From an uncultured bacterium (GTDB taxonomy: Bacteria > Patescibacteriota > Patescibacteriia > Magasanikbacterales > UBA922), in contig CALMAY010000038.1 of assembly GCA_937861125.1 (NCBI GenBank), positions 126,921 to 190,920 of the forward strand: a DNA stretch of 64,000 nt, read 5' to 3'. Below are positions 1 through 64,000 of the stretch, one piece after another (positions within the stretch are counted from its first letter, which is position 1; every line of letters begins with the position of its first letter). The notes under the pieces were generated by a model that worked only from the letters and a program-made list of their open reading frames with translations, did no database searches and was not told the origin of the DNA. The translations under genes and the position numbers were made by a program.

Positions 1-876
1 GAGTTTTTGGATACCAGCTACCATAGTTACAAAGAAGATGTTGATCTTGCATATCGATTGCGTAGTGCTGGGTATGAGTCATTTGTATTGACCAATACCG
101 TTGCGTATCATGATCGCAGTGGTGCTGGACCAAAGCAGATGGGTGATATTTCTGCTGTGATGAACAAACGTACACAGTCTGCATGGGTGACATATCATAG
201 CTACAAAAACCATTTGATGACGCTCTACAAAAATGAGTACATTTCAAATGTATTGTGGGATTTACCATTTATTTTATTCTACGAGTTCAAGAAATTTGTT
301 TGGTTTCTCTTGTTTAAACCGTCTGTATTGGGTGGACTTTTTGAGTGCATTCGACTTCGGCATATACTTTCACATAATCGATCTCTTATTACCAAACGAA
401 GACGTGTGGGTGCAAAGAGTATTCGCTCGTGGTGGAGAAAGAGACATATTCGTCAAGAATCGTTTGGGGTAGTGCCTACATATATTGATCGGAATGGTGG
501 GCGTTGGTTTTTGCTGATACGTGAAAAACGAGGAGGACATTGGGGATTTCCAAAAGGGCGCCCAGAAGTGTGTGAGACACCTGAGCAGTCCGCACGTCGT
601 GAATTAGAAGAGGAGACAGGGATGGGACATGTAGTGCTGGATTTGTCGCATCCGTTTGTTCATGACTATGTGTTTGATGGACGCTCAGGTGTGATATTAC
701 ACAAGACGGTGCAGTTGTATGTGGGTACATGCGTCCATATGCAGACAGAGTTGCAAACCAGTGAGGTGGCTGATCGAGTGTGGTTACAGTATGAAGAGGC
801 GCGCCGTTTATTGACACATGAAGCATCTCGTCGTACCCTAGATGAGGTGGAGAAGTATCTGTTACGTAGTGCATAA
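1..876 (+). CDS. Glycosyltransferase family 2 C-terminal part (5' end cut by window edge) continuing in-frame into a Nudix hydrolase domain
   Basis: Frame is open from nt 1. GT2 C-terminal motif EDVDLAYRLRSAGY and a hydrophobic/basic tail are followed by a complete Nudix box GFPKGRPEVCETPEQSARRELEEETG. No stop lies between them. An in-frame GTG at 472 could be a separate Nudix start. Confidence 0.6.
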   Translation, partial: EFLDTSYHSYKEDVDLAYRLRSAGYESFVLTNTVAYHDRSGAGPKQMGDISAVMNKRTQSAWVTYHSYKNHLMTLYKNEYISNVLWDLPFILFYEFKKFVWFLLFKPSVLGGLFECIRLRHILSHNRSLITKRRRVGAKSIRSWWRKRHIRQESFGVVPTYIDRNGGRWFLLIREKRGGHWGFPKGRPEVCETPEQSARRELEEETGMGHVVLDLSHPFVHDYVFDGRSGVILHKTVQLYVGTCVHMQTELQTSEVADRVWLQYEEARRLLTHEASRRTLDEVEKYLLRSA

Positions 877-879
877 TAT

Positions 880-1716
880 ATGAAAGATATTCATATCGTG
901 TTTCTCAATTATTTCATGAAGGATGATATCCTACAGGCCGTTGAATCGGTATTGTGCGATATTGTTGATTGTCCCTACAGTGTTGTGATTACTGTCGCTG
1001 ACAATTCAAATAATGGTGATGGTATTGAGCAAGATTTGACATCTCGTTTTCCATCAGTGCGATATATTAATTCTGGTGGTAATGTTGGGTTTGGAAAGGG
1101 AAATGTAATTGGGTTTCAGACAGAAGAAGCACGATATTATTTTGCACTCAATCGTGATACAGTAATTCCAAAAGACTCCAAAACAATTGAGCGTTTAGTG
1201 CGGTTTATGGATGAGCATCCACAGATTGGGTGTATTGGACCAAAACTACTTAATATGGATGGAAGCCTTCAGTATAATTGCTACCGATTTGATTTGCCGT
1301 CTCTGCTCATCAAACCACTCAAACAAATTAATTTTGATAAAAAGTATGCATGGGTAAAAAGGTATGCAGATCGACTTGAGATGAAAGATTTTGATCATAA
1401 TAGTACGCGACCAGTAGATTGGGTACTTGGAGCTGCGATGGTGGTACGACGAGAAGTGGTAGAAAAAATTGGTTGGTTTGATGAGAGGTATTTTATGTAT
1501 CTTGAAGATTGTGATTGGTGTCGGCAAATGTGGGAGTGTCATTTTCCTGTCTATTATGTTCATGATATCGTAATCTACCATAGGCATGAGCGAGGATCAT
1601 CCAAAGTGCCGGGGATTTGGAAAGCATTGTTTAAAAACAAACTTGCACGGATACACGCCAAAAGTTGGCTTCAGTATCTATGGAAGTGGAAAGGAACACG
1701 TTATTTCACTATATAA
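880..1716 (+). CDS. Glycosyltransferase family 2
   Basis: 278-aa ORF. GT2-type N-terminal Rossmann region (HIVFLNYF, VADNSNNGD) and the YLEDCDWCRQMWECHF motif typical of rhamnosyl/GT2 transferases. Confidence 0.8.
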   Translation: MKDIHIVFLNYFMKDDILQAVESVLCDIVDCPYSVVITVADNSNNGDGIEQDLTSRFPSVRYINSGGNVGFGKGNVIGFQTEEARYYFALNRDTVIPKDSKTIERLVRFMDEHPQIGCIGPKLLNMDGSLQYNCYRFDLPSLLIKPLKQINFDKKYAWVKRYADRLEMKDFDHNSTRPVDWVLGAAMVVRREVVEKIGWFDERYFMYLEDCDWCRQMWECHFPVYYVHDIVIYHRHERGSSKVPGIWKALFKNKLARIHAKSWLQYLWKWKGTRYFTI

Positions 1717-1724
1717 TAAATCAT

Positions 1725-2828
1725 ATGTCTGCTACCCCAAAAATTGGCATCGTCTATCTCCTGTATTATCACAACAAAGAGTATGTGGATGATATGGTCG
1801 GTGCACTCAAAAAAGTGAGTTATCCAAAAGATCAACTTGAGTTGATTATCGTCGCTAACAATCATCCAAAAGATGGTTCATTTGTCTATTATCTTGAAGA
1901 AGCGGTAATGCCATATTCTGGAAAAGAATTACCACGGGTGACGATTTTACCTCAAAAAGAAAATTTGGGATTTGCTGGTGGAAATAATATCGGAGCTGAC
2001 TGGGCGATAGAACATGGGTGTGACTATATCTTCTTTCACAATAATGATGGATTTTTTGCGTCTGATGCATTTGAGCCATTGATCGCAGCATTTGCATCTG
2101 ATACCAAGATTGGTATGGTGCAGTCATTGATGCGACTTCATCCTGAGACAGAACTACTCAACAGCGCTGGTAATTCATTTCACTATCTCGGATTTGGGTT
2201 TTGTGACAAGTATCGTCAATCTGTAGACACGCTTAATCTAGAACCTATTACCGATGTTGATTATACGAGTGGAGCTGCGCTGATGGTACGCTCTGATCTG
2301 TATCGACAGTATGGTGGGTGGGACAATGATTTCTTTTTGTATCATGAAGATTTGGAGTGGTCTATGCGGTTGCGTGCTCATGGATATCGTATTGTATTGG
2401 TGCGTGACTCAGTTTTTTATCATAAATATCAGTTTGGAAGAAGTATCGAAAAGTTTTTTTGGATGGAACGCAATCGTCATGCAGTGATGATTATGTTTTT
2501 CAAATGGCCGACGCTTGCACTACTATTCCCAATAGCCTTTGTTCTTGAGCTTGGTCTCTGGTATTTCAGCTTCAAACGCGGATATGCCAAAAAACGTTGG
2601 GATGTGTATACATATTGGTTTGATAAAAAGAATCGTGATATTTGGTTGAAAAAGCGTAAAGAGATACAAAACACACGTACAGTGTCGGATAGATATCTTC
2701 TCTCTTTCTCTGTGCCTGATATCAAATTTCAAGAGGCTGACATGAGTAATCCGCTTCTGACCTATGTCGGCAATCCGATTATGAAGGTGTATTACTATGT
2801 GGTTGTAAAGGGATTGATTTGGTGGTAA
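1725..2828 (+). CDS. Glycosyltransferase family 2 with C-terminal membrane segments
   Basis: ATG 1725 lies just after the previous stop; the ORF-track start 1665 overlaps that gene. Motifs IVANNHPKDG, FFHNNDGF, YHEDLEWSMRLRAHGY. Hydrophobic C-terminus. Confidence 0.8.
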   Translation: MSATPKIGIVYLLYYHNKEYVDDMVGALKKVSYPKDQLELIIVANNHPKDGSFVYYLEEAVMPYSGKELPRVTILPQKENLGFAGGNNIGADWAIEHGCDYIFFHNNDGFFASDAFEPLIAAFASDTKIGMVQSLMRLHPETELLNSAGNSFHYLGFGFCDKYRQSVDTLNLEPITDVDYTSGAALMVRSDLYRQYGGWDNDFFLYHEDLEWSMRLRAHGYRIVLVRDSVFYHKYQFGRSIEKFFWMERNRHAVMIMFFKWPTLALLFPIAFVLELGLWYFSFKRGYAKKRWDVYTYWFDKKNRDIWLKKRKEIQNTRTVSDRYLLSFSVPDIKFQEADMSNPLLTYVGNPIMKVYYYVVVKGLIWW

Positions 2829-2850
2829 TATCCAGTCCTTAGGTTTGTAA

Positions 2851-2927
2851 GCAGGGTAGGCAGAGTAAGCCGTATAAAACCAATGTGTTTGTGGCTTACT
2901 CTGCCTACTCTGCCTACTCTGCTTATT
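2851..2927. repeat. 20/21-bp inverted repeat (2851-2871 / 2893-2913, 21-nt loop) merging into about 3-4 tandem copies of the 9-mer CTGCCTACT
   Basis: GCAGGGTAGGCAGAGTAAGCC versus GGCTTACTCTGCCTACTCTGC read directly. 9-mer copies at 2901-2909 and 2910-2918, degenerate copy at 2919-2927. A T-rich tract follows. Sits between the GT2 stop and the next start codon. Confidence 0.8.
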
Positions 2928-2932
2928 TTGTT

Positions 2933-4018
2933 ATGAAAATAAAGAAAGCCATCCTTACGGGTGGTGGACGAGCAACACGGCTCCATCCAATCACCACGAC
3001 AATCAACAAACATCTCCTTCCATTGGCTAACAAACCCATGTTGTTTCACGCAATTGATAAAGTGGTGGAGGCTGGGGTGACAGACATTTTTATCAATATC
3101 AATCCTGGTGAGACAGAACTACAGCGAGCGATTGGGGATGGGGGGCATTGGGGAGTTCGGATCACTTTTTTTGAACAAACTGGCGGGCCACAAGGTGTAG
3201 CACATGTGGTCAATGAGGCGGCGCAATTTATTGGAGATGATCCATTTTTGTTTTATCTCTCTGACAATATTTTGCTTGGACAAGTGACAGAGCTGGTCTC
3301 TGAGTTTAACTCTGGGTCATATGATTGTATGCTCGCACTCTCGACCGTTCCTGATCCACAGCGTTTTGGTGTGCCCGTGTTTGCTGATGATGATAGTACG
3401 CTTGTAGATGTACTTGAAAAACCAAGTGATCCGCCAAATAATTTTGCGGTGACGGGATTGTATGTATATGGTCCAAAAGTATTTTTTGATGCATTTAAAC
3501 GGATTGAAAAAAGTGCTCGTGGCGAGTATGAAATTAGTAGTATTCATTCACTCTTTCTCAAAGAAGGAAAACGAGTGGGATACAAAGAAATTACTGGTTG
3601 GTGGAAAGATACTGGAAAGCCAGAGGACCTACTCATTGCAAGTCAGTTACTGATGGATGGGATGCCTTCTGAATCATTTGTTTGTCGAGCGGCGCTTCAG
3701 AGTGATACAGTGATTGAAGGAAATGTACAGGTGGGAAGTGGTACAACGATTGGTCCAGGAGTAGTGTTGCGTGGTCCGGTGATGATTGGAGAAAATTGTA
3801 CACTAAAGCAGTGTGTGATTGGTCCGCACGTTAGTATTGCACATGGGTGTAGTATCGATGGTGCAACAATTCAAAAAAGTATTATTTTGGACAACACCAG
3901 TATTCATCTTTATCGCACTATTTCAGATAGTATTATCGGTAAACAGGTACGGCTCCATGAAGATGAATCACCGATAAAAAAAATGATTATCGGTGATAAG
4001 ACTGATATCGTGGTGTAA
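2933..4018 (+). CDS. Sugar-1-phosphate nucleotidylyltransferase (RmlA / glucose-1-phosphate thymidylyltransferase-like) with C-terminal left-handed beta-helix
   Basis: N-terminal GGGRATRLHPIT...LLPLANKPM nucleotidyltransferase loop. C-terminal hexapeptide-like repeats (VIEGNVQVGSGTTIGPGVVLRGPVMIGENC). ATG 2933 is preferred over GTG 2885, which lies inside the repeat. Confidence 0.8.
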   Translation: MKIKKAILTGGGRATRLHPITTTINKHLLPLANKPMLFHAIDKVVEAGVTDIFININPGETELQRAIGDGGHWGVRITFFEQTGGPQGVAHVVNEAAQFIGDDPFLFYLSDNILLGQVTELVSEFNSGSYDCMLALSTVPDPQRFGVPVFADDDSTLVDVLEKPSDPPNNFAVTGLYVYGPKVFFDAFKRIEKSARGEYEISSIHSLFLKEGKRVGYKEITGWWKDTGKPEDLLIASQLLMDGMPSESFVCRAALQSDTVIEGNVQVGSGTTIGPGVVLRGPVMIGENCTLKQCVIGPHVSIAHGCSIDGATIQKSIILDNTSIHLYRTISDSIIGKQVRLHEDESPIKKMIIGDKTDIVV

Positions 4019-4020
4019 TA

Positions 4021-4050
4021 AAAAGAGTGGTTGTTAGCCACTCTTTTTTA
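4021..4050. terminator. Bidirectional intrinsic terminator between convergent genes
   Basis: AAAAGAGTGG-ttgttag-CCACTCTTTTTT: 7-bp stem flanked by an A-run and a T-run. Overlaps the stop of the minus-strand gene. Confidence 0.7.
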
Positions 4051-5403
4051 ATATTGCAGTGAATGTAGATTTCGTTTCGTTTGGTGTGTTCCGTAAAAAT
4101 AAATAGTTCGTCTGCTTTGATCAACACCAACTGATTCGATGTTGTCTGTTTGTAGGAGAAGCTGGCTGGTATAAAATCCAGGGTTAAAACCAATCAGTTG
4201 GTTTTTCTTTGTGATGAGGATGACACCAGTATCTTCGAGTGCGAGTACGGATAAGATTGGTTCATCGGTTCGATAGATTGTGTTGTATGTCCCGTCAGCG
4301 TAGAGCAGAGCGATTTCGTACGGGCTATAGAGCACCCACTCTCGCGTTTGTGGTATGTAGATGCTGTGTGGGCCGGGGAGTATAGTGGCACGCTGTGCGC
4401 CGTCCCATTCTTTTGTTATGTGTGTATGTTGATTTCCTGTTTTGATAAGGGCTGCGCTTTCGGTTGCAAAGAGAATGGTGTCAGCGTCAAGTGATGAAAA
4501 AAACATCTCACCATTGCGTGATAGGGATCGTGTGGTGGTGCTGTATGACCAGACGTCGTTTCCATCAGCTGTGTACCAGATAGCAGTGCTCGATGGGTAG
4601 TTGAGTGGTGAGAGTGTTTCATTGGTAATTTTGGTGGAAAGTGTGGATGTGCCAACAAACAGTGAGGCACTACTGAGCAGTGTGTCGGTCCACTGATAAT
4701 GGAGCGGTGTTGATGTTGGAATGATAATTTCTGTGAGTGGTTTTGTTTGTTCGCTGTTTGTAGATATGGTGAACAGTCTTTTTTGTGTTTGTTCGTTTAG
4801 TACGATGGCAGCATGTTCACCGTTGTCTGACCACATAACGTTGATAGTGCTATCCAGTGGTGTGGTTGTGATACTGCTGTATCGTTCTGCGCTCGCATTG
4901 TCGACGAGATGGATTTCTTGTGTCGTTGTTGTTGGTAGGACCATGATACTTTTATTTCCGTTTGGAGCAAAGAAAATGTGTCTAGCACCAACCACTTCAG
5001 TAGTGCCACTAATCTCGGGGGGTGTATTGTCAGCAAACAATGTCAACCCTTTGATATATGTCGTCTGGTTACTTTCAATGCGAATATCTTTTTTCCAGGT
5101 ATGATATCCATCTGCTGAAATCTCTACGGTGTATGTCCCTGGCGCACGGTTAAATAATTTAATTGGCATGGTGTCATCAAGTATTACGTCATTGATTTTG
5201 ACGGTTGCTCGTTTTGGTAATATATCGATATTCAGCACGCCGGTTGTTTTGATAGACTGTGTCGCGAGATCAAATCGATATCCCATCGTATAGAGCAAGA
5301 CGAGTGGTGCGAGGATAAAAAATGAGAGGACCAAACAGGCCATAATAAGGCGCCGCACTGGTCGTGTAAGATAGGTTTTTTCAGGAAACGGCATAGGTTG
5401 CAA
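4048..5403 (-). CDS. Membrane-anchored PEGA-domain protein with beta-rich extracellular region
   Basis: N-terminal TM helix (LIMACLVLSFFILAPLVLLY). PEGA-like segment ATVKINDV...GTYTVEISADGYHTWKKDIRI. Confidence 0.6.
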   Translation of the reverse strand: MQPMPFPEKTYLTRPVRRLIMACLVLSFFILAPLVLLYTMGYRFDLATQSIKTTGVLNIDILPKRATVKINDVILDDTMPIKLFNRAPGTYTVEISADGYHTWKKDIRIESNQTTYIKGLTLFADNTPPEISGTTEVVGARHIFFAPNGNKSIMVLPTTTTQEIHLVDNASAERYSSITTTPLDSTINVMWSDNGEHAAIVLNEQTQKRLFTISTNSEQTKPLTEIIIPTSTPLHYQWTDTLLSSASLFVGTSTLSTKITNETLSPLNYPSSTAIWYTADGNDVWSYSTTTRSLSRNGEMFFSSLDADTILFATESAALIKTGNQHTHITKEWDGAQRATILPGPHSIYIPQTREWVLYSPYEIALLYADGTYNTIYRTDEPILSVLALEDTGVILITKKNQLIGFNPGFYTSQLLLQTDNIESVGVDQSRRTIYFYGTHQTKRNLHSLQY

Positions 5404-5463
5404 ATTTAGGTATTTTCGTGTACGCTATACAGTATACGTTTCTCTTACTTTATACGCAAGGGT

Positions 5464-6771
5464 ATGGTTCATTATCACATCGTGGGGGGCAAAAAGCTCT
5501 CTGGAAGTATTGCAACAGGAAGTGGAAAAAATTCACCAATTGCTCTCATTTGTGCCTCATTACTTATGAAAGGTGTGGTTCGCCTTGGGGGCATTACACC
5601 AGTTGAAGAAATCAATCGTATTTTGGAAGTATTGGTAAGTATAGGCGTTCGTGTTTCATGGGAAAAACAGGATACATTGGTGATTGATACGACAGGAAAA
5701 ATTACACCAGAAAAAATGGATAAAACGGTCGCAGCAAAAGTGAGAATCGCATTGCTGTTGTTTGGTGCGCTTGCAGCGAAGTTTCCTACGTTCAAAGTGT
5801 ATCGTACTGGTGGGTGCGATCTTGGTGAGCGTACGATACAACCACACACACGTGCATTAGCAAAGTTAGGTATTAGTATTGGACACAAGAGTGAATACTA
5901 TGATGTACGTGTCAAAACACTTCGTGGCGCGCATGTCACTATGTATGAGTCCAGTGATACTGCGACAGAAAATGTGATCATGGCTGCGGTGCTTGCCAAA
6001 GGAACAACCAAAATCACCTTTGCGTCTGCCAATTATATGGTGCAAGATCTGTGTTATTTTCTCAATGAGTGTGGTGCCAACATTCGTGGTATTGGTACAA
6101 CGACACTCATTATTGAAGGTGTGCAAGTACTTAATCCACCAGCAGTGTATCACCCAATTCCAGATCCAGTAGATGCAATGGCGTGGATTTCGCTTGCTGT
6201 GACCACTGCATCACCGCTTACTATTACACAGTGCCCAGTTGATTTCCTCGAGCTTGAACTTGAGTATCTCAGTATGATGGGTCAAAAGATCGTCCGCTCC
6301 AAAACATATACATCAAAAAATGGACATTTTGAATTGATGGATGTGACACTTCCAGTTTCAAAACTTCACGCCAATCACGACAAGCTACACCCACGTCCAT
6401 ATCCAGGACTCAATATCGATGCAATCCCACTCTTTATGCCGATCTTGACTCGGGCAAAGGGTCGGACATTGGTACACGATTGGATTTATGAAAACCGTGC
6501 TCTTTATGCACTTGATTTACAAAAATTAGGAGCGAAAGTGACTTTGCTTGATCCACATCGTGTGTGGATTGAGGGGCAGACACAGCTTCGTGGTGGAGAG
6601 CTTGTGTGCCCTCCCGCGCTTCGTCCTGGTATGGCGCTTCTTATTGCCATGCTCTCAGCCAAGGGTGAATCCACATTGCGTAATGCCTATATGATCGAGC
6701 GAGGATATGGTGATGTAGCCAAACGTCTCAAGACACTTGGTGCAGATATTCGTCGTGTGACACAATCATAA
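5464..6771 (+). CDS. murA: UDP-N-acetylglucosamine 1-carboxyvinyltransferase
   Basis: 435 aa. MurA-type N-terminus (HIVGGKKLSGSI..GSGKNSPIAL) and active-site loop RTGGCDLGERTIQPH. Confidence 0.9.
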   Translation: MVHYHIVGGKKLSGSIATGSGKNSPIALICASLLMKGVVRLGGITPVEEINRILEVLVSIGVRVSWEKQDTLVIDTTGKITPEKMDKTVAAKVRIALLLFGALAAKFPTFKVYRTGGCDLGERTIQPHTRALAKLGISIGHKSEYYDVRVKTLRGAHVTMYESSDTATENVIMAAVLAKGTTKITFASANYMVQDLCYFLNECGANIRGIGTTTLIIEGVQVLNPPAVYHPIPDPVDAMAWISLAVTTASPLTITQCPVDFLELELEYLSMMGQKIVRSKTYTSKNGHFELMDVTLPVSKLHANHDKLHPRPYPGLNIDAIPLFMPILTRAKGRTLVHDWIYENRALYALDLQKLGAKVTLLDPHRVWIEGQTQLRGGELVCPPALRPGMALLIAMLSAKGESTLRNAYMIERGYGDVAKRLKTLGADIRRVTQS

Positions 6772-6774
6772 TAT

Positions 6775-8028
6775 ATGAATGATACAATAAAAAAAAGAAA
6801 GTTTTCGATTGGTTGGACGATCGCTTTGATGATTGTTTTTAGTTCTGGATTATTTTTAGGACAAGCCTTTAGTCTTACCAAAGCAGTAACAGATGAGCAA
6901 AGTGGAGAAGTAGATATCGCTAAAGTGCTCAATCTTTATAGTAATTTGCGTGGAGATAGTGTTGACTTCAAGCAGTTTTGGGAAACATGGGATATGGTAA
7001 AAAACCGATATGTCGATCAGCCTGTAGATGATGTTGATTTGTTTTATGGTGCGCTAGAGGGTTTGGTACAGGGGCTTGATGATCCATACTCAGAGTACTT
7101 TCCTCCGCAGGAGGCCAAAGAGTTTGTCGAATCACTCACAGGTGAGTTTGATGGAATCGGTGCAGAGATTGGTAAGCGCGACGGACAACTTATTGTTATT
7201 GCTCCTATTGCTCATTCTCCAGCAGAACGAGCTGGCATCAAAGCTGGGGATATGATTTTTTTGATTGATAAAGAAGATGTTAGTGCACTTTCTATAGATG
7301 AAGCTGTGTCAAAAATCCGTGGTAAAAAAGGAACACAGGTAACATTGACTGTTGCTTCAAAAGAAGATACGCAGGTACGTGATGTGGTAATTACACGTGA
7401 CACTATTGTTATTCCGACAATTATTTCTGAGATGAAAGAGGGTAGTATTGCATATGTGCGGATGAGTGCGTTTAGTGATGATACTGATGTGGAGCTCAAA
7501 AAGACAGTCAAAGAGTTGTTGACCAAAAATCCAAAAGGATTTATTCTTGATTTGCGTAGTAATCCGGGTGGATATCTCGATACTGCAGTTAATGTGGCAA
7601 GTTTGTGGATTTCATCTGGTCCAGTTGTACTCGAAGGATCTGAAAAAACAGGTAAACAAGCTCTTGACGCTACAGGGCGAGATGTGTTGCTGGCTGATGT
7701 GCCTACTGTTGTGTTAATTGATGGTGGTTCTGCTTCAGCGTCTGAGATTATTGCGGGGGCCTTGCAAGATACCAAAAAAGCGACTATAGTGGGGCAGACT
7801 TCTTTTGGAAAAGGCTCAGTGCAGGATGTACAGCCACTCCCAGACGGTTCTGCTATCAAACTCACTATCGCACGCTGGTACACACCAAATGGACGTCAAA
7901 TTGACAAAGAGGGTATTGTGCCAGATGTGGTGGTAGAGGAGATGGTGACAACGACACCAAAGGGTGATGGAGAGGTGGGGATTATTGATTTGGGGTTGCA
8001 GAAGGCGTTGGAGATATTGAGAAAGTGA
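6775..8028 (+). CDS. C-terminal processing (S41) peptidase with PDZ domain
   Basis: N-terminal TM. Motifs GIGAEIG, PAERAGIKAGD (PDZ), LDLRSNPGGYL, SASASEIIAGALQD. Confidence 0.85.
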   Translation: MNDTIKKRKFSIGWTIALMIVFSSGLFLGQAFSLTKAVTDEQSGEVDIAKVLNLYSNLRGDSVDFKQFWETWDMVKNRYVDQPVDDVDLFYGALEGLVQGLDDPYSEYFPPQEAKEFVESLTGEFDGIGAEIGKRDGQLIVIAPIAHSPAERAGIKAGDMIFLIDKEDVSALSIDEAVSKIRGKKGTQVTLTVASKEDTQVRDVVITRDTIVIPTIISEMKEGSIAYVRMSAFSDDTDVELKKTVKELLTKNPKGFILDLRSNPGGYLDTAVNVASLWISSGPVVLEGSEKTGKQALDATGRDVLLADVPTVVLIDGGSASASEIIAGALQDTKKATIVGQTSFGKGSVQDVQPLPDGSAIKLTIARWYTPNGRQIDKEGIVPDVVVEEMVTTTPKGDGEVGIIDLGLQKALEILRK

Positions 8029-8093
8029 TAAAAAGATTGAGATTAAGATTTAAAATAGAGTAATAGTTGTATTAGAAATTGGTATTTTTCATT

Positions 8094-8462
8094 ATGATCC
8101 AGGGAGTTGTTGTACGCGGTGATGGAATTGGGAAAGCACTTGGCTATCCAACCGCCAATCTTGATATTGATACAAAAAAATTGTCGTATTCAGCCGGTGT
8201 GTATGCAGCGTCTGCTATATTTGACTCACTTTCATTTGATGCAGCACTTATTATCAACAAAGAAAAAAACAAAATTGAAGTGCATTTGTTTGGATACGAG
8301 CATGAAGATTTTTATGGATCAGTGCTCTCAGTTGATCCGATTCAGAAAGTGAGTGAGATAGAACAATGGGAAAGCGAAGAAGCTTTGATGGCAAAAATCA
8401 ACAACGACATTGCGATGATTCAACAATTTCTCTATGACAAAAGGCATAATGAAGAAAACTAA
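8094..8462 (+). CDS. Riboflavin kinase (stand-alone, RibF C-terminal-domain type)
   Basis: GVVVRGDGIGKALGYPTANLDI motif. No FAD-synthetase domain. ATG 8094 chosen within the 8079 ORF. Confidence 0.7.
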   Translation: MIQGVVVRGDGIGKALGYPTANLDIDTKKLSYSAGVYAASAIFDSLSFDAALIINKEKNKIEVHLFGYEHEDFYGSVLSVDPIQKVSEIEQWESEEALMAKINNDIAMIQQFLYDKRHNEEN

Positions 8463-8904
8463 ACAACATGGTCAGGGCTTTCGCATTGGTATTGTCCGTA
8501 CATCATGGAACGATGAGATTGTCAGTGAACTTCATGCACGTTGTGTCCAAGCTCTGCGTGATGCGGGTGTACGTGCCAAAGATATTATTTCTGTCGAAGT
8601 TCCAGGGTCGTTTGAGTTGCCTCTAGCAGCACAATTTTTGATCAAGAAGAAAAAAGTAGATGCGGTGGTAGCTCTAGGGTGTCTGATCAAGGGTGAGACA
8701 ATGCATTTTGAATATATTTGTGAGAGTGTGTCGCATGGGTTACAGCGCGTTGCGCTCGATACGAGCAAACCAGTGGTGTTTGGCGTGCTGTGTTGTCTGA
8801 CAGAATTGCAGGCAAAAGCACGTGCAAGTCGAGAACGAAAAGACCACGGGTATGAGTGGGGGCAGACGGCGGTGGAGATGGTAGGTTTGATAAAGAAAAA
8901 ATAA
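8434..8904 (+). CDS. ribH: 6,7-dimethyl-8-ribityllumazine synthase
   Basis: FRIGIVRTSWNDEI, VEVPGSFELPLAA and ALGCLIKGETMHFEYI motifs. Overlaps the riboflavin kinase gene. Alternative start ATG 8449. Confidence 0.85.
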   Translation: MTKGIMKKTKQHGQGFRIGIVRTSWNDEIVSELHARCVQALRDAGVRAKDIISVEVPGSFELPLAAQFLIKKKKVDAVVALGCLIKGETMHFEYICESVSHGLQRVALDTSKPVVFGVLCCLTELQAKARASRERKDHGYEWGQTAVEMVGLIKKK

Positions 8905-8920
8905 AACGTCTCATGTGCGA

Positions 8921-8961
8921 GAAGACCTCCTGAATATAGGAGGTCTTCTTTACTTTTTTTT
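8921..8961 (+). terminator. Intrinsic terminator after ribH
   Basis: GAAGACCTCCT-gaatat-AGGAGGTCTTC (11-bp stem) followed by a T-rich run. Confidence 0.8.
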
Positions 8962-9016
8962 GTTTGCTTGGTAGGCTATGTGGGGTGATTTAATGGCCAT
9001 TTTGGTCAAGTAAACA

Positions 9017-9202
9017 ATGAGGAGCGTCATGCAAGAAGATGCTGTTCGGTTTGTATCTCTCATGGTCGTCTTTGTTTGTTTTTTTGTTTTTGTTGTTTGG
9101 CTGAAGTATCGTCATGCGACGAAGGTGACGCTGATTAAGTCGCCACCATGGCAGCCGCCAACACCGCCCATCGTTCAGCCCCCGGAGGACCTGGACGGCT
9201 AA
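9017..9202 (+). CDS. Hypothetical small membrane protein with proline-rich tail
   Basis: GAGGAG upstream of ATG 9029. One hydrophobic helix (FVSLMVVFVCFFVFVVWL), then PPWQPPTPPIVQPPEDLDG. Followed by its own terminator. The 3' part is locally GC-rich. No family recognised. Confidence 0.35.
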   Translation: MRSVMQEDAVRFVSLMVVFVCFFVFVVWLKYRHATKVTLIKSPPWQPPTPPIVQPPEDLDG

Positions 9203-9203
9203 A

Positions 9204-9246
9204 ACGCCCGGCTCGAGCATTCGAGTTCGGGCGTCTGCACTTTTGT
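9204..9246 (+). terminator. Intrinsic terminator
   Basis: ACGCCCGG-CTCGA-gcat-TCGAG-t-TCGGGCGT compound hairpin followed by CTGCACTTTTGTT. Confidence 0.6.
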
Positions 9247-9253
9247 TAGGGAT

Positions 9254-9873
9254 TTATATGATGATTGGATCGCCCAAAAACTTTGGTTCGCGTTTGAGAA
9301 TGTATATATCGAGCAAAAGCTTTACTCGAGCAGCGTATTCTCGGATATAAACCCTTGGTGCGATATGAAATGGTATCTCTGTAGTACTATACCCGACGAT
9401 ATCTATATCGTGGTGTCTACCAATAAACACCGCTCGTTCGTTTTGAAATTTCTGAGAGATAATTGTGTACGATGATTGACCAAACACTTCTTTGGCGCGG
9501 ATGACTGAATCGAGGGTACTAAAGCCAGCATAATCAAGTATAATATCTTGTTCTGCCACACCTTGCTCCATTAACGCTTCTTTCATGTCTTTGGGTTCAT
9601 TATACTGTGTCGTTCCATTATCTCCACTGACGAGTTTTTTTCAATTTTCTGTGCGTTGTAGGCTTCTACTGCTGTGTTGATGCGGGTAGTAAAAAATATG
9701 TTTGGCAGATCACTATGTGTTTTGGCTGTACCAAAGACTAGTCCTACTTTATTTGTTGGAAGTGTTTCTATCGAGTTATATAAAAATGGTTTTGTAGAGC
9801 GGACAACAAAAAAGTTGATTGTAAGTATGATGACAATCAACCAGAGGGATAATTTGAGAATCTTTTTAATCAT
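9254..9873 (-). pseudogene. sanA: SanA/YdcF (DUF218) family protein split into two ORFs by a frameshift in an A7 tract
   Basis: ORFs 9583-9873 and 9254-9586 are the N- and C-halves of SanA (VGLVFGTAK...; ILDYAGFSTLDS...IREYAARVKLLLDIYILKREPKFLG). Shifting -1 at the A7 tract (T7 at 9635-9641 on plus) restores LVSGDNGTTQYNEPKDM, the expected SanA motif. Confidence 0.75.
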
Positions 9874-10844
9874 AATACATTTCTGACGGCGGTTTTGACC
9901 TGTTCAGAAAATGTTCCGTTGAGAATCCACTCCAAATATCCACGGTCATTGCGGGCGAGCCAAACAAGAGTTTTCCCTTTATTTTTCCCAAAGTTAATTG
10001 CTAGCTCGCCGTTGATATATCGTAATTTTCCTTCGAGATCAAAGGCATCTGGATCAGGTGGGTAGCAGTAGAGTGCGAGTTCTGATGCACCTTTTGGCAC
10101 ATCACTGAGGATGAGGAGTTGGTGAGTCAAGACGTTGACCGTCGCGCGGATGTCGGCCATCGCTTCGTGTGCGTGTTCCATCTCGACTCCACAGTATTCC
10201 TGTACCGCACTAGAGAGTGTGCGAGTTTCTTTTTGTCGGTAGATACTCATTGGGTCGATGATACTGTTAGCGTCAATTGGTAATTCTAGTCCAATACGTT
10301 GGCATTCCTGGAGGAGGAGGGGAACGTCAAAGTTTTTGACATTGTATCCACCGATATAGACACCATCGAAGATGGTGACAATTTCTGAAGCAATCTCAGA
10401 AAATCGTGGTGCATCTTTGACCATTTCATCTGTAATACCGTGTACTGCTGCAGCACCTTCTGGAATTGGTATGCCTGGGTTGATAATCCATTCGTACTCT
10501 TTTTCTGTTCCATCAGCCTCTATTTTGACAATTGCGATTTCAACAATTTTGTCATTGTAGATATCTACACCAGTCGTTTCTAGGTCAAAAAAGACGATTG
10601 GTTTATCCAGTGTAAGTGTGTCTGTGAGGTGTGGTGTAAGTTTCGTAAAACGAGGAATCATCTGCCCATCATGCGTGGTGAGACCTTCAAATTCTGTCTT
10701 TGGTCGGACAAAACGAGTGCCACGCGGGAGATCGGGGGAGTTGTAGAGTGATTCGTAGATGACCACTTCACTGAGATCAGCCTCAAGAAGTGCGGTGGAG
10801 ATGACACGATAGAGTCCGCCTTTGTAGTGTTTGTATACTGACAT
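9870..10844 (-). CDS. DEDDh 3'-5' exonuclease (DNA polymerase III epsilon-like) with N-terminal DUF1653-like domain
   Basis: YKHYKGGLYRVI (DUF1653-like). Exo I motif VFFDLETTG. Exo III region HEAMADIRAT. Confidence 0.75.
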   Translation of the reverse strand: MSVYKHYKGGLYRVISTALLEADLSEVVIYESLYNSPDLPRGTRFVRPKTEFEGLTTHDGQMIPRFTKLTPHLTDTLTLDKPIVFFDLETTGVDIYNDKIVEIAIVKIEADGTEKEYEWIINPGIPIPEGAAAVHGITDEMVKDAPRFSEIASEIVTIFDGVYIGGYNVKNFDVPLLLQECQRIGLELPIDANSIIDPMSIYRQKETRTLSSAVQEYCGVEMEHAHEAMADIRATVNVLTHQLLILSDVPKGASELALYCYPPDPDAFDLEGKLRYINGELAINFGKNKGKTLVWLARNDRGYLEWILNGTFSEQVKTAVRNVL

Positions 10845-10856
10845 AGGAGTAGATTC

Positions 10857-11729
10857 CTACAATCGTTCAATCCAGTGTGGGTCAACTTCAACTTGGAGAT
10901 CAAGATAGATATTGCGTCCCAGTGCAGCTTCGAGCTCTTTGCGTGCCATGAGTCCGATTTCTTTTATCTTACTTCCGCCTGCGCCAATAATTACTTTTTT
11001 GTATCGTTCAGCTTCTGTGAGGATTCTTGCAGTAATAACAAGCATACCAGGTTTTCCAGTCACCGGGTCGTTTGGTTTTTGCTCCATATCATCTACCTCG
11101 ACGCTCATGGTATATGGTACTTCTTTTTCAAAAATAGAAAATATTTTTTCACGAATCAATTCTGCTACAAAAAAAGTGTCAGTCACATTGGTCAGTTGTT
11201 CACCCTCATACATTGGGTCACCCTCTGGGAGAAGTTCCATGATAGCTTCTTTGAGTGGTTCAATATGACTGGCTCGAAGTGCAGAGAGAGACAGTACTTT
11301 GTTAAAATCCTCAGCCATGGATTCGTAGTCTGGTTGGAATTCACGATTTCTTTTTGGAAGATCGCTTTTATTAATGACAAGGATTTTTGGAATATCTAGA
11401 TGTTTGATCAGTCCAATTACTGCGCGTTCTTCTGTCCCGATCTCTTTACCTGGGTCAACTACATAGACAATCACGTTGACACCTTCGAGTCCTTCTTTGA
11501 TACGGTTGTAGAGCTTGGCTGAGAGTGCGTTTTTGCGATCTTTAAACAATCCAGGCATATCGACAAAAACAGCTTGTCCTTCGGGGCGGTTCATGACACC
11601 GTGGATGATATGTCGAGTCATCTGGGCACGAAAACTCGTAGCGGCAATTTTGGTACCAACCAAGGTGTTCATGAGGGTCGATTTGCCGACGTTACTGCGG
11701 CCTACGAGAGCAACAAAACCAGATTTCAT
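10857..11729 (-). CDS. era: GTPase Era
   Basis: P-loop GRSNVGKST, DMPG, NKSD, C-terminal KH domain. ATG 11729 (MKSGFVALVG) is preferred over the longer ORF start 11804. Confidence 0.9.
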   Translation of the reverse strand: MKSGFVALVGRSNVGKSTLMNTLVGTKIAATSFRAQMTRHIIHGVMNRPEGQAVFVDMPGLFKDRKNALSAKLYNRIKEGLEGVNVIVYVVDPGKEIGTEERAVIGLIKHLDIPKILVINKSDLPKRNREFQPDYESMAEDFNKVLSLSALRASHIEPLKEAIMELLPEGDPMYEGEQLTNVTDTFFVAELIREKIFSIFEKEVPYTMSVEVDDMEQKPNDPVTGKPGMLVITARILTEAERYKKVIIGAGGSKIKEIGLMARKELEAALGRNIYLDLQVEVDPHWIERL

Positions 11730-11730
11730 A

Positions 11731-11805
11731 AATGCAGAATGATGAATGAGAAATGCAAAATGGTCAACTGGACATTTTGCATTTGATAATTTTGAATTCT
11801 GCATT
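11731..11805. repeat. Nested inverted repeats in the era/pyrG divergent region
   Basis: Outer 10-bp IR AATGCAGAAT (11731-11740) / ATTCTGCATT (11796-11805). Inner 12+2-bp IR AAATGCAAAATG(G)TC (11751-11765) / GACATTTTGCATTT (11771-11784). Confidence 0.8.
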
Positions 11806-11820
11806 CAGAATACCACGTTC

Positions 11821-11849
11821 TTGCCTTTTTTACAAGCTCAGTGTATACT
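11821..11849 (+). promoter_or_regulatory. Sigma-70-like promoter for the pyrG leader
   Basis: TTGCCT (11821-11826), 17-nt spacer, TATACT (11844-11849). Confidence 0.5.
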
Positions 11850-11957
11850 ACGACAACGTATGGAAAGAATCACAAAAACAGTATCTGTTTTGTTCACATA
11901 CGGCAATGCCGGTGTGTTCGCATCTCTCCATCGTTCATTTGTTTGAATCATATAAAT

Positions 11958-11990
11958 CTCCCGTTCGTGGGAGCTTTATTTTTTTGTTTT
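11958..11990 (+). terminator. Intrinsic terminator-like hairpin in the pyrG 5' leader (candidate attenuator)
   Basis: CTCCC-gttcgt-GGGAG followed by CTTTATTTTTTTGTTTTTTTG. It ends 7 nt before the pyrG ATG. Confidence 0.55.
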
Positions 11991-11996
11991 TTTGAT

Positions 11997-13625
11997 ATGA
12001 AAAAGAAAATCCAACCAAAATTTATTTTTGTGGTCGGTGGTGTACTCTCCGGTGTTGGGAAAGGTATTACTACTGCTTCTTTGGGTGCTATTATGCAGGC
12101 CAAAGGATTTTCTGTGACCGCTCTCAAGGCTGATCCATATATCAATGTAGATGCGGGTACCATGAATCCGATTGAACATGGTGAGGTGTTTGTGCTCCCA
12201 GATGGAGATGAGACAGATCAAGATATGGGCAACTATGAACGATTTCTCAATATTGATCTAACCAGTGAGAATTACATGACAACAGGTCGTGTGTATAAGA
12301 CGGTGATTGAGGCGGAGCGTGCTATGAAATACAAGGGGAAATGTGTACAGGTGGTTCCACATATTCCAGAGGAAATTATTTCTCGTATACGACATGCTGT
12401 TCAAAAAAATAACGCCGATATCGCGATTATGGAGATTGGCGGTACCGTGGGTGAGTATGAAAATATTCTCTTTTTGGAGGCCGTACGTATGTTGAAATTG
12501 GAGGCACCTGATGATGTGGCCGTGGTGCTCGTGAGCTATCTTCCAGTCCCAAGTCATTTGGGTGAAATGAAGACCAAACCAACACAACACGCGTCACGTG
12601 CACTCAATAGTGCAGGGCTTCAGGCAGATATGATTATTGCACGATCTCGTGAAGTAATGGATAAACCACGCCGTGAAAAACTCGCAGCGTTTTGTGGTGT
12701 ACGCAAGGATGCCGTTATTTCTGCTCCGGATGTAGAAACTATTTATCATATTCCAACCATATTTGAAGAGCAGGGGGTAGGTAATATGCTTTTGGAAACG
12801 CTCGGTATGAAGAAAAAATCAACTGATCTTTCTTTTTGGAAAGATTTTTCTCATCGAGTCATGCACCCAAAAAAGACGGTAAAAATTGCTGTGGTAGGAA
12901 AGTATTTTGGCACAGGAAATTATACACTTGCTGATTCCTATATCTCTGTTATTGAAGCACTCAAGCATGCTGCAGCATTTCACATGATCAAAGCAGAGCT
13001 GGATTGGGTAGACTCTGAAGAGTTTGAAAAGAGTCCCAAGGCAGTTGAACGTCTCAGGGAGTATGATGGAGTAATTGTTCCTGGTGGATTTGGGACGCGT
13101 GGTATTGAGGGAATTATCAATACGATTCGTTATGCTCGTGAGAAAAAGATCCCGTACTTTGGGCTCTGTTATGGTATGCAGTTGGCAACGGTAGAATTTG
13201 TTCGTAATGTGGTCGGGAAAAAAGATGCGCATACAGTTGAGGTCAATCCAAAAACCACAAATCCAATCATTCATATCAATCCAAATCAAGCTAAAAATGT
13301 GAGTGAAAATCGTTATGGTGGCACGATGCGTCTGGGATCATACGATTGTTCTCTTGCAAAAGGAAGTATCTCGCGTAAAGCGTATGGTAGCGATCTGATT
13401 TCAGAGCGCCATCGTCATCGCTATGAGTTCAACAATGAGTATCGTGAACTGATTGAAGCAAAAGGAATGCGTATTGCAGGAATCAACGATGCGACCAATC
13501 TCGTTGAGATTGTGGAGATCAAAGATCATCCGTTCTTTGTGGGTGTCCAGTTTCATCCAGAGTTTCTCTCTCGTCCGATGAGACCACATCCTCTCTTTGT
13601 CGAGTTTGTTAATGCGTGTAAGTAG
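11997..13625 (+). CDS. pyrG: CTP synthase
   Basis: KFIFVVGGVLSGVGKGITTASLG N-terminus. Glutamine amidotransferase motif GLCYGMQ and HRHRYE. ATG 11997 chosen; the upstream ORF extension covers the leader/terminator. Confidence 0.95.
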   Translation: MKKKIQPKFIFVVGGVLSGVGKGITTASLGAIMQAKGFSVTALKADPYINVDAGTMNPIEHGEVFVLPDGDETDQDMGNYERFLNIDLTSENYMTTGRVYKTVIEAERAMKYKGKCVQVVPHIPEEIISRIRHAVQKNNADIAIMEIGGTVGEYENILFLEAVRMLKLEAPDDVAVVLVSYLPVPSHLGEMKTKPTQHASRALNSAGLQADMIIARSREVMDKPRREKLAAFCGVRKDAVISAPDVETIYHIPTIFEEQGVGNMLLETLGMKKKSTDLSFWKDFSHRVMHPKKTVKIAVVGKYFGTGNYTLADSYISVIEALKHAAAFHMIKAELDWVDSEEFEKSPKAVERLREYDGVIVPGGFGTRGIEGIINTIRYAREKKIPYFGLCYGMQLATVEFVRNVVGKKDAHTVEVNPKTTNPIIHINPNQAKNVSENRYGGTMRLGSYDCSLAKGSISRKAYGSDLISERHRHRYEFNNEYRELIEAKGMRIAGINDATNLVEIVEIKDHPFFVGVQFHPEFLSRPMRPHPLFVEFVNACK

Positions 13626-13640
13626 TATAGAGTATAGTTT

Positions 13641-13666
13641 AAAAAACACCCGAGAGGGTGTTTTTT
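13641..13666. terminator. Bidirectional intrinsic terminator (pyrG / HNH gene convergent)
   Basis: AAAAAA-CACCC-gaga-GGGTG-TTTTTT. Confidence 0.8.
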
Positions 13667-13707
13667 AATATGGGTATTTATTTAAAATTAGGAGAATAGA
13701 AATTTTT

Positions 13708-14412
13708 TTATTCTATTTTATTAGACTTCGATAGATTATGTCTCGCACACAGTATTTTAACGTTATCTGCAGATATACTTGTGCCACCTTTGGAATATGG
13801 TAGATCATGATCGAAGTGAAGTTCGTCAGTTGATCTACATAAGACACACCTGCCCTGATCTCTCTCCCACACGATTCTTTTGATCTCAGTTGGAATAACA
13901 CGTGTTCGTGGTTTCAATTTATTTTCAGTTAGATGATTATTTGAAAAGTCAATTTCAGTTTCTTCTAGTATAAAACGCAAAACATGTCTATTTCCATCAT
14001 TTACCACTCTGTAGTTGATCAATTTAAAAAAACCTTTTTCTGACCATATGCCTGGGAGAATTTTTTCATAGACCCGCACTATCTCTGGTAGTCTTTGTTC
14101 CTTCTTGTACTGTTTGACTGCCTGCACGAAGTAACCGTTTTGTGTAAGTGTTCCTGTTTTTGTTTTAACTGGCTGGTCTAGTTTTTTTGGATCCACAACG
14201 GAAGCAGTTTTTGGTGTATCATGGCCTTCATATTCGATAGTTATTCCATCGTCATAAATTTTATCTGTGTAGGGGGCGTTTGATCTTTGAGACATTAAAA
14301 TAACTGAATATTCTGCATTCATTCTATAATTCATTCCTCGTTGTAGAGTCTGAACTTTTTCTGTATCGCACATCTCTCTATATGATAATATTTTATCTTT
14401 CATATCTATCAA
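13708..14412 (-). CDS. HNH endonuclease with N-terminal SRA/PUA-like domain (candidate type IV modification-dependent restriction enzyme)
   Basis: C-terminal HNH motif CVLCRSTDELHFDHDLPYSKGG...NVKILCARHN. The N-terminal pattern YEGHD...DQ...TQNG...VRVYEK...G.FKL...RFILE resembles SRA (YDG) domains. The gene is visibly AT-rich. Confidence 0.6.
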   Translation of the reverse strand: MIDMKDKILSYREMCDTEKVQTLQRGMNYRMNAEYSVILMSQRSNAPYTDKIYDDGITIEYEGHDTPKTASVVDPKKLDQPVKTKTGTLTQNGYFVQAVKQYKKEQRLPEIVRVYEKILPGIWSEKGFFKLINYRVVNDGNRHVLRFILEETEIDFSNNHLTENKLKPRTRVIPTEIKRIVWERDQGRCVLCRSTDELHFDHDLPYSKGGTSISADNVKILCARHNLSKSNKIE

Positions 14413-14426
14413 ATATGTAGTTTAAT

Positions 14427-15788
14427 TTACACCAGTTCCTGTCCCTCACTCGTATCTTTCACCTCAAACCCACGTGCTTTTATCTCATCGCGTAGTCGGT
14501 CACTCTCTGCCCAATCTCTATTGTCACGAGCAGCACCACGCATTGTGAGGAGTTCTTGGATTTCTGGTGGAATGTCTCGTGTTACTTCTGTCTCAACTTT
14601 GTGTAAATCAAGACCAAGAATTTTATCAAACTCAATAACAGTCTGTGTACTGATGGTTCCGTCGTTCAGACCGCCCCAGAGTACTGCAAGTGCTGAGGCG
14701 GTATTGAGGTCATCAGCGAGCGCATCGTAGAACTCTTGCTCTACATGGTGATTTGCTTGGATATCCGAGAGGCTTGCTACTGTTTTACGAAGTCGTTTGA
14801 GTCCAGTAGATGCAGCGTCAAGTGCCTCCCAGCTAAATGCGAGTTGTTTGCGATAATGTGCCTGAAGGAGGAAATAGCGGTAGGCGAGTGGGTCGTAGCC
14901 TTTTTCTATAAGTGTTTGAATCGTGAGAAAATTATCTCCTGATTTGCCCATTTTTTCACCTGTTTCAATGGTCAAAAATTCTCCATGCATCCAGAAGTTC
15001 ACTGATGGGGATTTTCCTGTCACCGCTTCAGTCTGAGCAATTTCATTGGTGTGGTGTACCGGGACGTGGTCAATACCACCACAGTGGATATCAAACTGAT
15101 CACCGAGATATTTGCGTGCCATGGCACTACACTCGATATGCCAACCAGGGAATCCTTTGCGACCAAAGGCATCCCATTCCATCTGTCGTGATTCACCCTC
15201 TTTTGAAAATTTCCATAAAGCAAAATCGTTTGGGTGTTTTTTTTCTCCCATGTCTACACGTGCACCTGCTTCGAGTGTTTGGTTTTTGAGATTTGCCATC
15301 TCTCCATAGGATGGAAATTTGGTCGTGTCAAAGTAAATACCATCTGATGTTTCGTAGGTATATCCTGTATCGATTAATGCTTGAACCATTTCAACTTGTT
15401 CTGAAATATGATCGGTCGCTTTGCACCAGATCGTTGGTTCTTCAATGTTGAGTACGGCAATATCGCGCTGAAATGCCTCAGTATAAAACTGGGCCACATC
15501 CCACGCTGTCTTTCCTTCACGTCGAGCGCCTTTTTCCATTTTATCTTCACCGCTATCTGCATCATCTGTGAGGTGTCCTACGTCGGTGATATTCATGACA
15601 TGGTTGACATGGTGGCCAGCATGTTTGAGTGTGCGCTTGAGAATATCTTCAAAGATGTAGGTGCGGAGGTTGCCGATGTGAGCATAGTGATACACAGTAG
15701 GGCCACAGGTATAGAGTCTAACATTGTTTCCGTTGATTGGTTTAAAGGCTTCTTTTGTTTTTGTGCGAGTATTATAGAGATGAATCAT
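14427..15788 (-). CDS. cysS: Cysteine--tRNA ligase
   Basis: CGPTVYHYAHIGNLRTY (HIGH region), KMGKSGDN (KMSKS). Confidence 0.95.
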   Translation of the reverse strand: MIHLYNTRTKTKEAFKPINGNNVRLYTCGPTVYHYAHIGNLRTYIFEDILKRTLKHAGHHVNHVMNITDVGHLTDDADSGEDKMEKGARREGKTAWDVAQFYTEAFQRDIAVLNIEEPTIWCKATDHISEQVEMVQALIDTGYTYETSDGIYFDTTKFPSYGEMANLKNQTLEAGARVDMGEKKHPNDFALWKFSKEGESRQMEWDAFGRKGFPGWHIECSAMARKYLGDQFDIHCGGIDHVPVHHTNEIAQTEAVTGKSPSVNFWMHGEFLTIETGEKMGKSGDNFLTIQTLIEKGYDPLAYRYFLLQAHYRKQLAFSWEALDAASTGLKRLRKTVASLSDIQANHHVEQEFYDALADDLNTASALAVLWGGLNDGTISTQTVIEFDKILGLDLHKVETEVTRDIPPEIQELLTMRGAARDNRDWAESDRLRDEIKARGFEVKDTSEGQELV

Positions 15789-15888
15789 AGAGTTTGGTGT
15801 TTCTGTCTTGTTTCTTTGAATTTTTTGAAGAGTTTATCCTTTTTCATACTATCATTTCTGTGATAAACTATCAACAGTTCTAGAAATG

Positions 15889-15897
15889 TGCTATAAT
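15889..15897 (+). promoter_or_regulatory. Extended -10 box TGcTATAAT, 9 nt upstream of the pilM ATG
   Basis: TG at 15889-15890, TATAAT at 15892-15897, ATG at 15907. No SD in between. Confidence 0.5.
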
Positions 15898-15906
15898 GAA
15901 ATTATT

Positions 15907-17028
15907 ATGGGTTTATTTTCCAAAACTGAAAGTTATCTCGGCGTCGATATTGGTGCACATGGCATCAAGCTTGTTGAGTTGCACAATGTCAAAGGGCGTC
16001 CACAACTTTGGACGTACGGTATTTTGGACAAAAAATTTGACATTCATGCACCGAGTACGGATAGTCTCGTGCTACCGGATCGATCCGAACAAGCTCGGCT
16101 CGCTATCGAGACGGCGGAGTCAGAACACATAGCGTTTGATGAGGTGCGTGTGGATGAATATGCTGGTATGCTCAAAGAATTACTCAAGCAGTCCAAAGTG
16201 ACGACAAAACGGGTTACAGCGAGTTTACCTGTGTCGTATGTGTTCCATTCGATTGTAACATTGCCGCTGATTGAAGAAAAACAACGCACACCTATTATTG
16301 TCGCAGAGGTAAGTAAGCTTGTATCTCAGCCTGCAAGTGAACTACAAGTAATCTATCAACTATTACCAACTACAGAAAAAGATCCAAAATTTCAGCGTTT
16401 TTTGGTGACATCTGCTCCAAAATCCATTGTGGCATTTTATACATCTATTTTTCAAAAAGCTGGACTGGAGTTGGCGGAATTAGAAACCGAAGCGTTTGCG
16501 GTGGAGCGTTCGTTGGTGGGTAAAGATACGACGACAACGATGGTTGTGGATATGGGTGCTGAGCGTACCAATTTCTTTATTATCGATAATGGATTACCAA
16601 TGACGCATCGTAGTATTCAAATGGGTGGGGATGCAATTGAGGATATTTTGACGACAACATTTGGGATAGAAGATGTGACGGGGCAGTTGATGCGTGATGT
16701 TGCTCGTCTCTCAGCCGACAAGATTCCACCCGAATTGTTTGCCAAGGTGCTCAATCCGATTCTCAAAGAAGTGGAGTACAATTTTGATATGTACTTACAG
16801 CAAACAGGAAATGAAGAAAAACGCCCACAAAAAATTGTGATTACCGGTGGTGCTGGTATGTTTCCATTGATACAAAAAAGTTTACAAGAGGCGTTTAATG
16901 TCAAAGTATTTATTGGGGATCCGTGGGCACGTGTCGTGTATCAGCAGAGTTTACGTCCTTCGTTGGCTGCGATTGGGCCACGTATGGCTGCTTCAATTGG
17001 TTTAGCATTGCGTCATTTTACTCAGTGA
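15907..17028 (+). CDS. pilM: Type IV pilus assembly ATPase-like protein PilM
   Basis: GLFSKTESYLGVDIGAHGIKLVEL actin-like N-terminus and overall PilM length. Confidence 0.8.
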   Translation: MGLFSKTESYLGVDIGAHGIKLVELHNVKGRPQLWTYGILDKKFDIHAPSTDSLVLPDRSEQARLAIETAESEHIAFDEVRVDEYAGMLKELLKQSKVTTKRVTASLPVSYVFHSIVTLPLIEEKQRTPIIVAEVSKLVSQPASELQVIYQLLPTTEKDPKFQRFLVTSAPKSIVAFYTSIFQKAGLELAELETEAFAVERSLVGKDTTTTMVVDMGAERTNFFIIDNGLPMTHRSIQMGGDAIEDILTTTFGIEDVTGQLMRDVARLSADKIPPELFAKVLNPILKEVEYNFDMYLQQTGNEEKRPQKIVITGGAGMFPLIQKSLQEAFNVKVFIGDPWARVVYQQSLRPSLAAIGPRMAASIGLALRHFTQ

Positions 17029-17116
17029 TGTTATGATGAGTTATCCACATCTGTCTCGCACTAACAATATGGCTGTGGTATAGTGTATATACGTAATATT
17101 TATAAAATAACTATAT

Positions 17117-17494
17117 ATGGCAGAACAAATCCACGTGTTGCTTGTCGAAGATGATGCTTTTTTGTCAAACATCTACAAGACGAAGTTGGAAATGGAGGGC
17201 TATAAAGTAACGACTGCTGATAACGGAGAATCAGCATGGCAACAAGCAGGACAAAAAAATCCTGACATTATCCTTTTGGATGTGTTGTTACCAAAACTTG
17301 ATGGTTTTGGTGTTTTAGAAAAACTCAAATCTGACCCTAAAACAGTTAATATTCCAGTTATGATGTTGACCAATTTGGGTCAAAAAGATGACGTTGAGCG
17401 CGGGCTCAAGGGTGGTGCAGTAGATTATCTGATCAAAGCTCATTTCAAACCATCAGAAGTGGTAGAAAAGATTCGCAAGATTTTGGGTAAATAA
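17117..17494 (+). CDS. Stand-alone response regulator receiver (CheY-like)
   Basis: VLLVEDD, ILLDVLLPKLDG (phospho-acceptor Asp), LTNLG, DYLIKA. Confidence 0.85.
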   Translation: MAEQIHVLLVEDDAFLSNIYKTKLEMEGYKVTTADNGESAWQQAGQKNPDIILLDVLLPKLDGFGVLEKLKSDPKTVNIPVMMLTNLGQKDDVERGLKGGAVDYLIKAHFKPSEVVEKIRKILGK

Positions 17495-17544
17495 ATTTGA
17501 AGGTCTATTATGTTACTTTTGGCTTTGAAAGGGGGTGAATACAC

Positions 17545-17976
17545 ATGAACAAAAAAGGTTTTACACTTATTGAGTTGCTCGTTGTTATCGCTATCATCGG
17601 TCTTTTGTCTACACTCGCAGTCGTCGCACTTGGCTCTGCACGTGAAAAAAGTCGTGATGCAAAACGCGTTTCTGACATTCGTCAGATTCAAACAGCGCTT
17701 GAGTTGTACTATGCTGACAATAATGCATATCCAGCTGGGAGCGGTATTGTACTCGGTACAACAAACTATGCATGTTTGAACGCTTCTGGATTCACTACAG
17801 CAAACTGTGCTTCTCCATATATGGGAGTAGTTCCAAGTGATCCATCATCAAACTCATACACCTATACTGTTGCATCTAGTACCACTGCATACACATTGAC
17901 CGCTACGCTCGAAGGAGCTGTCGGCAATTTGGCTGCTGGTGCTGTCACTGCTACACAAAATGGTCTCTCAAACTAA
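17545..17976 (+). CDS. Type IV pilin / pseudopilin (prepilin N-terminal cleavage-methylation domain)
   Basis: [21 protein letters not shown] signature. Strong SD AAGGGGGTGA 7 nt upstream. Confidence 0.9.
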
Positions 17977-17996
17977 TGTCGTGGATAGAGAGAAAA

Positions 17997-18027
17997 ACAT
18001 CCCTGAAATATGGGGTGTTTTTGTTTC
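17997..18027 (+). terminator. Intrinsic terminator after the pilin gene
   Basis: ACATCCC-tgaaatat-GGGGTGT (one G-U pair), then TTTTGTTTC. Confidence 0.65.
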
Positions 18028-18079
18028 TCGTGTATCCGTTGGTGCTATGAGTGGGTAGGTTGTTTTTGTCTGTGGCTCG

Positions 18080-18088
18080 TGATAGAAT
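18080..18088 (+). promoter_or_regulatory. Extended -10 box TGaTAGAAT, 8 nt upstream of the pilD ATG
   Basis: TG 18080-18081, TAGAAT 18083-18088, ATG 18097. The intervening GAGGGTAT could alternatively be a very close SD. Confidence 0.4.
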
Positions 18089-18096
18089 GAGGGTAT

Positions 18097-18882
18097 ATGG
18101 TAACACTTTTTGGCTTTTTCTTAGGATTACTATTTGGGAGTTTTTGCGCCGCTTTGATCTATCGGTTACGAGCAGGTGTTTCGATCGCCAAGGGTCGATC
18201 GATGTGTCCCAACTGTCGTACACAGCTAGCGTGGTATCACAATATCCCAATAGGGAGTTTTGTCTTTTTACGTGGCAAATGTGCTTCCTGTAAAAAACCT
18301 ATCTCATGGCGATATCCATTGATCGAGCTATTTTTTGGTGTACTTGTTGGATTTGTTTTTTGGTTTCACCAATCTACTTTGACTAACAATCCATTATTGT
18401 TCCGTGATATTGTGATTATTTGTATCTTGGGTTTTATTTTTCTCTACGATTTGCTGTATCAAGAGATCTGGGATTTTTCCACATGGTATGTGGCTGGTGC
18501 TTTGTTTGTGTTTCATCTTGTTTCTCCTTTTTTGTTTCCAGCAATCGCTGTTCCGTTCGTTGCTAGTATGCTTATTGGAAGTTTGATTGCTGGTGGGTTT
18601 TTTGCAGCGCAGTTTTTTGTCTCCGGTGGACGTTGGATTGGGCAGGGGGATATTGGGCTGGGTGTGCTTATGGGTGTGCTGCTCGGATGGGAAAAGACGT
18701 TGGCAGCATTATTTTTTGCGTATATTATCGGCGCGTTAGTTGGTGTATGGTTACTACTAACAAAACAAAAAGAGAAAGGAAGCGAGATTGCATTTGGAAC
18801 GTTTTTATCTATCGCAACTGTAGTGATGTTGTTTTATGGAGATATGTTAATTGACTGGTATTTATTGCTTATTGGTTTATAA
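18097..18882 (+). CDS. pilD: Prepilin peptidase (A24 family)
   Basis: CPNCRTQLAWYHNIPIGSFVFLRGKCASCKKPISWRYPLIE zinc-finger region. Multiple TM segments with GQGDIG. Confidence 0.9.
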   Translation: MVTLFGFFLGLLFGSFCAALIYRLRAGVSIAKGRSMCPNCRTQLAWYHNIPIGSFVFLRGKCASCKKPISWRYPLIELFFGVLVGFVFWFHQSTLTNNPLLFRDIVIICILGFIFLYDLLYQEIWDFSTWYVAGALFVFHLVSPFLFPAIAVPFVASMLIGSLIAGGFFAAQFFVSGGRWIGQGDIGLGVLMGVLLGWEKTLAALFFAYIIGALVGVWLLLTKQKEKGSEIAFGTFLSIATVVMLFYGDMLIDWYLLLIGL

Positions 18883-18887
18883 TTGTT

Positions 18888-19346
18888 ATGAACACAACGT
18901 TATTTCAGTATTGTCAAAAAATAGTGCTTTTTTCAGCGGATCTGTCTTCTGTGCTTTTGGCACGGAGAAAAGGTGAGGTAGATTATGATGGGGTATATTC
19001 GTTTGTGGGTGGAAAAATGGAAACAACCGATACCTCTTTTGTGGAAGGATTACGACGAGAGAAGACAGAAGAGATTGGACACATGTGTAGCGTTCGTGTG
19101 TATCCTACATATACAACAGCTCGATTGTTTCAAAAAGCAGATGGAACTTCAATGGTACTCCCACATGTATTTGCTGTATTTGAGAGTGGTGAAATTGTAC
19201 TCAATGATGAATATAGTGATTTTGTGTGGGTATCTGTTTCTGATATTGATGTATTTGGCCCAAAGATTGATACGGTTTCGCACATAGTACATTCTTTTGT
19301 AAAAAATAAAGACATGTTTTTGAGTACAGAATCATTTGTCATCTAA
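18888..19346 (+). CDS. Nudix hydrolase
   Basis: Nudix box GGKMETTDTSFVEGLRREKTEEIG. Confidence 0.75.
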   Translation: MNTTLFQYCQKIVLFSADLSSVLLARRKGEVDYDGVYSFVGGKMETTDTSFVEGLRREKTEEIGHMCSVRVYPTYTTARLFQKADGTSMVLPHVFAVFESGEIVLNDEYSDFVWVSVSDIDVFGPKIDTVSHIVHSFVKNKDMFLSTESFVI

Positions 19347-19347
19347 T

Positions 19348-21773
<2,426 letters not shown>

Positions 21774-21799
21774 AAACACAAATCCTCCCGGCCCCCTAT

Positions 21800-21980
21800 C
21801 AAAATGTTTATTTTACATTATAAACATTTTGATGGAATTGGGAAGAACGTGGTGGCGCAGACTCGGTGGGATGAACCTCCTTTCCACCACTACTTTGACG
21901 ATGTCTCACGACAAGTCATTTCGTTTGGATCACCTCCTTGCGAGCCCGCTGTTCGGAGAAGAACCGAACGCACCATGTGT
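21800..21980 (-). ncRNA. Candidate structured small transcript / leader-peptide RNA (unclassified)
   Basis: Minus-strand promoter-like TTGACG-18-TATACT (22012-21983). Locally GC-rich. 13-nt AAGGAGGTGATCC (21939-21927) sits 7 nt before a 9-codon ORF (21919-21890). Second AAGGAGG motif present. Helices GTGGTGG/CCACCAC and GTTCGG/CCGAAC. 14-bp AT palindrome at 21798-21833. Confidence 0.3.
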
Positions 21981-22032
21981 ATAGTATAGATGTGATTACG
22001 TTGTATCGTCAATGTGGATAAATAAAAAACCC

Positions 22033-22061
22033 TTGAACAATCGCATTCTCAGTGCTACAAT
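22033..22061 (+). promoter_or_regulatory. Sigma-70-like promoter of gatCA (leaderless-type spacing)
   Basis: TTGAAC, 17 nt, TGcTACAAT. The ATG of gatC lies 8 nt after the -10. Confidence 0.6.
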
Positions 22062-22069
22062 GCCACTAT

Positions 22070-22369
22070 ATGCAACTCACCCCCCTCGAAGTCAAAAAAA
22101 TCGCTACTCTTGCTCGTTTGTCTCTGAGTGAAGAGGAGACACAGAGTTATGCGGAACAACTGACCGCTATTTTTGGCTATGTGGAGATGCTCAATGAGGT
22201 GGATACTGAAGGGGTGGAGGAAACTTGTCAGGTGACTGGGCTTCAAGATGTGGTGCGTGAGGATATTGTGGTTGATTGTGATGAAGAGACAAAGAAACAG
22301 TTAGTTGAGGCATTCTCTGATAAAAAAGGACAGTTGTTACAGGTAAAAGGTGTGTTTAGTGCAGAGTAA
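22070..22369 (+). CDS. gatC: Asp/Glu-tRNA(Asn/Gln) amidotransferase subunit C
   Basis: MQLTPLEVKKIATLARLSLSEEE...YVEMLNEVDT typical GatC. Confidence 0.9.
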   Translation: MQLTPLEVKKIATLARLSLSEEETQSYAEQLTAIFGYVEMLNEVDTEGVEETCQVTGLQDVVREDIVVDCDEETKKQLVEAFSDKKGQLLQVKGVFSAE

Positions 22370-22378
22370 TATATTTGT

Positions 22379-23821
22379 ATGAAGCAATTACATACACTCA
22401 CAATCGTGGAGGCTCGAAAAGGGCTTGATGCAAAAGAATTTACCTCTGTTGAACTCACAACGGCGTGTTTGAATCGGATCAAAGAGCGAAATGGAGAAAT
22501 CAATGCGTTTATTACGGTAACAGAAGAACTTGCACTAGAAGAAGCAAAAAAAGCCGATGAAATAATTGCTCGAGGAGAACAACAGATGTTGACTGGTATT
22601 CCGTTTGGCGTCAAAGATGCGATTTGTACCAAAGGGGTTCGTTCAACTGCTTCTGCAAAAATACTCGATAATTATGTCCCATCGTTTGATGCGACGGTGA
22701 TTGCGCGTATTCGCGCTCAGGGTGCTGTGTTGGTAGGAAAACAAAATTGTGATGCGTTTGGTCATGGTGCATCAAATGAAAACTCGATGTATGGGCCAGT
22801 ACGAAATCCACATGATACGACCAAAGTCTCTGGTGGTTCGTCAGGTGGTTCTGCCGCTGCAGTTGCTGATGGTATGTGTTTGTTTTCGATTGCCGAGGAT
22901 ACTGGTGGTTCGATTCGTCAGCCAGCAGCGTTTTGTGGTCTTGCGGGGCTTCGTCCGAGTTATGGTCGCAATTCTCGCTACGGTATCATGCCAATGGCGA
23001 GTTCTCTCGATACTGTCGGACCAATTGCACGCACGTCAGAAGATATTGCGATTTTGATGGAAATTATGGCAGGAGTTGATCCTCTCGATGCTACTACAGT
23101 TCCAGTAGAAACTCCTTTATATACTGATGAAGTCAAAAGTCAAATGTTAAATGTTAAAGGTTTACGGGTCGGTATTCCAAAAGAATATTTTGAACTCGAA
23201 GGACTTGATCCAGAAATTCGTGCAGCACTAGAACAGTCGATGGAGACACTCAAAGCTGCCGGTGCTACATTGGTAGATATTTCTCTCCCACATACCAAAT
23301 ACGCTATTCCAACATATTATATCGTGGTGCCGAGTGAAGATAGTTCCAATCTCGGTCGAATTGATAGTATTCGCTATGGTGCACAGACTGCGCATGATGA
23401 TCTCTATGGTGCATACGCCAATAGTCGACGTGACGGATTTCCAAATGAAGTAAAACGACGTATCATGATCGGTACCTATGCGCTCTCTGCTGGATATTAT
23501 GATGCGTATTATCGCAAAGCACAAAAAGTTCGTACCAAGATTCGTCAAGATTTTGATACTGTATTTGGTGCACAGGTGGATGTGATTTTGACTCCGACCA
23601 CTCCGACACCTGCATTTGGTGTGGGTGAGAAATCAAATGATCCACTGGCAATGTATCTCGCAGATGTGTTTGTTTCTCCAAGTGCATTGGCAGGATTACC
23701 GAGTCTCTCTGTCCCTGTGGGCAAGACATCATCGGGACTTCCTATCGGTGCACAGTTGATTGGTCCGATGATGGGGGAGAGTGTTGTCTTATTTTTGGGG
23801 CATCAATTACAAAATATATGA
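22379..23821 (+). CDS. gatA: Asp/Glu-tRNA(Asn/Gln) amidotransferase subunit A
   Basis: Amidase signature GGSSGGSAAAVA, FGVKDAICTKG. Confidence 0.95.
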   Translation: MKQLHTLTIVEARKGLDAKEFTSVELTTACLNRIKERNGEINAFITVTEELALEEAKKADEIIARGEQQMLTGIPFGVKDAICTKGVRSTASAKILDNYVPSFDATVIARIRAQGAVLVGKQNCDAFGHGASNENSMYGPVRNPHDTTKVSGGSSGGSAAAVADGMCLFSIAEDTGGSIRQPAAFCGLAGLRPSYGRNSRYGIMPMASSLDTVGPIARTSEDIAILMEIMAGVDPLDATTVPVETPLYTDEVKSQMLNVKGLRVGIPKEYFELEGLDPEIRAALEQSMETLKAAGATLVDISLPHTKYAIPTYYIVVPSEDSSNLGRIDSIRYGAQTAHDDLYGAYANSRRDGFPNEVKRRIMIGTYALSAGYYDAYYRKAQKVRTKIRQDFDTVFGAQVDVILTPTTPTPAFGVGEKSNDPLAMYLADVFVSPSALAGLPSLSVPVGKTSSGLPIGAQLIGPMMGESVVLFLGHQLQNI

Positions 23822-24264
23822 GTGAGCGTGGTTCGCAAGGTAGACGAGAGACACCAGAGGTTGTCTATTCTTGGTTTCAAGATGAATTAGAAAAAGTAAA
23901 CAATGTACTTGTAGAAGTGTCCGAACAGATAGTAAAAATGGAGGAAGATGCCATGTATACTGAGCATCATCTGAATGCAGTACGAGAGAGATACTTTGAA
24001 TTATTGCGTAGGCGTGACTATATAAAAAGTCTAGAACATACCACATTTCGATCACAAGAATTAGATGAGATACGAAAATCTTTGGAAGATATACATTATC
24101 TAATGCGTGAGTGTCGTGTAGATACCAAACATGCAAAAGAAAAATTACATACACTGTACGATGCAGAAACTCGGTTAAGAAAAATGGAGGCAGATTTAAT
24201 CAATCAAGAGGATGCGGCTGATGATAAAATAGCATCGCTTCCAGTAGATGCGATTCGTAATTAA
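23818..24264 (+). CDS. Hypothetical coiled-coil protein
   Basis: ATGA overlap with the gatA stop. Charged, heptad-like sequence. N-terminus MSERGSQ resembles that of the next ORF. Confidence 0.55.
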   Translation: MSERGSQGRRETPEVVYSWFQDELEKVNNVLVEVSEQIVKMEEDAMYTEHHLNAVRERYFELLRRRDYIKSLEHTTFRSQELDEIRKSLEDIHYLMRECRVDTKHAKEKLHTLYDAETRLRKMEADLINQEDAADDKIASLPVDAIRN

Positions 24265-24275
24265 TAGTAACCTCT

Positions 24276-24857
24276 ATGCTAGAACGTGGATCACGGACAA
24301 TTATACTAGAAGATGAATATTCTCTTCCGCTTAAAATGGTAGAGAGAACTGAGCATGCATTGGCTAGTATGAGAAATTTTATAGAGATGTGTGAGACTAA
24401 ACTCCCTCAACAACAAGAGGAGTTACTTGCTTTGAAGAAATCTATCGATACTGTTGGTGGGTCGTTACGTCTAACCAGACAGAGTGGTAGTACGGATGAT
24501 CAAAAAAAGAACTTAATAGCTGAGTTAAATCGATTGCGAAGGTTATTTGCAGAAAAAAAGGAAATTTTTTCTGAAAGACTTCAAGAATATGATACATCTA
24601 TTGAGAGACATAATGAAATAGTGGATTTGAATGAACTTCGAGTATTGCTAGATGAGAGTTTTGATAAAGAAATAGCTGCTTTTGTCAAATATCTTCAAGA
24701 AACACTTGGTTTTGATGGTAAGGGAGATGTGCAGCCACCGCAGATGGGTAATTTTGGTGAGAGACTTGTAGGTGGTATCTTAATAGCAGATAAAACGAAC
24801 CGAGCACTTGGTGGTAAACCCATCTTAAGTGATAAAGACGACAGAACTAGTAAATAG
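24276..24857 (+). CDS. Hypothetical coiled-coil protein
   Basis: N-terminus MLERGSR. Long charged helical segments. No recognised family. Confidence 0.55.
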   Translation: MLERGSRTIILEDEYSLPLKMVERTEHALASMRNFIEMCETKLPQQQEELLALKKSIDTVGGSLRLTRQSGSTDDQKKNLIAELNRLRRLFAEKKEIFSERLQEYDTSIERHNEIVDLNELRVLLDESFDKEIAAFVKYLQETLGFDGKGDVQPPQMGNFGERLVGGILIADKTNRALGGKPILSDKDDRTSK

Positions 24858-24876
24858 AATTATTTTCTCTTTGTGT

Positions 24877-26199
24877 ATGAATAAAAAAACTTCTCAAGAT
24901 CTCTCATACTCTCTGCACGCGACAGACACCTATCGTGATACGTGGCGTATTTTTCGTATCATGTCTGAATTTGTCGAGGGGTATCAGATGATGTCACAGA
25001 TGGAAAAAGAGGTAACTGTGTTTGGATCAGCCCGTTTAGCCGAATCAACATCAGAGTATAAAACAGCGCGTGCACTCGGTGCGTTGCTTGGAGAACATGG
25101 GTATACGACGATTACGGGTGGTGGTCCTGGTATTATGGAAGCAGCCAATCGGGGTGCGTTTGAAGCTGGTGGAGAGTCAGTGGGGCTCAATATTCAATTG
25201 CCGTTTGAACAGCGTATCAATCCGTATGTCAAAAAAGCGCTTGGATTTTATTACTTTTTTACTCGCAAAGTAATGTTAACCTCACCATCTGCTGCGTTTG
25301 TCTTTTTTCCTGGTGGATTTGGGACGATGGATGAATTTTTTGAGGTGGTAGATCATATTGAGACAGGCAAAATGTGTCGTGTGCCAATTATTTTGGTTGG
25401 AAAAACATTTTGGCAACCACTCCTTGATTTTTTACAGACTAGTGCATGTGATCTTGGTTCTGTTACCAAAGAACAAATTGATTCTTGGGTGCTAGTAAAT
25501 ACTGCAGAAGAAGCATATGAAGCGATTGAGTTGGGCAAGGGTATGAAGGGTGAGTGTGATCTTTCTGCACATAACTTTAGTTCGGATAAAAATGTTGATT
25601 GGAGAATTTTTCGTATTATGTCTGAGCTTGTTGAGGGATTTGAATTTCTCACCGGAGTTTCCAATGATGTCTCAGTACTTGGAACAAAAAATGTACAACC
25701 TGGAAATAGGTATTATGCTTCTGCACAAAAGCTAGGTGCATTGATTGCTCAATCAGGTATGGCAACGATTACTGGTGGCGCAGAGGGAATTGCTGAGGCA
25801 GCAAACAAGGGTGCATTTGAGGCTGGTGGTGAGTCACTTGGAATCGGTATGGAAGTACGAGGAAAAACGGTATTGAATCAATATCTTTCTCGTTCAATTA
25901 CGTTTACATTTCCATTTACACGCAAGCAAATTATCACTGCTCCGTCACGTGCTTTTGTGTTTTATCCTGGTGGTTTTGGGACACTTCATCATTTGTTTGA
26001 GGTGTTGACACTGATTCAAACCAAAAAAATGAAAAAAATGCCAATTATTTTGGTAGATCATGCGTATTGGGAGCCGCTTCATGTATTTATCAAAAAAGTA
26101 ATGGTACACGATCTGGAGACGGTGCATGATGAGGATGACGAATTGTATGAAGTTGTTGATAGTGAAGAGGCAGTGATGGAGGTGGTGAATCGTGTATGA
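24877..26199 (+). CDS. Tandem-duplicated LOG / TIGR00730-family (Rossmann nucleotide phosphoribohydrolase-like) protein
   Basis: Two repeats each start with WRIFRIMSE(F/L)VEG. Repeat 1 has GGGPGIMEAANRGA and PGGFGTMDEFFE. Repeat 2 has GGAEGIAEAANKGA and PGGFGTLHHLFE. Confidence 0.8.
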   Translation: MNKKTSQDLSYSLHATDTYRDTWRIFRIMSEFVEGYQMMSQMEKEVTVFGSARLAESTSEYKTARALGALLGEHGYTTITGGGPGIMEAANRGAFEAGGESVGLNIQLPFEQRINPYVKKALGFYYFFTRKVMLTSPSAAFVFFPGGFGTMDEFFEVVDHIETGKMCRVPIILVGKTFWQPLLDFLQTSACDLGSVTKEQIDSWVLVNTAEEAYEAIELGKGMKGECDLSAHNFSSDKNVDWRIFRIMSELVEGFEFLTGVSNDVSVLGTKNVQPGNRYYASAQKLGALIAQSGMATITGGAEGIAEAANKGAFEAGGESLGIGMEVRGKTVLNQYLSRSITFTFPFTRKQIITAPSRAFVFYPGGFGTLHHLFEVLTLIQTKKMKKMPIILVDHAYWEPLHVFIKKVMVHDLETVHDEDDELYEVVDSEEAVMEVVNRV

Positions 26200-26966
26200 T
26201 TCCATATTATTCGTGGACAACAATTCCTCTGGGCCCCCTGACAATTCAAGTCTGGGGTCTTTTTGTGGCACTGGGAATTTTGTTGTCGCTATGGGTTATC
26301 AAAAAACGCTCGGTGTATAACAAGATATCTGTGGAGTTGTTGTATGATATTGTGCTATGGACACTGGTAGGTGGGTTTATTGGTGCGCGTCTAGTACACA
26401 TCGTCGCATATGAGCCGTCATATTTTCTCGCGCAACCACTAGAAATGTTCAAGATTTGGCATGGAGGGTTGTCATCGTTTGGTGGGTTCTTTGGTGCTGC
26501 TGTTGGCTTTTTTTGGTATACCAAAAAGAAACGACTCTCGTCAGCACAGATATACCAGATTGCCAATGAGCTTGGGTTTGCGGCGGTGTTTGGGTGGATG
26601 GTGGGGCGTGTAGGGTGTGCGATGATTCATGATCACTGGGGTGTGCCGTGTAGTTGTCCGTTCGCTATTGCGACGCCATCTGGCGGGAGACTCGATATGG
26701 CACTCCTTGAGATTATTGCACTGATTCCACTTGCGATTTGGTTATACGTACAGAGACATTCGCAAAAGTTCTCATATTTCTTTTTACCAATCATTTTGGT
26801 TTATTATGGTGTCCTTCGTTTCGTCCTCGACTTCTTCCGTGCGATTGATTTGGGTGGTTCTGACGTTCGCTATTTCGGATTGACTCCGGGGCAGTATTCT
26901 GCTATTGTTGTGGTCGGTTTGGGGATATTCCTACTGTCGTCAACAGTAAAACCTAACAAGGTTTAA
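26196..26966 (+). CDS. lgt: Prolipoprotein diacylglyceryl transferase
   Basis: ATGA overlap with the previous gene. GARLVHI, IWHGGLSSFGGFFG and GRVGCAMIHDHWG motifs. Confidence 0.9.
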   Translation: MIPYYSWTTIPLGPLTIQVWGLFVALGILLSLWVIKKRSVYNKISVELLYDIVLWTLVGGFIGARLVHIVAYEPSYFLAQPLEMFKIWHGGLSSFGGFFGAAVGFFWYTKKKRLSSAQIYQIANELGFAAVFGWMVGRVGCAMIHDHWGVPCSCPFAIATPSGGRLDMALLEIIALIPLAIWLYVQRHSQKFSYFFLPIILVYYGVLRFVLDFFRAIDLGGSDVRYFGLTPGQYSAIVVVGLGIFLLSSTVKPNKV

Positions 26967-27001
26967 GGGTCATTTTAGAAATAAATTATCTCCTCATTAG
27001 T

Positions 27002-27442
27002 ATGGACTTCCGTTTATACGTTTCTACTCTCGTTTCTTTTGGTGGCAAGGTACTGCTCGTGCAGGAACAAAAAGAAAAGTACCATGGAAAATGGAATCTG
27101 CCAGGTGGTCACTTGGAAATAGGGGAGACCACTTTGGAAGGCGCTCTGCGCGAATTAAAAGAAGAAACCGGGTTAGTATTAGATGTGCAAAGCACGCTGG
27201 GAGTGTACTATAATGTACATTCTGATCACACAAGTTTTCGTTTTGTCTATTTTGGAAAATCAGATATTGATACAGTAATAGCAGGTGATAATATTATGGA
27301 TTCCAAATGGTTTTCTCCAGAAGAAATTGAACAGATGAGTGATAATGAGTTTGTTAGCGCACAACAATTTAGAGAAATAATTGAAGATTACAAAAAGGGT
27401 GTTACGTATCCAGTAAAAATCTTTCATTCTATGAAAGTGTAG
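27002..27442 (+). CDS. Nudix hydrolase
   Basis: Nudix box GGHLEIGETTLEGALRELKEETGL. Confidence 0.8.
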   Translation: MDFRLYVSTLVSFGGKVLLVQEQKEKYHGKWNLPGGHLEIGETTLEGALRELKEETGLVLDVQSTLGVYYNVHSDHTSFRFVYFGKSDIDTVIAGDNIMDSKWFSPEEIEQMSDNEFVSAQQFREIIEDYKKGVTYPVKIFHSMKV

Positions 27443-27494
27443 ATGTCACACAGTTTTGTATCTTGTATCTTTTTCTTTTGAATTTTACAACAAT

Positions 27495-27582
27495 GGAGAG
27501 TTCGCATAGTGGCCTAGTGCGCCGCCTTGGAAAGGCGGTATACCGCAAGGTATCGAGGGTTCAAATCCCTCACTCTCCGCCA
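27495..27582 (+). tRNA. tRNA-Ser (anticodon GGA), long variable arm, genomically encoded CCA
   Basis: Acceptor GGAGAGT/ACTCTCC. Anticodon stem CCGCC/GGCGG with loop TTGGAAA. Variable arm TATACCGCAAGGTATC. T-arm GAGGG-TTCAAAT-CCCTC. Discriminator G plus CCA. Confidence 0.9.
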
Positions 27583-27808
27583 AAATCATTGTATTAATAT
27601 TTGTTACAATACATATAACAACATTCAATCTTTACATCAATTTTAACAGGAATGCCGAAGAAGTGTTTTTATCTTATCAATTAATATTTTTGTGGTGAAT
27701 TTGGAGAAATTATACGTTTTAGAGATCTTTCAGGTGACAAGTTTTTTATAGATATATTATTTTTGTCTAAGAATAAATTTTTTCATTTAGTTTTTTTATC
27801 CCATTTTT

Positions 27809-29224
27809 ATGTTTAAAGATTGGTATATACAGTATAAAAAAAGTCTGTTTATTTTTTTATCTTGCACTGTCTGTCTGCTGGGTTTATTTTTGTATCGCGG
27901 CTATGTCTCTCCAAGACAAGACATACTACAGAAATCTCAATTGGTACAAGAAACACAGTCGGAAAATATTGTAGTAGAAAAAATATTCTACCAATCAAAT
28001 ACAGAGAATATTCGTTTTGTTGTGCCTGATAAATGGGAGATGAGTACTACTAGTGTGACTTTGCCTATTGGTTTTGAAACACCAAAGTTTTCTTTGTATA
28101 AAAAAGATGTTGGTTGTATTATTAGTGTAGCAGAAATTGCACCAGATACTGACACTACCAGAAAACAAGTCTCATTCGGTGATCGTATTTTAAGTTCATA
28201 TTCGCAGTTTGATAGTAATTGGTTTGCTCCTATAACAAATACTACCTCTCAGTATGTGTTTTCAGGCAATAAGAGACAATTCATACCTGGTGAATTTCGT
28301 CTATCATATAATATGAGGAATAGTCCATTTGTTCTTTTTATGAACGATGGTTCATCTGTTCTAGAAGAGTGTAACAATGACTTGAATATGTTACTGGATA
28401 CCGTGGAGCCGTATTATGAGGTAGTTAAATTGAATGCAACTTTGGATGGAGTGATTATATTTGATCGTGTTTGGGATGATCAAAAAAATGGCGTGTTGGA
28501 TAAATCGTATGAACTTTTGTTATTTGTAGACGCAGAGTCAAAAGAGAAAAGAGAGGTTATGAAAGTTCCTTCTGGAACTTGGGGAGGGTCTTTTTCTATA
28601 TCTGATGATAAAATGTATATTGCGTCCAATGTGTATACTGTAAAAGATAATGGTGGCTTTCAATTTAATTCGTCTCTGTATATGCTGGACCCTTTTACTG
28701 GGCAGGTAACAGAAATTTCTGGTACTAAAAAGAATGATTCATATATTTCGTCTGTGTATGTTCGAAATGCTACGGTTTATTACTTGTTGGGTACTTCTGA
28801 ATTAGGCGAGTGTCTCAATGGGTATGCCCCTTGTCCAGCTGATTTGTACTCTATTCCTGTTGCAGGAGGTAATCCAGTTTTGGTTGGACATAGCTCAATT
28901 GGACGTTCGATACTTGGGTATATTGATCGTGAAAAAGCTTTTTATATTGAGCAAGGTAATGGAGATGCTGGGTGTATGCGTACGAGTATGAACAAAATTG
29001 TTGATGGGAAAGAAGAAATAATCGGGGGAACAAGTGGTTGTTTTGATGAGCAAGTAAATGGATTTGTCTTTGATAATAGCCAAATGGAAAAAAGAATACG
29101 AGCACTCAAAGATACGCTATCTACTTCTCGTTCGTGTGATTACAGCGTTCGTGTTCAAGAAGGTTCTCTACGCCCGGCTAGTAGTAAATCTACAACATAT
29201 GGAAGTTTTTGTTTTACTAAATAA
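27809..29224 (+). CDS. Hypothetical membrane-anchored protein (beta-rich ectodomain)
   Basis: N-terminal TM (LFIFLSCTVCLLGLFLY). No recognised catalytic motif. AT-rich upstream region. Confidence 0.55.
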   Translation: MFKDWYIQYKKSLFIFLSCTVCLLGLFLYRGYVSPRQDILQKSQLVQETQSENIVVEKIFYQSNTENIRFVVPDKWEMSTTSVTLPIGFETPKFSLYKKDVGCIISVAEIAPDTDTTRKQVSFGDRILSSYSQFDSNWFAPITNTTSQYVFSGNKRQFIPGEFRLSYNMRNSPFVLFMNDGSSVLEECNNDLNMLLDTVEPYYEVVKLNATLDGVIIFDRVWDDQKNGVLDKSYELLLFVDAESKEKREVMKVPSGTWGGSFSISDDKMYIASNVYTVKDNGGFQFNSSLYMLDPFTGQVTEISGTKKNDSYISSVYVRNATVYYLLGTSELGECLNGYAPCPADLYSIPVAGGNPVLVGHSSIGRSILGYIDREKAFYIEQGNGDAGCMRTSMNKIVDGKEEIIGGTSGCFDEQVNGFVFDNSQMEKRIRALKDTLSTSRSCDYSVRVQEGSLRPASSKSTTYGSFCFTK

Positions 29225-29299
29225 TCTTTTCGTTGTGGTTTGACTCACACCCCACAAACCCGTACAATAAAGCCTGTTACACACAGTCTTTTTTGTTTC

Positions 29300-31135
29300 A
29301 TGTCATCTCCTGTACAGGTTCTTCAGAGTAAATTTGGATACGAAACATTTCGTTTTCATCAAAAAGATATTATCGACGCCATCATGAAAAAACATGATGT
29401 GTTTGTGTTGATGCCGACCGGCGGGGGGAAGTCACTCTGTTATCAGATTCCTGCATTACTCATGGATGGACTGACGATTGTGATATCACCCTTGATCGCA
29501 CTGATGAAAGATCAGGTAGATGCGCTACGGCTTAACGGTGTCTCGGCGGCATATCTCAACTCATCACTGGGTGCAGCTGAAGCAGCTGATATTTACAAGC
29601 AATTACGCAAGGGTGAGATAAAACTTCTTTATGTCTCTCCAGAGCGCCTGATCCAAAACAACCAGCAGTTTTTGGTGTATCTGCGAGAGCTTAATGTCTC
29701 TCTCGTTGCGATTGATGAGGCGCACTGTATTTCACATTGGGGGCATGATTTTCGTCCGGAGTACCGCATGCTTTCGAATCTCAAAATGCATTTCCCAAAA
29801 GTACCCATCATTGCACTCACTGCGACCGCGGATCATCTCACTCGTGAAGACATACTCACGAAGCTCAAACTCAAAAACCCAAAAGTCTTTGTTTCGAGCT
29901 TTAATCGTCCCAATATTCGTTATACGATTACACAGAAAAGAAACATGTATGAGGGTATCATCTCGTATTTACGAAAACATCCTGATGATTCGGGTATTAT
30001 CTATGTCTTATCGCGCAATTCAGCGGAAAAGATGGCAGAGAAACTCACCGATGACGGATATTCTGCGCGAGCGTATCATGCTGGGCTCACACCTGAGCAG
30101 CGTCAACGTAACCAAGAGGCCTTTCTCAAGGATCGGGTGAAGATTATGGTAGCAACCATCGCCTTTGGTATGGGGATCAACAAATCCAACGTACGCTTTG
30201 TGATTCATGCAGATCTGCCGAAAAATATTGAGAGTTATTATCAGGAAACTGGGCGAGCGGGGAGAGATGGGCTCAATAGTGATGCGATACTGTATTATAG
30301 CGGAGGAGACGTGACCAAGCTCAAGAAGTTTGCCATGGTGGAGGATAATCCAGAGCAGACACGCGTGATGCTTCACAAACTGTCACAAATGGCGACACTC
30401 TGCGAAGCGAATGCCTGTCGACGTCGAGCGGTGCTCAATTATTTTGGCGAAGAGGCACCTGAGGAGTGTGGTAATTGTGATGTCTGTCTAACAACCAAAG
30501 AAACATTTGATGCGACGGTTATCGCGCAGAAAGCGCTCTCTGCTGTAGCACGTCTCGAGAGTCGCTATGGACTGACCTATGTCGTTGATTTTCTTCGTGG
30601 TTCCAAATCAGAAAAGATTCAGGAACATCATAAAGAGTTGAAAACCTATGGAATAGGGAAAGATATTTCCAAAGAAGCATGGTATCTGTATTTCAAAGAT
30701 TTGCTCGCGATGAACTATTTACGCCAAGCAGGGACTGAGTATCCGATTTTGGCGTTGACAGAAAAAAGTCGTGATGTTTTGTTAGGACGCGAAAAAGTGT
30801 TTTTGGTGAAAAAAGAACTCAGTACCAAAGAAACTATCTTGTCCGAACAGGCGTATGAACATGAGTTATTTGATATTCTCAAACAAGTACGAACCGAAGT
30901 GGCGCAACGAGAAAATGTACCAGCGTATCTGGTTTTTTCAGATTCGACGTTGGTTGAGTTGGCGACCTATTTGCCACTCACACTATCAGATATCCGTAAG
31001 ATTTCTGGATTTGGTGATATTAAGTTGGAGAAGTATGGTGCAATATTTTTAGAACCAATTGTCGAGTATTGTCAGCAGAAACAATTGCAGACCAAGATTG
31101 ATGAAAAGGTACCGAAACGAGAACGACGTGTGTAG
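29300..31135 (+). CDS. recQ: ATP-dependent DNA helicase RecQ
   Basis: FGYETFRFHQKDII, MPTGGGKSLCYQIPAL, DEAHCISHWGHDFRPEY, RQC Zn motif CRR...CGNCDVC, C-terminal HRDC. Confidence 0.95.
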   Translation: MSSPVQVLQSKFGYETFRFHQKDIIDAIMKKHDVFVLMPTGGGKSLCYQIPALLMDGLTIVISPLIALMKDQVDALRLNGVSAAYLNSSLGAAEAADIYKQLRKGEIKLLYVSPERLIQNNQQFLVYLRELNVSLVAIDEAHCISHWGHDFRPEYRMLSNLKMHFPKVPIIALTATADHLTREDILTKLKLKNPKVFVSSFNRPNIRYTITQKRNMYEGIISYLRKHPDDSGIIYVLSRNSAEKMAEKLTDDGYSARAYHAGLTPEQRQRNQEAFLKDRVKIMVATIAFGMGINKSNVRFVIHADLPKNIESYYQETGRAGRDGLNSDAILYYSGGDVTKLKKFAMVEDNPEQTRVMLHKLSQMATLCEANACRRRAVLNYFGEEAPEECGNCDVCLTTKETFDATVIAQKALSAVARLESRYGLTYVVDFLRGSKSEKIQEHHKELKTYGIGKDISKEAWYLYFKDLLAMNYLRQAGTEYPILALTEKSRDVLLGREKVFLVKKELSTKETILSEQAYEHELFDILKQVRTEVAQRENVPAYLVFSDSTLVELATYLPLTLSDIRKISGFGDIKLEKYGAIFLEPIVEYCQQKQLQTKIDEKVPKRERRV

Positions 31136-31145
31136 CGTCTTTTTT

Positions 31146-31266
31146 GTCATCCCGAGCGAAGCCGAGGGATCCCTTTCTTATATCTAATTTAGCCAGAACG
31201 AAGTGAATAGAAGTCTTGTAGCTTACGAAAGGGATCCCTCCACTCCCTACGGTCGGTCGGGATGAC
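31146..31266 (+). repeat. 121-nt structured dispersed repeat, copy A (arms X ... Y')
   Basis: GTCATCCCGA...TCGGGATGAC termini. Inner stem GAGGGATCCCTTTC/GAAAGGGATCCCTC. Core AGCCAGAACGAAGTGAATAGA is shared with the copy at 54464-54584. Confidence 0.85.
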
Positions 31267-31305
31267 AAGAGTGGGGCAGATAATTCAATCATTTATAGAG
31301 TATTT

Positions 31306-31833
31306 ATGCAATCAATTATTTTCGCCAGTGGCTGTTTCTGGTGTACCGAGGCAGTGTTCCAGCAACTCAAAGGTGTTCAATCAGTTGTCTCTGGATATGT
31401 CGGTGGAGAAAAACCAAATCCAACGTATGATCAGGTAAGTATGGGTAATACTGGTCACGCTGAAGCAATCAAGGTGGAATATGATTCCACGGTAATCTCA
31501 CTTGATGTACTCTTGTCGGTCTTTTTTTCGACACATGATCCAACGACACGAAACCGTCAGGGTGCAGATGTGGGGTCTCAGTATCGTTCCGCTATTTTTT
31601 ATAACTCAGACGCAGAGAAACAGGTGATTGAATCTTTTATACAGCAATTGGAGACAGACAAAACGTTTGATAATCGCATTGTAACTGAGGTCGTACCAGT
31701 GCAGCAGTTTTATCCGGCTGAATCGTATCATCAATCGTTTTATGAACAAAACAAAAACTACCCGTATTGTCAGGTAGTGATTGAGCCAAAGTTGGCGAAG
31801 TTGCGAGAAAAGTTTGGTGCGTTTTTGAGGTAG
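31306..31833 (+). CDS. msrA: Peptide-methionine (S)-S-oxide reductase
   Basis: GCFWCTEAVF active-site motif. HDPTTRNRQGADVGSQYRS. Confidence 0.9.
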   Translation: MQSIIFASGCFWCTEAVFQQLKGVQSVVSGYVGGEKPNPTYDQVSMGNTGHAEAIKVEYDSTVISLDVLLSVFFSTHDPTTRNRQGADVGSQYRSAIFYNSDAEKQVIESFIQQLETDKTFDNRIVTEVVPVQQFYPAESYHQSFYEQNKNYPYCQVVIEPKLAKLREKFGAFLR

Positions 31834-31931
31834 TTTTTTCATTGATATAAGAGTACTACGACGCCGTTGGAACGTCTTGGCATTTTTTTATAGCCGTGCT
31901 ACTATGGAGGGGTAATTTTAATGTATTTTTT

Positions 31932-33119
31932 ATGATCTCTCTTGCATCATTTTGGCGTCAAAAAAAGAAGCCAATTCTCGTCGTTTTGTGTATCGTATTA
32001 GGTTTTTTGGGTCTTTGGGGTTTGAGCAAGCTTGCCACTGGCTCTGCCTCAGAAGAAGCTCTTACTGTCCGCGAGGGTGATTGGACCAAAGGATCTGTTC
32101 GTGCTCGTGCGACATTGGTTGAGTATGCTGATTTTCAGTGCCCTGCATGTTCGCAGGTTTCTGTTGTTTTGGATCAGATGATGGTCAAATATCCAGATGA
32201 TCTTCGTCTTGTCTATCGTCATTTCCCACTCACTGGACTTCATGATAATGCAACAATTGCTGCCAAGGCAGCAGAAGCTGCTGGAAAACAAGGGAAATTT
32301 TGGGAAATGCATGACATTTTGTTTGCCAAACAGACAGAATGGGAAAAACAACAAAATCCGACAGCGATGTTTGCTCAATATGCGACGACACTGGGATTAA
32401 ATGTAGAACAATTTGCGAGTGATCTCATTAGCACTGATGTAGCTGCAAATGTAGAGCGTGGTGCGTCTGAAGCTCGTGCGCTCGCGCTGACTGGTACCCC
32501 ATCTCTCTTTTTGAATGGAGAGAAGATTCAGATTCAATCAGTTGCTCAGCTCGAATCACTTATTCAAGCTGCTATTAATAATAGTGATGTGGAGCCAACA
32601 CAGAATGGTGAACCGACTGCGGTTCACTGGCATTTTGATCTCAAAACAGTCATTAATGGAAAAGAAATTGATTTTTCACAATCAAAATATCAATCGACAG
32701 ATGAAAAGAAGTTGAGTGAATATGTTCATCTCCATGATGGAAATGGAAAAGTGGTACATATTCATCAGAGTGGTATCTCGTTACAGGATTTTTTTCAAAG
32801 TATTGGTATGGATATAACGACAGGCTGCATTACTACTGACACCAAAGAGACACTATGTAGTACCAACACAAAAGCATTGTCAGTATATGTCAATGGTGAA
32901 AAAGAGCCACGAGCAGGTGAGTATGAACCAAAAGATCTCGATCGTATCCTCGTAGTCTATGGACCAAAAAATGATACTACAATATCACAGTTGATTGAGA
33001 GTGTCTCCAATGATGCGTGTATCTATAGTGAAACATGTCCAGAGCGTGGTACGCCACCAGATGAGGCTTGTGTTGGTGGAATTGGTACTGAATGTGAGGT
33101 TGGTCATAGTCATGAATAA
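31932..33119 (+). CDS. DsbA-family thiol:disulfide oxidoreductase with extra Cys/His-rich C-terminal domain
   Basis: TM anchor. Thioredoxin-fold CPAC motif (ADFQCPACSQ). GTPSLFLNG. The C-terminal domain ends in CEVGHSHE. Confidence 0.7.
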   Translation: MISLASFWRQKKKPILVVLCIVLGFLGLWGLSKLATGSASEEALTVREGDWTKGSVRARATLVEYADFQCPACSQVSVVLDQMMVKYPDDLRLVYRHFPLTGLHDNATIAAKAAEAAGKQGKFWEMHDILFAKQTEWEKQQNPTAMFAQYATTLGLNVEQFASDLISTDVAANVERGASEARALALTGTPSLFLNGEKIQIQSVAQLESLIQAAINNSDVEPTQNGEPTAVHWHFDLKTVINGKEIDFSQSKYQSTDEKKLSEYVHLHDGNGKVVHIHQSGISLQDFFQSIGMDITTGCITTDTKETLCSTNTKALSVYVNGEKEPRAGEYEPKDLDRILVVYGPKNDTTISQLIESVSNDACIYSETCPERGTPPDEACVGGIGTECEVGHSHE

Positions 33120-33125
33120 GTTATT

Positions 33126-34424
33126 ATGCCATCAGTAAAAATAGAAAAATTAGTATTCGGAGGGCAGGGGATGGGCTACTGGGACAACAAGGCTGCTTTT
33201 GTGTGGAACGCACTTCCTGGTGAAGAGGTGGAGGTGGATGTAACGTACAACAAAAAAACGCACTCCGAAGGAACTGCAATCAAAATCAACAATCCCTCAC
33301 CTGATCGTATTGAACCACTTGAAGATCACGCGTCGATTTGTAGTGCGTGGAGCGTAATGACGCTCGAGGCCGAGCAGAAATGGAAAGAAGAAACTGCTCG
33401 CGAAGTATACGACCGTATGGGTGGTATCACGCTGCCATCATATGACATGATTTGGGAGACAAACAAAGATGGAAACAAGATCACTCATGGATATCGTAAT
33501 AAAATTGAATATAGTTTTGGGCAACATCCGGATGGTCGGGTGTCGTTTGCTTTTTTTGAGCGTGGCAAACGAAATCGTCGGCCAATTGATCAGTGTCTGC
33601 TCGCGTCTAAAGAAATTAATGAGACTGCGCAAACAATTTTTGATTGGGTGATCAAAAGAGAGATTTCACTTCGTTCACTCAAAGCGTTGATCGTGCGCAG
33701 TAACAAAGCGGGTGAGACTATCGCCACACTCTTTATCAAAGACGAAATGAAGTTTCGTGAAAAAGAAATTCAGGATTTACTGAGTAAATCATTTATTGGT
33801 TTTCAAATATATTATTCGACTCACAAAAGTCCTGCTTCTGTCCCAACAAAATTACTCTACTCTGTCGGAACTGATGCTATTACTGAGAACCTTGCCGGTG
33901 TCACATTTTCCTATGGTGCGTTGAGTTTTTTCCAAATTTGTCCACCAATTTTTGAGCGAGCACTGGAAGATATTCGTGCGCATATCGATTCATCTCTTCC
34001 ACTCGTTGATTTTTATGCTGGTGTTGGTTCCATCGGACTCACACTCGCTTCATCTGTCCCAAGTGTGCAGCTGGTAGAATCAAATCCTGAGGCAGTGGAA
34101 AATGCAGAAAAAAATATTCGCCTCAATGATCTTTCTGACAAGGTGACAGCAATTCTCTCACCTGCAGAAAAAGTGACAGAGTATATTACAGAAGATTGCC
34201 AAGTTGTTGTCGATCCACCACGCGCTGGACTTCATCCTGATGTGGTCAAACGGTTGCTTGAGGTGAAACCAAAACGCATTATCTATCTCTCCTGTGATCT
34301 CTCGACGCAGGCACGTGATATCAAGATGCTCAGTGAAGCGTACAGTATTTCATTTTCACGATTGTATAACTTTTTTCCACGGACGCCTCATATTGAGGGG
34401 TTGGTCGTGCTTGAACTTGTATGA
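33126..34424 (+). CDS. TrmA/RlmD-family SAM-dependent RNA (uracil-5-)methyltransferase with TRAM-like N-terminus
   Basis: N-terminal beta-barrel region (VKIEKLVFGGQGMG). SAM motif DFYAGVGSIG. VVDPPRAGL. YLSCD catalytic Cys region. Confidence 0.75.
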   Translation: MPSVKIEKLVFGGQGMGYWDNKAAFVWNALPGEEVEVDVTYNKKTHSEGTAIKINNPSPDRIEPLEDHASICSAWSVMTLEAEQKWKEETAREVYDRMGGITLPSYDMIWETNKDGNKITHGYRNKIEYSFGQHPDGRVSFAFFERGKRNRRPIDQCLLASKEINETAQTIFDWVIKREISLRSLKALIVRSNKAGETIATLFIKDEMKFREKEIQDLLSKSFIGFQIYYSTHKSPASVPTKLLYSVGTDAITENLAGVTFSYGALSFFQICPPIFERALEDIRAHIDSSLPLVDFYAGVGSIGLTLASSVPSVQLVESNPEAVENAEKNIRLNDLSDKVTAILSPAEKVTEYITEDCQVVVDPPRAGLHPDVVKRLLEVKPKRIIYLSCDLSTQARDIKMLSEAYSISFSRLYNFFPRTPHIEGLVVLELV

Positions 34425-36061
34425 ACGCCTCACAACTTTTCGTCAAAGCACTCGAACACGAGGGGGTAACCCATATTTTTGGTGTGCCTGGTGAAGAAAA
34501 TCTTGATTTTCTCGAAGCACTTCGAACATCATCCATTACGTTTGTCACTACTCGTCATGAACAGGCGGCTGGATTTATGGCAGCGACATATGGACGATTG
34601 ACGGGAAAGGTTGGTGTTTGTCTTTCAACTCTTGGTCCTGGCGCAACGAACTTTACCACTGCAGCCGCACATGCACAGCTGGGTGGTATGCCTATGATGA
34701 TGATTACGGGACAGAAACCAATTCGCAAAAGTAAACAAGGTCATTTTCAGATTATAGATACCGTCGCCATGATGCGACCACTGACCAAATTTGCCAAACA
34801 GATTGTAGAGGGAGAAACGATCCCAACACTGATCCGCGAGGCGATTCGACGTGCGGAGGATGAACGTCCTGGTGCGGTGTTGCTGGAACTACCAGAAGAT
34901 ATCGCAGCAGAAGAGGTGGGCGACGCACCACTCTTTCCAGTGTACAAAATCCGCCGTCCAGCAGCAGAAGAAAAGGCGATTGCTCATGCGGTTGAGTTAA
35001 TTAAAAACGCAAAACGACCACTCCTTCTCATTGGCGCAGCAGCAAATAGAAAACTCACTGCCAAAGCATTGCGAGAGTTTGTTGATGCGACTGGTATGTA
35101 CTTTTTTACCACACAGATGGGAAAGGGTGTGATCGATGAACGTCATCCGCAGTATCTTGGGTGTGCTGCACTCTCGAGTAAGGATATTTTGCATTGTGCG
35201 ATAGAACAAGCAGATCTGATTATCAATGTCGGTCATGATGTGATTGAGAAGCCGCCATTTTTTATGAAGTCAAATCAAACAGTCATTCATGTCAATTATC
35301 TTCCGGCAGAAGTGGATCCGATTTATTTCCCACAGTGGCAGGTGATTGGTGATATTGGGAATGCGATGTGGCAGCTCACTGAACAATTGAAAGAAGAAAC
35401 GTTGCAGTTTGATAATGAATATACTAAAAAAATTAAAGGTGAGATTGAACAACATCTCATTCGCGATGTTGAGATTGCAACATTTCCTATCGTTCCGCAG
35501 CGACTTGTCTCTGATATTCGTGCGGTGATGCCCGAAGATGGGATTGTTTCACTTGATAATGGGATGTATAAGCTCTGGTTTACACGTTATTACAAAGCCT
35601 ATCAACAAAACACAATCCTCATGGATAATGCACTGGCGACGATGGGTGCAGGTCTGCCAGCTGGTATGATGGTAAAGATGGTTTATCCTGATAGAAAAGT
35701 AGTTGTTGTGGCGGGGGATGGTGGATTTATGATGAACTCCCAGGATCTCGAGACAGCTGTTCGTCTCAAACTTGATCTTGTGATTATCGTGCTGGTTGAC
35801 AATGGATATGGTATGATTGATTGGAAGCAAAAGGGCGCAGGGATGGAATCATATTCACTCCAGTTTGGAAATCCTGATTTTGTGACGTATGCACAGGCGT
35901 ATGGTGCACATGGATATAGATTAGAAAAGACAGAAGAGTTCAAAGGTCTACTTCAGTCAGTACTAGGTAAAAAAGGTGTGCATTTGATCGAAGTTCCGAT
36001 TGATTATAGACAAAATGATATTGTGTTTGGGGAAGAATTAAAAAAAGTTTGTCCAATGTAA
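34421..36061 (+). CDS. Thiamine-diphosphate-dependent acetolactate synthase-like enzyme
   Basis: FGVPGEENLDFLEAL, HEQAAGFMA, and ThDP motif GDGGFMMNSQDLETAVR...NGYGMI. Confidence 0.8.
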   Translation: MNASQLFVKALEHEGVTHIFGVPGEENLDFLEALRTSSITFVTTRHEQAAGFMAATYGRLTGKVGVCLSTLGPGATNFTTAAAHAQLGGMPMMMITGQKPIRKSKQGHFQIIDTVAMMRPLTKFAKQIVEGETIPTLIREAIRRAEDERPGAVLLELPEDIAAEEVGDAPLFPVYKIRRPAAEEKAIAHAVELIKNAKRPLLLIGAAANRKLTAKALREFVDATGMYFFTTQMGKGVIDERHPQYLGCAALSSKDILHCAIEQADLIINVGHDVIEKPPFFMKSNQTVIHVNYLPAEVDPIYFPQWQVIGDIGNAMWQLTEQLKEETLQFDNEYTKKIKGEIEQHLIRDVEIATFPIVPQRLVSDIRAVMPEDGIVSLDNGMYKLWFTRYYKAYQQNTILMDNALATMGAGLPAGMMVKMVYPDRKVVVVAGDGGFMMNSQDLETAVRLKLDLVIIVLVDNGYGMIDWKQKGAGMESYSLQFGNPDFVTYAQAYGAHGYRLEKTEEFKGLLQSVLGKKGVHLIEVPIDYRQNDIVFGEELKKVCPM

Positions 36062-36081
36062 TTAGATATTATGTATTATAT

Positions 36082-36636
36082 ATGTCTATTGATCCAATGA
36101 TGTATCTCGCTCGTTTCATCGTGCGACCATTTTTAGAAAGTAGTATTGCAAAAGATGAGAAACAATTTATCCTAGAAAATGTAGATAAACACCGAAAAGC
36201 TTTTTGGATCACAGCTATTTCTGCTATTTGTGTATTTATTGGTTTACGTTCTCTGAGTGTGAGTGAGTTGACTACTGTTGTCTCTGCTTTAATTGCACCG
36301 GTGATGTTGCTTGGTACCGCGTGGTTTGCTATTAGCTTTGGTGGTGTACCGACAAAGTTACTTCATGTAGCAGTATCGATTACTTTTTTTATGTTTACTG
36401 CATTTTTGGTGTCACTGACTACTATGTTTGTGGCAATTTCATTTATTTCACCGTCAATTTTGTATCCTGTATTTGCTTTGATTTATGTCGCGACAGTGGT
36501 GAGTTGTATTCAATATGATTGTACCGATGCACTCAAGGTAGGACTTGATGATGCGTTGCTTAGACATTCACGTGCAGCGATTCGGTATTACCAAGAACGG
36601 GAAGGGATTAATATAGATGAAAATAAAGGGGGGTAA
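36082..36636 (+). CDS. Hypothetical multi-pass membrane protein
   Basis: Several hydrophobic segments. No recognised family. ATG 36082 lies after the previous stop. Confidence 0.45.
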   Translation: MSIDPMMYLARFIVRPFLESSIAKDEKQFILENVDKHRKAFWITAISAICVFIGLRSLSVSELTTVVSALIAPVMLLGTAWFAISFGGVPTKLLHVAVSITFFMFTAFLVSLTTMFVAISFISPSILYPVFALIYVATVVSCIQYDCTDALKVGLDDALLRHSRAAIRYYQEREGINIDENKGG

Positions 36637-36684
36637 ATAATTGTGTGTTTTAAAAAAGTTTGTCCTATATAATTATTTTTTTGT

Positions 36685-37170
36685 ATGAAAATGCCATCAA
36701 AAGAATTTTTTGGTCAGATGTTACTGGGTATGTTTGGTGGTGGTGTTTTGGGACCGATTGGATTGGGTCTTCTCACGAACTATGGAGGGAATAATGGATG
36801 TTTTGCGTGGGCTGATGCACTCTATGGTGTTCCTGGATATGAGTCGTGCATGCAGCTTGGTTTACATGGCGGCGTGATCATTGGAAGTTTGGTTGGTTTT
36901 TTGGTCTGGAAATATAGTAGTGTAGTACGTAACTATATATTGCGTGCACGGTTATTTATTGTCATATTAGGATATTTTCTTGGGGGGATTGGACTTTTAT
37001 TTGTTGTGCTAGTTTCTGGCGCACCATTTCGCTTTTCTTTTGAGATCTTTACTGATCCAGATTTTTATTTTATCTTTGGCGCTAATGTGACAGTATTTGT
37101 GTTTGCCTCTGTTTTATCTATCATTCCTTTTGCAATATATAGAGTATTACAAAATATATTTAATAAATAG
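36685..37170 (+). CDS. Hypothetical multi-pass membrane protein
   Basis: Four predicted hydrophobic helices, Gly-rich. No recognised family. Confidence 0.45.
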   Translation: MKMPSKEFFGQMLLGMFGGGVLGPIGLGLLTNYGGNNGCFAWADALYGVPGYESCMQLGLHGGVIIGSLVGFLVWKYSSVVRNYILRARLFIVILGYFLGGIGLLFVVLVSGAPFRFSFEIFTDPDFYFIFGANVTVFVFASVLSIIPFAIYRVLQNIFNK

Positions 37171-37175
37171 TATAT

Positions 37176-37787
37176 ATGTCTACCGAGTTATATATTCTAG
37201 ATCTCATTGGTACATTTGCATTTGGTGTGGGTGGCGCGTATATTGGACTCAAAAAACATTTTGATTTATTTGGTATTGTAGTATGTGCGGTGTGTACCGC
37301 GGTTGGCGGTGGTACTCTAAGAGAATTGTTGTTTAATAATACTCCGTTTTATTTTCATGATCCAAACTATGCTTTTATTATATGTATAGCAATTGGCGTA
37401 GTACTTTTATTTCAAACATACATTCATAAGTATTATATTTTGGTTGAGTATCTAGATGCAATTGGTTTAGTTACCTTTGCATTTATAGGTGCTTCTGTTG
37501 CACATGAGCACGGTCTTGGGTATATTGGTATTATGACCTGCTCTGTTTTGTCCTCTGCAGGTGGAGGGATAATACGAGATGTACTTATACGTGAAGAACC
37601 TGCTATTTTTTCTTCAAATGTGTATGCTACTATCGCAATAATCCTCGGTCTTCTCTTTGCTGCTACTACTTCATTTATAGATAATTATATATGGGTTGGT
37701 ACAATACTTTTTGTTTGTTTTATTTTTCGTGTGTATGTTATTCATACTGGTATTCATCTGTGGAAGCCTAAAGTTGTGATAACATAA
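37176..37787 (+). CDS. UPF0126 / TRIC-type cation channel family membrane protein (YadS/YicG-like)
   Basis: Duplicated UPF0126 motif: DLIGTFAFGVGGAYIG...AVGGGTLRELL and DAIGLVTFAFIGASVA...SAGGGIIRDVL. Confidence 0.75.
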   Translation: MSTELYILDLIGTFAFGVGGAYIGLKKHFDLFGIVVCAVCTAVGGGTLRELLFNNTPFYFHDPNYAFIICIAIGVVLLFQTYIHKYYILVEYLDAIGLVTFAFIGASVAHEHGLGYIGIMTCSVLSSAGGGIIRDVLIREEPAIFSSNVYATIAIILGLLFAATTSFIDNYIWVGTILFVCFIFRVYVIHTGIHLWKPKVVIT

Positions 37788-37796
37788 TTTTTGCTT

Positions 37797-39161
37797 ATGC
37801 CAATCCAATCCGTCAATCCATCCACCGAAGAAACACTCTGGTCATATCCAGAACTTTCTCCTGAGGAAGTGCAAACAAAAATAGCCAAGTCGCATGAGGC
37901 TTTTTTGTTATGGAAAAATTTGTCATATGCAGAGCGAGCGAAATATCTTTTTGCTGTTGCAAAAGAGCTTCGTGATAACGCACGAGCGTATGCAGAGATT
38001 GAGACAAAGGAAATGGGCATGCCAATTACCGCATCAATTGCCTCGGTAGAGAAATCCGCGTGGAATTGTGAGTACTTTGCGGAAAAATCAGAAGAGTTTC
38101 TCAAACCACACCCGATTGCGACAGATGCGAGTACGAGTTACGTGCGCTTTGATCCGCTTGGTACCATCCTGTTTGTCATGCCGTGGAATTTCCCATACTG
38201 GCAGGTATTTCGTCAGGCAGCTCCGACGCTGATGGCAGGTAACACAGTACTCCTCAAGCACGCCTCAAACGTGCCAGAAAGCGCTCTGGCGTGCGAAAGA
38301 GCCTTTCGTGCGGCAGGAGTGCCTGATGGAGTATTTCAGACACTTTTGGTAGGTGCATCTGCGATTGATGGGGTTCTCTCAGATGGTCGTGTAAAAGGGG
38401 TAAGTCTCACGGGAAGTGTCGCAGCTGGACGATCAGTAGCGAGTATAGCTGGACGAGAGATCAAGACCTCTGTGATGGAGCTTGGTGGTTCTGATCCGTT
38501 TATTGTTCTCGCAGATGCTGATATCGAGGCTGCGGCCAAAGGAGCGGCACTCGGACGTCTGATTAACTGTGGTCAATCATGTATTGCTTCCAAGCGGTTT
38601 ATCATTGTTGAGTCAGTGTATGTTCAATTTGTACAAGCATTCAAAAAAGAGATGGAACAGTATGTCGTTGGTGATGCAATAAATGAGGCGACACAGGTTG
38701 GTCCGATGGTGAGTGAAAAAGCACGTGCGGAGCTGCATGGTTTAGTAGAACAATCAATTGCTATGGGAGCACAGGTACTCCTAGGTGGTAAACCAAAAGA
38801 AGGGAAAGGGTATTTCTATGAACCGACTATTTTGGTTGATGTGACCGAGGATATGCCGGTGTTTGTCGAGGAAACATTTGGTCCAGTTGCACCAGTCCTC
38901 AAAGCTAAAGATACTGCAGATGCGATTCGTATGGCAAATAACACGCGATTTGGTTTGGGTGCATCTATTTGGAGTACAGATACAGATAGAGCACAGGAGT
39001 TGGCAAAAGAGATTAATGCTGGTATGGTCTTTATCAACAATATTACCAAGTCAGATCCACGATTGCCGTTTGGTGGGATTAATGAGGGAGGATATGGACG
39101 CGAAGTATCTGAGTTTGGGATCAAAGAGTTTATGAATATTAAGACTGTTTGGATTAAATAA
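37797..39161 (+). CDS. NAD(P)-dependent aldehyde dehydrogenase (succinate-semialdehyde dehydrogenase-like)
   Basis: ALDH motifs FPYWQV, MELGGSDP, GQSCIASKR (catalytic Cys), EETFGPV. Confidence 0.85.
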   Translation: MPIQSVNPSTEETLWSYPELSPEEVQTKIAKSHEAFLLWKNLSYAERAKYLFAVAKELRDNARAYAEIETKEMGMPITASIASVEKSAWNCEYFAEKSEEFLKPHPIATDASTSYVRFDPLGTILFVMPWNFPYWQVFRQAAPTLMAGNTVLLKHASNVPESALACERAFRAAGVPDGVFQTLLVGASAIDGVLSDGRVKGVSLTGSVAAGRSVASIAGREIKTSVMELGGSDPFIVLADADIEAAAKGAALGRLINCGQSCIASKRFIIVESVYVQFVQAFKKEMEQYVVGDAINEATQVGPMVSEKARAELHGLVEQSIAMGAQVLLGGKPKEGKGYFYEPTILVDVTEDMPVFVEETFGPVAPVLKAKDTADAIRMANNTRFGLGASIWSTDTDRAQELAKEINAGMVFINNITKSDPRLPFGGINEGGYGREVSEFGIKEFMNIKTVWIK

Positions 39162-39171
39162 GACAGAAATT

Positions 39172-39957
39172 ATGCAAAAATTAAACAAAAATTTTCGCTT
39201 CATTTTCGCTTCATTTTTGTTTATTTTTTGTTTTCCCACTTTCGTCTTAGCTGAAACAATCGACGCTGACGGTGACAAACTCTCCGATGAGCTCGAAGCG
39301 ATATATCACACCGATCCAAAAAGTCCAGATACTGATGGTGATGGATATACTGATTATAGAGAAATTTATCACGGGTATTCACCACATGATCCCAAGCGTG
39401 TCAAAATGTCATCTCGAGATGAAGATGATGATGAATTGTCTGATGCGGTAGAGTTTAAACTCAAAACGGATTTTCGTGTAGCGGATACAGATAGAGATGG
39501 TCACTCTGATTTTGAAGAGGTAATGTCAGGATTTAGTCCATTCTCCACTAGTACTGAAGCAACACTGTCACGCAAAATCGTGGTGGACAAGACAATTCAG
39601 CAGATGTATGTCGAAGTTGATGGTGGTGTGCGTGTCAAGACATATCCAGTGTCGACTGGTAATCCGTGGACACCGACGCCAAATGGGACATTTACCATGA
39701 TGAAAAAAGTACCGGTGAAACGGTACGTGGGTGTGGGATATGATTTACCAAATACGAAATGGAATATTCTCTTTAAAGAAGGCGGGTACTATATTCATGG
39801 AGCCTACTGGCACAATGATTTTGGAAAGAGCACACACTCTCATGGGTGTATAAATATGCGTACAGAGGATGCAGAAGTAGTGTATGCTTATTTTAATGAA
39901 GGAGATATGGTTGAAGTAATTGGTGAGACACCAAAGAAGAGGAAAGTAGGGACGTAA
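39172..39957 (+). CDS. L,D-transpeptidase (YkuD) with N-terminal thrombospondin-type-3-like Ca-binding repeats
   Basis: Signal/TM region. Repeats DADGDKLSDELE, DTDGDGYTDYRE, DTDRDGHSDFEE. Catalytic HGCINM motif. Confidence 0.85.
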   Translation: MQKLNKNFRFIFASFLFIFCFPTFVLAETIDADGDKLSDELEAIYHTDPKSPDTDGDGYTDYREIYHGYSPHDPKRVKMSSRDEDDDELSDAVEFKLKTDFRVADTDRDGHSDFEEVMSGFSPFSTSTEATLSRKIVVDKTIQQMYVEVDGGVRVKTYPVSTGNPWTPTPNGTFTMMKKVPVKRYVGVGYDLPNTKWNILFKEGGYYIHGAYWHNDFGKSTHSHGCINMRTEDAEVVYAYFNEGDMVEVIGETPKKRKVGT

Positions 39958-39965
39958 ATTAGTCT

Positions 39966-40003
39966 ATAAAAACAGGAAGACCGATCACGCAAGCGTGTCG
40001 GTC
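39966..40003 (-). terminator. Intrinsic terminator oriented on the minus strand
   Basis: GACCGA-c-ACGC-tt-GCGTG-a-TCGGTC hairpin (39979-40003), followed on the minus strand by TTCCTGTTTTTAT. Confidence 0.55.
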
Positions 40004-40165
40004 ATTCCCTCCTTGGCGTTGATACGGGTGGCCAACCGTATTTGCCGTACCCGTTAGGGTACACTCTTTTCTCCTCTCCTTTCGGAGCCCCTTTATTTCA
40101 AGGGTTATTACTGTCCGTCAATCGGTAGAGCCATATGCTCTCCTTGTGTCGGGTGCCGTAAAAAT
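39966..40165 (-). ncRNA. Candidate structured RNA (unclassified) in the ldt / mutY-like intergenic region
   Basis: 232-nt GC-rich gap with at least five perfect hairpins: GTACCC-taac-GGGTAC, ATACGG...CCGTAT, CCCTT-gaaata-AAGGG, CTCC-gaaa-GGAG, AGAGC-atatg-GCTCT. Minus-oriented terminator. SD-like AAGGAG motifs on the minus strand. Confidence 0.35.
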
Positions 40166-40169
40166 CCTA

Positions 40170-40183
40170 CTCTCTCTCTCTCT
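40170..40183. repeat. (CT)7 dinucleotide microsatellite immediately upstream of the mutY-like start codon
   Basis: CTCTCTCTCTCTCT read directly. It lies between a minus-strand TTGACA (40196-40191) and TAGGAT (40169-40164). Confidence 0.9.
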
Positions 40184-40189
40184 GCTTTT

Positions 40190-41041
40190 ATGTCAAATAA
40201 GCTGTTGATACATAAAATTTTAGCTTGGTATAAAGAAAATCAGCGTGATTTGCCATGGAGAAAGACACACGATCCGTATCGTATTTTGATCTCCGAAGTG
40301 ATGCTCCAGCAGACGCAGGTCAGTCGTGTGATTGAAAAGTATAAAGAGTTTTTGAAAGCGCTTCCAATTGTCCAGGATTTAGCGAAAGCAAAAACAGCCG
40401 ACGTGATTCGTGTATGGAAGGGGCTTGGGTATAATCGTCGAGCATTGTTTTTGCAGCGGACAGCGCAGGCGGTGATGGGGCAATATAATGGGAAGTTTCC
40501 GCAAGATGTTGTGTTACTCAAGAAGTTGCCAGGTATTGGAGAGTACACAGCACGTGCGGTGATGTGTTTTGCGTTTAAACAGAATATGGCAGTACTTGAT
40601 ACCAATCATCGGAAGTTCTATAGTCGAGTCTTTGGTGGTGATTTGAGTGACAAAGAATTACTTATTGAGGCCGATGATTTTATAAATTCTTTTGTTTCTC
40701 CAGTAGGTGTGTATGACTGGAATCAGGCACTGATGGATTTTGTCAGTGCGATTGAGCGGGGAGAGAGTGACAAGACGATCGAGTGGTTTAATAAAACGTA
40801 CCCACCTATTGAAAAGAAAAAGCAAAAATATACAAGGAAACAAACGACACCATTCAAACAGACTGACCGGTATATCCGCGGACAGATCATTGATATGTTG
40901 CGTGAAAGTGGAGTCATGTCTTTTCTTGCCCTCCATAAAAAATTCTCAGAATTCCCAAAAGAGAGGATTGAAAAGGTGGTCGCCAGTCTGCAAAAAGACG
41001 GCTTGATAAAGATGGGGAAACGGGGTATAGTATTACCGTAA
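40190..41041 (+). CDS. HhH-GPD DNA glycosylase, MutY-like N-terminal domain, without Fe-S cluster cysteines
   Basis: WYKENQRDLPWRKTHDPYRILISEVMLQQTQV, LPGIGEYTARAV, VLDTNHRK. Only one Cys in the whole protein. Basic, winged-helix-like C-terminus. Confidence 0.75.
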   Translation: MSNKLLIHKILAWYKENQRDLPWRKTHDPYRILISEVMLQQTQVSRVIEKYKEFLKALPIVQDLAKAKTADVIRVWKGLGYNRRALFLQRTAQAVMGQYNGKFPQDVVLLKKLPGIGEYTARAVMCFAFKQNMAVLDTNHRKFYSRVFGGDLSDKELLIEADDFINSFVSPVGVYDWNQALMDFVSAIERGESDKTIEWFNKTYPPIEKKKQKYTRKQTTPFKQTDRYIRGQIIDMLRESGVMSFLALHKKFSEFPKERIEKVVASLQKDGLIKMGKRGIVLP

Positions 41042-41078
41042 TCAAGACTCATGACTCATATAACACGACACGTGTGTT

Positions 41079-41447
41079 TTGGGTTATGATATATGTGTCA
41101 TGTTTATGTATATCCTTATTCGTTGGCTCATGAGTGCTCTGATGCTCCTCGTTATTGCCGAAGTTGTTCCGGGTATTAGTATTTCTGGATGGTATGCTGC
41201 CATTATTGCAGCACTTGTTTTGGGACTTCTCAATGCACTGGTAAAACCAGTGTTATTATTTTTAACATTTCCTATTACCATCGTGACATTGGGTTTGTTT
41301 GTGTTTGTTATTAATGCATTGCTTTTTTGGTTTGCATCGTCATTTTTGGATGGATTTGCGGTTACTGGATTTTGGGCTGCATTTTTTGGCGCGTTGTTGA
41401 TGAGTGTGTTTTCATCAATTATTTCTCTTAGTACTAAAAGTAAATAA
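41079..41447 (+). CDS. Phage_holin_4_2 (DUF360) family membrane protein
   Basis: LLVIAEVVPGISISGWYAAIIAALVLGLLNALVKPVLLFLTFPITIVTLGLF pattern. Exact start uncertain. Confidence 0.65.
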   Translation: MGYDICVMFMYILIRWLMSALMLLVIAEVVPGISISGWYAAIIAALVLGLLNALVKPVLLFLTFPITIVTLGLFVFVINALLFWFASSFLDGFAVTGFWAAFFGALLMSVFSSIISLSTKSK

Positions 41448-41456
41448 TATTTTTTT

Positions 41457-42152
41457 ATGAAAAAAAGCTCTACCCCAATTATTCTTTCAATCGGTGGTTC
41501 TATTATCATACCAAAAACAGGATTTGATATTGCGTTTCTCAAAAAGTTTCGCTCTCTGATTCTCTCTGAAGTTAAAAAAGGCAAAAAATTTATTTTGGTG
41601 ATTGGTGGTGGCTCTACCTGTCGCACATATCAGGGTGCGCTCAAATCCGTCATCAAGACAACAGATCTTGATCTGGATTGGATGGGCATTCATACCACCA
41701 TTTTTAATGCGCAGTTTGTTCGTGCGTTGTTCAAAGGGTATGCAGACGAGCGTATTGCACTCAACCCGCATGTAGTGCTCAAGAGTAAATTTCCTATTCT
41801 AGTGGCTGCTGGGTGGAAACCAGGATGTAGCACTGATACAGATGCAGTGATGATGGCACAGACATTTGGTGCCAAAGAGTTGATTAACGTGTCAAATATT
41901 GACTATGCATATGACAAGGATCCAAACGTCTATCCAGATGCCAAAAAAATAGAAACAATAGATTGGAAGACGTTCCGCAAAGAGGTTGTTGGTATGACCT
42001 GGACACCAGGAAAAAATACACCATTTGATCCGATTGCGAGTGCAAAAGCAGAAAAGATGAAACTCAAAGTGACGATTATGAATGGGTTAAACTTACTTGA
42101 ACTAAAAAAAGCGATTAATGGAAAAAAGGTACAAGGAACGGTTATTTCGTAA
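41457..42152 (+). CDS. pyrH: UMP kinase, archaeal-type (amino-acid kinase fold)
   Basis: ILSIGGSIIIP, VIGGGSTCRTY, AAGWKPGCSTDTDAVMMA, YDKDPNVYPDAKKIETI. Resembles archaeal PyrH rather than the bacterial long form. Confidence 0.7.
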   Translation: MKKSSTPIILSIGGSIIIPKTGFDIAFLKKFRSLILSEVKKGKKFILVIGGGSTCRTYQGALKSVIKTTDLDLDWMGIHTTIFNAQFVRALFKGYADERIALNPHVVLKSKFPILVAAGWKPGCSTDTDAVMMAQTFGAKELINVSNIDYAYDKDPNVYPDAKKIETIDWKTFRKEVVGMTWTPGKNTPFDPIASAKAEKMKLKVTIMNGLNLLELKKAINGKKVQGTVIS

Positions 42153-42159
42153 AAGAGAA

Positions 42160-42197
42160 AAACAAGATCAGTGTAATGGTCTTGTTTTTTTGTTTTT
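42160..42197 (+). terminator. Intrinsic terminator after pyrH
   Basis: ACAAGA...TCTTGT hairpin followed by TTTTTTTGTTTTTG. Confidence 0.65.
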
Positions 42198-42220
42198 GTC
42201 TGTGATAGAGTAGATAGGCT

Positions 42221-43309
42221 ATGAAAAAATCTTCGTACGAATTATATACCACCACCAAAGAGGCGTGGGATGCAATGTATCGCTCACTACAAACAGCGGA
42301 ACATTCTATTTTTTGGGAGCTGTATATGTTTGTTGATGATGAGGTAGGGCGACCGTTTTTTGATCTGCTGGAAGCCAAGGCGCGTGCTGGTGTAGTCGTT
42401 CGGCTGATTGTAGATTCTTTGGGCAGTTTTTGGCTGTCTCAACAACGTATCAAACGTCTTCGAAATAGTGGTGTTGATATTATCTTGTTTCATGAACGCA
42501 GACATAAATATCGTGGTTTTTGGCGTCGACTCTGGAGTAGGACGCATCGCAAAGTGCTCGTGATCGATGAGTCTGTCGCGTTTGTGGGTGGTGTGAACAT
42601 ACGTAAAGATATGTCTGATTGGCAGGACGTGATGGTACGATTTGAGGGAGATGCTGTCGCACCACTACTTCGCTATTTTGCGCGATCATATATTATCGCT
42701 GGTGGTGATAAAAAACAGGTTCGTGCACTGAAACGATTTCGAGTGACACTTCACCCATTTCGTGATATTCGGGCTATTTTTGATGAGCCGTTGAGAAAAA
42801 AATCATACGCCAAAAAAACGTATGTCAAAGCACTAAAAAAGGCGAAAAAACGAGTTGTCTTTTTTAGTCCTTACTATGTGCCAGATCGTGAGTTTATTGC
42901 AGAGCTCTATAATGCGCGTCGCCGGGGAGTGCGTGTCGATATTTTATTACCGCTTCGTTCTGATTTACGTCTATTGACGTATGTGGCGTACGGGTATATC
43001 GCATTGATGGAAAAAATAGGTGTACATGTGCATCTCACCCCCAAGCAGTTTCATGGTAAAGGGGTGGTGGTTGATGATGAATGGGCAATGGTAGGGAGTA
43101 GTAATATCGATCAGACGAGTTTTCGGGATAATTACGAAGCAAATGTGTCTATTCATAATAAACGCATTGTTTCTCGGTTACGTCGTGCCATTGATGCGTG
43201 GTTGCGTGAATCAATATCTGGCGTAGAACATACCAAAAAGCACGATGGGTGGTTCCATCGTGCCAAAACTCGTATCGCGACATGGCTATATCACCTCTGG
43301 TATCGGTAG
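42221..43309 (+). CDS. Phospholipase D / cardiolipin synthase family protein (two HKD motifs)
   Basis: HRKVLVIDESVAFVGGVN and HGKGVVVDDEWAMVGSSN. Confidence 0.85.
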   Translation: MKKSSYELYTTTKEAWDAMYRSLQTAEHSIFWELYMFVDDEVGRPFFDLLEAKARAGVVVRLIVDSLGSFWLSQQRIKRLRNSGVDIILFHERRHKYRGFWRRLWSRTHRKVLVIDESVAFVGGVNIRKDMSDWQDVMVRFEGDAVAPLLRYFARSYIIAGGDKKQVRALKRFRVTLHPFRDIRAIFDEPLRKKSYAKKTYVKALKKAKKRVVFFSPYYVPDREFIAELYNARRRGVRVDILLPLRSDLRLLTYVAYGYIALMEKIGVHVHLTPKQFHGKGVVVDDEWAMVGSSNIDQTSFRDNYEANVSIHNKRIVSRLRRAIDAWLRESISGVEHTKKHDGWFHRAKTRIATWLYHLWYR

Positions 43310-43741
43310 TCCTTCAATACGATATTCTCGAGTTGTTTCATCAACTGATACACAGTATATATGAATCAGTTTTTTTTCTTGCAATAGTTCCTGTGCTTTT
43401 TCTGGCCATTCGATGATACAGACAGTTCGTGATTCTCCTAAATAGTCTGTAAGACCAATATCAACAAGTTCCTGTGATTCTCGTAATCTATATGTATCTA
43501 CGTGGATAATTGTGTCAATTTCTTGGTCGCTGTCTACACTATATTGTTGCATGAGAGAAAAGGTAGGACTCACTACAGTATCTGGGTGGATACCAAAGTG
43601 TGAGAGAATGCCTTTGGTAAGTGTAGTTTTACCACTTCCCATCTCTCCATGAAGCAGAATAATATCACCACTATGGAGTGATTTGGCGATGGTGTTACCG
43701 AGGTGAAATGTTTGTTCGATGGTGTGGGTGGAGTGTGTCAT
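43286..43741 (-). CDS. tsaE: tRNA t6A37 biosynthesis ATPase TsaE
   Basis: LHGEMGSGKTTLTKG P-loop, SPTFSL motif. ATG 43741 lies 2 nt after the glyA stop. Confidence 0.85.
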   Translation of the reverse strand: MTHSTHTIEQTFHLGNTIAKSLHSGDIILLHGEMGSGKTTLTKGILSHFGIHPDTVVSPTFSLMQQYSVDSDQEIDTIIHVDTYRLRESQELVDIGLTDYLGESRTVCIIEWPEKAQELLQEKKLIHIYCVSVDETTREYRIEGLPIPEVI

Positions 43742-43743
43742 AA

Positions 43744-45018
43744 TTAGTTTGGAAGAGGGAAGTGAGTACATAGTTCTTTTACCTCCGCATGGATACGATC
43801 AAGAGTATCCTCGTCTGTGGCATGTGTCAGTGCGTCATCGATAAAGCGTGCGACGAGTTTCATCTCAGCTTCTTTCATCCCGCGAGTAGTGAGTGCGGGG
43901 GTACCTAGGCGAATACCACTTGGATCAAATGGTTTGCGTGGATCACCTGCAAAGGTGTTTTTATTCACTGTAATACCAGCGCGACTGAGTGCATCGACAC
44001 CTTGTTGGCCTGTGAGTTGTTTGTTTGTTAGATCAATGAGGAGAAGGTGTGTCTCAGTGCCACCAGTGATCAGTCGGTATCCGCGAGCCATGAGCTCATC
44101 TGCGAGGACTTGTGCGTTTTTGACTACTTGGGCAGCGTAGAGTTTGAACTCTGGTTGCATTGCTTCTTTGAGCGCAACAGCAATACCTGCGGTCTGGTGG
44201 TTGTGTGGACCACCTTGGAGTCCTGGGATGATAGCACGATCAATCAATGTTGGGATATTTTCCTTTGTGCGTTCAACTGCGACGAGTGGAGTAGATGGAT
44301 TGCCGTTGGCGAGGATGATCGCACCACGTGGACCACGAAGTGTTTTGTGGGTTGTGCTCGTAACAATATCAGCAATACCAACAGGGGATGGGTGTGCTCC
44401 ACCCGCGACGAGTCCACCAACATGACTCATGTCAGCGAGGTGAAATGCGCCAATTTCCGCAGCGATTTCACTAAAGTCTGCCCATGGATATTGTCGTGGG
44501 TATGCACTCCCACCTGAGACAATCACTTTTGGTTTGTGTTCATGAGCGAGACGACGAACTTCGTCGATGTCGATGTATCCATCTTCTTTGCATCCATATT
44601 GAACACTTTGAAAGAAACGTCCTGAATAGTTGACTTTGAGTCCGTGTGTCATGTGCCCGCCGTGGAAGAGTTTCATGCCCAGAAGTGTCTCTCCTGGTTC
44701 CATCAGGGCGACGTATGCTGCCATGTTGGCTGGTCCACCTGAGTGTGCCTGGACGTTGGCGTGTGTACAGCCAAAAAGTGCTTTAGCGCGGTCACGAGCA
44801 AGGTTTTCTATTTCGTCGACAAATTCACAGCCACCGTAGTAGCGCGCACCTGGGTATCCTTCGGAATATTTGTCTGTCAGACGACTGCCGAGTGCTTCGA
44901 TTACAGCGCCTGAAGTATGGTTTTCACTTGGGATCATCTCAAGTCCGTCTGCTTGGCGGTTGGTTTCTTTTTGGATGAGATCAAAGATATCAGGGTCTTG
45001 TTGGAGTAGATTATTCAT
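43744..45018 (-). CDS. glyA: Serine hydroxymethyltransferase
   Basis: LEMIPSENHTS, YSEGYPGARYYGG, TTHKTLRGPRG (PLP lysine). Confidence 0.95.
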   Translation of the reverse strand: MNNLLQQDPDIFDLIQKETNRQADGLEMIPSENHTSGAVIEALGSRLTDKYSEGYPGARYYGGCEFVDEIENLARDRAKALFGCTHANVQAHSGGPANMAAYVALMEPGETLLGMKLFHGGHMTHGLKVNYSGRFFQSVQYGCKEDGYIDIDEVRRLAHEHKPKVIVSGGSAYPRQYPWADFSEIAAEIGAFHLADMSHVGGLVAGGAHPSPVGIADIVTSTTHKTLRGPRGAIILANGNPSTPLVAVERTKENIPTLIDRAIIPGLQGGPHNHQTAGIAVALKEAMQPEFKLYAAQVVKNAQVLADELMARGYRLITGGTETHLLLIDLTNKQLTGQQGVDALSRAGITVNKNTFAGDPRKPFDPSGIRLGTPALTTRGMKEAEMKLVARFIDDALTHATDEDTLDRIHAEVKELCTHFPLPN

Positions 45019-45057
45019 AGGAATAGAAAAATGAAGCGTATATAGTAAAATTTTTCA

Positions 45058-45109
45058 TGTAACATGTAGCATAAAACATATAGCAATTTATTACATGCTA
45101 CATGTTACA
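45058..45109. repeat. Perfect 15-bp inverted repeat with 22-nt spacer upstream of glyA / downstream of pspC-like gene
   Basis: TGTAACATGTAGCAT (45058-45072) and ATGCTACATGTTACA (45095-45109). Confidence 0.85.
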
Positions 45110-45155
45110 GGCTGCATGTCTATTTAAATTCAAGAGATTCAAAGATCATACATTT

Positions 45156-45344
45156 CTATTTCTTCTCCGGAATAATAAACGCCGCAATAATATAGATAAT
45201 CACAAATGGGAAAATGCCAGTCAGTACTGTGAGAATAATAAACAGGAGGCGCAAGAGTGTTGGGTCGATAGCAAAGTAGTCACCGATACCTGAGAGAACA
45301 CCAGTAACCATCTTGTCTTTTGTGCTGCGATAGAGTTTTTTCAT
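45156..45344 (-). CDS. PspC-domain small membrane protein
   Basis: LYRSTKDKMVTGVLSGIGDYFAIDPTLLRLLFII PspC motif. Confidence 0.8.
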   Translation of the reverse strand: MKKLYRSTKDKMVTGVLSGIGDYFAIDPTLLRLLFIILTVLTGIFPFVIIYIIAAFIIPEKK

Positions 45345-45383
45345 ATTGATGAAAATATAGCCCTAGTGTACCATAGGGGGACT

Positions 45384-46628
45384 ATGCCTCGCAATATCAA
45401 TACAACCCCTCTGGCTGAACGAATGCGTCCGGTGTCTTTTGATGATTTTTTTGGTCAGGAGGAGGTGGTGGGCCAGGGGAAAATGCTGCGAAAACTGGTA
45501 GAAAATGGTGAAATACGCTCAGCGATATTTTGGGGTCCGCCGGGGGTGGGTAAGACGACCTTGGCTCGGGTGATTGCATCAGTTTCTGAAGCTGACTTTG
45601 TCGAGCTCTCAGGAGTCGCAAGTGGCAAGGAGGATCTGATGAAAGCGCTTGATCGAGCAGAGCAAAACAAGCGACTGGGTATTCGTACGGTATTGTTTAT
45701 TGATGAGATTCACCGCTGGAACAAAGCACAACAAGACGCACTGCTGCCATCGGTAGAGCGAGGTATTGTTATTTTGATTGGTGCGACCACTGAGAATCCA
45801 TCTTTTGAAATTATCGGAGCTCTGTTGTCTCGTTCACGCGTGTTTATCCTGCAGGCATTGTCTGAGATACATATTATTGAGATTGTGAAGCGGGCACTTG
45901 CTGATGTCGAGCGTGGATATGGATCAAAGCAGATTGATATTTTAGACGATGCATTGGAATTATTGGCTCAGTTCAGTGGGGGAGATGCACGGGTTGCGCT
46001 GGGTGGACTTGAATTTGCGGTGAGTTCAAAGATTGGTCAGACAAAAAAGAAAATCACACTGACAAAAGAAGATGTCAAAGAGGCGCTACAAAAAACGTAT
46101 CTCACTTTTGATAAAAAAGGCGAAGAGTTTTATAACGCTATATCGGCACTCCATAAGTCCATGCGGGGGAGTGATGTAAATGCAGCGCTGTATTGGCTTG
46201 CACGTATGCTTGAGGGTGGGGCTGATCCGCTCTATATTGCGCGTCGTGTTGTGCGATTTGCGAGTGAAGATATTGGATTGGCAAACAATACCGCGCTGTT
46301 GATTGCAAATGCAGCATTTGACTCTGCACACAAACTCGGATATCCAGAGTGCAATGTCCATCTCGCACATGCAGTGGTCTACTGTGCAAAAGCAGAAAAA
46401 TCAAATGCACTCTATAGTGCATACAACGCAGCGGCAGCAGATGCCAAAGCAACGTCGCATCTCAATGTACCGATTCATCTCCGTAACGCACAAACGAAAT
46501 TGATGAAAGAAATTGGATATGGAAAAGGATACAAGTATAATCCTGACTTTGATGGACTAGTGGAACAAGAATATTTTCCGGATGAACTCAAAGGAAGAAA
46601 TTATTTTGAAGTGAAAAAGAAAAAATAA
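45384..46628 (+). CDS. rarA: Replication-associated recombination protein A (AAA+ ATPase)
   Basis: PLAERMRPVSFDDFFGQ, GPPGVGKTTLA, FIDEIHRWNK, MRGSDVNAALYWLARML. Confidence 0.9.
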   Translation: MPRNINTTPLAERMRPVSFDDFFGQEEVVGQGKMLRKLVENGEIRSAIFWGPPGVGKTTLARVIASVSEADFVELSGVASGKEDLMKALDRAEQNKRLGIRTVLFIDEIHRWNKAQQDALLPSVERGIVILIGATTENPSFEIIGALLSRSRVFILQALSEIHIIEIVKRALADVERGYGSKQIDILDDALELLAQFSGGDARVALGGLEFAVSSKIGQTKKKITLTKEDVKEALQKTYLTFDKKGEEFYNAISALHKSMRGSDVNAALYWLARMLEGGADPLYIARRVVRFASEDIGLANNTALLIANAAFDSAHKLGYPECNVHLAHAVVYCAKAEKSNALYSAYNAAAADAKATSHLNVPIHLRNAQTKLMKEIGYGKGYKYNPDFDGLVEQEYFPDELKGRNYFEVKKKK

Positions 46629-46646
46629 ACACATGTGTATAAAAAA

Positions 46647-46669
46647 TTCATCGCGAGATGAGTTTTTTT
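46647..46669 (+). terminator. Intrinsic terminator after rarA
   Basis: TTCATC-gcga-GATGAG followed by T7. Confidence 0.75.
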
Positions 46670-46671
46670 GT

Positions 46672-46679
46672 GCTATACT
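46672..46679 (+). promoter_or_regulatory. Extended -10 box TGcTATACT, 9 nt upstream of the ABC exporter ATG
   Basis: TG 46671-46672, TATACT 46674-46679, ATG 46689. No SD. Confidence 0.45.
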
Positions 46680-46688
46680 ATGTACACT

Positions 46689-48476
46689 ATGTCTGTCAAA
46701 AAGAAAAATCCAATTTCACATTTGTTTGGCGCAATGTGGAGTATTTCTGATAAAAAAGGAAAACGTGCGATTGTAACGTATCTTTCCATGTTTTTTGTGG
46801 CCAATGCGGTTGAATTGAGTCAACCTTTTGTTGTTGGGTTTTTGTTTAATATGATACAGCAACAAGGAATCACACAGGAAACATATATGAGTGTACTGAT
46901 GTTGTTACTTGCTTTAGTGGTAATGACCCTGCTCGAATGGTTTTTTCACGGACCGGCTCGTGTGATAGAGCAGTCAAATGCATTTCGTGTTTTTAAAAAG
47001 AAAAAAGAGGCACTTATGTCTCATGTGGTATCTCTCCCTCTTGAGTGGCACAGCGATCATCATTCTGGTGATTCAATAGATAAAATTGAAAAAGGAACAC
47101 GGGCACTCTATGACTTTTCTCAGGACACATTCATGGTCTTTAAGAACGGACTTCGTTTTTTGATTGCGTTTGGTGTCCTCGCATATTTTAATATCCATTC
47201 GACGTATATCATACTTGGATTAGTGGTATTGGTGACATACATTATTTTTAAGTTTGATGTACATTTGGAAAAACTGATGGACATTGTGAATAAAGCAGAA
47301 AATACAGTGAGTGCAAAGGTCTATGATATTATTGGAAATATATCCACCATTGTCATGCTTCGTGCACAGAAATCTTCTCTAGAGATACTGTCAGAAGAAA
47401 TTGAAAAACCTTTTGCTACGTTTTTGCGTTGGGTAAAGATAAACGAACTAAAGTGGTTTCTAGTAAGTGTATTTGCCGCATTAACACAGTTTTTTATACT
47501 TGCATCGTATATTATTATGGAGGTTCGTGTTGGTGGTGTTATTTTGGTTGGTACGGTATATTTGTTATATAGTTATGTTCAAGATATTGTCAGTGTATTT
47601 TACAATATTGCGTGGTGGTATAGTGATTTGGTAGTAAAAAGAACAAAACTGGTAAATGCAGAAGAATTGGAACAATATCCAGTACCAGAAGTGTATACAT
47701 CAGATGAGTCTATACAAAAAAACTGGAAAACAGTTTCGCTGCATAATATATCGTTTACTTATAAAGGACAAGAAAAAACAGATGACGCTCGTCACCTCTC
47801 TGATATCTCTTTGCGTTTTTCACGAGGAGAAAAGATTGCTTTTATTGGAGAGAGTGGTAGTGGAAAGACAACAATGCTCAAGATTTTGCGCGGACTCTAT
47901 GATGTAGATAGTGGTACTGTGCAGATAGGAAAAAAAGAGGTACCTGGAGGAATATATGATATTGCACAAATGGTCGCACTTGTTCCGCAGGATCCGGAAA
48001 TTTTTGCTACGACTATTGCGGAAAATATTACCCTCGGACTGCCATATAGTGAAAAAGAGATGAGATATTTTTCTGATTTAGCCCTCTTTACTGCTGTGGC
48101 CGAGCGCTTACCAAGACAGTTCGCTTCAGAGATTAATGAAAAAGGTGTCAATCTGAGTGGGGGAGAGAAACAACGTCTTGCGCTCGCACGTGGTCTGCTT
48201 TTTGCTAAGGATCGTGACATTATACTGCTTGATGAGCCGACGAGTAGTATTGATGCGAAAAATGAGCGACTTATCTATGAAAATATTTTCGAGATGTTCA
48301 AAAAGAAGACGGTGATCTCAACAATTCACCGTCTCCATATGTTACCAATGTTTGATACGATCTATTACTTCAAACGCGGGCATATTATTGCCTCAGGTAC
48401 GTTTACTCAACTACAGAAATCATCCAAAGAGTTTCGTCAATTGTGGCAGAAATACAATAAATCACATAAAGAGTAG
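46689..48476 (+). CDS. ABC exporter, fused permease/ATPase (MsbA-like)
   Basis: Six-TM N-terminal domain. Walker A GESGSGKTT, signature LSGGEKQR, Walker B ILLDEPTS. Confidence 0.9.
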   Translation: MSVKKKNPISHLFGAMWSISDKKGKRAIVTYLSMFFVANAVELSQPFVVGFLFNMIQQQGITQETYMSVLMLLLALVVMTLLEWFFHGPARVIEQSNAFRVFKKKKEALMSHVVSLPLEWHSDHHSGDSIDKIEKGTRALYDFSQDTFMVFKNGLRFLIAFGVLAYFNIHSTYIILGLVVLVTYIIFKFDVHLEKLMDIVNKAENTVSAKVYDIIGNISTIVMLRAQKSSLEILSEEIEKPFATFLRWVKINELKWFLVSVFAALTQFFILASYIIMEVRVGGVILVGTVYLLYSYVQDIVSVFYNIAWWYSDLVVKRTKLVNAEELEQYPVPEVYTSDESIQKNWKTVSLHNISFTYKGQEKTDDARHLSDISLRFSRGEKIAFIGESGSGKTTMLKILRGLYDVDSGTVQIGKKEVPGGIYDIAQMVALVPQDPEIFATTIAENITLGLPYSEKEMRYFSDLALFTAVAERLPRQFASEINEKGVNLSGGEKQRLALARGLLFAKDRDIILLDEPTSSIDAKNERLIYENIFEMFKKKTVISTIHRLHMLPMFDTIYYFKRGHIIASGTFTQLQKSSKEFRQLWQKYNKSHKE

Positions 48477-48486
48477 GAATATGTTC

Positions 48487-49698
48487 CTACTCTTTTGTAC
48501 TAAGGAGTTCACTGAGAAGTGCTTTACCTTTGTCGCTCCACTGTGTCAGGCCTAGGTAATCCGTCTCGAGGATGTAATCAGCAATAGCTTGCTGCTTGGC
48601 TGTAACGTCAGATAATGTTGAGAGGTACGTAGTAAAGAGTGTGTAGTGAATTTCCTCTCGAATCGCTTCATCTTGGATTTGATGCCATACATCATTTTCC
48701 CATGCCCACGCCATAAATTCAGCATCATTCTTTTTTTCTTCAATACTTGCAACAATTTGTGCTTGTATCTCTTCGGTTGTGAGTTGGGTAAAATCTTTTT
48801 TTGAAAGACGACTCGAGATTGGATCAAACATGCGGTGTCGATATTCGTCGAGTGTCGTTGGGTCGTATGCGATATCTTGGACTGCATAAAATGGTTTCAT
48901 GGCAAGTGTGATCCTCTCTGGTTTTGTCGAGAGCTCCATAGCAATGAGTGCATCGATAATCTGCTGTGTTTGGGAAAACGAGAGGTCAGTTTCAATAATG
49001 TTGTAGATCAAATACTGAAGCGGTGTATCGATGGCAGAATCTTGCGCTGGAAGATAGTCAACAAGCATCTTTTTTAAGAATGTCGAATGGTTGTGCGCGC
49101 GTTGTGGTTCGCCGATAGCGTATCCCTGACGATGACGTAGCCATTCGAGCGTTTCAACGGTTGGTAGTTTGAGTGTGCGAAACACACCAAGTGCTTCAGA
49201 AAAACCAACAAAGACAAGGTAGTCAGCCTGTTGACCTAGTATAGATTCAATCTGTTTGATCCCGTATTCAATACCACCAAGTCCGCATGCGTTTGAGACA
49301 TAGTAGTCACTTGATGTCGTTCCTTTACCTGGTGGAAGTGGGGAGTAGGTGCCACGCGGTACCGCAGTAATATTCACTGTATTGGTTTCTTTGTTTATTT
49401 CAAATAGTTGTATCGCGTCGCAGTGTGCACTCGTTTGCCCTACTCGTTTGTCGAGCCCAATGAGGAGAACATGAACGATATTGTCATCACCAAATGGATC
49501 TGCATCATTTTCTTGGTTTGCAGCATCGAGTCGTGTTTGGATAAATTGTGTGACCTCTTGCTCTTGTCGTTCTTTTTCTCTACGCTCTTCTCTTTTGGCG
49601 TGAAATTCTAGTGCTGCTTTGATAGAAAAAAAGAGAATGACAAATAACAAGATTATTCCTAGTGTATCTCGAATAGTTTTGCGTGTTGGTATTCGCAT
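48487..49698 (-). CDS. LytR-CpsA-Psr (LCP) family protein with C-terminal extension
   Basis: TM anchor. VLLIGLDKR...HCDAIQLFEINKETNTVNITAVPRGTY resembles the LCP core. Confidence 0.6.
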   Translation of the reverse strand: MRIPTRKTIRDTLGIILLFVILFFSIKAALEFHAKREERREKERQEQEVTQFIQTRLDAANQENDADPFGDDNIVHVLLIGLDKRVGQTSAHCDAIQLFEINKETNTVNITAVPRGTYSPLPPGKGTTSSDYYVSNACGLGGIEYGIKQIESILGQQADYLVFVGFSEALGVFRTLKLPTVETLEWLRHRQGYAIGEPQRAHNHSTFLKKMLVDYLPAQDSAIDTPLQYLIYNIIETDLSFSQTQQIIDALIAMELSTKPERITLAMKPFYAVQDIAYDPTTLDEYRHRMFDPISSRLSKKDFTQLTTEEIQAQIVASIEEKKNDAEFMAWAWENDVWHQIQDEAIREEIHYTLFTTYLSTLSDVTAKQQAIADYILETDYLGLTQWSDKGKALLSELLSTKE

Positions 49699-49733
49699 AT
49701 TAATCTTAATCTCAATCTTAGTATTTTTTTATC

Positions 49734-51425
49734 TTACAAATCTTTCACCATGTATGTCCCTTGTTTTGTATATCCGAGTTTTTCATAATATCCGCGCACA
49801 CCGACACCTGATATAATTGCTACTTTTGAAAAGTTATGTTTTTTGGCGATTTCTTCTGCGGCTGCCACAAGCGCTTTACCAAGTCCTGTATGCTGGGTTG
49901 AAAGTTCTGCACGTTGTCCGATCTTTACTAGTTTACCATAGACGTGTAGTTCACGCACAAATGCAGCCTGCTGTAATTCTGGAAAGAGTGCGAGCAATGG
50001 TTCGTTTTGGGTATGAGGAATACGTAGGCGTAAAAATCCATAGACGGCAAGTCGCTTTGGGTCTTCATAACTGAGGAAATATTCTGTGCCACCACGTGTG
50101 GTGTATTCTTCGACAAAAAGCTGTGGTTCTGCTGTTGACTCTATTTTTTTGAGTTGTCGCCCGATTTCACGGCAACGCAAACAGACACATTTTTCTCCAC
50201 GTGCGTGTAATTCTTTTTCGAGCGCTTCACGCAAGTTGGTGATTTTGTTTCCTGCTTCAATATCAGTTTCTGGAATATCACGAATCAGGCGTGAGATACG
50301 GCAATAATATGGTGTTGCTTTTTTCATCTCGAGTAGTGCGTGAAACAACCCTTCGGCTCCGTATGGTTTGTATCGTCCGTCAAGTAACCACTGATAGAGC
50401 TCCGCACTTTTGATCACGGTATTTGGGTAAATCTTTACCATGTCTGGTTTGAGTCCTTCATCAGAGAAAATACTTTTGTACATTTCGATATCGTGTTCTG
50501 GGGTTGTACCAGGCAGGTCAGGCATGAAGTGTAGGTCAACCTTGAACCCAACATCACGCAGAAGGTGCATTGCTTTGCGGAATTGTTCGGTTGTGTGTCC
50601 GCGTTTGATGAGCTCGAGGATTTTGTCATCAGGTGCTTGGAGACCCAGCTCAATACGAGTGCATCCTTGTCGACGCATGTGCAAAATTGTTTTTGGGGCG
50701 ATGGCGTCTGGGCGGGTTTCGAGTGTCAGACCGATGATACGATGTTTGGCAGTCTCATTAAACGTTTGTTCAACATCAAGGAGTTCTTGCATCTGTTCAA
50801 TCGTGTTGGTACTAAAGACAGCTTCGTCTAATGGACCGAGAGGAATCTCGCGAGCGAGATCATTCGCCGCTTTGAAACTCTCGTAGATAAACCAGTATTG
50901 ATATTTGAGTGGGTAGGCGTTCCAAGTGCCACCTTTGATAATGTATTCAATTTTATCGCATGCATGTCCATTGCGTTCGAGCATGGCAATACGTTGTCGC
51001 ATTTGTTCGTATGGACTAAAATCAAGACGGAGTGCGCGTGCTGCGGCTGGTTCGTTGGCGAGGTAGCTTTTTGGCATGCGGGCTTCTGTCGGACAGTAGA
51101 CGCACTTGCCAGGGCAGAGATATGGTTTAATCAGTGAGGTGATGACGGCGATACCAGAGATGTTACGCACATCTGCTTTGGTCATGAAACGCATGAGTAT
51201 TTCGTCTTTTTCTACTCTTCCATTTTCTACCATTTTCTGATATGCTCCAATCAATATGTTGTTGGCAGGTTGGTTGATACCAATATCACCGCAGATAATG
51301 CGGCGTGCGTCGTCAAATTCAGCTCGAGAAGTTGGTTTTGCGCTAATAATAGCCAAAAGTACCGTTTCTAAGTCTGCTTGTGTGTATTCATGAGAATGAT
51401 CCATATATGGAGAATATCCATCCAC
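49734..51425 (-). CDS. elp3: Elp3 homologue (radical-SAM + GNAT tRNA U34 carboxymethyl-modifying enzyme)
   Basis: Radical-SAM cluster motif CPGKCVYCP. C-terminal GNAT QHTGLGKALVAAAEEIAKK. Length 563 aa. Alternative ATG at 51404. Confidence 0.85.
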   Translation of the reverse strand: MDGYSPYMDHSHEYTQADLETVLLAIISAKPTSRAEFDDARRIICGDIGINQPANNILIGAYQKMVENGRVEKDEILMRFMTKADVRNISGIAVITSLIKPYLCPGKCVYCPTEARMPKSYLANEPAAARALRLDFSPYEQMRQRIAMLERNGHACDKIEYIIKGGTWNAYPLKYQYWFIYESFKAANDLAREIPLGPLDEAVFSTNTIEQMQELLDVEQTFNETAKHRIIGLTLETRPDAIAPKTILHMRRQGCTRIELGLQAPDDKILELIKRGHTTEQFRKAMHLLRDVGFKVDLHFMPDLPGTTPEHDIEMYKSIFSDEGLKPDMVKIYPNTVIKSAELYQWLLDGRYKPYGAEGLFHALLEMKKATPYYCRISRLIRDIPETDIEAGNKITNLREALEKELHARGEKCVCLRCREIGRQLKKIESTAEPQLFVEEYTTRGGTEYFLSYEDPKRLAVYGFLRLRIPHTQNEPLLALFPELQQAAFVRELHVYGKLVKIGQRAELSTQHTGLGKALVAAAEEIAKKHNFSKVAIISGVGVRGYYEKLGYTKQGTYMVKDL

Positions 51426-52090
51426 TTATAGCACAGAATAAGAAAATTTACAATACTATCGCCTCACATTTTGCGCAGACTCGTGAATATCCCTGGGATG
51501 AGCTCGAGCCGTTTGCTGATTTGGTTCAGCCTGGACAGACGGTGGCTGATATCGGATGTGGCAATGGGCGCGTGTTTCGGCTTTTTTCGGACAAAGATAT
51601 TCGCTATATTGGCGTTGATCAAAGTGAGGGATTAATCGCGATTGCACAGCATGATTTTCCGGCAGGCACATGGATGGTGGGTGAGATGAGTCATATTCCA
51701 CTTGAGGATGAGAGTTGTGATCTCGTGATGTGTGTTGCTGCACTCCAGCACATGCCCACACCTGAGTTACGCCTGCAGGCGATGAAAGAATTGGCTCGAA
51801 TTACCAAACCGGGGAGTTATATTTGTCTGACCAATTGGAATCTATATTCTACAACCGCTTCCAAACGTCATCCTGCATTTGCGCCAGGAGACTTTATGAT
51901 TCCTTGGAAAGATTCGGTGACGGGTGAGAGTCTGGGCGATCGGTACTACCATGGTTTTACGATGGAAGAGTTATCTGGTCTCGCGACAGGGGCAGGGCTT
52001 ACCGTTATTGAACAGTATTTTATTGCGGCGCATGGGGAGAGACCGGGGATTGATAAGGGGAGGAATATTGTGACGGTTTTGAGGAAATAA
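51407..52090 (+). CDS. Trm9/ALKBH8-like class I SAM-dependent methyltransferase
   Basis: IYNTIASHFAQTREYPW, DIGCGNGR, VDQSEGLI, AALQHM, DFMIPW, RYYHGFTMEEL. Colinear with the yeast Trm9 signature. Confidence 0.7.
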   Translation: MENIHPLIAQNKKIYNTIASHFAQTREYPWDELEPFADLVQPGQTVADIGCGNGRVFRLFSDKDIRYIGVDQSEGLIAIAQHDFPAGTWMVGEMSHIPLEDESCDLVMCVAALQHMPTPELRLQAMKELARITKPGSYICLTNWNLYSTTASKRHPAFAPGDFMIPWKDSVTGESLGDRYYHGFTMEELSGLATGAGLTVIEQYFIAAHGERPGIDKGRNIVTVLRK

Positions 52091-52106
52091 GTGGTGTTTT
52101 TATAGT

Positions 52107-52703
52107 ATGTCTCGAAAAATTATTTCTACAGATGAACAAATACAGAAAATATCGAAATTACAAAAGCTTGCAAATGAAGCCGTAAAATCAAAAGAAATAA
52201 TAGAGCGTTTAGGAGGAATTACAGTATATGCAGGTATAGCAGATTATCTTGCTGTGCAATCAGCTCGTTTGTTGGAGCAAATTATCTTGAAGTCCGAATT
52301 ATCTCAACACAAACAACCGTCTTTCCAGCCAAAAGATGATAGTTATTTTTATGATAAAAGAGTAAGTACCAGATCTATTGTTAAGGAAATCAGAAGATTT
52401 CTTCCTGTTTCTGTGTGTGATGGGTCTCTGCACGATATTCAGAGAGTAAACGAAGTTGTAGAAATCTATCTATGTGCTACAGAAGATTTTTTGGATTATC
52501 GCAATGCCTTACTTCATCATATGTGCAGTCCTAAGACTACAGAAATAAGCATATCTGATTTAATTGAAAAAACAATTACCTCTTTTGTAAAAATGAGACA
52601 ATCTCATCAGAATTTTTTTGAAACCTGGGGTCCTTATAGATTTGGGCTAAATGAAATGGAATATTTTTATGGAAATAAACAAAATGGCACTAATGGGGGC
52701 TAG
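52107..52703 (+). CDS. Hypothetical protein with possible HEPN-type R-x4-H motif
   Basis: All-helical-looking 198-aa ORF in an AT-rich stretch. DYRNALLHH fits Rx4H. No other family signal. Confidence 0.4.
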   Translation: MSRKIISTDEQIQKISKLQKLANEAVKSKEIIERLGGITVYAGIADYLAVQSARLLEQIILKSELSQHKQPSFQPKDDSYFYDKRVSTRSIVKEIRRFLPVSVCDGSLHDIQRVNEVVEIYLCATEDFLDYRNALLHHMCSPKTTEISISDLIEKTITSFVKMRQSHQNFFETWGPYRFGLNEMEYFYGNKQNGTNGG

Positions 52704-52735
52704 TGCTATTTTGTGTGTAATTTTACTCAAGATTT

Positions 52736-53647
52736 TTATCTTCCGCACACCAAACACACAACCGCACCACTCGGAACAAAACCGCTCGCAAGGGCGGTTT
52801 TTAGTCCTGCGAGTGCGAGTGCGCCGTTGCCTGTGGCTTCGATTTTTTCAGTTTTGAGAAGATCAATTGCTTCTTGAATTGTTTGTTCTGTTGGGATCCA
52901 AGCGACGCCACCAGAAGATTGTACATATTTTTTTACTTCGCTCGAGCGGTAGGCGATTTTGTCGACGATGGCGGAGGCGAGTGATGTTGTAACTCCTCTC
53001 TGTCCCTCCTCTACGAGAGGAGGGGACGTTCTGAGGGTGTCCGCGATGGGGTGACAGGCTAGTGTTTGTACGATGTGAATCTGTGGATTGATTTCAGTGG
53101 TTTCAAATCCTGTGGCGATACCTTCTGCAGTGGTGCCAGATGAGACGGGGATAAATACGGCACTGAGATTTGGAATATGTGAGAGTTCGTGTGCTAGCTC
53201 GTGATAGCCAAAGAGTGCACTATCATCAGTAGATTGACGCAGGAGTGTGGCGTTTTTTTCTTTGGCGAACTGAGTAGAGGATTGGAGCGGGCGTTCGACT
53301 TGTTCGACAGTAATCGGTAATTGGTGGTTGGTAATGAGGGATGTGATGGTGTGTAGTTTGTGCTCATCGACGTGCTGTCCTACAAAGACAGTTAGTGAAA
53401 TTTGAGAGTCTGGGTTGTTTTCATTATGAATTTTGACAGAGTGAATCGCTGCAATCGCCGCATTACCTGAACTCGATATCACAAACTCACGTACACCATC
53501 GCGGGTGTAGTTTTTGATCATATGGGGGATACTGCGACCCTTGTGTGAGCCATATGGGTCTAGGAGATCTTCTCGTTTGATGTAGAGCTCCACAGTGAGT
53601 CCTAGAGCCTGTGCGAGGTTTGGGTGAGGGAGTTGTGGGGTCTTCAT
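52736..53647 (-). CDS. Fold-type II PLP-dependent enzyme (threonine synthase / Trp-synthase-beta superfamily)
   Basis: PYGSHKGRS (PLP lysine region, cf. SFKDRG), SSSGNAAIA, PVSSGTTAEG. Confidence 0.7.
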   Translation of the reverse strand: MKTPQLPHPNLAQALGLTVELYIKREDLLDPYGSHKGRSIPHMIKNYTRDGVREFVISSSGNAAIAAIHSVKIHNENNPDSQISLTVFVGQHVDEHKLHTITSLITNHQLPITVEQVERPLQSSTQFAKEKNATLLRQSTDDSALFGYHELAHELSHIPNLSAVFIPVSSGTTAEGIATGFETTEINPQIHIVQTLACHPIADTLRTSPPLVEEGQRGVTTSLASAIVDKIAYRSSEVKKYVQSSGGVAWIPTEQTIQEAIDLLKTEKIEATGNGALALAGLKTALASGFVPSGAVVCLVCGR

Positions 53648-53666
53648 ACAGAATACAATACTACAC

Positions 53667-53695
53667 TTGATTTTTGAGTGAAAATGTGCTATACT
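53667..53695 (+). promoter_or_regulatory. Sigma-70-like promoter upstream of the LysW-like ORF
   Basis: TTGATT, 17 nt, TATACT with upstream TGTGc. Confidence 0.55.
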
Positions 53696-53744
53696 ACTTC
53701 TTGTCTTTAAAAACTGTCTACTTTATAACTTTTTACTTGTTTAT

Positions 53745-53909
53745 ATGAATCTTACTTGCCCTGAGTGTAAAAATCAAGTTGATCTCTCTCGTTTCCCAAA
53801 CCTCGCCGTTGGTCATACAATTGAGTGCAATCACTGTGGTATTATGCTCGCTGTCACTGCGATTGATGGAGACACTGTGTCTGCTGAGATTGTGGATGAG
53901 GGAAAATAA
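53745..53909 (+). CDS. 54-aa zinc-ribbon protein, LysW/ArgW amino-group-carrier-like (below the ORF-track cutoff)
   Basis: MNLTCPECKNQVDL...IECNHCGIMLAVTAIDGDTVSAEIVDEGK. Two CxxC pairs and an acidic tail, colinear with LysW (CPECG...C.DCG..LEV). The tail ends DEGK rather than EDWGE. Confidence 0.45.
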   Translation: MNLTCPECKNQVDLSRFPNLAVGHTIECNHCGIMLAVTAIDGDTVSAEIVDEGK

Positions 53910-54455
53910 TTATCCAAAAATCTCATCTCTGAACACCTTCAAGGTGTTCTTTTTTTTCATTTGAAATACAGATAAACTAAATTCTTTACAACCGAATCCT
54001 TCGCTGGTTGCAATGTCGATAAAGTCATCAAACGAATACCACTGCACTTGTACTTTTTCTCCAGCACCTGGATTTGGTATGGCTGTTTGTTTACACTGTT
54101 TTGCGAGATACAAGTATACATGCCAATCAATTTTGCTATATGGTTTGTATGATTGAAGTTGTTTCCATTGCTTTGATGTAAGTCCTGATTCTTCAATCAA
54201 TTCTCTTTTTGCTCCCTGAAGTGGTGTTTCTCCTTCATCTTGTCTTCCTCCCAAGAGAGTGATGAATTTTCCTTTTGTTGGTTGCTGTTCATGTGAAATA
54301 CCAATCTTTTTTCCGATAGTTGGGAGTACTTGCAGTGTATTTGGACGTGAGAGCATTTCAAATGTGGCAGTACTGCCATCGTAGAGTTTCTGCTCCCACT
54401 GATAGACGTCAAAGATAATGCCTGAGAATACTTGTTTTGCGTTTTTTGGAATCAT
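53910..54455 (-). CDS. Nudix hydrolase (ADP-ribose pyrophosphatase-like)
   Basis: Nudix box GGRQDEGETPLQGAKRELIEESGL. Confidence 0.8.
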   Translation of the reverse strand: MIPKNAKQVFSGIIFDVYQWEQKLYDGSTATFEMLSRPNTLQVLPTIGKKIGISHEQQPTKGKFITLLGGRQDEGETPLQGAKRELIEESGLTSKQWKQLQSYKPYSKIDWHVYLYLAKQCKQTAIPNPGAGEKVQVQWYSFDDFIDIATSEGFGCKEFSLSVFQMKKKNTLKVFRDEIFG

Positions 54456-54463
54456 ATAACAAT

Positions 54464-54584
54464 GTTATTCCGAACCGCACCAAGTGGGTGAGGAATCGCT
54501 TTCTTAAATATGTTTTAGCTAGAACGAAGTGAAAAGAGATGATGCGACTTGCGAAAGTGATCCCTCGGCTACGCTCGGGATGAC
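54464..54584 (+). repeat. 121-nt structured dispersed repeat, copy B (arms Y ... X')
   Basis: GTTATTCCGA...TCGGGATGAC termini (two G-U pairs on the plus-strand RNA). Core AGCTAGAACGAAGTGAAAAGA. The right arm is the near-exact reverse complement of the copy-A left arm. Confidence 0.85.
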
Positions 54585-55951
54585 AGGTGGGAAACTAACT
54601 CATCAATCATCCCTCGAAATCCATGCGACCCAAGAAAGACGACACAATCACCAGTGTTTGTCTCTGAGAGTATTGTCTCAACTACCTGTGTATCATCTTC
54701 AATATAACGAACACCACTATGTGTCTGCGCAATCACCTCAGTGAGTCGCACACCATCAAACGGAGGACTCATATCATCTGCTGCGATTTTTACCGCTGTG
54801 AGTTTGGGGATAATGACTGTATCAGCATTGGCAAATGCATCGGCATATTGTGGCACTGCTTCTTCTTTGCGGTTGCCTGTGTTTGGTTCGTATACAGCGA
54901 TAATTTTTCCGCTATATAGTTCACGCAATGTTTTGAGTGATGATGCTGCTTTGGTCGGAGAGTGGGCAATATCGTCAAAGATGGTGATGTCACCTTCAAA
55001 CCGTTTTTGTAAACGTCGAGCGATGCCTGGGAATGAAGTAATACTTGATTGAATTTGTTCCAGAGTGAGTCCGATTTCAAGTGCGAGTGTCGCACATGCT
55101 GCGATGTTATCGGCCATGTATGTGCCGATGAGTGTGCTGCGTAGCTCGATAGTGTCTGTCGGTGTGTGAAGTGAAAAGCTGATACCATCTTTTGTCCCGA
55201 CAATATCTGAGTAGGTGTACTCTGCGCCTGTTTCTCCATATCGTACAACACGACACTGTGCGTGTGAGATGATAGACTCTGGCACACGAGTAGATGCGAC
55301 GATGAGCCCATCTGCTGGGACACTTGCAACAAGTTTCTGAAATACCTCAATGTACGCTGCCTCTGTCGGGTAGACGTCCATATGATCCCACACAGTTGCA
55401 GTGAGGAGGAGGTGTGTTGGTTTGTAGTGATTGAATTTTGGTCCATTGTCCCAACGTGAAGTTTTATATTCATCACCCTCGACGACGCTCCATGTCGCTG
55501 TATCACTGATCTGTGCAGAGGGAAATGTAGTGTCACTGCAAAGTCCACCAAACATATAGTTTGGATGCATACCAGATTTTTCGAGGATCCAGCTCATGAT
55601 CGTGGCAGTAGAAGTTTTGCCAAATGTACCTGCGCAGACGATGGAGTGTGGTGCAATCAAATATTTCGCAATCAATTCTGGATATGAAACGTAAGGGAGT
55701 TTTTTTTCTTGGACGTAGAGCCACTCTGGATTGGTACTCCCAGCGACATTTCCAACCACGACCAAATCAGGTGTACCCATCTTTTCTGGATGCCAGCCTG
55801 GATAGTAGTTGACTCCTGCATCTTTGAGATGAGTAGAAACTGGCGGATAAAAACCCACATCACTGCCAGTGACAGTATGTCCGTTTTTGTGTAGTGCGAT
55901 GGCGAGTGCGCTCATGCCGACGCCGCAGATGCCGATGAAGTGGGTATGCAT
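54569..55951 (-). CDS. mpl: Mur ligase, Mpl-type (UDP-MurNAc:L-Ala-gamma-D-Glu-Dap ligase-like; could function as MurC)
   Basis: HFIGICGVGMSALA..GHTVTGSDVGFYPPVSTHL, GTFGKTSTATIMSW, EGDEYKTSRWDNGPKFNHY, colinear with E. coli Mpl. The last codons (SSRA-stop) lie in the repeat. Confidence 0.75.
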   Translation of the reverse strand: MHTHFIGICGVGMSALAIALHKNGHTVTGSDVGFYPPVSTHLKDAGVNYYPGWHPEKMGTPDLVVVGNVAGSTNPEWLYVQEKKLPYVSYPELIAKYLIAPHSIVCAGTFGKTSTATIMSWILEKSGMHPNYMFGGLCSDTTFPSAQISDTATWSVVEGDEYKTSRWDNGPKFNHYKPTHLLLTATVWDHMDVYPTEAAYIEVFQKLVASVPADGLIVASTRVPESIISHAQCRVVRYGETGAEYTYSDIVGTKDGISFSLHTPTDTIELRSTLIGTYMADNIAACATLALEIGLTLEQIQSSITSFPGIARRLQKRFEGDITIFDDIAHSPTKAASSLKTLRELYSGKIIAVYEPNTGNRKEEAVPQYADAFANADTVIIPKLTAVKIAADDMSPPFDGVRLTEVIAQTHSGVRYIEDDTQVVETILSETNTGDCVVFLGSHGFRGMIDELVSHLSSRA

Positions 55952-55959
55952 ATTTAAAA

Positions 55960-57405
55960 TTACTCTATCTTAAATTCGACTAGTTCATATCTGTTGTCTT
56001 CTGTTGGTATCATCAGGCCTAATGAGTCTATATTTTTTAAATTTGTTTTTCTAATAAGTTGTTTTGTTTGTTCTTCTATTACGCTAATTTTATTATTTTT
56101 TACTAAAGAAGTAAGTGGACAGGAGAGGGTATCGTTAACTATAAATAAGTACATTATCTTGTAATCATTATCTTTGTATTTAAGCAAGTTATTTATTTTT
56201 GCGATGTCATTTTTAATTTCTGTGTATTTTTTAACAGTGTTTTGTAAGTATAATACGGATCCATTTTCAGGTATTTCTGGGGTGTATATGTGAGATATTG
56301 CTTCGATATTGTGAACATCTTTTATCTCAACTATAAATTTAATTCCGTTTTTTTCTAGTATATAATCACCTTGACCCTGGGGAAAAGGTTGATAAGATAC
56401 AAAGTTATACCCTAATTTATTTAAATAATAACCAGCCCCTATTTCATTGAGATCAGTCCATTGCTGCTTGGGTTTACCGTTAATATTTGGTCTTTTGTCA
56501 AGTATGGTTTTTCCGTTCTTGTCTTTTATTTTCTCTGCCCAATTTAACCATTTTTCAAATTCTGGAATATATGAGTTCGCAAAAAAATAGTCATTGAATT
56601 CATCTCCAGATTTTGATGTTTTGTTATTTTCATCGTAAAATTTACTAAATTGTTTTTCGTAATATTTAGCAAATGTTTGATATTTAAGTATATTTTCGAT
56701 TGCTCTTTCAGTATTTTTATTTTGTTTAAACCATTTGTTATCACTAAACCATTCAATAGAATTAAACTGTAATTTGTATGTATCGCTCTGTCTCTGTAGT
56801 CCACCGAGATAGATATATTTCTTTCCATTTTCTTTTGTAGAGAGAATCGCACGTGTCATCATACCGAGCCCCATATCTTTGGGTACTGTTTCTAGATTGT
56901 AGAATGGATAGGAGTAGTGGATTATCTCAGGAGTTTCTACTGCGATACAGTAGCCGACAGATTCACCATTGAGTGTATAGACAAACAAACGATTGAAATC
57001 TTTGCGTCCTGCGATGAGAAGCTCTTTTACCTTGTTTGCACTAAAAACACCTGGACCAAATTTGGTTTCATAAAAATCTTTGGCGAGTTTGCCAATTGTC
57101 CAGTCGTAGTCAATGAGGGGGAGTGTCTGTACGTGGAGCTCCAATCCTTCGGTTTTTCGTAATATTCTACGATTTTCACTCGAGAGTTCAAATGCTGAAA
57201 GATCAATCCGAACACTACGTGTCTGCTCCATGTGTCCCTCACTTGGGCGAGTAAAAACAAAACCACGATCGTACATCGTGTTGATATTCTCGGGAGAGAA
57301 ATCTTTTATTGTTTGTTCATCCCATTTGAGGTACATATGCTTGACAAAGATAGTTTTTTGTGCTATATTGAGCTGTTCTCGTGTCTGCCTGCTAACAATG
57401 ACCAT
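55960..57405 (-). CDS. ATE/Bpt-family aminoacyl-tRNA-protein transferase-like domain fused to an AT-rich PD-(D/E)xK-like C-terminal domain
   Basis: N-half: MYDRGFVFTR...RIDLSAFELSSENRRIL and YSYPFYN...MGLGMMTRAILSTKENGKKYIYLGG...YKLQF, colinear with bacterial Bpt. C-half: GDYILEKNGIKFIVEIKD nuclease-like motif. Alternative start ATG 57336. Confidence 0.6.
   Translation of the reverse strand: MVIVSRQTREQLNIAQKTIFVKHMYLKWDEQTIKDFSPENINTMYDRGFVFTRPSEGHMEQTRSVRIDLSAFELSSENRRILRKTEGLELHVQTLPLIDYDWTIGKLAKDFYETKFGPGVFSANKVKELLIAGRKDFNRLFVYTLNGESVGYCIAVETPEIIHYSYPFYNLETVPKDMGLGMMTRAILSTKENGKKYIYLGGLQRQSDTYKLQFNSIEWFSDNKWFKQNKNTERAIENILKYQTFAKYYEKQFSKFYDENNKTSKSGDEFNDYFFANSYIPEFEKWLNWAEKIKDKNGKTILDKRPNINGKPKQQWTDLNEIGAGYYLNKLGYNFVSYQPFPQGQGDYILEKNGIKFIVEIKDVHNIEAISHIYTPEIPENGSVLYLQNTVKKYTEIKNDIAKINNLLKYKDNDYKIMYLFIVNDTLSCPLTSLVKNNKISVIEEQTKQLIRKTNLKNIDSLGLMIPTEDNRYELVEFKIE
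57341..57369 (+). promoter_or_regulatory. Strong sigma-70-like promoter of the antisense small RNA
   Basis: TTGACA (57341-57346), 17 nt, TATATT (57364-57369), preceded by TGTGc. Confidence 0.7.
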
Positions 57406-57618
57406 TTAACAATCTGGCTAGAGGTATTGGTCCGGAGATAGAATTCGGCCCTTACTGATAAACTGCTGTGTATATAAGCGGCGGGTTGGTGAGGGCACTA
57501 TATAATCGAACAGGCTCCGGCCGGAATTGCGGCCACAGAGGGTCTTACGTTACAGAGTGGACACGAGAACACCCACTTAAAGTTAATCATACACATTGTA
57601 CTGTGTGTGTTTTTATTT
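57376..57618 (+). ncRNA. Unclassified structured small RNA, antisense to the mraY / ATE-like operon
   Basis: Consensus promoter. 11-bp terminal helix GTTCTCGTGTC (57375-57385) / GACACGAGAAC (57560-57570). Adjacent helix CTG(C)TAAC/GTTACAG. Hairpin CTGCTG...CGGCGG has G-U pairs that form only on the plus strand. Terminator ATACACA-ttgtac-TGTGTGT plus GTTTTTATTT (57589-57618). Confidence 0.6.
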
Positions 57619-58768
57619 ATAACAACGCCACCCAAACCCCAAATAACACCACAATCGCATGAATCACCCAAAACCGCATAACCGTTTTTTCTTCACTCCA
57701 GCCACGAAATGCGAGGTGATAGTGAATGGGTGCCATTTTGAAAATACGACGCCCGAGGAGGTAGCGTCCGAGTACCTGGATGATGACAGATGCGAGCTCG
57801 GCATAAAAAATAAAACCAAGCAGTGGAATAAGAAGGAGTTGGTTCATCACAATGGCATTGATGGCAAAGAGAGAGCCGAGTCCGAGAGATCCAACATCTC
57901 CCATCTCAAAACGTGCTGGTTTGATATTGAAATAGGTGTAGGTGAGGAGAGCGCCGACAGTAGTCGCGTTGAGGAGGGTGATCGCCTCCATACCCTCAAG
58001 CCATGAGAGTATTGTTAGGGCACTAAAACTGATAATGAGTGACCCGCCAGCGAGTCCGTCCATACCATCAGTGATGTTGACTGCATTGGCGGTCGCCATG
58101 ACAAAAAAGATAATGAGAGGAATAATCCAAAAACCAATACTGACAAACCCATCAAATGGAATGTGAATTGTCTGCCAGTGTTCACCGAGTTTGAAATAGA
58201 TCCAGTATGCTGTGACAGCGCCAGCGATAAATTGGAAGAGAAGTTTTTCGTGTACATGTACGCCCTTGCCTGGATGGCGTGAGAGCCAGACACTTATGCG
58301 TTTGAACGCGTGCCAAGGGAGTGAAATGATATACCAAATGCGCATGTACCAGTATTTGTGTATACGTGCGAGGCGGAGGATCTGACTGAGTTTGCGACTA
58401 CGTCGTTCGTGTCCGTAGATATGGAGAATATCGTCAATACCACCGAGCAGTGCCGAGAGGAGCATAACTCCGATGGGTACCCATGTCCATTTGCGCTCCC
58501 AGTTGAACAGCATGGTGATGAGTGCGACCGTAACGATGACGAGGAGTCCGCCCATGATTGGAGTACCGACTTTGTTTGCGCGGTCTGCGATCATGTGTGT
58601 CTGGTCGTATTCATTGTGTCGAGTGATGCGATATCGGTAGAGTACTTTGGTGAGGAGTGGTGCAAAGAGAAATGAGATACCACAAGCACACAATCCAAAG
58701 AAAATAGCGGTATGAAGGAGGTCAATAGAGGCGATAGCGAGGTTCATAGTTTGGCTATAATACAACAA
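57617..58768 (-). CDS. mraY: Phospho-N-acetylmuramoyl-pentapeptide transferase
   Basis: NAVNITDGMDGLA, MGDVGSLGLG, KMAPIHYHL. Contains a longer-than-usual cytoplasmic insertion (HIYGHERRSRKL...). Possible alternative start at the MNLAIAS Met. Confidence 0.9.
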   Translation of the reverse strand: MLYYSQTMNLAIASIDLLHTAIFFGLCACGISFLFAPLLTKVLYRYRITRHNEYDQTHMIADRANKVGTPIMGGLLVIVTVALITMLFNWERKWTWVPIGVMLLSALLGGIDDILHIYGHERRSRKLSQILRLARIHKYWYMRIWYIISLPWHAFKRISVWLSRHPGKGVHVHEKLLFQFIAGAVTAYWIYFKLGEHWQTIHIPFDGFVSIGFWIIPLIIFFVMATANAVNITDGMDGLAGGSLIISFSALTILSWLEGMEAITLLNATTVGALLTYTYFNIKPARFEMGDVGSLGLGSLFAINAIVMNQLLLIPLLGFIFYAELASVIIQVLGRYLLGRRIFKMAPIHYHLAFRGWSEEKTVMRFWVIHAIVVLFGVWVALL

Positions 58769-58792
58769 AAAGAGGCCTTTTGCAAGGTCTCT

Positions 58793-59464
58793 TTATTTCT
58801 TTTTTTGCTTTTCTAATTCCTGTAAAAAAGATTCTAGACGTGTGACATATCTAAGCGCTACATTTTTTTGATCTGGATCTTGTATTTTCCTCTCTATGGC
58901 TTGTCTTAGTTTTGTTGTATCTATTGAAATATACGTTCCTTTGGTCTCGTCCCATTGAAGTGGATAAAGTCTGTCCACATATTGAATACCTGTCGGACTG
59001 ACAATATAATTTTGTAAACTTCTGTCAAATAATACAATCCCAGTATTCATCAATTCTGATTGAAACGGAGTAACTGCCTGAGCTCGCTGTGTTAGTTCGT
59101 CCTGTATGAGTTCGTATTTTGGTATTGGGTGATTTTGATCAATCCAGGATTGTCGAACATTTTCATGGTATGAATCTATAGATGTGTCCATGTGTTCGTG
59201 TATTGTTTGGGTTTCTCCTTTGTTACTCGTTAAATGGATTGCATGGATATCTGGAATTGAATTTGGAAATAGAAGATGCGCAATTTTTGTTAAGAAAAAT
59301 TCCGCATGTAGATATTCAGGTGTGTTCATGAGTGCATGAAAGTTTGGAGATTTTTCTTTCACTATTTTACCATCGTTTCTACGGTATACTTCGTGTTCAG
59401 AACCTTCACCAATACGTGTGGTATTTTTTTGTTGTTGTACGGGTCCTCTATATATTTCTGGCAT
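58793..59464 (-). CDS. Hypothetical protein with protein-kinase-like fold motifs (possible small-molecule kinase)
   Basis: Glycine-loop-like IGEGSEHEVYR plus GKIVKEK. Catalytic-loop-like LFDRSLQNYIV. YVDRL. Confidence 0.35.
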   Translation of the reverse strand: MPEIYRGPVQQQKNTTRIGEGSEHEVYRRNDGKIVKEKSPNFHALMNTPEYLHAEFFLTKIAHLLFPNSIPDIHAIHLTSNKGETQTIHEHMDTSIDSYHENVRQSWIDQNHPIPKYELIQDELTQRAQAVTPFQSELMNTGIVLFDRSLQNYIVSPTGIQYVDRLYPLQWDETKGTYISIDTTKLRQAIERKIQDPDQKNVALRYVTRLESFLQELEKQKKK

Positions 59465-59465
59465 A

Positions 59466-60245
59466 TTATTTTTTAATTCGTCTGATCTCCACTCGTTTTG
59501 CTTCTGTTGCTCGTTTATAGGTTTCGTTGTCTTTTTCTTTCTTTCCTTTTTCTTCCCAGATTTGTTCTAGAAGTGGTTTGGAAATATCGGTAATGTGGAT
59601 CAATCCTTGGCGAACACCATGGTCTGTCTGTCCTTCGCTGCTCCATGCAAAGGCATGAATAAGATGAATGCAGATCGGGAGGTCCTCTGCACGGTCAACT
59701 GCCTCGACGATCATGATATGATCAATGGCACCTGTGTATCCGGCATCAATAAGTGTGATGTAATCTCCAGGAGCAACATCACGAAGAGGGATTACCGTTG
59801 AGTTTTTATCATCTGCAAATGTTTCGACATTGATATTTTCTATGGTGCGCCAACGACGGATGAGGCGACGGAGTAGATTCCACGTATGTGGAAATGTAAT
59901 ACGAGATGCGAGTGTGCTCTGACTTGTCGCACGTATCTGTGCATCGAGGATATAGTATGCAAATCCAGAACAATCAATCCCAATACCATCAGCAATCAAG
60001 AGAGTACGCGCTTCATCAGCTGTAATGGTGGATATCTGTTTCTTGTGTTTAAGGCAGATGATCTCTAGTTCTTCTTTGATCTCTTGTATAGATCCTTTGC
60101 CAATCATCACGCGCAAGCCTGCACGTACTTGGATACGTTTATTATTGAAGTAGGGAATAGGAAATATCACTCCTTCGCGAAGAGGAAAGTGTAGGTATTG
60201 TTGGGCTACCTGTTGAGCAAGTGGAGAAAGTGTTTGGGTGGTCAT
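59466..60245 (-). CDS. Hypothetical protein with NlpC/P60-like cysteine peptidase motifs
   Basis: GIDCSGFAYYIL (catalytic Cys context). GDYITL...AIDHIMIV (His). Confidence 0.45.
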   Translation of the reverse strand: MTTQTLSPLAQQVAQQYLHFPLREGVIFPIPYFNNKRIQVRAGLRVMIGKGSIQEIKEELEIICLKHKKQISTITADEARTLLIADGIGIDCSGFAYYILDAQIRATSQSTLASRITFPHTWNLLRRLIRRWRTIENINVETFADDKNSTVIPLRDVAPGDYITLIDAGYTGAIDHIMIVEAVDRAEDLPICIHLIHAFAWSSEGQTDHGVRQGLIHITDISKPLLEQIWEEKGKKEKDNETYKRATEAKRVEIRRIKK

Positions 60246-60273
60246 ATGTATGGAACGTGAAACGTTTCACATG

Positions 60274-61362
60274 TTACAAATCTATCTTTTTTAGTATGTC
60301 ATGTTTCTCCACAATCGAATGGTTGAATCTGTGTACAATCGGCTCAGTATCACGTCGGTCAAAGAGTTGTGCGCCATCAAAAATTTCTATTAGTGATGTA
60401 TTTTTTAAGTCTGCACCAAGCAATGATTGAATGTGCGCTTCAAATGTGGTTAATTGGTTTGTTTCTTGGTGTTTATCTCTTTGAAGTTTTGACTCGTAGG
60501 TAGTCGATGCTGGTTGACGTGCATTGATCTCAATCAAATACAGTTTTCCTGTCTCGTGCTCTACCATCACATCAATACCAAACAATCCGCTCCATCCATC
60601 AACTCTGAGTTTGTCTCCAATCGCTGTCGCCATTGCATGGTACTCTGTGACTTGCGTTTCAGTCAAAACTTTTTTTGCAAAACCCCAGTCATTCCCAATT
60701 GTTTGGAAGGGATTTTGAGTGTACGGAGCGATACCAGTAATTTGATAATTGATATTTCCAATTAATACGTCGTCTTTTGTCACGACGTTATTGTTGGTAA
60801 ACATCATACCGTTGATAAATGAGGTAACACGAACGGGACGATCTGGGAATTGTTGTTGTAGTTGTTGTAGTTGTTGCAACTGTTCTACTTGTAGTGTACC
60901 TTCACCTGTGTGTGCATGATTAAATTGAACAATACAAGGGAGATCGGCTTCTGTGATCTCTTTACATGTTTTGATACTGTGTGGTGGGAGGAGTGATGCG
61001 AGTTCACCAAGCCACTTCACCTGTGTTATTTTTTCTTCTACCTTTCGAGCTAGTGCTGCAGGTGGGTTGAGAAGGTTCCAGCTCTGCTCTTTGCAGATAT
61101 GTTCAATCGTTGATGTATTTTTGAAGACGAGGATGTTTGCTTGAGGTAAAATTGTTGCAATTGTAGTTGGGTGTGCAAGTAATTCATGTGTATCTAGAAT
61201 TTTTTCTTCTTCAATCCAAATAATATCTTGACGATCTCCCGCCAAACGTTTGTTTTCTGGTGTCACATTGGTCACTATTGTATATCCGTTAGTTTCAGAT
61301 AACCCAAGCGCGCGATCGATGTCGCGGGTGATGTAGAAAAGCGGGGGTGAATATGTGAGCAT
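60274..61362 (-). CDS. ATP-grasp family ligase (substrate unknown)
   Basis: C-terminal ATP-grasp core WSGLFGIDVMVEHETGKLYLIEINARQPAST. Does not carry obvious Ddl or RimK/LysX signatures. Confidence 0.55.
   Translation of the reverse strand: MLTYSPPLFYITRDIDRALGLSETNGYTIVTNVTPENKRLAGDRQDIIWIEEEKILDTHELLAHPTTIATILPQANILVFKNTSTIEHICKEQSWNLLNPPAALARKVEEKITQVKWLGELASLLPPHSIKTCKEITEADLPCIVQFNHAHTGEGTLQVEQLQQLQQLQQQFPDRPVRVTSFINGMMFTNNNVVTKDDVLIGNINYQITGIAPYTQNPFQTIGNDWGFAKKVLTETQVTEYHAMATAIGDKLRVDGWSGLFGIDVMVEHETGKLYLIEINARQPASTTYESKLQRDKHQETNQLTTFEAHIQSLLGADLKNTSLIEIFDGAQLFDRRDTEPIVHRFNHSIVEKHDILKKIDL
60852..60878. repeat. 3 x 9-bp tandem repeat inside the ATP-grasp gene
   Basis: GTTGTTGTA GTTGTTGTA GTTGTTGCA, encoding QLQQLQQLQ on the minus strand. 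Confidence 0.9.
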
Positions 61363-61442
61363 AGATATGACTATAGACTACCTGTTTTTGGTGGAAAAAG
61401 CAACCTTGTTTTTCTGTGATACTTCTAGTAGACTAGAGGTAT

Positions 61443-62402
61443 ATGAATGAATTGTATACTACACTCAAAACCTTTGGACATCTCAAGGCGAACGAGCCGA
61501 TGAGTAAACATACAACCTTTAAAATTGGTGGACCTGCCGAATATTTTTTGACGATCAATACAACAGAAAAATTGATTGAAGCATTACGGTATTTGGATGA
61601 AGAAAATGTACCGTATTTTATCCTCGGTGGTGGGAGTAATATGCTAGTGTCTGATGAAGGGTATCAGGGTGTAGTAATCAATATTCAGACAGCTATGTCT
61701 GGAATTGAGGATGGTTTCTTTGTTGCAGATGCTGGGTGTGCGACAGTGGAAGTGGCTCAAAAAACTATGGCAGCACAGCTTTCTGGATTTGAGTGGGGAG
61801 TGGGTGTACCGGGAACGATCGGTGGGGCAGTGCGGGGAAATGCTGGGGCGATGGGTAAAGAGATGAAAGATGATGTCTACTCAGTCGATGTCTATCGAAA
61901 TGGTGAGGTGGTGACACTGACAAATGCAGAGTGTGAATTTGGATATCGTCATAGTGCATTTAAACATTCTTCTGATGTTATTCTTCGTGTTGCACTAAAA
62001 CTCGCACCATATACATCGATTGAACAGCAAGCGGAGAGTAAACAAAAGATGTTGGATTTTTTGAAATATAGAAATACAACACAGCCAAAAGGGTTTGCTT
62101 CTACTGGTTGTATTTTCAAGAATGTAGATTGTGTTGCTCAAAACGTAGAATCAAAGATTGAAATCCCTGAAGAGTTTTTGAAACGTGGTAAGATCTCTGC
62201 GGGATGGCTCGTAGAACAAGCAGGGATGAAAGGGAGACAAATTGGTCAGGCACAGGTGAGTCCGGTGCATGGAAACTTTGTGGTCAATCTGGGTGGAGCG
62301 ACGGCGTCTGATGTAACAGCATTGATTGAAGAGATAAAGACGGCAGTGTGCAATAAGACAGGAATTACTCTAGAAGAAGAAATTCAAATGTGGGGCAACT
62401 AA
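61443..62402 (+). CDS. murB: UDP-N-acetylenolpyruvoylglucosamine reductase
   Basis: MSKHTTFKIGGPAEYF, ILGGGSNMLV, GVPGTIGGAVRGNAGA. Confidence 0.9.
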   Translation: MNELYTTLKTFGHLKANEPMSKHTTFKIGGPAEYFLTINTTEKLIEALRYLDEENVPYFILGGGSNMLVSDEGYQGVVINIQTAMSGIEDGFFVADAGCATVEVAQKTMAAQLSGFEWGVGVPGTIGGAVRGNAGAMGKEMKDDVYSVDVYRNGEVVTLTNAECEFGYRHSAFKHSSDVILRVALKLAPYTSIEQQAESKQKMLDFLKYRNTTQPKGFASTGCIFKNVDCVAQNVESKIEIPEEFLKRGKISAGWLVEQAGMKGRQIGQAQVSPVHGNFVVNLGGATASDVTALIEEIKTAVCNKTGITLEEEIQMWGN

Positions 62403-62409
62403 CTGGATG

Positions 62410-63666
62410 TTAGTGTGTTGTTGGGTGTTCGTGGTGGTCGCCACTTGTGAAATCTTTTGTATATATAACTGGCTGTTCTGGGCCAGTTATATCTAATATT
62501 GCCCAAGCACCTTTGTTCATACGGGCGAGCGCATGATCAACAATGAGGTATTTACCGGGAACAGAAGCAGTAAACTCAACAATTGTTGCGCCTCCAGGCA
62601 GCACTGCTGTAGTTTGAACGTTTTTGAGAATAGTAGAACCTACGCCAATAGCAGCTTCGGGATAGACTGTGTCAAAAATTTCACCAATCACGTGAAACGA
62701 CGAGACGAGATTGACTCCACCATTTCCTACGTACATACGAACTCGATCACCAACGTGTGCCTGAAAACGAGTTGACTGTTCTATTTTTCCGTTAAAGACA
62801 ACGTAGTTTGGATTACCGTCCAGGAGTGCTTGCGAATCAAATTGAATCAAGCCACGTTTCCCAATGTCACCTTTTGCGTAGAACTCTCCTTGCATGAGAT
62901 AAAATTCTTTTTCTACTGGTGGAAGTGCAATGCTAATATCTTTTGGATCAACCATGATCATGCCATATTGTCCATGTGAGTTGTGTGTACTAACATTAGG
63001 CATCGCACAGTGATAGACGTATAACCCAGGGTTGAGTGCAGTAAAGCGAAATGATTTTGTTTCACCTGGAGCAACGTGTGTCGCTTCTGCGCCACCGCCA
63101 GGCCCATTGACGGCGTGTAAGTCAATATTGTGGTGATGAATACTTGTGCTATCGTTAGTGAGTGTTATTTCGACAAGATCACCTTCACGAATACGTAAAA
63201 ATGGTGCAGGAACTTGTTCGTTGTATGTCCAGTAATTTTGGTAAATACCAGGAGAGATTTCTGAGATAACTTCTTTGGCTGTCAGGTGAATTCGTACAAT
63301 ACCATCAGCGTCTGGTGCAATCGGTTGTGTGAGGGCTTCACTTGGGGCCGCGATGTCTTCGACGTGTTTGAAGTTGTTTTTGTGTATGAGAAAGTCGAGA
63401 ATATTGTGAAATGGAATACTGGGTGGCAGTCCACCTGGTGCGTGTGAATGCATAAAGAGCGGCATGGCAAAGTCAGGTGGATAGGTACGATTGGCCATGA
63501 GTCCAGCGCCAAGTGCGAGTACAAACAGAAGGATGGGTATGTATATCCCTGGTTTGATAACGAGTTTATGAATAGTTCTCTGTTGGTAGAGGTGAATACA
63601 CAACACGATCAGCGCACTAAGGCCGATGAATGCTGCGATAATTTCAAAGATGAGATAGAGAAACAT
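62410..63666 (-). CDS. nirK: Copper-containing nitrite reductase (NirK), membrane-anchored
   Basis: N-terminal TM segments. HHHNIDLHAVNGPGGG (type 2 Cu His). YVYHCAMPNVSTHNSHGQYGM (type 1 Cu Cys/His/Met). Confidence 0.8.
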   Translation of the reverse strand: MFLYLIFEIIAAFIGLSALIVLCIHLYQQRTIHKLVIKPGIYIPILLFVLALGAGLMANRTYPPDFAMPLFMHSHAPGGLPPSIPFHNILDFLIHKNNFKHVEDIAAPSEALTQPIAPDADGIVRIHLTAKEVISEISPGIYQNYWTYNEQVPAPFLRIREGDLVEITLTNDSTSIHHHNIDLHAVNGPGGGAEATHVAPGETKSFRFTALNPGLYVYHCAMPNVSTHNSHGQYGMIMVDPKDISIALPPVEKEFYLMQGEFYAKGDIGKRGLIQFDSQALLDGNPNYVVFNGKIEQSTRFQAHVGDRVRMYVGNGGVNLVSSFHVIGEIFDTVYPEAAIGVGSTILKNVQTTAVLPGGATIVEFTASVPGKYLIVDHALARMNKGAWAILDITGPEQPVIYTKDFTSGDHHEHPTTH

Positions 63667-63671
63667 AATGG

Positions 63672-64000
63672 TTATCGTATTGAGATGTGTGTTACATGGT
63701 GAGTAAAAAATGTTCGTGCAATATCTTTCATTTCTTGTAGGTTAAATGGCTGACAATGAGCAAATGCTGGATCAAGTGTGTGGCTTGGGCGAAATGATTG
63801 TAAGACATAGTTTTGTGCACCAGAGACGAGCACTGACATCTCTTTGAGTACTGACTCGATGTGAATATCTTTTATTAAAGTAGTGCGAAATTCGTAATTA
63901 ATTGTACTTGATTTGATGATCTCAATACTTTTTTTGATGTTTTCTGGATTGGTTCGTTTGCCTGTGAGAGTCATATATTGTTCTAGTGATGTTTTGACAT
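63672..64000 (-). CDS. Radical-SAM activase C-terminal part (anaerobic ribonucleotide reductase activase NrdG-like), 5' end beyond window
   Basis: Frame stays open to nt 64000. INYEFRTTLIKDIH...YVLQSFRP pattern is typical of the NrdG/TIGR02495 family C-terminus. Confidence 0.55.
   Translation of the reverse strand, partial: VKTSLEQYMTLTGKRTNPENIKKSIEIIKSSTINYEFRTTLIKDIHIESVLKEMSVLVSGAQNYVLQSFRPSHTLDPAFAHCQPFNLQEMKDIARTFFTHHVTHISIR

Follow-up and report, generated by a model that had tools for sequence, protein, structure and literature searches.

The 64,000-nt stretch of DNA analyzed in this work, hereafter the window, belongs to NODE_4 (266.7 kb) of the ENA assembly ERZ724532 and carries two copies of a dispersed repeat, A and B, both of them 121 nt long and correctly delimited in the initial annotation of this DNA (Table 1). 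Copy A starts 10 nt past the stop codon of recQ, and msrA follows 39 nt beyond its end; the element is alone in the recQ-msrA interval (31136-31305). Copy B is located between a Mur ligase gene (54569-55951, minus strand) and a NUDIX gene, also on the minus strand, and the 3' end of the Mur ligase gene falls within the S unit of B, the last codons reading ..LSSRA before the stop codon TAG. The homologues of the flanking Mur ligase and RecQ proteins are named Candidatus Magasanikbacteria or Patescibacteria. A third locus, copy C, lies between another gene pair and was seen in two assemblies of the same study (L012 and L013); the gene upstream of C ends in frame inside the short-loop unit (...LSSRTK-TGA) and the gene after it starts 11 nt past the L unit. 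Three independent loci are therefore known, and the insertions are found at gene 3' ends, in intergenic spaces that are very short.

Table 1. Positions of the repeat copies, their parts and the adjoining terminator-like hairpin in the window
Feature	Position	Strand	Remarks
Terminator-like hairpin of recQ and T run	31125..31145	+	Copy A starts directly after the T run
Copy A, form I, complete	31146..31266	.	S arm - core(+) - L arm; perfect 10-bp outer and 14-bp inner stems
S unit of A	31146..31171	+	GTCATCCCGA-GCGAAGCC-GAGGGATC; S unit also in IMG/VR contigs
49-nt core of A	31178..31226	+	Conserved block TTTAGCCAGAACGAAGTGAATAGA at 31188-31211
L unit of A	31233..31266	-	GTCATCCCGA-CCGACCGTAGGGAGTG-GAGGGATC on the minus strand
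Copy B, form II, decayed stems	54464..54584	.	Plus strand: L arm - core(+) - S arm
L unit of B	54464..54497	+	GTTATTCCGA-ACCGCACCAAGTGGGT-GAGGAATC; 8 nt from the NUDIX start codon
49-nt core of B	54504..54552	+	Conserved block at 54514-54537
S unit of B	54559..54584	-	Loop GCGTAGCC; supplies the gene end of the Mur ligase

Anatomy of the element and exchange of its arms

Each arm of the element consists of one unit, GTCATYCCGA-loop-GAGGRATC, which has a short form, S, with the 8-nt loop GCGWAGCC, and a long form, L, with a 16-nt loop (arms X and Y of the initial annotation, respectively). Two such units stand head to head and are extended by CNCTTTC/GAAAGNG around a core, whose limits we set by cutting at the CTTTC/GAAAG boundaries; every core measures 49 nt and none is self-complementary. 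The predicted fold comprises a 10-bp outer stem, an asymmetric bubble of 8/16 nt and a 14-bp inner stem that ends in a loop of about 45 nt. Within the unit itself, the palindrome is limited to a 5-bp ATCCC/GGGAT stem plus the GCGNAGC centre. The element thus described has terminal inverted repeats, a small size and no coding capacity, and it presents two inverted REP-type units around a spacer in a hairpin fold.

A repeat search of the window returned a direct repeat of 77 nt with 78% identity (31164-31240/54490-54566) and an inverted repeat of 33 nt with 94% identity (31145-31177/54553-54585). The 24-nt core block and the 26-nt S arm have two matches each in the window, where none is expected from 100 shuffles. 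The cores of A and B are 71% identical in the same orientation versus 43% as reverse complement, and the comparisons of A with B or C give 71-76% and 42-47%, respectively. The left arm of A, for its part, is 92.6% identical to the reverse complement of the right arm of B versus 57% to the left arm of B, the S arm lying on the plus strand in A and on the minus strand in B with a single mismatch (A/T in the loop). These core and arm identities establish that the arm swap around a co-oriented core is real and that, as the initial annotation had proposed, the core is inverted relative to its asymmetric arms. When read along the local minus-strand transcription, copy B runs S arm - core(-) - L arm; along transcription, A, B and C are all S-first, with the core in plus orientation in A and in minus orientation in B and C.

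We also considered whether core orientation was tied to replication. GC skew marks the plus strand as the leading strand over the whole window (+0.05 to +0.25, with a mostly negative AT skew) and over L012, and on this strand the cores of A, B and C are oriented +, + and -, so that orientation is independent of replication and this candidate was discarded.

Presence and absence of the element among relatives

Relatives with flanking proteins at least about 90% identical have empty sites at the A and B loci. The A locus is filled in L056 (RecQ 98% identical) and empty in L020, L021, L022 and L057 (RecQ 91-94% identical). The recQ-msrA interval of L020, L021 and L022 holds one to two genes (hypothetical proteins, His_Phos_1, Peptidase_M23, NUDIX), and in L057 a gene starts directly after recQ, at the cut end of the contig. 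At the B locus, L018 carries the element with its core oriented as in the window, whereas L019, from the same 90% protein cluster, is empty, with only 4 nt between the stop codon of the Mur ligase gene and the NUDIX start codon. The L018 variant shows one change in the 49-nt core and a 20-nt insert within the S unit. This insert (CCTGCCTGTCGGCAGACAGG, L018:2905-2950) is itself a small hairpin and may represent a nested insertion or a template switch. As judged from protein C-termini, an 83%-identical homologue ends ...QLSSSRMRGS, resembling another unit in the same frame, and three closer homologues have an empty-type C-terminus, which suggests a patchy distribution at the B locus.

The filled and empty alleles of B differ by replacement of about 45 nt and not by a clean insertion, which counts against the reading as an inserted element. 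No direct repeat of the kind left by target-site duplication flanks A, B or C, and none appeared in the comparison of the two B alleles. Neither a parent insertion sequence nor, among the genes of the window, any transposase or recombinase domain was found. The element is present twice in the 64 kb of the window. A search with nhmmer, using the four-copy alignment, recovered no further copies in about 190 kb of Magasanikbacteria DNA, including about 125 kb of related DNA, and no match at E <= 10 came up among 5.8 billion proteins for a profile built on the open frame that spans the element (..HFVLAK..); the family therefore appears to be low-copy and narrowly distributed. Nonetheless, the empty and filled sites, the third copy and the unit doublets described below bear out the proposal that this is a MITE/REP-like dispersed element.

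Wider collections were searched as well. A 20-mer of the core gave only a chance match, in a Rhodospirillales coding region, against GTDB genomes, copy C plus two chance matches against metagenomes, and no match against viral contigs. An L-unit pattern scan of sequence collections gave no match, BLAST of copy A and of a doublet from contig L006 against plasmids and cultured phages returned nothing significant, Rfam yielded no family at the gathering threshold nor at E <= 10, and a literature search by DNA string and translated peptide found nothing relevant to the element or the unit. The pattern of the inner-stem/core junction had 12 viral matches which, as none of them had arms, were set aside as chance matches.

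RNA structure and decay of the stems

The initial annotation had remarked that the differences in the terminal stem of B are G-U compatible only in plus-strand RNA. This is literally true: between GTTATTCCGA and TCGGGATGAC the plus strand forms two U-G pairs and the minus strand two C-A mismatches, and the RNA folding energy of copy B is -37.3 kcal/mol on the plus strand versus -28.7 on the minus strand. B, C and the L018 variant have in common the U-G at outer position 6, which indicates a single ancestral change, and the C-to-T change at position 3 is found only in copy B of the window, on the G- and T-rich leading strand. As one of the two changes is shared by descent, the G-U pattern rests on one or two mutations, and it fits a leading-strand C-to-T bias.

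The RNAalifold analysis of A, B, the L018 variant and C (30 pairs) showed no compensatory pair, with a covariation term of +0.31. The stem differences are one-sided, with B, C and L018 all lacking a pair at inner-stem position 9. All 24 stem pairs are intact in copy A, and B and C, the older copies, have decayed to 3-4 mismatched or wobble positions. Compared with shuffled sequences, copy A has z-scores of -5.0/-5.8 as RNA and -6.0 on both strands as DNA; copy B as DNA folds no better than shuffles (z = -1.3 and -1.0).

These data bear directly on the possibility that the element is a structured RNA, either a 3'-UTR element or a small RNA, whose long stem presents a conserved apical loop. Such a function would account for (i) the strong folding of copy A, with z = -5, (ii) the conserved block of 22-24 nt within the core, (iii) the location of every copy immediately downstream of genes, and (iv) the G-U compatibility of the stem changes of B on the strand carrying the core in plus sense. 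However, no compensatory change was found, the core is sense to the operon in A but antisense in B and C, and, relative to the Mur ligase-NUDIX operon, the wobble pairs would favor the antisense strand. Besides, the element is absent from close relatives, it has no Rfam match even at the permissive threshold, and the G-U pattern is that of the leading-strand C-to-T bias. We consequently regard a structured RNA as very unlikely, and the suggestion that the element evolves under RNA-structure constraint is not upheld by the decayed stems of B and C or by the change of core sense between copies.

The arm unit in other genomes

Pattern scans located the S unit in 28 IMG/VR stretches; under a relaxed pattern, more than 40 unrelated IMG/VR contigs with GC 0.44-0.67 yielded S units as well as L units, the L loops measuring 16-22 nt. 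In these contigs the unit occurs solo or in head-to-head doublets. The latter (n = 14) measure 75-201 nt and have unrelated spacers, and S/L pairs make up eight of the 14 when A, B and C are counted. The L loop of A (CCGACCGTAGGGAGTG) and a loop of L038 (GCGACCGAAGGGAGTC) agree in 13 of 16 bases in a direct comparison. The occurrence of the unit, alone or doubled, in more than 40 contigs identifies the architecture of the element as that of a REPIN-like or foldback-MITE doublet. Furthermore, the arm unit is nearly identical in the 42%-GC Magasanikbacteria genome and in phage-like contigs of 55-67% GC which, together with the lack of Rfam and literature matches, points to an unrecognised and widely shared repeat system.

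Solo units within one contig share direction. Seven of them lie on the same strand in L038:1563-8041, where the GC skew is about -0.45; same-strand series, mostly between genes, are also seen in L035, L036, L040, L041, L043 and L045, and 30 of 37 solo units are on the C-rich strand. The doublets of L043 sit among phage sheath, tube and GpU genes, and the unit-rich contigs L036 and L043, when searched for a link to a transposase, showed nothing beyond phage tail genes or had no domains at all. Under standard DNA parameters, the folding of solo units does not exceed that of shuffles (z about 0). GCGAAGC is the sequence of a very stable DNA mini-hairpin, and standard folding parameters may undervalue GNA triloops; the GCGAAGC centre hints at a role of the unit in single-stranded DNA.

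Part of the core also has likenesses within the unit family. The core block AGAACGAAGTGAA (31195-31207 and 54521-54533) resembles GGAACGAAGTGGA in an L loop (L006:4749-4784), CAACGAAGTG in a spacer (L051:4129-4167) and CACGAAGTG in an L loop (L036:2853-2892). The block and its likenesses are all C-GAA-G mini-hairpin motifs, and either homology or shared design may explain them.

The exchange of arms recurs in L006, an unrelated contig with GC 0.60, which carries two doublets 140 nt apart, S-spacer-L' and L-spacer-S'. Their spacers, TTCGCATTATCGTACTATGTA and TTCGCACCATCGTACTGCGTA, are identical at 17/21 positions in the same orientation versus 13/22 as reverse complement, a comparison to be read with the spacer being short and partly palindromic. 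As in A and B, conservation between the two forms is good for the S arms and spacers and poor for the L arms. Loop inversion thus seems to recur in this type of element. A second repeat, GGGCATGTGCCCGCGGACAATGCGTGATCGGC, follows each doublet (L006:4790-4900 and 5010-5100), giving a BIME-like mixed cluster.

Discussion

The best-supported reading of these results, which we favor with moderate confidence, is that A, B and C belong to a foldback mobile element of REPIN/MITE architecture, non-coding and apparently low-copy, which resides in a Candidatus Magasanikbacteria lineage. It would be a selfish element that undergoes occasional loop inversion between its inverted arms, and not an RNA gene or a switch. 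Its S and L units stand as inverted arms around a family-specific 49-nt core, the whole folding as a long hairpin. The element would insert as a unit, and in B and C it furnishes the upstream gene with its final codons and its stop. A trans-acting enzyme, possibly working on single-stranded DNA, may mobilise the units. Form I (A), S-core(+)-L', and form II (B and C), S-core(-)-L', would differ by a hairpin-loop inversion between the inner inverted arms of 14-16 bp, occurring at least once in the history of the family by intramolecular recombination or by template switching in replication.

Some observations count against this reading. The L arms of the two forms are only about 70% identical and the S arms 93%, which a simple recent inversion does not predict, and the core block of 22-24 nt is better conserved than neutral decay suggests. 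The shuffle-like folding of solo units and the failure to find a transposase, target-site duplication or parent element weigh in the same direction. Moreover, with only three independent loci, one inversion and other histories are statistically inseparable. The two forms might instead have arisen by modular assembly or arm conversion. One version has the core as a separate small insert, bounded by CTTTC...GAAAG, which could enter in either direction the loop of a doublet made of arms alone. In a second version the core would stay fixed, and gene conversion from other units would swap the S and L loops. Doublets of arms alone, having short unrelated spacers, do exist elsewhere, nested insertion occurs (the 20-nt hairpin of L018 in the S arm of B), the L arms are far less conserved between forms than the S arms, also in L006, and the core block GAACGAAGTG appears as well in an L loop of L006, with a near-variant, AACGAAGTG, in the spacer of L051. 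Nevertheless, such a history needs at least two coincident events at exactly the same position in place of a single inversion, the nhmmer search of about 190 kb of Magasanikbacteria DNA turned up no copy made of arms or of core alone, the cores are all exactly 49 nt, and the empty sites lack the whole element. We therefore deem a modular origin unlikely.

The initial annotation had also compared the repeat to an inverton, a family whose core can flip by recombination between its inverted arms. This proposal stands in part, since an inversion between the inner arms is the most economical origin of the two forms. An active switch, in which a recombinase would flip the 49-bp core at each locus and alter expression of the downstream gene, is highly improbable. 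The existence of two forms and the same swap in L006 would agree with it, and so would the Logan contigs L015 and L056, which end inside the element, if population heterogeneity were the cause. On the other hand, no domain of a recombinase or transposase was found in the window; neither strand showed a sigma-70-like promoter in or near copies A and B, their cores included; the orientation of B is identical in two strains; the inverted repeats of B have mismatches; and the 49-bp segment is far below the size of known invertons, all of which are, to our knowledge, far longer. In addition, the Logan contigs end off the expected breakpoints, L015 at 25 nt into B (L015:11368-11392) and L056 at exactly 31 nt into A (L056:1930-1960), 31 nt being presumably the k-mer size of the Logan assembler. 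Such contig ends could stem from heterogeneity among strains, collapse of the repeat or coverage lost at the hairpin.

The loop-inverting foldback element that we favor shares traits with several known systems. Like the BIMEs of E. coli, in which the Y and Z REPs put two unit types in one doublet, it combines S and L. As in the REPINs and BIMEs of Pseudomonas and E. coli, inverted short units surround a spacer, form a long imperfect hairpin and are intergenic. REPIN doublets are known in two configurations, which are loosely comparable to the two forms described here (PMC3337134). The differences are nevertheless substantial: (i) no RAYT (Y1 transposase) was seen in the window, so that membership of the REPINs proper cannot be claimed, (ii) the GTAG head is missing from the units, whose palindrome is weak and limited to 5 bp, (iii) the copy number appears very low, with two copies in 64 kb and none in most related DNA, (iv) the unit is shared across very different genomes, whereas REPIN units are species-specific, and (v) the core is conserved, unlike REPIN spacers. 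The foldback MITEs (Correia/NEMIS, ERIC and Rickettsia palindromic elements) are likewise of about 120 nt and non-coding, with terminal inverted repeats and presence/absence polymorphism, and they too can extend or terminate neighbouring reading frames. The absence of target-site duplications in our comparisons, however, argues against membership of the classical MITEs; in addition, no parent insertion sequence was found, and the arms are here copies of a unit that also occurs solo.

For the inversion, the closest parallel is found in plastid DNA, where hairpin-associated small inversions of 4-50 bp have been described (PMC12371153). In these inversions, for which that article cites Kelchner & Wendel 1996, loops of up to about 50 bp flip between the stem repeats, repeatedly and with no dedicated enzyme; the plastid loci are fixed, whereas here the family is dispersed and mobile. 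In our case the flip is visible only because the stem has an asymmetric bubble. Invertons such as fimS and the Bacteroides promoter switches also have a segment bounded by inverted repeats in two orientations, but at one locus, whereas the two orientations described here are at different loci, in a segment several times shorter for which neither an invertase nor a promoter was found. The terminal hairpins of parvoviruses exist as flip and flop isomers, an asymmetric hairpin interior in two inverted-complement states. The element resembles them in this respect; in parvoviruses, however, the whole interior flips upon terminal resolution at the end of a linear genome, while here the element is chromosomal and only the part distal to the bubble differs. 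Integron attC sites were considered as well and rejected, as the element ends in GTCATYCCGA ... TCGGRATGAC, without the core sites RYYYAAC ... GTTRRRY.

It is tempting to speculate that the unit is the recognition hairpin of an enzyme of single-stranded or cruciform DNA, distributed across phyla and perhaps carried on phages, which would mobilise the doublets and flip the inner segment. We consider this a long shot. If it were true, the 49-bp core would be among the smallest invertible DNA segments known and the unit would define a class of REP-like sequences that is new and spans phyla. Few descriptions exist of mobile repeats in CPR bacteria, and the present results indicate that small CPR genomes carry foldback elements which rewrite gene ends by adding new C-terminal residues and stop codons. 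They also carry a warning, as the inversion of hairpin loops can give dispersed repeats signatures that look like those of an RNA or a switch.

Other features of the window

Several features of the window lie apart from the element. A long hairpin (2847-2925) directly after a gene ending at 2828 is followed by a T run, in a terminator-like arrangement, and contains three tandem copies of CTACTCTGC in one arm. The gene with two LOG/Lysine_decarbox-type domains contains an internal duplication (24829-26199) with a spacing of 657 nt, which includes the repeat families D7, D8 and D11. The sole tRNA gene of the window is a tRNA-Ser (GGA) at 27495-27582. Finally, in the region 62625-64000 (L014:1-1573), the gene calls split the anaerobic ribonucleotide reductase NrdD into two neighbouring genes (629 and 70 residues), and the gene of its radical-SAM activase comes next.

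Follow-up and report, generated by a model that had tools for sequence, protein, structure and literature searches.

The mraY/ATE-like spacer and its plus-strand signals

The window (the whole 64-kb stretch of DNA that was analysed) carries on one strand a cell-wall cluster comprising mraY, an ATE_C/GNAT-like gene, murC and a NUDIX gene, which in most relatives are separated by gaps of 1–4 nt. The upstream gene mraY (PF00953) occupies 57617–58768 on the minus strand and has its stop codon at 57617–57619. The ATE-like gene follows at 55960–57336 on the same strand; its start was placed at ATG 57336, corresponding to M24 of the mechanically called open reading frame, because homologous proteins align from that residue. 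Its C-terminal portion (55960–56712) is a low-GC orphan extension, about which nothing informative came from Pfam, PHROGs, a search against 1.84 billion representative proteins or AlphaFold2. Between mraY and the ATE-like gene lies a spacer of 280 bp.

Within this spacer, and wholly confined to it, is a candidate gene for a small RNA transcribed from the plus strand, which including its promoter spans 57341–57618. The sigma-70-type promoter (57341–57369, plus strand) consists of a –35 element TTGACA (57341–57346) and an extended –10 element TGcTATATT (57361–57369), the hexamers TTGACA and TATATT (57364–57369) being separated by a 17-nt spacer that carries the TG of the extended –10. This near-consensus promoter, recognized in a preliminary description of the locus, matches at 11/12 positions and is the only site to do so on either strand of the window, where 21 sites reach 10/12. 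Transcription is predicted to start at about 57375 and to end at an intrinsic terminator (57588–57618, plus strand) made up of an 8-bp stem (57588–57609) with a 6-nt loop and a U-run that extends to 57618. The overlap of this canonical terminator with the mraY stop codon, also pointed out previously, was borne out, the final two U residues being the complement of the stop codon. The predicted transcript is ∼240 nt in length (243 nt as folded below), of which ∼195 nt constitute a structured core. As had been stated, no plus-strand open reading frame follows the RNA gene, the next gene being mraY on the other strand.

The position of the ATE-like start codon alters two further points of the preliminary description. 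The promoter does lie inside the mechanical open reading frame but not inside the real gene, from whose start codon on the opposite strand it is 4 nt away, and the RNA gene does not overlap the ATE-like coding sequence. The supposed complementarity between the RNA and ∼30 nt at the start of the ATE-like open reading frame consequently falls away, since the real start at 57336 is outside the RNA gene. As sequence signals, the element nonetheless has the promoter and terminator of its own, opposite a region expected to be transcribed, by which a cis-encoded antisense sRNA is recognized.

Predicted fold and a probable homolog

The transcript is predicted to adopt a ∼195-nt rod-shaped fold in which the 5′ end sits within a long closing stem. 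The 5′ strand of this stem (57375–57396, plus strand) comprises the 11-bp helix P1 followed by UGC, CUG, a bulged C and UAAC, and the 3′ strand (57549–57570, plus strand) comprises GUUA, CAG, a bulged A, GUG and GACACGAGAAC, with pair probabilities of 0.98–1.00. The pairing of the first 11 nt with 57560–57570, which had been proposed to close the domain, has a probability of 1.00 for 57375–57385, and the second helix noted previously, CTG(C)TAAC/GTTACAG, proves to be part of the same stem, which UGC/GUG (two G-U pairs), CUG/CAG and UAAC/GUUA lengthen to ∼21 bp. Further in are two blocks that form the core of the element: block A (57424–57442, plus strand; GUAUUGG(U)CCGGAGAUAGA), which provides the 5′ strand of a bulged-U helix (57429–57430 and 57432–57437, with the bulged U at 57431), and block B (57510–57525, plus strand; ACAGGCUCCGGCCGGA), which provides its 3′ strand (57515–57522). 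This helix, GG(U)CCGGAG/CUCCGGCC, is predicted with a probability of 0.67 and competes with the hairpin GGCCG-gaattg-CGGCC of the preliminary description, which forms only as a minor alternative (0.33); the homolog described below supports the former. Enclosed by the core is a variable apical domain (57444–57509, plus strand) that combines a UUCG/CGAA stem, two stems rich in G-U pairs (12 bp and 7 bp) and a 10-nt bulge, ACUAUAUAAU, predicted with probabilities of 0.62–0.98. The CTGCTG/CGGCGG hairpin seen earlier is also predicted, as CUGCUGU/GCGGCGG, with a probability of 0.97. A C-rich linker, ACCCACUUAAAGUUAAU (57571–57587, plus strand), leads from the closing stem to the terminator and is single-stranded in both the minimum-free-energy (MFE) and centroid folds.

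Folding is markedly strand-specific, the rod-like form being open to the plus strand only. For the 243-nt transcript, the plus strand reaches –87.7 kcal/mol (z –4.74) vs. –62.4 kcal/mol (z –1.55) for the minus strand, and for a 196-nt core the z-scores are –6.24 and –3.34, respectively; overall, the plus-strand fold is more stable by 22–25 kcal/mol. G-U pairs account for 14/66 pairs in the plus-strand MFE fold.

Twelve contigs, chosen for MraY/ATE-like similarity or for N-terminal extensions of open reading frames, were searched for homologs, and a single probable one was detected, on the related Magasanikbacteria contig L031, where it occupies the same mraY/ATE-like site in the same orientation; the element is also present on L005, which belongs to the same genome as the window. 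Block A is identical to L031 2989–2971 at 16/19 positions and block B to 2945–2932 at 13/14, and none of 1500 shuffles reached this colinear two-block match. All 8/8 pairs of the bulged-U helix are kept in L031, one of them as a G-C to A-U swap; this 8-bp GC helix with its bulged U is common to the two members, as are the conserved purine-rich internal loops flanking it. The closing stems share no sequence, L031 having a stem of its own, but in both members the closing helix begins at the predicted transcript start. The apical region is likewise not conserved, L031 having 22 nt where the window has ∼66 nt, and the core ranges from 137 to 195 nt. The L031 counterpart of the C-rich linker is CCCCUCAAAAC, and its terminator abuts the mraY stop codon in the arrangement seen in the window. 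The –10 region is partly conserved (GTGNTANNTTGA), the L031 promoter being weak (7–8/12), and the L031 fold has a z-score of –2.4 on the RNA strand vs. –0.5 on the operon strand. The homology between window and L031 was not detected by nhmmer and rests on the two short blocks; the covariation check on these two members gave one compensatory pair, a result equalled by 239/500 shuffles. The proposed family core is block A GUAUWGR[U]CCGGAGAUARA with block B ACA(A)GGCUCCGGYCGGA, for which GTATWGRTCCGGAGATARA could serve as a search pattern. This core, a long closing stem and a terminator that coincides with the end of mraY weakly suggest a new two-member family, here termed mraY-ATE spacer RNA. 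That the spacer contains an independent plus-strand structured sRNA gene is supported, because no other promoter in the window scores as high, the G-U pairing is strand-specific and the probable homolog has the same architecture.

The element is absent from L001, L030, and L032, the closest relatives of both carriers, in which mraY and the ATE-like gene are only 1–4 nt apart, and the gene map of P0195 likewise has no spacer. Its distribution is therefore patchy, and its absence from L001, L030, and L032 implies that it is dispensable. Unrelated long hairpins or repeats occupy the same mraY/ATE-like junction in L009, L040, L003, and L007. The element occurs once in the window and not at all in ∼82 kb of related loci, and nhmmer, blastn and a fuzzy-motif scan across all related loci retrieved yielded no further homolog. 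Wider searches were also negative: a genome-collection scan with TTGGTCCGGAG..CTCCGGCCGG gave 12 chance matches in unrelated GC-rich phyla, a metagenome scan with a 20-mer gave six chance matches, viral scans with DNA patterns and with MraY gave chance matches or none, and BLAST against phage and E. coli gave no match. The window contains one other repeat-built spacer hairpin, at 2847–2925.

Known RNA families and rival explanations

At gathering scores, Rfam identified only a tRNA-Ser in the whole window and 11 related loci. At E ≤ 10, searches of 57250–57700, 57372–57575, and L031 2850–3075 contained no RNase P, 6S, SRP, tmRNA, or Y RNA, and the sub-threshold matches obtained belong to the unrelated families FourU (25.7 bits; gathering score 60), Pab91, and SCARNA7. 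ARAGORN found no tmRNA. These results agree with the earlier view that the RNA is not obviously SRP, 6S, or tmRNA. It does resemble 6S RNA in its size (∼190 nt), its own strong promoter, its closing-stem rod and its internal loops and, in the window copy only, in a single-stranded UAUAAU on the 3′ strand. In the window copy, residues 63–72/122–139 (position 1 being 57376) can be arranged as a bubble-like region, but L031 has no bubble, bulge or apical stem, so a central bubble is not a feature of the family. A 6S-like promoter mimic, in which the single-stranded UAUAAU follows a 19-bp apical stem, was dropped for the same reason, the domain being missing in L031. A retron RNA (msr-msd) was rejected as no reverse-transcriptase gene lies downstream, and likenesses to attC, a K-turn, a CsrA site, Y RNA (UGGUCCG), or a tRNA-like end (stem plus NCC) do not fit both members.

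The core also resembles helix P4 of RNase P RNA. In E. coli M1 RNA the P4 sequence is AAG(U)CCGGG/ACAGAA-CCCGGCUU, and the universal nucleotides of RNase P RNA fall in CR-I (GAGGAAAGUCC) and CR-V (ACAGAA..GGCUUA). The spacer RNA likewise has a nested CCGG helix in which a single U bulges out two to three pairs in from the outer end, ACAG directly 5′ of the 3′ strand of that helix, and a long terminal stem enclosing it. GG(U)CCGG/CCGGCC after ACAG resembles the E. coli sequence, and the order closing stem, helix, hairpin, ACAGG, helix, closing stem corresponds to the layout of the RNase P catalytic domain. Contrary to the preliminary description, a P4-like helix can be built, using the ACAGG at 57510–57514 rather than the ACAGAG. 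That the element is an RNase P RNA in extremely reduced form, or a decoy of the P4 core, consisting of P1–P2, a P4-like helix and one hairpin, is nevertheless highly improbable. RNase P models give no score for either member even at E ≤ 10, consistent with the previous exclusion of RNase P; the universal A-rich J3/4 (GGAAAG) and GGCUUA are missing, the flanks reading GUAUWGR and YCGGA; and P3, P15/L15, and the specificity domain are lacking, the interior of the helix being a single hairpin that in L031 has 22 nt and no room for P15 or a specificity domain. RNase P RNA is universal, whereas the spacer RNA is accessory and missing at the mraY/ATE-like site in close relatives. It would be similarly surprising if the core were what remains of the catalytic centre of RNase P, or a working imitation of it, acting as a minimal protein-dependent catalytic RNA or as a decoy titrating RnpA. 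What can be said for such readings is that CPR RNase P RNAs have been reported to be diverged and are often missed at Rfam thresholds (PMC8172020).

Three other explanations require weighing. The RNA may act in trans, as a ribonucleoprotein or by sequestering a protein, with the bulged-U helix and its loops as the protein site, the closing stem and terminator serving RNA stability only, and the location in the operon being incidental. This is possible but doubtful. Retention of a ∼35-nt core alongside replacement of the closing stem and apical domain is a pattern typical of ribonucleoprotein RNAs, and a very strong promoter and a protected 5′ end would suit such a molecule. However, no partner gene is linked, no Rfam family matches (including 6S, Y RNA, SRP, and CsrB-type RNAs), and occurrence at one site in two genomes, with absence from close relatives, would be unusual for a housekeeping ribonucleoprotein. 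The operon strand, rather than the RNA strand, could instead be the functional one, as an intercistronic mRNA processing site, stabilizer or attenuator for the ATE-like gene and murC, since the core helix CCGGAG/CUCCGG is free of G-U pairs and can form on both strands and the minus strand of the window, too, folds better than its shuffled versions (z –3.3). The 22–25 kcal/mol advantage of the plus strand and its 14 G-U pairs, the L031 scores (z –0.5 on the operon strand vs. –2.4) and a promoter and terminator that point the other way make this quite improbable.

An unlikely explanation is that the element is a non-functional or selfish palindromic insertion of the REP/MITE kind at a hairpin hot spot, its promoter and terminator being fortuitous. 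Like such insertions, it occupies a spacer that follows immediately on a stop codon, has complementary ends and is patchy among relatives; unrelated hairpins or repeats occur at the same junction in the four loci named above, and the window contains a second repeat-built spacer hairpin. Unlike them, it is a single-copy element as judged from the window together with ∼82 kb of related loci, and its terminal stems differ while its internal core is kept, the opposite of what is expected of transposase-recognized ends. G-U pairs available to the plus-strand RNA only lengthen its helix, the element has promoter and terminator signals, the promoter being the best in 64 kb, in both genomes the helix and the predicted transcript share their starting point, and no target-site duplication was seen at the window locus.

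A candidate antisense and interference regulator

The explanation that we tentatively prefer, while holding it at somewhat less than even confidence, is that the mraY-ATE spacer RNA is a new accessory sRNA that regulates in cis, by antisense pairing and transcriptional interference, the continuation of transcription from mraY into the ATE-like gene and murC. No operon-strand promoter of at least 9/12 was found in the spacer, from which it is inferred that the ATE-like gene, murC and later genes are read through from mraY; the close packing of these genes in relatives fits with this, although transcripts from mraY might also end at the hairpin of the sRNA terminator. Minus-strand transcription from mraY would then have to cross the sRNA gene to reach the ATE-like gene, murC and beyond, and the strong head-on promoter and the hairpins may impede it. 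Abundant antisense RNA could in addition form a duplex with the intercistronic mRNA, which would then be open to cleavage of the RNase III type, specific for double strands, as proposed in the preliminary description. Together, interference and antisense pairing would uncouple expression of mraY from that of the ATE-like gene and murC. The weak L031 promoter, a homology confined to two short blocks and the absence of the element from the closest relatives speak against this reading. A purely antisense role leaves unexplained why the core is conserved while the rest diverges, and this also counts against it; the conserved internal core suggests that the sRNA has a role beyond pairing with its complement. 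The core is probably a protein-binding site, and it could serve to stabilize the RNA or provide a second function.

Precedents for an antisense sRNA of this kind are provided by Streptomyces scr4677, located in the intra-operon spacer between SCO4677 and SCO4676 (PMC3896431), and by GadY, opposite E. coli gadX-gadW, as summarized in the same article (Opdyke et al., 2011, cited in PMC3896431). The spacer RNA is like these in having its own promoter and terminator, in lying opposite the spacer of co-oriented genes near the start of the downstream gene and, by analogy, in that it would be expected to change the fate of a polycistronic mRNA. It differs from them in being much longer, a 195-nt rod with a paired 5′ end, in having a conserved internal core with divergent complementary flanks and in showing no evident Hfq-type features; there is no sequence relationship.

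Almost nothing is known of regulatory RNAs in the Candidate Phyla Radiation, and a literature search on CPR small RNAs, 6S RNA and noncoding-RNA covariation found nothing relevant. With two members and a patchy distribution, the value of the present case is limited for now. It is, however, a concrete candidate sRNA gene with clear boundaries, situated within the cell-wall cluster (mraY, ATE-like gene, and murC) of a Magasanikbacteria genome, and its conserved core may point to a specific partner. Should it indeed control whether transcription reads on into the ATE-like gene and murC, it would represent a first instance of RNA regulating the synthesis of peptidoglycan precursors in organisms with such reduced genomes.

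Transcription unit and fold

Between mraY and the ATE-like gene (an ATE_C/GNAT-like ORF downstream of mraY on the minus strand) lies a candidate small RNA gene on the plus strand (57341-57618). The near-consensus promoter proposed for it, TTGACA-17-TATATT at 57341-57369 (+), is present with a TG-extended -10 and scores 11/12 in a consensus scan of both strands of the whole window, which returned no other 11/12 site and 21 sites at 10/12. The terminator is also present on the plus strand as an 8-bp stem (57588-57609) followed by a T-run, the final Ts of which lie opposite the mraY stop codon (57617-57619), the overlap claimed in the preliminary description.

The first 11 nt from the predicted start (57375-57385) pair with 57560-57570 at probability 1.00, closing the ~195-nt domain as originally read, and the helix is extended via UGC/GUG (containing two G-U pairs), then CUG/CAG and then UAAC/GUUA, reaching ~21 bp interrupted by two bulges; the last two pairings are the second helix that had been described beyond the 11-nt stem. 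Of the two internal hairpins proposed, CUGCUGU/GCGGCGG is well predicted (p 0.97), whereas GGCCG/CGGCC (p 0.33) is a minority alternative to a competing GG(U)CCGGAG/CUCCGGCC helix (p 0.67). Under the remaining alternative of an operon-strand structure it would be the complement that folds; the 243-nt transcript has a fold of -87.7 kcal/mol (z -4.74) compared with -62.4 (z -1.55) for its complement, and the 196-nt closed domain a z of -6.24 on the plus strand versus -3.34. G-U pairs make up 14 of the 66 pairs in the MFE fold of the RNA and become C-A mismatches on the opposite strand. The fold by itself is not unique, because a crude 200-nt sliding scan found comparably structured places at a few other sites; what sets this one apart in the window is that promoter, start-anchored helix and terminator occur together.

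Elsewhere, a 25-30-nt inverted repeat of CTACTCTGC units (2847-2925) fills the 57-bp spacer between two plus-strand ORFs. On both strands it ranks among the 200-nt windows with the most structure (z about -5.8 and -6.9), and this REP-like hairpin is similar in style to the heptamer repeats of related locus L003. Folding z-scores of -4 to -6 also occur at 8751-8950 (+), 3851-4050 (-), 39901-40100, 21751-21950 (-) and 45001-45200 (-), five regions without an Rfam match at the gathering score; the first includes an ordinary terminator after an ORF ending at 8904. The ~1 kb gap at 8904-9870, unusually long for this genome, holds a small ORF (9030-9203), which we take to be hydrophobic and proline-rich, followed by a GC-rich terminator-like hairpin, and ~600 bp on the minus strand that we read as a putative disrupted gene.

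A probable homolog and the distribution of the element

Among the related loci fetched, L031 (Logan SRR33375159) has a 214-bp mraY/ATE-like spacer of window-like architecture on the same relative strand, its MraY and ATE-like protein being 69.7% and 59% identical to those of the window. An extended -10-like GTGgTAGTTTGA aligns with GTGcTATATTGA of the window, a closing stem (GCCCUUGUG../..CACAAGGGC) unrelated in sequence to the window's begins at the expected transcript start, and the U-run of a 12-13-bp terminator hairpin also finishes in the mraY stop codon. Two short stretches of the core are conserved, block A (57424-57442; GUAUAGA(U)CCGGAGAUAAA in L031, GUAUUGG(U)CCGGAGAUAGA in the window) and block B (57510-57525; ACAAGGCUCCGGUCGGA and ACAGGCUCCGGCCGGA, respectively), as is a C-rich linker, and the apical hairpin inside the core is 22 nt in L031 versus 66 nt in the window. 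The RNA strand of L031 folds with a z of -2.4 (-4.0 including the terminator) and the operon strand with -0.5. Upstream of mraY in L031, a 145-aa gene with no Pfam match lies on the RNA's strand (1153-1590, minus); no relative examined apart from L031 has a gene so oriented there.

The similarity was not detected by nhmmer; blastn-short gave two colinear segments (E 0.05 each). None of 1500 dinucleotide shuffles reached their joint score of 47 (the highest was 45), and 11 of 1500 reached the best single-segment score. On covariation in mraY-downstream spacers, suggested earlier as a check, all eight core-helix pairs are kept in L031, with one G-C to A-U double change adjoining the conserved bulged U, but this compensatory change was matched by 239 of 500 shuffles and, from two sequences only, carries no statistical weight. 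The two RNAs are probably homologous and would constitute a small family. The sequence features define a compact transcription unit predicted to encode a stable, plus-strand-specific structured RNA with a conserved core.

The distribution is patchy, since L032, the closest fetched relative of L031 (MraY 87.5% identical), lacks the element; there, as in L002 and in the closest relatives of the window, L001 and L030 (MraY 80% identical), only 1-4 nt separate mraY from the ATE-like gene. Either an ancestral gene has been repeatedly lost or it has moved between lineages through recombination in the conserved flanks, the limitation of conservation to the core arguing against recent transfer. The junction is a hot spot, with a 1-4 nt spacer in most other relatives and various unrelated contents in the rest: a small membrane-protein ORF (L006, ~860-1170), a 27-bp perfect hairpin (L009, ~3060-3125), heptamer repeats CACGTAT and GTGCTAT (L003, 5132-5202), a 20-bp perfect inverted repeat (L040, ~355-445) and a 120-nt spacer closed end to end by a stem of its own, ACACAGAU/AUCUGUGU (L007, 3045-3166). 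Two scans of large collections, using patterns picked before L031 revealed the conserved bases, gave chance matches only.

Identity of the RNA

The proposed Infernal search against Rfam 15 yielded no RNaseP, 6S, SRP or other match at gathering thresholds for the window or L031 RNA, and only weak sub-threshold matches to unrelated families at E<=10. ARAGORN finds no tmRNA, and the locus contains no reverse-transcriptase gene of a retron. A relic or selfish hairpin element is a remaining alternative; no second copy was found in the window or ~82 kb of related loci, no flanking target-site duplication was seen, and the wholly different terminal stems around a shared internal core are what a functional RNA shows, unlike a palindrome mobilised by a transposase.

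In E. coli RNase P RNA, the P4 region reads AAG(U)CCGGG and ACAGAA-CCCGGCUU. No P4 could be built in the preliminary description, where ACAGAG (57535-57540) had been tried; the GG(U)CCGGAG/CUCCGGCC helix is P4-like, with ACAGG (57510-57514) directly 5' of its 3' strand, and the succession of elements, from closing stem through helix, hairpin, ACAG and helix back to closing stem, is that of the RNase P catalytic domain. However, the RNA lacks the universal A-rich J3/4 and the GGCUUA, RNase P models give it no score even at E<=10, L031 holds just 22 nt inside the helix and close relatives lack the element. RNase P RNAs of the Candidate Phyla Radiation (CPR) are reported to be divergent, and default thresholds often miss them (PMC8172020); an RNase P-like identity of the core has a low probability. 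As a new small RNA gene the element is credible; it has a single probable homolog and falls outside every curated family.

Operon context and mode of action

The minus strand carries mraY, the ATE_C/GNAT-like gene, murC and a NUDIX gene, and the nearest named MraY relatives are from Candidatus Magasanikbacteria and other Patescibacteria. The mechanical ORF of the ATE-like gene (481 aa, start 57405) had placed the promoter inside its 5' end, but seven homologs align only from M24 (MYLKWDE) and one starts exactly there, so the real start is ATG 57336, which lies 4 nt from the -35 box. The 280-bp spacer is filled by the RNA gene, which does not overlap the ATE-like ORF, and the claimed complementarity holds for the intercistronic RNA but not for the first ~30 nt of that ORF.

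All relatives examined (L001-L009, L030-L032, L040) have this aminoacyl-tRNA transferase-like gene between mraY and murC, and in several (related proteins P0125, P0131, P0135, P0143) it is fused to the Mur ligase; the arrangement suggests that the clade makes its peptidoglycan precursors with a tRNA-dependent step. Within the 481-aa ORF, the C-terminal ~250 aa (55960-56712, minus) probably represent foreign sequence inserted and fused in frame: their DNA is 25-32% GC versus ~45% for the genome, and none of the relatives seen, typically 215-290 aa or longer if fused to other domains, aligns over them. This part has no Pfam or PHROG match, and a search of 1.84 billion representative proteins yielded no genuine homolog, its one match being a spurious tandem-repeat protein; its AlphaFold2 model is poor (pLDDT 43.6), and an alpha-beta-beta-beta-alpha pattern with GDY...VEIK resembles a PD-(D/E)xK nuclease core.

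Since a consensus scan found no operon-strand promoter of at least 9/12 within the spacer, the ATE-like gene and murC are probably expressed through mraY read-through. The RNA most likely acts in cis: its very strong promoter would fire head-on into operon transcription and its product would be the full complement of the RNA between mraY and the ATE-like gene, so that read-through to the ATE-like and murC genes should be reduced or processed. Antisense sRNAs within intra-operon spacers are on record, as for scr4677 (PMC3896431), and GadY, with gadX-gadW and RNase III, is cited in the same paper. Antisense pairing does not explain the conserved core, which suggests a bound protein; this makes a trans-acting RNP or sponge RNA, for which the location would be incidental, the main rival reading. 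The interest of the element lies mainly in the position of the gene in a cell-wall cluster and in the regulatory RNAs of the CPR being unexplored.
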